Virus record (IMG/VR): IMGVR_UViG_3300027977_001066
Strand: one strand, 5' to 3'
Length of the DNA stretch: 20,000 nt
Source: an uncultured virus (IMG/VR IMGVR_UViG_3300027977_001066)
Lineage: Duplodnaviria > Heunggongvirae > Uroviricota > Caudoviricetes
The notes beneath the pieces were generated by a model, which saw only the letters and a program-made list of their open reading frames with translations, was not told the DNA's origin and ran no database searches. Positions 1 to 20,000 of the stretch are shown piece after piece (within the stretch, counting starts at the first letter, position 1; each line of letters begins with the position of its first letter). Both the position numbers and the translations under genes were made by a program.

Positions 1-1275
1 AAAGTTGATATCATTACTGATAAACAACCGCAGAATACAGATTTCATCAAGTCACTTAATGCAAAAATTATCGCACCGACTAATGTATTAAAATACACAG
101 ACCATAGTGCTATCTTTATGTATGGTGATACATTCTGCTATGAGCGTATGGCCAACTTCCGTAATAGTATTGTTGAAGCACTAGAAGAAAATATGTATGA
201 TGCACTCGTATGTAATACATATGAAACTGTGCAATTAGCTTCAACTATGGGATTAGAAGATATTATTCAAATTATTGCGTACACTCACTTAGAAAGTCAA
301 ATCTTTACTAATACTTCAAATCCATTTCTATTAAGTACGAATGAAATGATGCGTAAACAATTAGAGATGAATGCATTGTTTATAGGGACACAAAGTAAAT
401 ACAATCAATTGCAATTTCAAAATGCATATGAATTACCTATCCCATTGCCAGAAAAAGATTTATTAAAAGAACACCATAAGCCACGTGAAGGTGTACTGTT
501 TATTGGTAGATGGGAAGAGGGTAAGAATCCCGAACTCTATTTAGATTTAATTGAGCAAACACGATTGCCAGCAAGAGTAATGACAAGTGCGACTGGTGCT
601 AAAAAGTTTGAAGCACGATTAAAAGAAATTGGTGTACCATATGAAATTCGTATAGGTATTATTGGTCAAGAGAAGGTTGATTTCATAACTAGTTGTCGTG
701 TTGCATTTAATCCTAGTTTAGTTGAGAGTTACGGGATTGCATTTTTAGAACAAATGACACAAATGCCAACTGTTGCGTTAGATAATATACGATGGACTAA
801 CAATTTTAATAGTCAATATTTTTTCACTTGTACAAAACAAACAATGGTAACTGTAGTGGAAGCGTTGTATCATTCATATGACACTGCACAAAGTTGGTAT
901 GATGAAGGCTCATTAAAACATACTCAAACTATGGATAGTTTAGTATTTCATAAATGGAATGATTGTTTTAATCAATTTGCTTGTAAACAATCAAGGAACA
1001 GTACTGCAGGTATTTGCAAGACTCTCACTTCTCCAAATTTAACTGTTAGATATGCAGATTTTATTGCAACCCTAAACAGAAGAATAATCTGCATTGATGA
1101 TGCCCGTAGTGTGTTTACAAACAAATACAAATATCGTGTAATTTATACTGATGACGATACATATTTGACTCTTGATCCTGCATTTGTACCCGCACCAATT
1201 GTAATATTGCAACCAACTATACAATCAAATCTTACCGGTAACCCAATGGAAGATTTGTTTGAAATTGAGAAATAA
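1..1275 (+). CDS. Glycosyltransferase, GT-B fold (GT4-like), 5'-truncated
   Basis: Frame is open from base 1 (KVDIITDKQPQ...), so the true start lies upstream of the window. Motifs VLFIGRWEEGKNPE and FNPSLVESYGIAFLEQM match the GT4 E-x7-E signature region. Confidence 0.8.
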   Translation, partial: KVDIITDKQPQNTDFIKSLNAKIIAPTNVLKYTDHSAIFMYGDTFCYERMANFRNSIVEALEENMYDALVCNTYETVQLASTMGLEDIIQIIAYTHLESQIFTNTSNPFLLSTNEMMRKQLEMNALFIGTQSKYNQLQFQNAYELPIPLPEKDLLKEHHKPREGVLFIGRWEEGKNPELYLDLIEQTRLPARVMTSATGAKKFEARLKEIGVPYEIRIGIIGQEKVDFITSCRVAFNPSLVESYGIAFLEQMTQMPTVALDNIRWTNNFNSQYFFTCTKQTMVTVVEALYHSYDTAQSWYDEGSLKHTQTMDSLVFHKWNDCFNQFACKQSRNSTAGICKTLTSPNLTVRYADFIATLNRRIICIDDARSVFTNKYKYRVIYTDDDTYLTLDPAFVPAPIVILQPTIQSNLTGNPMEDLFEIEK

Positions 1276-1793
1276 TGATGAAACAAAAAGTTATAGATTT
1301 TATTAATAGTAACAAGTTTAAAAATAAGTTTGGAATACCCTTCGTCATTTTTGACGGAGAGCTAAAAAAATACAAAACCGATAAATTACCAAATACCTGT
1401 GGTATATATATTACTCATAGTGACAAGTTAGGAATAATATATATAGGAATGACTGAATCAAGTGCTAATAGTAGATTTGAAAGGCACATGGGTAGGGCAG
1501 ACAAAGGTAAAGATTATGACAAAAATAAACCTCATAAAGTTTGGGATTATTTTCATAGCTGGTGTAAAACAGAAAGGTATAGTTTAGAACAAGATAGCGA
1601 TTATATTTTTGTGTCTTTCCAAAACAAAATTACGAAAAAACAATTAGAATTCTTGGAAAGCGGATTAATCTTTGAATTTCAAACTTTACTGAATGATGAT
1701 TGTTTTGAATGGTTTGGTTTTCAACAGTTAGAAAATCTTAAAGGAACTTTGTCCACGTCAAGAGATACAACAGATTTATTTGAAGGATTATGA
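1275..1793 (+). CDS. GIY-YIG endonuclease (free-standing homing endonuclease-like)
   Basis: CGIYITHSDKLGIIYIGMT...SRFERH, with a later LESGLI glutamate: GIY-YIG motif plus catalytic Arg and Glu positions. Confidence 0.8.
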   Translation: MMKQKVIDFINSNKFKNKFGIPFVIFDGELKKYKTDKLPNTCGIYITHSDKLGIIYIGMTESSANSRFERHMGRADKGKDYDKNKPHKVWDYFHSWCKTERYSLEQDSDYIFVSFQNKITKKQLEFLESGLIFEFQTLLNDDCFEWFGFQQLENLKGTLSTSRDTTDLFEGL

Positions 1794-2614
1794 AAAAGAT
1801 TTTAATTACAGGTAACAGTGGTTACATTGGTTCACATCTTACTAAGATGTTGAAGGGTGAATATCAAGTGTATGGTTTAGATAAAGTAGAACCACAAGAA
1901 TCACCTTATACATTTTATCAATGTGATATCAATAGACCATTTAGTTTAGAAGATGAATTTGATTGTGTTATTCATTTAGCCGCATTGGTTAATGTAGGTG
2001 AAAGTGAACAGAAACCTATTCAATACTATATTACTAATTTGAATGGTACAATGAATGTACTAAACAAGATTAAGACAAAGAACTTTATCTTTGCAAGTAC
2101 AGGTGCCGCACAAGATTGTGAGAGTGCATATGGTATCAGTAAACGTGCGGCAGAGGATGTAGTGAAAGAATATTGTACAACTCATCGTCAAATACCATAT
2201 ACAATCTTTAGATTTTATAATGTTATTGGAAGCGAAGGCTTTGCTCCCACTAACCCCGATGGGTTAATGTACAATCTCATTATGGCTATGCAATCAAAAG
2301 AGTTTACTGTATTTGGTAATGATTATGAAGTATCACCCGATGGCACTTGTGTGCGTGATTATGTACACGTAAACGAGATATGTGACGCATTGAAACAAGC
2401 TATTGAGAAGCCTAGCAATAGCGTTGAATCACTTGGTCACGGAGTAGGATATACTGTTAAAGAGATTGTTGATGAGTTTCAAAAAGTCAATGATGTTAGC
2501 TTCAACGTGAAATACGGCCCAAGAAGAAAGGGCGATATTGCTAGCAGTGTGCTAGAAGATGTGTCACCTTATATGCGTAACTTGTATACGATGGATCAGT
2601 TATTGAAGATTTAA
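1790..2614 (+). CDS. galE: NAD-dependent epimerase/dehydratase, UDP-glucose 4-epimerase-like
   Basis: ILITGNSGYIGSH (GxxGxxG), IHLAA, YGISK (YxxxK), FRFYNV, DGTCVRDYVHV, PRRKGD. RBS-like GAAGGA at 1782-1787. Confidence 0.88.
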   Translation: MKKILITGNSGYIGSHLTKMLKGEYQVYGLDKVEPQESPYTFYQCDINRPFSLEDEFDCVIHLAALVNVGESEQKPIQYYITNLNGTMNVLNKIKTKNFIFASTGAAQDCESAYGISKRAAEDVVKEYCTTHRQIPYTIFRFYNVIGSEGFAPTNPDGLMYNLIMAMQSKEFTVFGNDYEVSPDGTCVRDYVHVNEICDALKQAIEKPSNSVESLGHGVGYTVKEIVDEFQKVNDVSFNVKYGPRRKGDIASSVLEDVSPYMRNLYTMDQLLKI

Positions 2615-3292
2615 TTATGCTAAGTGTGTCATTAGCGTATTCATTTGTTTAACTCCACCTTTTGACAACTGAAATCCTTTTTGACCTGCACGATTGATTC
2701 GTTGGTCATAACTAGGATGACTGCTATTAGGCAGTTTAGTTATACTATTGTAAAAGTCGTAATCAGATTGTTTTTGATGCAAGAACTTAAACATCTCAAC
2801 TTTGTTGTAGCCCAAAGCCCTACATAACCTAATAGCAAAGTCGTCAGCATCCATTTCTTCCCGACGTGCTTGCCCGAGATCAGGCTGAAAACCGTGTCCT
2901 AGGGCAATGTGTCCCAGTTCATGTGCTATAGCAAATGCCAGTGTAGCATCAGGAGCATCCCAAAACACAGTTAGGTCAAGACTGACAGTGCGATTGTCAG
3001 CATTTCCTTGAACCCATTGGTCATTCGACATAACACGAACCTTTGTCCCTGTCAGTCTTTGTGCCCATTCTGGACCGGCGGCTCGCATTAATTTACCTAA
3101 CATACCATTACTACGTTGTTGCAGTTGTTCGAATCTAGGCATCCAAACGTCAGGTTGTTTTTTTATAGTTTCTAAATCTTGATATTCACCTGCTTTAGCT
3201 AAACCAGTAGCGCCCAATGCGGCGGCACCCGCTACACCTTTAAGTAAGTCTCTACGGCTAATAGCTTCGCTGATGAATTCGTTTGCTCTCAC
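2615..3292 (-). CDS. M48-family zinc metallopeptidase with twin-arginine signal peptide
   Basis: AHELGH (HExxH), EMDADDFA third-ligand motif, SSHPSYDQRI C-terminal M48 motif. N-terminal SRRDLLK plus hydrophobic stretch plus AKA. Start reassigned to GTG at 3292, just after the stop of the upstream gene; the ORF track gives 3328. Confidence 0.8.
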   Translation of the reverse strand: MRANEFISEAISRRDLLKGVAGAAALGATGLAKAGEYQDLETIKKQPDVWMPRFEQLQQRSNGMLGKLMRAAGPEWAQRLTGTKVRVMSNDQWVQGNADNRTVSLDLTVFWDAPDATLAFAIAHELGHIALGHGFQPDLGQARREEMDADDFAIRLCRALGYNKVEMFKFLHQKQSDYDFYNSITKLPNSSHPSYDQRINRAGQKGFQLSKGGVKQMNTLMTHLA

Positions 3293-3293
3293 G

Positions 3294-3848
3294 TTATTTC
3301 TTAAGGTTTCTAATTTTCTGTTCAGCAATCATTACCAATTTTTCCATCTGTTGTACACTTTCACAGTTCCATCTGCGTAGTGCTTTGTTGATTGGGCTAT
3401 CCGGATCTCGTTTAGTCTTAGCACTTGCGTGAGCCTTCTTCATTCCACTCATTCTAGCACAGAATGATTTACGGCGTTTAGCGGCTTTACTACCCTTCTT
3501 TAGTTTTGAAGGCTTAGTAGTAACAGCAGTCTTTAGTTTAGATCCTGGATTCTCTCTGCGATATGCTTTGACAGCCTTACTGCTCATGCCATCAGTTTTG
3601 TCTTTTTTGTTGACCTTTTGCCAATCCTCATCTAAATCTTCTTCTTGTATATCTTTTGGCTTCTTACCAGCCTTTTTCATACTAATAGCAATAGCGGCTT
3701 GTTGTGCTGGATTAGCGGCTTCATCAATGTTCTTTGGATAGCCGGGCTTTGGTTTGCATTTGCAAGTTCCGGGTTTGCAAGTGCAACCTCTCATTCCACA
3801 TTGTGGACAAATCTTGCTTGATTCTGTTAGTACTTCAGTAATTTTCAT
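3294..3848 (-). CDS. Basic phage protein, DUF6321-like C-terminal domain, probable virion-internal protein
   Basis: RRKSFCARMSGMKK...DPDSPINKALRRWNC resembles DUF6321 from memory. Very Lys-rich, Cys-rich N-terminal segment, N-terminus MKITEVLTE. Confidence 0.6.
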   Translation of the reverse strand: MKITEVLTESSKICPQCGMRGCTCKPGTCKCKPKPGYPKNIDEAANPAQQAAIAISMKKAGKKPKDIQEEDLDEDWQKVNKKDKTDGMSSKAVKAYRRENPGSKLKTAVTTKPSKLKKGSKAAKRRKSFCARMSGMKKAHASAKTKRDPDSPINKALRRWNCESVQQMEKLVMIAEQKIRNLKK

Positions 3849-3866
3849 AGTGGTATCCGTAAATAG

Positions 3867-3895
3867 TTGACTTTATTGCGTAGGTATGCTACACT
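3867..3895 (+). promoter_or_regulatory. sigma70-type promoter for uvsE
   Basis: TTGACT (3867-3872), 17-nt spacer, TACACT (3890-3895) with extended -10 TG at 3887-3888. Confidence 0.65.
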
Positions 3896-3925
3896 ACATC
3901 TATTATTTATCATTTTGGTCTATCT

Positions 3926-4954
3926 ATGCACACAAATCAGTCAATCAAACGTATCGGTTTCGCTTGTAAATGGGCAGAAATCAATCACAAAGATGAGATT
4001 GTTTCAGTCGAAGGTTTTAACACAGGAGGTACAACTCAAGCTTGGGCAAAGCGTAATAATCGAAGTGTAGTAGAAGAAAAGATTATGGATGTTGCTAAAC
4101 GCAATATTATGAATACTCACGCACTTGTTAAACGTGTTGCTACACTAGAACCAGAATTGCGTATGTTGCGTTTGACTAGCGACATGCTTAGTTTCTATAC
4201 TATGGATGAATACAAAGACTTTTGGCATAGTACAGATGTACAGAATAGCTTGGCTCGATGGTTTGCCCCTATAGGTGAAACAGCACGTGCTAATGATGTG
4301 CGTCTTAGCTTTCACCCCGATCAGTTTGTTGTTTTAGCAAGCGACCGTGATGAGGTAGTAAATAAGAGTATTGAAGAATTTGAATATCATTGTGACATGG
4401 TTCGTTTTATGGGCTATGGCAAATCATTTCAAGACTTCAAAGTAAACGTACACATTTCAGGACGTAGAGGCCCACAAGGCATTAGGGATGTGTACAACAG
4501 ATTGTCGCCAGAAGCGAGAAACACACTAACACTAGAGAATGAGGAATACACACATGGACTTACAGACTGCTTATCATTATCTGACCTCGTACCTACGGTC
4601 ATGGACATACATCATCACTGGATACGTGAAGGGGAATACATTGAACCTACTGATGACCGTGTTAAAAGGGTTATTGACAGTTGGCGTGGCGTTCGCCCTA
4701 CTTTACACTATTCTGTCAGTAGGGAAGATTGTCTTGTTGAACACTCCCGCAATGAACGTCCCGCCCATGATGCGTTGATTGAGGCAGGATACAGTAAGCA
4801 AAAACTTCGGGCACATAGTGATTACTATTGGAACGAAGCTGTTAACGATTGGGCATTGACATTCATTGATAATTTTGATATGATGTGTGAATCAAAGGCA
4901 AAGAATCTTGCCAGCTTTAAATTACTAGAGAGATATAAATGTTTGAAAAATTAA
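3926..4954 (+). CDS. uvsE: UV damage endonuclease UvsE/UVDE
   Basis: RIGFAC, LRLTSD, RLSFHPDQFVVLAS, VNVHISG, LTLENEE, MDIHHHW, HYS, RAHSDY, MCESKAKN: the full UvsE motif set. Confidence 0.93.
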   Translation: MHTNQSIKRIGFACKWAEINHKDEIVSVEGFNTGGTTQAWAKRNNRSVVEEKIMDVAKRNIMNTHALVKRVATLEPELRMLRLTSDMLSFYTMDEYKDFWHSTDVQNSLARWFAPIGETARANDVRLSFHPDQFVVLASDRDEVVNKSIEEFEYHCDMVRFMGYGKSFQDFKVNVHISGRRGPQGIRDVYNRLSPEARNTLTLENEEYTHGLTDCLSLSDLVPTVMDIHHHWIREGEYIEPTDDRVKRVIDSWRGVRPTLHYSVSREDCLVEHSRNERPAHDALIEAGYSKQKLRAHSDYYWNEAVNDWALTFIDNFDMMCESKAKNLASFKLLERYKCLKN

Positions 4955-5349
4955 AGAATTTATTTAAGAAGCCAGAAGTTAAATCTGAGCCTGCACCTAA
5001 GAAGGTTAAAGAAAAGAAAGTTGCACCCGAACTTACTGCTAAAGAGAAAGCAACGGCGGCTGGCGAGCCATACGTTAACATTCTAAGTATGGAGCTTGAC
5101 CCCAATGATGTTAATAACGGTGCATTTGAATTAGATTGGAATGATAAGTTCATTTTGAATTTGATTCGTGCAGGGTATAAACAAAAAGATAGTGATACAG
5201 ATGATGTACTAGTAGACCGCTGGTTCCAAACAGTTTGCAGAAATATCGCATTAGAAGTATATGAGCAACAACAGGCTGATCCTACAAACCGTGACTTACG
5301 TGTGGTCCGTACTAAAAACTTGGGTGATGGCCGTACAGAAGTTAGTTGA
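4939..5349 (+). CDS. Hypothetical phage protein
   Basis: 136-aa ORF with normal composition; overlaps the uvsE end by 16 nt; GAGAG upstream. Confidence 0.75.
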   Translation: MFEKLKNLFKKPEVKSEPAPKKVKEKKVAPELTAKEKATAAGEPYVNILSMELDPNDVNNGAFELDWNDKFILNLIRAGYKQKDSDTDDVLVDRWFQTVCRNIALEVYEQQQADPTNRDLRVVRTKNLGDGRTEVS

Positions 5350-5354
5350 AGTAG

Positions 5355-5410
5355 TGTTGTAAAAATACAACAAAATAAAATTTGACAATAATACCATATG
5401 GATGTATAAT
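5355..5410 (+). promoter_or_regulatory. Consensus sigma70 early promoter with upstream palindrome
   Basis: TTGACA (5382-5387), 17 nt, TATAAT (5405-5410). Inverted repeat TGTTGTA-AAAA-TACAACA at 5355-5372. Confidence 0.85.
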
Positions 5411-5440
5411 ACATACATTGCAACAAACTATAGGTAACAC

Positions 5441-7249
5441 ATGAAGCGTAATAAAACATCAGTAGCGTTAGCAGTTGATGAAATTTCAATTCCCGATATC
5501 GAACCATTACAACAGGAATATCTAGTAGACAATATTCTTGATGCAATCACTAGGTTTTTAAAATCAGCCGTAAAAAAAGCTATTGTAGTGCAGGCTCCTA
5601 CTGGTAGTGGTAAAAGTTTCACTATCACTAACTACACCTCTATTCTTATTGCACAAAACTTTAAGAAAATTAAAAATATTTTCTTTGCGGCGCCTTCACA
5701 GGAATGTGTTGACGAGCCACTTGAAAGTATGATGAAGTATGATGGCACCTACATTGGCAACAAATTAGTTAAAGTCTATGACAGTAAACAATTGAAATAT
5801 TCATTGGTCAATAATATTGACTTACCGGGTGACATTCGTTATTTCTTTATGACTACACAATATATGTATGGTCTGTATGAGAACTATGACCCAGCGAATC
5901 CCGATGACTTTGATTTGATGTTACCCGATCTTATCTTTAATGATGAGGCACATCGTGGTTTAGGCGTACCTGACAAGTCAACTACTAAAGATGACCAGGG
6001 CATTACTAATAATAACTGGGAACCTAAATGGTTTGACATGCAGACTGCAATGATGGATAGTGGTACTATCGTCATTCATTTGACTGCAACACCTACCCAA
6101 TCTCAACGTATGAAAACATTGGTTGGTGCTGACAAGTACATACAGTTGCCTACAATGCCTAAATTCAAAGAAGCAAATGCATTCACTAAATTTGAATATC
6201 ATGGAAATCGTGAAGATTTGAATGAGACATTAGATGCCGCCTACAAGACATTTGCTTGGCAAGTTAATGAGATTCGCAATCAACAAGTTTTGATTCCACA
6301 AGACACATGGGATTCTGTTTCTGATAAGATACCAAAAATGATGCCCGGCATCATTATTAGTTTAGGACGCAATAACGCAGTTAATGGTATCCCAATTGGT
6401 GCAGTAATGAAAGATGTTAAAGAGTTCGTTAAACGAATCAATGCGGTGTTGTTTGTTTCTACATCTAAAGAAAAGCATTTTGATGGTAAGGCTATCAAGC
6501 GCATGAGTGACGGTATTAAATTGGCTAATAGCCCTGCTTACCTGAACAGACCGCTTGTGATGGTTGTTGTTGATTCAGGTAAGATGGGTATCAACATTCC
6601 TCGATTGATTACGGCAGTAGTTTGTAAAGTCCCCGCACAACAAAAGATTCACAACAGCTATACACAGTTTGTTGCACGTACTTGTCGTTTGCCTTTCTTC
6701 CGTGACCATGAATTGGGAATTGAATTCATTCGCAAGATGAAAGTGTCCGATGAAGTGAAATCACTAGTGTGTTCATACTATTCGTTACTGTCTACATCGT
6801 TTGCCATTCTTCCGCAAGATACTGAATTGATGCAGTTAGTAGAAGAATTCTACACAGAAGATACGTTTGAAATGATCGATGGTATCGATTACATTCTGAA
6901 GGGAGTGTTCGGAGGTAAGGATCCAAAAAAGTTGCTTTCGGGTTTGCGACTTGCGTTTGATAACGGCCAACTTAATCAATTGTTTCGCAAGGACCATTGT
7001 GAAGCCTGTAAAGGTGTTTGTTTTGAGCAAGCAATTAAGGGTTACATTGAACAATACGGAGACGATACTAGTTCATTAGGAGACTTCATTGAAGATTGGA
7101 AAACTACATTGCAAGTAGATCATATTGATGGTAATCGTTACAATAACGACACATCAAATCATGCAACAGTTTGTCCAAATGTACATATGTTGAAAACTCA
7201 GAGACAAAAAGACTTTTTGAACAAATATACTTTTGGCAATAAAAAATAA
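5441..7249 (+). CDS. Superfamily 2 (DEAH) helicase/ATPase fused to a C-terminal HNH nuclease domain
   Basis: Motif I APTGSGKS, Ia FAAPS, II NDEAH, III LTATP, V GKMGINIPRL, VI QFVARTCR. C-terminal CEAC...LQVDHIDGNRYNNDTSNHATVCPNVH. Confidence 0.85.
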   Translation: MKRNKTSVALAVDEISIPDIEPLQQEYLVDNILDAITRFLKSAVKKAIVVQAPTGSGKSFTITNYTSILIAQNFKKIKNIFFAAPSQECVDEPLESMMKYDGTYIGNKLVKVYDSKQLKYSLVNNIDLPGDIRYFFMTTQYMYGLYENYDPANPDDFDLMLPDLIFNDEAHRGLGVPDKSTTKDDQGITNNNWEPKWFDMQTAMMDSGTIVIHLTATPTQSQRMKTLVGADKYIQLPTMPKFKEANAFTKFEYHGNREDLNETLDAAYKTFAWQVNEIRNQQVLIPQDTWDSVSDKIPKMMPGIIISLGRNNAVNGIPIGAVMKDVKEFVKRINAVLFVSTSKEKHFDGKAIKRMSDGIKLANSPAYLNRPLVMVVVDSGKMGINIPRLITAVVCKVPAQQKIHNSYTQFVARTCRLPFFRDHELGIEFIRKMKVSDEVKSLVCSYYSLLSTSFAILPQDTELMQLVEEFYTEDTFEMIDGIDYILKGVFGGKDPKKLLSGLRLAFDNGQLNQLFRKDHCEACKGVCFEQAIKGYIEQYGDDTSSLGDFIEDWKTTLQVDHIDGNRYNNDTSNHATVCPNVHMLKTQRQKDFLNKYTFGNKK

Positions 7250-7260
7250 GAAAGAGTTAA

Positions 7261-8130
7261 ATGTCAACTAATATTCGCACTAGCCACAAAGGTATTTGGA
7301 GTGTAGACCTTGAAAGATATATTCCTTTCTCTATATTTGAAAATGAGGCAGCATCTCGAGGATATCGTGCTAAAGATAGAAGACCAGAAGAGCATATTAT
7401 ACATAATGGATTTACTATTAGGTCTAATAATGGCGTAGATTGTGAACTAAAAGTTGTTACCAAGGGATATCCAGAAGGTAAACCCAAAGTAGTGTATATT
7501 GCTGGTTTTAAAAATGCAGAAGCTAAAACTCTAATATTGAGACAGGAAATTGAATCTAAAGGAATGGTCATAGTACATGACAATCGTGATTATCTCTTCA
7601 TCCAATTAGCAGAAAATGTTATGGATGGTTTTTGGGAACTAGTTGACTGTGTTGAAAATATTAATACAATTCTTAGAAGTCCCGGTGGTCCTAGAAGAAG
7701 TATTACCATTAATCCACACAATTATGCGATTGCATCAGCCGAAGTGTTATATACTGCACAAAAATACGGAATGCCTGTTTTATTAGGCAGGGGTGCAGAT
7801 ATTTTTGATAACCTTCATGTAAAAAAATTAGTTACTAAAGGTTATAGTATTGCAGGACGACAACAACTTACAACCAAAAATGCATATTGTGAGCATATTG
7901 TTCCGTGTGCCTGGATAGAAAAAACGGCATTAGAAATGTATAAAAACAACTATTCTGTACAAGATGTTGCTGATATGATACAGCGAAATTTAGCAGTGGC
8001 TTATATTAGCGATGCAGAAGCCGATTTGTTAAACAATTATTTTAAATGGAAAACAACTATGCCCCCTAATTGGAAAGACGGCGACAATGTGATTGACCGT
8101 TTAACTCAGGCTGGCATCATCATGACTTGA
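7261..8130 (+). CDS. Hypothetical protein with possible His-Me finger (HNH-like) C-terminal domain
   Basis: 289 aa. C-terminal CEHIVP...LAVAYISDAEADLLN...TMPPNW...RLTQAGI resembles EHxxP His-Me nuclease cores; the function call is tentative. Confidence 0.5.
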   Translation: MSTNIRTSHKGIWSVDLERYIPFSIFENEAASRGYRAKDRRPEEHIIHNGFTIRSNNGVDCELKVVTKGYPEGKPKVVYIAGFKNAEAKTLILRQEIESKGMVIVHDNRDYLFIQLAENVMDGFWELVDCVENINTILRSPGGPRRSITINPHNYAIASAEVLYTAQKYGMPVLLGRGADIFDNLHVKKLVTKGYSIAGRQQLTTKNAYCEHIVPCAWIEKTALEMYKNNYSVQDVADMIQRNLAVAYISDAEADLLNNYFKWKTTMPPNWKDGDNVIDRLTQAGIIMT

Positions 8131-8155
8131 CATTTATTAAATAATAGTATATAAT
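8127..8155 (+). promoter_or_regulatory. Consensus sigma70 promoter for rnh
   Basis: TTGACA (8127-8132), 17 nt, TATAAT (8150-8155); ATG at 8162. Confidence 0.85.
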
Positions 8156-8161
8156 ACAAAT

Positions 8162-9160
8162 ATGAAATACGCACTTATCGACACAGCAAATACCTTCTTT
8201 CGGGCACGACACATTGCTTCACGCAATAGTGATACTTGGGAGAAGATTGGAATGGCACTACATCTTACACTTGCATCAGTCAATCAGGTTGTACGCAAGT
8301 TTGGAGCCGATCACGTAGTGTTCTGCTTAGAAGGCCGTAGCTGGCGTAAGGATCATTATGCTCCGTATAAGAAAAATAGGGTAGTAGATACTCTATCACA
8401 GACTGAAGCTGAACGTGAAGAAAATGAAATGTTTTGGGATACGTATGAAAAGTTCACTACGTTTCTAAAAGAAAAAACAAACGTATCAGTACTCAGGCAT
8501 GAACGTGCTGAAGCTGATGATATGATTGCCCGTTTCGTTCACTTACACCCAAATGACACGCATTACATTATTAGTTCTGATACTGATTACATTCAACTTA
8601 TTAGTGACAACGTGCACCAATACAACGGTATCACAAATCAATTCATCACCCTCGAAGGATACCATGATGAAAAGGGTAGATTAGTTGTAGATAAGAAAAC
8701 TAAAGAACCCAAGTTACTTGGTGACCCACAATGGCATCTTTTTATGAAGTGTATGCGCGGTGATAGTTCTGACAATGTGTTCAGTGCTTATCCCGGGGTA
8801 CGTGAGAAAGGTACTAAGAACAAAGTTGGACTAACTGAAGCGTATGCTGATAGACATAAAATGGGCTTCAATTGGAACAATATGATGTTGCAACGTTGGG
8901 TAGACCATAATGAGGTTGAACACAGGGTTAAAGATGATTACGAACGTAACCGTGTACTGATTGACTTGACCGCACAACCACAAGAGATTAAAGATTTAGT
9001 TGACCAACGTATTAAAGAGGGTGTTCGTGTAACTACTACCCCTCAAGTAGGCATTCACTTTATGCGATTCTGTGGTAAGTATGAGTTGACTAAAATTAGT
9101 GACCAAGCTGAGACCTATGCAAAGTGGTTGAACAGTCCTTATAAAGGTAATTTAGTATGA
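8162..9160 (+). CDS. rnh: T4 RNase H-like 5'-3' exonuclease (FEN/PIN fold)
   Basis: ALIDTAN, SWRKDHYAPYKKNR, AEADDMIA, IISSDTDYIQL, RGDSSDNV, YERNRVLIDL. Confidence 0.9.
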   Translation: MKYALIDTANTFFRARHIASRNSDTWEKIGMALHLTLASVNQVVRKFGADHVVFCLEGRSWRKDHYAPYKKNRVVDTLSQTEAEREENEMFWDTYEKFTTFLKEKTNVSVLRHERAEADDMIARFVHLHPNDTHYIISSDTDYIQLISDNVHQYNGITNQFITLEGYHDEKGRLVVDKKTKEPKLLGDPQWHLFMKCMRGDSSDNVFSAYPGVREKGTKNKVGLTEAYADRHKMGFNWNNMMLQRWVDHNEVEHRVKDDYERNRVLIDLTAQPQEIKDLVDQRIKEGVRVTTTPQVGIHFMRFCGKYELTKISDQAETYAKWLNSPYKGNLV

Positions 9161-9474
9161 GCAATAAAGAAGAAACACAATGGGTTCTTGTAGAATGTGT
9201 TAGTACATTCCGTCAACGGTATATGGTTGAAGTGCCCCTAGGTACTGATGACTATGGCAATGATAAAACATTGTGGGCGTTAGATACAGTAACAATGCAA
9301 GCGGCAAAAGAATTCAGCCAAGAATATCTTGGTGAACAGATTGTCAGTCATCGTGTAGTTACGTATGATGAGGCATTGTCATTATGTGATAAGGACAACG
9401 ATTATGTTGTATCTTGGGATACTGAAACAAAAGTTAAAAACTTTTTTACAACACTGGCTGACCAAGAAAAATGA
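9157..9474 (+). CDS. Hypothetical phage protein
   Basis: 105-aa ORF overlapping the end of rnh; AAAGG upstream. Confidence 0.75.
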   Translation: MSNKEETQWVLVECVSTFRQRYMVEVPLGTDDYGNDKTLWALDTVTMQAAKEFSQEYLGEQIVSHRVVTYDEALSLCDKDNDYVVSWDTETKVKNFFTTLADQEK

Positions 9475-9698
9475 CATACACAACACCTGACAAAATCATT
9501 AAAACAATTCGTAAAGATGATCCTGACTTTATGATTGATAATGGTATTGTTATGGCACCACGTGCTGGACTTGAAATAAGTAATGATTGTCCAAGACAAT
9601 ATAAATCGATGATTATAGAAGCTATAAAAAATGGTTGGTTAAAGCCTATAGCCTACATGAAAGAATCAGAATTTGTTTGGGAACAACTAGGAGAATGA
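9471..9698 (+). CDS. Hypothetical phage protein
   Basis: 75-aa ORF, ATGA-coupled to the previous gene. Confidence 0.7.
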   Translation: MTYTTPDKIIKTIRKDDPDFMIDNGIVMAPRAGLEISNDCPRQYKSMIIEAIKNGWLKPIAYMKESEFVWEQLGE

Positions 9699-9699
9699 A

Positions 9700-9906
9700 A
9701 TGAACAGAGATTACAACAACTTACAATATATTTTAAACAAAACACCGGAAGAATTGCATGAGTGGTGGTACTCATTAGAAGATGAAGACAAAGCCTATGC
9801 TATGGAAATCATTATAGAATATCGTAAGATGCTAGATGAACCAGTGGTAGCAGATTATTCTATAGCAAAAAATTATCTGAAAAAATTTCAACTAAATATC
9901 TCATGA
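9700..9906 (+). CDS. Hypothetical phage protein
   Basis: 68-aa ORF with strong RBS AGGAGA upstream. Confidence 0.72.
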   Translation: MNRDYNNLQYILNKTPEELHEWWYSLEDEDKAYAMEIIIEYRKMLDEPVVADYSIAKNYLKKFQLNIS

Positions 9907-11042
9907 ACGACAACATTTGCTATTATCCCTGGGTTGGTATTGATATAGGAGTGCAACATGATTTTAGACCATGTTGTAAATATTCCAATATTATTGCCAA
10001 CACACTGGAAGATTATTTAGCAAGTGATGAATTAGCACAACTTAAACAAGATTTTATTGACGGTAAGAAACCAGCCGGATGTAGTAGATGTTGGAAAGAT
10101 GAATCTGTAAAGGTTGAATCTAAAAGACAACGTGATTGGAAATACGTTTTTGAAGAAACAGTTCCTGATCTAAGTCACATAAAAGCATTATGTGTTCCTT
10201 TTGGCAATATATGTAATCTTGCTTGTAGAAGTTGCAGAAGTTATGCAAGCAGTCGTTGGCTTTCAGAAGAACAAAAATTAAAAGAGGTGTTTCCTGAAAC
10301 TAAATCATGGCCGCACAATAGATATTATGCAGAAGAAAACTTCCTTGAAAATATCAAAAGTATATCAGATAATCTAATATTGATTGAGGTTCCCGGTGGC
10401 GAACCATTTGTAACCGGTACTGAAACTCACTTAGAATACTTAGATTATCTGATTGAACACAATGCTAAAAACATAACCATACATTATACTACAAATTGCA
10501 CCATCATGCCTGATGAAAGATTTTGGTCTAGATGGAATAATTTTAAAAAAATTGATATGCAATTAAGTATTGATGGCACACATAAAGTGTATGAATATAC
10601 AAGATGGCCCGGTGTTTGGTCAGAAGTATATGACAATATTAAATCATACCAAAATAAAGAAAAAGAGTATACTAATTTACAATTAAGTATTTCACATACA
10701 CTAAGCATATTTAATATATTCTATGTTGATGATTTTTTACAATGGTGTAGAGATGAACAACTTCCCAAACCTTTTATAGGTATGGTGTTTAGACCAGATT
10801 ATTACAGTGTCAATATGTTGAGCAAAAATACAAAAGAATACTTGTGTAACAAATTAATTGATCCGCACTCACAACAGGTATTAAGTTATATGATTGGAGA
10901 GGACAACCAAAAGTTACTAGAAAAGGCATTCAAGTATATAATAACACTTGACGAGCATAGAAATCAAAAGTTTAGTGAGTCATTACCCGAATTTTATAAT
11001 CTATTAAAAGATACCTGTAGTGTGCTAGGAAAGTTACCATGA
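9903..11042 (+). CDS. Radical SAM protein with N-terminal SPASM/twitch-like Cys cluster
   Basis: CNLACRSC (CxxxCxxC), GGEPF, YTTN, LSIDG, YEYTRWP. N-terminal CYYPW...RPCC...CSRCW. Confidence 0.88.
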   Translation: MNDNICYYPWVGIDIGVQHDFRPCCKYSNIIANTLEDYLASDELAQLKQDFIDGKKPAGCSRCWKDESVKVESKRQRDWKYVFEETVPDLSHIKALCVPFGNICNLACRSCRSYASSRWLSEEQKLKEVFPETKSWPHNRYYAEENFLENIKSISDNLILIEVPGGEPFVTGTETHLEYLDYLIEHNAKNITIHYTTNCTIMPDERFWSRWNNFKKIDMQLSIDGTHKVYEYTRWPGVWSEVYDNIKSYQNKEKEYTNLQLSISHTLSIFNIFYVDDFLQWCRDEQLPKPFIGMVFRPDYYSVNMLSKNTKEYLCNKLIDPHSQQVLSYMIGEDNQKLLEKAFKYIITLDEHRNQKFSESLPEFYNLLKDTCSVLGKLP

Positions 11043-11239
11043 AATCACGTGAAGAAATCATTACTGATATGTGCTATACATATCGACATGATTATGGATT
11101 AGATAAAGATTCAAATGGTCCTCCTTGGTTATCAGGAATGACACCGGAAGAGCGTAAAGGATTGTACAACACAATGGCTCAGATTTTTGATAATAGTATT
11201 GCACCTGTTATGGAATTAAAAAATGGCAAGTCTCGCTGA
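11039..11239 (+). CDS. Hypothetical phage protein
   Basis: 66-aa ORF, ATGA-coupled, AGGA upstream. Confidence 0.7.
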   Translation: MKSREEIITDMCYTYRHDYGLDKDSNGPPWLSGMTPEERKGLYNTMAQIFDNSIAPVMELKNGKSR

Positions 11240-11492
11240 ATACTTTGAACAACATCGTTATAAGCCTAAATATGAGTTTATGGCTAGAGTGACCGGTATG
11301 TATGGTAAGATACGTTGGATTGGTAGTGTTGGTAATGATACTGTTATTAGTGACCAAATAGGTCCTATGTTGCACATTCATTTAGATTTACCACTAAAGA
11401 TTGATGGTAAATATACCGATCATCTTTTCACGAAACACAAAGGTGTAAATAGATTAGTAAGCTTTGATGAAGAACCCAAGAAAAAGAAATAA
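11223..11492 (+). CDS. Hypothetical phage protein
   Basis: 89-aa ORF, GGA upstream, continues the operon. Confidence 0.7.
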   Translation: MASLAEYFEQHRYKPKYEFMARVTGMYGKIRWIGSVGNDTVISDQIGPMLHIHLDLPLKIDGKYTDHLFTKHKGVNRLVSFDEEPKKKK

Positions 11493-13021
11493 TGTATGAT
11501 GCAGTAATTTTTACTGATGTAACCGATACAGTAACTATCTATAAAGCAATCGGTGCATATAAGATTGCTAATACTCTACGACAACAAGGATATAGATGTT
11601 TAGTCGTGGATCACCTACACGCATTTAATTTAGATGAGATTAAACAAGTCATTGACAAATCAGTATCAGTTAATACGTTGTTTGTAGGATTCAGTACAAC
11701 CTTCTTTAATAACATCATTGACTCTACTAACATAGATGGGTCAAAAACATATAAACCTGTATTGTCCGGAGTTATACCACAGGGTATTGATTTTGAAACT
11801 TGTGTTGTTAATCATATTAAATCCAGAAACTATAACTGTAAAATTGTAGTAGGCGGTACAAAGGCTCACGCTAACTTAAATGATAAGAACATAGATTATA
11901 GTGTGATTGGATACGGGGAAGTCAGTATTCTATCTATCGCTAATCATTTAAAAAATAATACACCACTAGTTAATAGCTATAAAAATTTATATGGTATTAC
12001 AATAGTTGATAACAGAACAAATGATAACTATAATTTTGTCAATAGCAAATTTGAATGGGAAGATTTAGATGTTGGAAATGCTAAGGTATTACCATTAGAG
12101 ATAGCACGTGGATGTATTTTTAAATGTAAGTTTTGTAGTTATCCATTGAATGGAAAACAGAACTTAGATTTTATTAGACACAGTGATATCTTATATGAAG
12201 AAATGCAATCAAGCTATGACAAGTTTGGTGTATCTAATTTTTATATACTTGATGATACTTTCAATGATAGTACATATAAATTGGATATACTACACAACAC
12301 AATCAAACGATTGACCTTTCAACCTAAGTTCTGGGCCTATACACGGTTAGATTTAATAGCACAGAACAATGAATTGATTGATAAGTTATATGAGATTGGC
12401 TTGCGTGGGATTTATTTCGGAATTGAGACACTTCATAAACGCACAGGATTAATAATTGGTAAGGGATTTGATAGGGAAAAACAAATCAATACTATAAAAC
12501 AAATACGTGAACGATATGGTAATCAAGTAACAATGCACGGAAGTTTTATATTAGGATTACCAGAAGAACCAATAGATTCCATGCGACATACTTTTAATCA
12601 ACTAATGGATAATAGTATCCCGTTACATACGTTTATATTTCATGGGTTAAGTTTATACAAGAATGAATCCGTACCCTTCAATAGTGAATTGGGTAAAAAT
12701 TTTAAAGATTACGGTTATACCGAACTAAATACGGATCATAATAGTCCTAAAATCAATTGGAAAAATCAACATTTAGATAATACGATTGCAAACGAGTTAG
12801 CAAACGAGTTTAATACAACAGCACAAAATAGTAATAGACTAGGCTTGCCCGGGCAGATAGGATTTTCGTTAAAGAATTTAGGATATACAGATGATTACAT
12901 TTCAAATACCAAGTATAATGAAATAAAATGGCAAGATATCACCCTTAACAAAAATTTATATATTGAAGCATACAAGAATCTATTGTTTAATAGGTTAACC
13001 AAATCTATTGACTTAAAATGA
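11492..13021 (+). CDS. B12-binding-domain radical SAM protein (class B-like)
   Basis: N-terminal GAYKIA...FVGFSTTF...KIVVGG...GYGE cobalamin-binding-like domain; EIARGCIFKCKFC; DDTFN; FGIET; SFILGLPEE. Confidence 0.88.
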   Translation: MYDAVIFTDVTDTVTIYKAIGAYKIANTLRQQGYRCLVVDHLHAFNLDEIKQVIDKSVSVNTLFVGFSTTFFNNIIDSTNIDGSKTYKPVLSGVIPQGIDFETCVVNHIKSRNYNCKIVVGGTKAHANLNDKNIDYSVIGYGEVSILSIANHLKNNTPLVNSYKNLYGITIVDNRTNDNYNFVNSKFEWEDLDVGNAKVLPLEIARGCIFKCKFCSYPLNGKQNLDFIRHSDILYEEMQSSYDKFGVSNFYILDDTFNDSTYKLDILHNTIKRLTFQPKFWAYTRLDLIAQNNELIDKLYEIGLRGIYFGIETLHKRTGLIIGKGFDREKQINTIKQIRERYGNQVTMHGSFILGLPEEPIDSMRHTFNQLMDNSIPLHTFIFHGLSLYKNESVPFNSELGKNFKDYGYTELNTDHNSPKINWKNQHLDNTIANELANEFNTTAQNSNRLGLPGQIGFSLKNLGYTDDYISNTKYNEIKWQDITLNKNLYIEAYKNLLFNRLTKSIDLK

Positions 13022-13035
13022 AAATATGTTATTAT
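13008..13035 (+). promoter_or_regulatory. sigma70-type promoter
   Basis: TTGACT (13008-13013), 16 nt, TG-n-TATTAT (13030-13035); RBS AAAGGA before ATG 13055. Confidence 0.55.
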
Positions 13036-13054
13036 TAGATAATAAAGGAATATA

Positions 13055-13519
13055 ATGAATAAAACACTAATTGCAAAACCAGTAGTAAAGAACCAATTTT
13101 GGATTGTGACGGACGGCAATGAAAAAGTAGGAAACGTACTAGCAGATGGCTCAGGCTTTGAACTCAAATTGAATGGTAACAAAACTCATTACAAAAATAC
13201 TAAGGCTATAGAAAAAATAACAAACATTGAGTTTCAAACATTCAGTAAATTCAGTAGTATAAAAAAGGAAGTGGCTTTTAGTGAGTATCCTACTACTGCA
13301 AAGGTATGTAATTCGATACTAGATATTAAACGAAAATTACATTTATATACCAAAACACCAAAAAGCAAGTGTTATCATGCCGCAGGATGGTACACATTTA
13401 AACAAGGTAGTGAAGAAAAAGTGATTTTTTGTCCCAAATACATCTTTATTCAACGATATGAGTATCAGGGTCCGTTTAAAACAAAAGATGAAGCTGAATT
13501 ATTGATAAATAATATATGA
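13055..13519 (+). CDS. Hypothetical phage protein
   Basis: 154-aa ORF with RBS AAAGGA. Confidence 0.8.
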   Translation: MNKTLIAKPVVKNQFWIVTDGNEKVGNVLADGSGFELKLNGNKTHYKNTKAIEKITNIEFQTFSKFSSIKKEVAFSEYPTTAKVCNSILDIKRKLHLYTKTPKSKCYHAAGWYTFKQGSEEKVIFCPKYIFIQRYEYQGPFKTKDEAELLINNI

Positions 13520-13710
13520 TTATTATAAAGCGTTTCATTGATAAGGTTTCATCTATAAAGGGCAACAACTTAGTTTTGCCTGTTGAAGAAGCTAAAATGT
13601 TACGTGATGAGATATCAAAGTTATTAGCAGATAATTATGAGCTACATAATAAAACTTCATCTGAGGATGATACTGTTATTCAACTAGAAATTAACGGCGG
13701 TAAATGGTAA
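13516..13710 (+). CDS. Hypothetical phage protein
   Basis: 64-aa ORF, ATGA-coupled, TAAATA 4 nt upstream. Confidence 0.7.
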   Translation: MIIIKRFIDKVSSIKGNNLVLPVEEAKMLRDEISKLLADNYELHNKTSSEDDTVIQLEINGGKW

Positions 13711-14004
13711 ATGAGTAGAACACAGCCCACTATCTTACTAGAGATAGTAGATAAAGTTACATATAAGTGCGACCAGATTGTAGAGGCTGCAGGCATATGG
13801 GCAGTTTTCTATGATGACCAACCTATCAATTTAAAAAGTCAGCATTATCAAGATCCTGATGCAACCCCTAAATATAAAAAAACTAGCTTCAGCAATCCTG
13901 GTCACGCTAGAAACTTGTGTCGTAAACTCAACGCACAATTTAAAACTGATAAATTTAGTGTTGTGTTTATGAACAACGGCAATAAAGTTTATCCAGATGA
14001 GTGA
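13711..14004 (+). CDS. Hypothetical phage protein
   Basis: 97-aa ORF abutting the previous stop; contains PKYKKTSFSNPGHA. Confidence 0.75.
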   Translation: MSRTQPTILLEIVDKVTYKCDQIVEAAGIWAVFYDDQPINLKSQHYQDPDATPKYKKTSFSNPGHARNLCRKLNAQFKTDKFSVVFMNNGNKVYPDE

Positions 14005-14401
14005 ACGTAAGTCACATAAACTAATTATAACCGAAGCCGTATTGGCCGAACTACCTAACAATCAGCAGGTTGATTCCACTGCGGATGGATTAATGATGCG
14101 TATATGGATGAGTGGTAGACAAGACGGCTTACGTTTAACAGAGTATGGAGACTTTATTTTTAGAATGGCAGAAATAGAGTACTATCAATCTAATTTTAAA
14201 CTCAGAGAGGGAACCAGTGAACACGCCTATGTTATGGAAATCAATAAAAAAATCAAATGCCCCTTCTACTTGGGTGTAAATAAGATTGAAGGCAAGAAAA
14301 AACAACCATACATAAGATTATATGATAGCAAGATTGCTATGATGATTGAGTTATATGGTGATATAGTAAGTTACTTAGATTCAGTAAAGGTAAGAAAATG
14401 A
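13997..14401 (+). CDS. Hypothetical phage protein
   Basis: 134-aa ORF overlapping the previous gene by 8 nt. Confidence 0.75.
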   Translation: MSERKSHKLIITEAVLAELPNNQQVDSTADGLMMRIWMSGRQDGLRLTEYGDFIFRMAEIEYYQSNFKLREGTSEHAYVMEINKKIKCPFYLGVNKIEGKKKQPYIRLYDSKIAMMIELYGDIVSYLDSVKVRK

Positions 14402-14562
14402 CAGAAAAGAAAAATCCAAATCCATTTATTAATTTAGCCAACGAAGCTAAAAAGAAAAATACTCCCGCAATTACAGGTAAAAAAGTTGAACAAAAAGCTC
14501 CTAAGCCTAGTAAAGGATTCGGTGGTGCTAGTGTAGTTAGACGTACCGGCAGGGGTGGTTAA
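14398..14562 (+). CDS. Small basic protein (54 aa), not in the ORF track
   Basis: MTEKKNPNPFINLANEAKKKNTPAITGKKVEQKAPKPSKGFGGASVVRRTGRGG; ATGA-coupled, AAGG upstream, fills the gap up to the convergent gene. Confidence 0.7.
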   Translation: MTEKKNPNPFINLANEAKKKNTPAITGKKVEQKAPKPSKGFGGASVVRRTGRGG

Positions 14563-15050
14563 TACCAAATACCCTCATTACGCATACGTTTAATGAGAGT
14601 TAAGAATCCGCTACATATACCGTAACTTTTTACTTTAACCATAGTATACAGGCTACGGTCATTTATTTCTGGTAAAAACATAACACTATTAATATTGATA
14701 GGTACTGTGCCCGGAGTAATCAATTTACCATTGCTAGCAGTAGCATACGGTGGGGGCGGAGTACTTGCCGCAAAAGTAAAATAATTTGGATACAATGTAC
14801 TTGATTGGGTAGCTATCCAAGTTTGCATATCAGTATTTACAGCGTTAATCCAAAAGCGCGGACCTTGAATGTATTTTTCGGTTACTTCAATAACTGGTTG
14901 CCCGTTACCAACATATAGTTTATTGTTAATACGCCAAACATATATTAAACAACTAAATCCTTTGCCGAGTGCTTTGTTTATTTGTTTTGGAGTATTGGCA
15001 TCTTCATAGTTTTGCCCGTCGTAAATTCCCTGATAAGATATATATAACAT
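14559..15050 (-). CDS. Degenerate GDPD/PI-PLC-like phosphodiesterase fold protein
   Basis: ISYQG...DANTPKQINKALGKGFSCLIYVW...KLYVGN aligns by eye to the family pattern ISHRG...ENT...I..A...G.D.E.DVW...LYLGHD; ends with YGICS. Confidence 0.55.
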   Translation of the reverse strand: MLYISYQGIYDGQNYEDANTPKQINKALGKGFSCLIYVWRINNKLYVGNGQPVIEVTEKYIQGPRFWINAVNTDMQTWIATQSSTLYPNYFTFAASTPPPPYATASNGKLITPGTVPININSVMFLPEINDRSLYTMVKVKSYGICSGFLTLIKRMRNEGIWY

Positions 15051-15141
15051 AATATGTATTTATGTCAACGGAATCAATAGCTGCCGCGTTATATATATGT
15101 AGACATATAAATCTACTTCATTAACATAAAGGAAACATAAA

Positions 15142-15402
15142 ATGAAAACATTAGCAATCGCAATCATCGCCTCTTTCAGTATCGGTTCTGCCTTCGCACA
15201 AGCTGCCAAACAACCCGAAGGTATTGCCAAAACGGCGCCAGCTGTTACAGCACCCGCTAAAGTAGAAGCACCAAAAGAAGAAATGAAACTAGCTAAGAAA
15301 AAGGATGCTCCCAAAGCAGATACTAAAAGTGCACCTGCCAAGACAGAAAAGACTACAGCAACAACTGCTCCTAAGGCAGACACCAAGCCAGCTGGCAAGT
15401 GA
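15142..15402 (+). CDS. Secreted Lys/Ala/Pro-rich low-complexity protein
   Basis: Sec signal MKTLAIAIIASFSIGSAFA; APKADTK occurs twice; RBS AAAGGA. Confidence 0.8.
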   Translation: MKTLAIAIIASFSIGSAFAQAAKQPEGIAKTAPAVTAPAKVEAPKEEMKLAKKKDAPKADTKSAPAKTEKTTATTAPKADTKPAGK

Positions 15403-15586
15403 ACTAAATGATGACGATAACTATGATATAGTTGATTTAGACTTTCATCGTAGTTATAGTCGTCCTAGACTAGTCACAAATAATCTTTGGGATGATGATA
15501 CAGAATTACCCGAACGTATATTGAAAAAACTTGAATCTGCAAGAATTAAAGCCCTACAGGAATATGGTAATAAATATACGTTATGA
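15305..15586 (+). CDS. Hypothetical acidic protein, start uncertain
   Basis: The part downstream of 15402 looks protein-like (DDDNYDIVDLDFHRSYSRP...), but the only ATG overlaps the previous gene by 98 nt. Confidence 0.45.
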   Translation: MLPKQILKVHLPRQKRLQQQLLLRQTPSQLASELNDDDNYDIVDLDFHRSYSRPRLVTNNLWDDDTELPERILKKLESARIKALQEYGNKYTL

Positions 15587-16290
15587 TTTTACCCAATTTA
15601 TATCTCAGAGGCTTTTCAAATAAACATAGAGAATATTCCGGGTTAGATACATTAGAGGAATGTTGGGATAAAGAGCATTTTTTAAAGTATCCACATAAAG
15701 TAGAGTATCAGTATAATTCTAGAGGTTTTAGAGGGCCTGAATGGCCCTCTAACTTAACTGACATATGTTGGTGTGTAGGTGATAGTTTTACAGCCGGATT
15801 GGGTGTTCCGTATCATCATACTTGGCATCAAGTATTATCTAACAAGTTAAAAATCAACACGATAAACGTAAGCATGGATGGTGCTAGTAATTCTTGGATT
15901 ACACGTAAAATTATTGATTTGTTAAGTATTAAACCAAAAAACATAATTATCCAATGGTCGTATATTCATCGTAGAGAATCTACCGACATTAAATTAACAG
16001 ATGAAAATCGTAGAATTTATGCTATTAATACTACCAGTGAACAGGATACGCAACATATAATTGATTGTATAAATTCAGTTGAGTCTATAAAAGAAAACAC
16101 AAATATTATTCACACATTCATTCCCGGATGCTTCCCAAATGGAGATATTGATGAAGCAATTATCAAAATGAATATAAATATAGTTTTATTTCATCAAATT
16201 GACCGTGCTAGAGATGGGCACCACTATGATATTAAAACATCAGACTTGCTGACCAATAACATTGTCAACTCGGGTCTGTTAAGTATATAA
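15583..16290 (+). CDS. SGNH/GDSL hydrolase-like protein
   Basis: YQYNSRGFRG, CVGDSFTAGLG (block I), NVSMDGASN (block II), C-terminal RDGHH (DxxH). Confidence 0.7.
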   Translation: MILPNLYLRGFSNKHREYSGLDTLEECWDKEHFLKYPHKVEYQYNSRGFRGPEWPSNLTDICWCVGDSFTAGLGVPYHHTWHQVLSNKLKINTINVSMDGASNSWITRKIIDLLSIKPKNIIIQWSYIHRRESTDIKLTDENRRIYAINTTSEQDTQHIIDCINSVESIKENTNIIHTFIPGCFPNGDIDEAIIKMNINIVLFHQIDRARDGHHYDIKTSDLLTNNIVNSGLLSI

Positions 16291-16381
16291 TTATATTGCG
16301 GATAAACAACGCATAAATATATATGAAGTTAGAGTTCTTCATAAAAACTCAACACTTAAACACACACATAGGAGATATAAA

Positions 16382-16651
16382 ATGTTTAACACAGCAACTT
16401 ACGCCTTTATTGACGGCGTTTCAGACTTTAAAAAGAAATTCGTAGAACAAACAGTTCAACACGAAGGCATCAAAACAGCAATAAACACATTCATTGATGC
16501 ACAATCAAAATACACTAAATCAGCCGCAGATGCAGGAATGCAATCTATGATGGCTTTGGGTATGATTTTCACAAGCAAAGATTTCTATACAGAAATGGGT
16601 GACCAGTTCAAAGCAATGGTTCCTGCTTTTAATCAAAAGAAGGCTAAGTAA
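16382..16651 (+). CDS. Hypothetical helical protein (weakly phasin-like)
   Basis: 89 aa with strong RBS AGGAGA and amphipathic Ala/Gln-rich character. The phasin resemblance is an impression only. Confidence 0.7.
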   Translation: MFNTATYAFIDGVSDFKKKFVEQTVQHEGIKTAINTFIDAQSKYTKSAADAGMQSMMALGMIFTSKDFYTEMGDQFKAMVPAFNQKKAK

Positions 16652-16653
16652 TC

Positions 16654-16818
16654 ATGAAACTTTTAGGAATGTTAATAGCGTTCCTAGGTTTCTCTACAGA
16701 TACCTATGGATCACAGTTAGAAAAATATATCATCGGCCGAAATCCACAAGATATAGGCGACATTGAGCGATTGACCTACGAGTTCCATCGCAAACAATCA
16801 GATTGGAGATTTCTATGA
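16654..16818 (+). CDS. Small protein (54 aa), DUF3563-like
   Basis: MKLLGMLIAFLGFSTDTYGSQLEKYIIGRNPQDIGDIERLTYEFHRKQSDWRFL; the Y....QD..DIER pattern recalls DUF3563. Confidence 0.6.
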   Translation: MKLLGMLIAFLGFSTDTYGSQLEKYIIGRNPQDIGDIERLTYEFHRKQSDWRFL

Positions 16819-16898
16819 ACACACTTAAACAACTATTCAATAGTCTCTTAGAGGCAATTCAGTCTATCAAAGACTACAAAGCGAGTAAACTAAAATGA
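16815..16898 (+). CDS. Microprotein (27 aa)
   Basis: MNTLKQLFNSLLEAIQSIKDYKASKLK; ATGA-coupled at both ends; GGAG upstream. Confidence 0.55.
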   Translation: MNTLKQLFNSLLEAIQSIKDYKASKLK

Positions 16899-16993
16899 GA
16901 TTACTTAACGACCTAATTATGCTATTCAACTGGGCTAAGGATGGTTGGGAAGTACATCCAATCATTGACGATGAATTTAGAGGTTGGATATGA
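16895..16993 (+). CDS. Microprotein (32 aa)
   Basis: MRLLNDLIMLFNWAKDGWEVHPIIDDEFRGWI; ATGA-coupled at both ends. Confidence 0.5.
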   Translation: MRLLNDLIMLFNWAKDGWEVHPIIDDEFRGWI

Positions 16994-17091
16994 ATCAATG
17001 GCAACCTATGACTGATGAAGATTGGGAGTGGGTCAATCATGGTACATTACCAAAACCGGTTGACATTCCAGTCAAAACAAACTACAATTAA
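16990..17091 (+). CDS. Microprotein (33 aa)
   Basis: MNQWQPMTDEDWEWVNHGTLPKPVDIPVKTNYN; ATGA-coupled, GAGG upstream. Confidence 0.5.
   Translation: MNQWQPMTDEDWEWVNHGTLPKPVDIPVKTNYN
17060..17088 (+). promoter_or_regulatory. sigma70 promoter
   Basis: TTGACA (17060-17065), 17 nt, TACAAT (17083-17088), upstream of AAGGA and ATG 17119. Confidence 0.75.
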
Positions 17092-17118
17092 TGTACATAC
17101 ACTTTTTAAGGAAATAAA

Positions 17119-17394
17119 ATGACAGACTACACACCAAAACTACCTGAAGTTAAATTTAACAAAAACGGCTATGAACTACGCACAGATATTTTGGCTATGG
17201 CTAAAGATGCTGTTCAACACGAATATCAAATGAAGTTCCAAGGTTGGGAACTAAGTGCTAAACGTGATGAGAAGACAGGACAACTTGTTAGCACAGTTAA
17301 CATGCCCGAGTTTCCCGGCCTCGACAAAATCCTTGAAGTTGCTGAGAAGATGTATGGCTTTGTAAATCAAGGTCAAACACAATCTAAGAAGTAA
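17119..17394 (+). CDS. Hypothetical phage protein
   Basis: 91 aa with its own promoter, RBS AAGGA and downstream terminator. Confidence 0.8.
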   Translation: MTDYTPKLPEVKFNKNGYELRTDILAMAKDAVQHEYQMKFQGWELSAKRDEKTGQLVSTVNMPEFPGLDKILEVAEKMYGFVNQGQTQSKK

Positions 17395-17402
17395 TTCTTA
17401 AC

Positions 17403-17429
17403 GAAGGGCTCTTTTTAGAGCCTTCCTTT
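17403..17429 (+). terminator. Probable intrinsic terminator
   Basis: GGCTCT-TTTT-AGAGCC hairpin followed by TTCCTTT, just after the stop at 17394. Confidence 0.55.
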
Positions 17430-17434
17430 ACGGC

Positions 17435-17442
17435 TATAAATA
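17435..17442 (+). promoter_or_regulatory. T4-type late promoter box TATAAATA
   Basis: Exact TATAAATA 5 nt before ATG 17448, directly after a terminator. Confidence 0.65.
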
Positions 17443-17447
17443 TCTAC

Positions 17448-18554
17448 ATGAATGTATTAATACTAACCCCCGATCGTGTAGGTAGCACCCTACTACAACG
17501 CCTCATAACTGTTTACATGAATGCACATGAATATGACAAACCAGTTATTAATTTGCATGAACTTACTAATGGTATAGAATCATATTACAGTGATGTTTAT
17601 AATAGAGAGATATTAGGTAAACCTAGAAACGGTAAAGAATGGGGTTACTATCAATCACTGGAAGAAGTAGTAAACAACTTATCAAAAGTTGACCACTATA
17701 AAACAGCTAGGCTTGCATTATACCATTTAAATGTCAGAAATGATAGTACTGAGGATAGAACTCAATTTTATAATTACCTTAATGATAATTTTTATATAAT
17801 ATCAGCACGTAGGAATAATTTATTTGAACATGCTATCAGTTGGGGAATAGTTACTGCAAGTAAGAAATTGAATGTGTATACTCATGCGGAAAAAATAGAT
17901 ACTTTTTATAACATATATAAAAATGGTATAACCATTAATGAGACAACATTAACCAATTATTTATACAGTTACAAAGAATACTTTAAGTGGTCTGATACTC
18001 ATTTTAGAGTGGCAAGTTATTTTGACTATGAGAAAGACTTAAAGGATATTGAAAAATACATATTAAATTTAGATATCTTCCCAAATAAAGAAAAGAAGTC
18101 ATGGAATGATATATTCAACATTGAATGGCGTGATTGGAATAAGTGCCATAAATTAATTAGTGATGTTGGTTCAATGGATCCCAAATTACTAGAATATGAT
18201 GTTACTTCTAGTGATAGTACCGCATTAGTGTTAGATAAGCTCAAAAGTAATTTAAGTTTAGTGGATCAAAACTACCTAATGGAACATAGTCAAAAATATG
18301 TTTCTGCATATAAAGGTATAGAACAATTAGTTAAACAAGGTGCATTAGTAAGTGGCATACCTATTAAATTGCAAACTATGGCAGAAAAGAAAAAAGTAAT
18401 TAAAAACTTTGATGAATGTGTTGATGTTTATAATAAATGGGTGGATCAAAATAATTTAGGTACAAAATATACCAATGATGAACTTAAACAAATTGCCAAT
18501 GAAGAAGTAAAAAATTGGTACAATGAAGTTCCAAAAAACTTACTAATAGAATAA
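17448..18554 (+). CDS. Sulfotransferase-like (P-loop, Stf0-like) protein
   Basis: ILTPDRVGSTLL resembles the 5'-PSB loop (RxGST); RRNNLFEHAISW resembles the 3'-PB motif (R-x7-S). Confidence 0.6.
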   Translation: MNVLILTPDRVGSTLLQRLITVYMNAHEYDKPVINLHELTNGIESYYSDVYNREILGKPRNGKEWGYYQSLEEVVNNLSKVDHYKTARLALYHLNVRNDSTEDRTQFYNYLNDNFYIISARRNNLFEHAISWGIVTASKKLNVYTHAEKIDTFYNIYKNGITINETTLTNYLYSYKEYFKWSDTHFRVASYFDYEKDLKDIEKYILNLDIFPNKEKKSWNDIFNIEWRDWNKCHKLISDVGSMDPKLLEYDVTSSDSTALVLDKLKSNLSLVDQNYLMEHSQKYVSAYKGIEQLVKQGALVSGIPIKLQTMAEKKKVIKNFDECVDVYNKWVDQNNLGTKYTNDELKQIANEEVKNWYNEVPKNLLIE

Positions 18555-18612
18555 TTTATAGGTCACCTATTCCTAAGATAATTACTAGTATATAAACTTT
18601 AAAGGAACCAAC

Positions 18613-18813
18613 ATGTCAGAAACAACAAGTGATTCGCTAACACTAACTATGAGCCAAGCAGATTTAACTGTAATGGCAAAGGCGATAGAAAAATCTGTAA
18701 TTACTATGCAACTAGAATTTGCAGAATTAGAAAAAAAAGCTATTGTATTAAAACTAGATATTGACCGTCAAGTTGCAATGCTAGGTGTGATGAAATCTAG
18801 ATTAGAAGCCTAA
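18613..18813 (+). CDS. Hypothetical coiled-coil protein
   Basis: 66 aa, RBS AAAGGA, heptad-like pattern. Confidence 0.7.
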   Translation: MSETTSDSLTLTMSQADLTVMAKAIEKSVITMQLEFAELEKKAIVLKLDIDRQVAMLGVMKSRLEA

Positions 18814-18821
18814 CATCATTC

Positions 18822-18842
18822 GCCCCAAATTCTGGGGCTTTT
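18822..18842 (+). terminator. Intrinsic terminator
   Basis: GCCCCA-AATTC-TGGGGC followed by TTTT. Confidence 0.75.
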
Positions 18843-18852
18843 CCATATGTGT

Positions 18853-18901
18853 AAAATTTGACAATAAATGGATTTGGGTATATAATAGAATCTTAGACAG
18901 T
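18853..18901 (+). repeat. 49-bp direct repeat, copy 1, containing a consensus sigma70 promoter
   Basis: AAAATTTGACAATAAATGGATTTGGGTATATAATAGAATCTTAGACAGT; TTGACA 18858, TATAAT 18881. Confidence 0.92.
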
Positions 18902-18918
18902 CAACTAAAGGACATAAA

Positions 18919-19179
18919 ATGAAAGTAGAAACAGCATTGAAACAGATCCAAAAAGAAGCACAATTCTTGGGTCTAGGTGTAATGGAAACACTACAGTTTA
19001 TTGCACAAAATCCCTTAGCACAACCGGCTAAGACTTTGGAAGCTTTCAAGGTTCTGAACCCCAACTTTGTTTTCCCCAAGAAAACAGTCAAAAATCTAAT
19101 GTCCGGCAAGGAAATTGAAATTGATGCCGATACCCCACACTGTTGTAATCCTGCAACAGAGACTTATTGGTCAATGTAA
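18919..19179 (+). CDS. Hypothetical early protein
   Basis: 86 aa, RBS AAAGGA, ends TPHCCNPATETYWSM. Confidence 0.8.
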   Translation: MKVETALKQIQKEAQFLGLGVMETLQFIAQNPLAQPAKTLEAFKVLNPNFVFPKKTVKNLMSGKEIEIDADTPHCCNPATETYWSM

Positions 19180-19227
19180 AAATTTGACAATAAATGGATT
19201 TGGGTATATAATAGAATCTTAGACAGT
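19179..19227 (+). repeat. 49-bp direct repeat, copy 2, containing a consensus sigma70 promoter
   Basis: Identical to 18853-18901; TTGACA 19184, TATAAT 19207. Confidence 0.92.
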
Positions 19228-19244
19228 TAAATAAAGGAAACAAA

Positions 19245-19511
19245 ATGTCAGCACTTACACAGTATTTGGATCGTAAAAACTCTTTTGCTAAAATCTTTGG
19301 TAACAAAGAACTTAGCCTGCAAATTGCAAGTGACCGTCAGAAAATTGCCGATTCAATCGACAGTGATTTGAGTCCAGAGAATTTGACTTGCGATGGTGAG
19401 CTGCCCCGTAGTCAGGTTCATGCTCGGTACAAGGCATTGACTAAGGCAGCTTTTGAGTTGAAACAGTTGGATCCATCAGTTAAGTTTTACGAGTACGGTA
19501 CAGAAGTTTAA
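19245..19511 (+). CDS. Hypothetical early protein
   Basis: 88 aa, RBS AAAGGA, contains LSPENLTCDGE. Confidence 0.8.
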   Translation: MSALTQYLDRKNSFAKIFGNKELSLQIASDRQKIADSIDSDLSPENLTCDGELPRSQVHARYKALTKAAFELKQLDPSVKFYEYGTEV

Positions 19512-19521
19512 GGAGATTAAT

Positions 19522-20000
19522 ATGTCAGGTTTTGTTGATGTATCAAAAATGTCAAATCGTCAGGTCCAACGTATGGGTCACGAGGATGATACCACTACAT
19601 ATCGTGCAAGGACTAACACTAAAAAGGTTGTGTTGAATCTTAATGCCGATGATGTGTGGGCCGCGGCTTGTCAGGCACAACGCACGAATGGTGCGTATGT
19701 TAAACTGAGTGTATTGACCGAGTCCGACAAAAGTCAAAACAAACTGTCCAATCGTCAGATTATTGAAAGTTTATTGGTTGATGCTACATCGATTACCGAC
19801 GAGTCTAGGGAAGAAGGTAAAAAGGTTCGTGCTTTCTATCAAGCATTTACTTTCAAAATCCTACAAGGTAAATTACTAAGTGAGTTTGATAACAATGCTA
19901 TGTTGATTGCCAATCGGGAAGTTATTACTGGTACATATGATTTGGCAGTGATTGCAAGTTTGCCAAGTTGCTATGAGCGTGGAGTAAAACGTCAATCAGT
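19522..20000 (+). CDS. Hypothetical phage protein, 3'-truncated
   Basis: RBS AAGGAG; MSGFVDVSKMSNRQVQRMGHEDD...VWAAACQAQRTNG... stays open to the window end. Confidence 0.8.
   Translation, partial: MSGFVDVSKMSNRQVQRMGHEDDTTTYRARTNTKKVVLNLNADDVWAAACQAQRTNGAYVKLSVLTESDKSQNKLSNRQIIESLLVDATSITDESREEGKKVRAFYQAFTFKILQGKLLSEFDNNAMLIANREVITGTYDLAVIASLPSCYERGVKRQS

Follow-up and report, generated by a model that had tools for sequence, protein, structure and literature searches.

A jumbo-phage M48 metallopeptidase with a predicted Tat signal behind a leader of head-targeting type

The Locus and Its Source

Why a phage gene for a small metallopeptidase should open with two address-like sequences, one resembling the tags of head-packaged proteins and the other a twin-arginine (Tat) export signal, is the question raised by this locus. 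The window, the whole 20,000-nucleotide stretch of DNA that was analysed, is the end of a 74-kb viral contig. The DNA polymerase is nearest those of Sinorhizobium phage Phosso and Agrobacterium phage Atu_ph07 (47-49%), followed by those of Rak2-like phages. By this measure the source belongs with the T4-related jumbo phages, in the neighbourhood of Atu_ph07. The near-complete relatives measure 335-352 kb.

The gene lies on the minus strand and codes for 225 amino acids, in a frame running from a GTG at 3292 to a TAA at 2617-2615. Translation of this frame (3292-2615) gives the N-terminus (M)RANEFISE-AISRRDLLK-GVAGAAALGATGL-AKA. The start at GTG 3292, as proposed in the earlier note, is well supported: the codon lies one base past the TAA of the upstream gene, and the homologues share a start at M-R-A, in the same position as in the GTG 3292 product. 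A start at TTG 3328 was ruled out. The 12-residue extension that it would add is not conserved among the homologues, because an in-frame stop stands one codon ahead of the homologous ATG in three loci (L061, L062 and L069). The following features were assigned:

3266..3292, minus strand: nine-residue leader (1-9) with I-S-E at its end; likely a propeptide that targets the head and is cut after E9 by the prohead protease (from the homologue pattern and the Atu_ph07 virion proteins)
3191..3265, minus strand: predicted Tat signal peptide, residues 10-34 (S-R-R-D-L-L-K, Gly/Ala-rich h-region, A-K-A signal-peptidase site; TIGR01409)
3256-3251, minus strand: RR codons of the Tat signal
2615..3190, minus strand: mature M48-type zinc metallopeptidase, residues 35-225, plus stop (Pfam M48, invariant residues, fold match)
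2909..2923, minus strand: HELGH zinc-binding motif (sequence and alignment)
3294..3848, minus strand: upstream co-oriented gene of 184 amino acids, with the leader M-K-I-T-E-V-L-T-E and a DUF6321 domain
3904..3910, minus strand: ATAAATA word, 62 nt before the upstream gene, a weak resemblance to a T4 late promoter

The three-part layout of leader, Tat signal and M48 domain was upheld by the reading frame, TIGR01409 and Pfam M48. The upstream 184-aa gene is likely co-transcribed head cargo. ATAAATA resembles the T4 late promoter consensus, and 17 of its 25 sites on the contig have an ORF start no more than 90 nt away, but the window contains 8 copies against an expected 13, so the word is not enriched there. 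On either side of the two cargo genes of the minus strand lie a UvdE UV-endonuclease gene (3926-4954) and a run of glycosyltransferase-like, GIY-YIG-like and epimerase genes (118-2614).

The M48 Protease Domain

The mature part matches Pfam M48 with an E-value of 1.8e-8. Its motifs, HELGH at residues 124-128, E146 in EMDAD and H192-P193, were already pointed out in the earlier note, and alignment confirmed them: H124, E125, H128, E146, H192 and P193 are invariant in 61 sequences, namely the query and 60 sequences chosen from 107 homologues. The HExxH motif, the third-ligand E, the late H-P motif and the gluzincin fold place the protein in peptidase family M48.

In the structure model, residues 1-30 have low confidence and residues from about 35 to 210 are confidently modelled. 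With a structural aligner, the fold closest to this predicted model is that of E. coli BepA (Z 11.2, rmsd 3.7, 140 aligned residues), tied with Q74D82 of Geobacter (Z 10.4). A Foldseek search of the PDB gave no match at an E-value of 0.001 or better, and in the ESM Atlas only generic M48 clusters were matched. The protein does not qualify as an orthologue of BepA or LoiP: its scores lie far under the NCBIfam cut-offs (15.8 against 570 bits for BepA and 14.3 against 365 bits for LoiP), and it has neither a TPR domain nor a lipobox. A full-length match to the exclusion protease Lit (U49) was not obtained either; the score is 17.6 of 274 bits and the weak similarity, with an E-value of 0.0017, is confined to the motif region at residues 117-156.

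A Leader Shared with Virion Proteins

The T4 internal proteins IPII and IPIII carry the capsid-targeting sequence MKTYQEFIAE. The leader of the M48 protein resembles it in being short, N-terminal and terminated by (I/L/V)-x-E, here I-S-E at residues 7-9. In T4, according to the accessible part of PMC9026906, a 10-residue tag suffices for packaging and processing depends on tag residues 8 and 10; fusions to the tag are packaged and delivered, and packaged GFP refolds after ejection.

A leader pattern was drawn from the M48 family, 87 of whose 107 homologues it matches, and was then applied to the ORFs of Atu_ph07. The virion proteome of this phage is counted at 131 proteins in the accessible part of PMC6102473. 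The virion list used here, Table S5 of PMC6102473, has 140 rows, including single-peptide rows, each row being assigned by its mass and place in the order to one of 816 ORFs (714 are annotated). Leader ORFs are found in this list in 20 of 22 cases, compared with 120 of 794 other ORFs (odds ratio 56, p 2.5e-14), about 10 of the 20 sitting in one gene cluster and looking paralogous. This shows that the leader type marks virion proteins in a relative, virion association being distinct from internal location or injection. The leader proteins gp53, gp482 and gp483 of Atu_ph07 run far below their mass, as scaffold-like proteins do.

A gp21-type prohead protease (PF03420) is encoded by all four near-complete relatives, one of which bears an M48 polyprotein; PF03420 gave no match in four fragmentary relatives. 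The N-termini of capsid and scaffold proteins in the near-complete relatives contain L-L-E, L-A-E and I-N-E sites.

A leader pattern is also matched by six other ORFs of the contig of the window, one of which begins M-R-A-N-E-F-L-N-E. On the same contig (L014:728-18168), leader-bearing and modular genes surround a ferritin/Dps gene and an SNase gene, and the domains of this cluster include nucleotidyltransferase-like, amidoligase and cytidylyltransferase-like ones. Elsewhere, an ORF at L129:12275-13411 (plus strand) joins the leader to a domain of sigma-70 region 4 and possibly encodes an injected transcription modulator.

The Tat Signal and Its Conservation

The predicted signal scores 20 bits with TIGR01409, over the cut-off of 16.7, and 20.5 bits with Pfam TAT_signal (PF10518), under the cut-off of 22.7. 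The motif in the window has Leu two residues after RR, where the Tat consensus has Phe. Leu at this position is a common natural variant, and many of the near homologues do have Phe. In 15 chosen signals, M1, E9, R13, R14, L17 and A34 are invariant. Phage TatA and TatC were each found in none of five related records, with controls matched in 11 of 14.

Among 107 near homologues, 51 have the RR cassette, and in 50 of these 51 a glutamate stands 3-6 residues before RR. A chance motif was ruled out by this spacing together with the 15 of 15 contexts of a scan that was blind to the glutamate (described below). The Tat cassette is absent from the other 56 near homologues, 47 of which keep the leader. 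RR is retained across synonymous codons where the cassette occurs, and more than half of the near homologues do without it. This Tat-less half shows that the M48 protease does not always need a periplasmic address.

An unrooted tree of 98 rows, from which 14 fragments or divergent rows were excluded, contains four changes of the Tat label. Two of them are scoring errors (P0030, in which RRSVLK was missed, and P0017, a chimera). After correction, the Tat-less rows fall into two groups, one of 41 and one of 7, for which the direction of gain or loss needs a root. Signal and mature parts recombine separately, since P0006 is 58% identical in the signal and 91% in the mature part, and P0018 96% and 62%, respectively; the swapped signals compared still keep RR, the h-region and A-x-A.

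In GTDB genomes no close cellular homologue was found, and the 79 loci kept are motif-level matches only, by which a recently captured bacterial Tat protein was ruled out. No match to the gene or the cassette was found among 50,697 phage records, a blank that is weak for the cassette because its 34-residue query is short and low in complexity. The cultured phages searched gave no match, Atu_ph07 and RsoM2USA included.

The Tat cassette might be a vestige or a hitch-hiker, the enzyme then being an injected cytoplasmic protease, perhaps Lit-like, that acts on proteins of the host or of rival phages. The many near homologues without Tat and the short, weak match to Lit fit this explanation. It is nevertheless very improbable in our estimation, as RR is retained across synonymous codons and cassette swaps, GTDB genomes hold no close cellular signal-bearing donor beyond the motif-level matches, the best fold match is the periplasmic BepA, and unrelated envelope passengers carry the same cassette. 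Comparison of the sequences indicates that the predicted design, a leader followed by a Tat signal, is real, conserved and widespread.

Modules Buried in Polyproteins

Longer homologues provide comparative support for a Tat signal that would be exposed by cleavage. All 29 of them bury the Tat cassette at residue 128-620, with a glutamate just ahead. In each of the 20 that have sequence beyond the protease, the module closes with H-L-A-E, where the free form ends H-L-A-stop. The polyprotein module is bounded by h-x-E sites at both ends. With a glutamate before the signal and H-L-A-E at the end, cleavage after E would release the Tat signal together with the protease. In relatives that are 90-91% identical, the Tat and M48 module forms the end of a protein of about 505 residues that starts with the leader and has RR near residue 292-296, behind L-A-E or V-S-E. 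The three polyproteins compared also hold an amidoligase domain homologous to the Atu_ph07 virion protein gp196.

The glutamate-blind scan covered the best 80 of 414 loci, which were picked for having a Dps gene nearby. It yielded 15 distinct Tat contexts, 12 of them internal, and in all 15 a glutamate lies 3-6 residues before RR (background 26%). The polyprotein and scan cases are related by descent, so these counts are not independent trials. Six chains (P0113, P0157, P0168, P0176, P0184 and P0245) contain at least two Tat-like cassettes each, most of them behind a glutamate site.

The position of the signal bears on when export would take place. In the window's own form RR is at residues 13-14, which fits the normal length of an n-region, so that the Tat system of the producing cell could accept the protein even without cleavage. 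The protein might then be exported late in that cell, with the leader in the role of a normal n-region or in competition with head loading, for late exclusion or lysis timing. The late-promoter-like word upstream agrees with such timing, and GH19 passengers of the cassette could serve lysis. We consider this explanation unlikely: in 29 of 29 long forms the signal is buried hundreds of residues deep between h-x-E sites, the Tat-less forms retain the leader, and T4 gp21 is active only once the prohead is complete, as stated in the accessible part of PMC9958956. Exposure of the signal by the prohead protease is the reading preferred here.

Other Passengers of the Cassette

The earlier note proposed a search of related phages for varied enzyme domains behind leader and RR N-termini, and such passengers were found. 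A profile of leader plus Tat signal gathered 352 clusters at 50% identity. Among the 149 clusters scanned (of the best 150), the passengers are TonB C-terminal domains (8), GH19 (6, one with LysM), M48 (4), a phage tail lysozyme with LysM (1) and other or sub-threshold families (8). The remaining 122 of the 149, presumably of phage origin, have the Tat signal only or no family. A lipobox is present in three leader and Tat clusters.

A control scan dealt with ORFs that carry the leader in related loci, grouped in 64 clusters. GH19 lies behind the signal in four of the six Tat carriers. The other 58 clusters contain amidoligase, NUDIX, GNAT, sigma region 4, GGACT and DUF domains, one Tat-less M48 and one GH19, the last with an RR-less signal-like cassette after I-E-E. 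Given the absence of a close cellular homologue, the passenger families and the separate recombination of signal and mature parts, the cassette looks phage-made and preferentially placed on envelope-acting passengers.

Several of these proteins are of interest in their own right. The TonB C-terminal proteins (P0112, P0117, P0119, P0135, P0198, P0209, P0211 and P0257) are possible decoys of TonB-dependent receptors. In P0118, P0140 and P0166, the leader and Tat signal end in a lipobox cysteine, which makes them possible virion-delivered Tat lipoproteins. A second class of cassette, observed in polyproteins, lacks RR; in it, h-x-E precedes W-K, a hydrophobic stretch and A-x-A. It is seen in the C-terminal part of L014:9257-12148 (plus strand; own contig, outside the window), in L148 and in L177, and once directly before a GH19 domain. 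This class may follow the same logic of cleavage and then export, with a signal of Sec type.

Not all cassettes are canonical. None of the 29 buried forms has the consensus Phe, whose place is taken by Val (17), Met (6), Leu (4) or Ala (2). The three deeply buried forms examined (P0267, P0269 and P0284) have no TIGR01409 match at an E-value of 0.05, P0030 and P0271 fall just short of the cut-off, and some cassettes, such as P0132 and P0143, are without a clear A-x-A. The non-consensus residues, the unclear A-x-A and the RR-less hydrophobic cassette in the same slot would suit a module that is packaged, cut and injected, but whose RR peptide is a membrane tether or a decoy that takes up the host TatBC receptor, or whose passenger is dropped directly into the periplasm at ejection. 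This is quite unlikely in view of the A-x-A followed by a mature G in 41 of the 48 scored members of the M48 family; the lipobox variants and the periplasm-specific passengers also fit real export.

A Proposed Route from Virion to Periplasm

It is probable, on the comparative evidence, that the M48 protein is packaged in the head, cut after E, injected and exported by the Tat system of the host. We infer the following course for packaging, cleavage, injection and export. The protein with leader, Tat signal and M48 domain would be synthesized late and loaded into the phage head by its leader. Cleavage after E9 by the prohead protease would free the Tat signal. Upon infection the protein would be injected, refold and bind zinc in the cytoplasm of the new host, whose Tat system would export the refolded enzyme to the periplasm, where the signal would be removed after A-K-A. 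Tat is an export route for folded proteins and would suit this task, because the injected protein would refold and bind zinc before export.

The same delivery route was put forward in the earlier note. It gains comparative support from the leader in Atu_ph07 virions, PF03420, the h-x-E sites and the passengers; its periplasmic end point is qualified by the 56 of 107 near homologues without Tat, in which the protease does without that address.

What the exported protease would do is the most speculative part. It might clip envelope proteins, either outer-membrane receptors or assembly factors, early in infection, and so exclude later phages or remodel the envelope. Early action on the envelope is favoured, with low confidence, on account of the similarity in fold to BepA and of the TonB and lysozyme passengers of the cassette, and we offer this function tentatively, as something short of probable. 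The chances appear evenly balanced that delivery in two steps is general in a large group of jumbo phages. Head-loaded polyproteins would be cut into modules by the prohead protease, which alone would expose a swappable Tat cassette, and the host would export a toolkit of M48 proteases, TonB C-terminal decoys, lysozymes, LysM proteins and lipoproteins before phage gene expression, for immediate exclusion or remodelling.

If the route is correct, injected virion proteins are not confined to the cytoplasm, and periplasmic effectors can be pre-loaded and exported by the host at infection. It would add a new way of targeting proteins and offer a candidate mechanism of superinfection exclusion that is independent of expression. 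Hundreds of unannotated jumbo-phage proteins (the 352 clusters at 50% identity) would then parse into modules with a predicted destination.

No description of a Tat route from virion to periplasm was found in the literature on phage Tat signals, prohead proteases, capsid targeting, ejection proteins, superinfection exclusion, huge phages and the export of T4 internal proteins, a coverage that mostly excludes subscription papers. Tat or twin-arginine is not mentioned in the main text of PMC9503650, nor in the accessible part of the preprint 10.64898/2026.10.24.761521, and the sole Tat word match in 10.64898/2026.09.13.751334 concerns host genes.

Comparison with Known Systems

Compared with BepA/YfgC, LoiP and Q74D82, which are periplasmic, the enzyme has the same HExxH, downstream E, late H-P motif and fold. 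It differs in being a minimal domain of 190 residues with about 20% identity, from a phage-only family. With bacterial Tat signals (TIGR01409, PF10518) the cassette shares S-R-R-x-h-L-K, the h-region and a basic residue before A-x-A, but here the signal is hidden behind a leader or lies as much as about 900 residues into the chain, a viral protease-type site stands ahead of it, and Leu or Val occupies the Phe position.

Phage polyvalent proteins (Iyer et al., PMC5512222) and the effectors of group 2 jumbo phages (PMC7824862) are likewise multi-domain, shuffled and probably head-delivered conflict enzymes that include metallopeptidases. The words "TAT", "twin", "periplasm" and "signal peptide" do not occur in the main texts of these two papers.

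The T4 proteins IPI-IPIII and Alt have in common with the present system a short leader ending (I/L)-x-E, variable cargo behind a shared tag and a gp21-type protease, encoded here by relatives. Alt is cleaved near either terminus, at the sites ITE and LTE (accessible part of PMC5694885), and the module described here is likewise flanked by sites at both ends. In contrast, the described cargo of IPI and Alt acts in the cytoplasm (accessible part of PMC9958956), and the partial T4 descriptions consulted for comparison mention no export signal behind the tag. Here the leader has nine residues and the cargo also occurs as polyproteins.

A parallel in logic is offered by the bipartite presequences of thylakoid-lumen proteins, in which removal of a first address exposes a Tat signal for a second crossing. 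Their sequence and setting are unrelated, and in the phage the first compartment would be the virion, and the second crossing would take place in a new host. Relative to the injected head proteins of T4 type, the M48 protein is best described as adding a second address, one probably exposed by cleavage.
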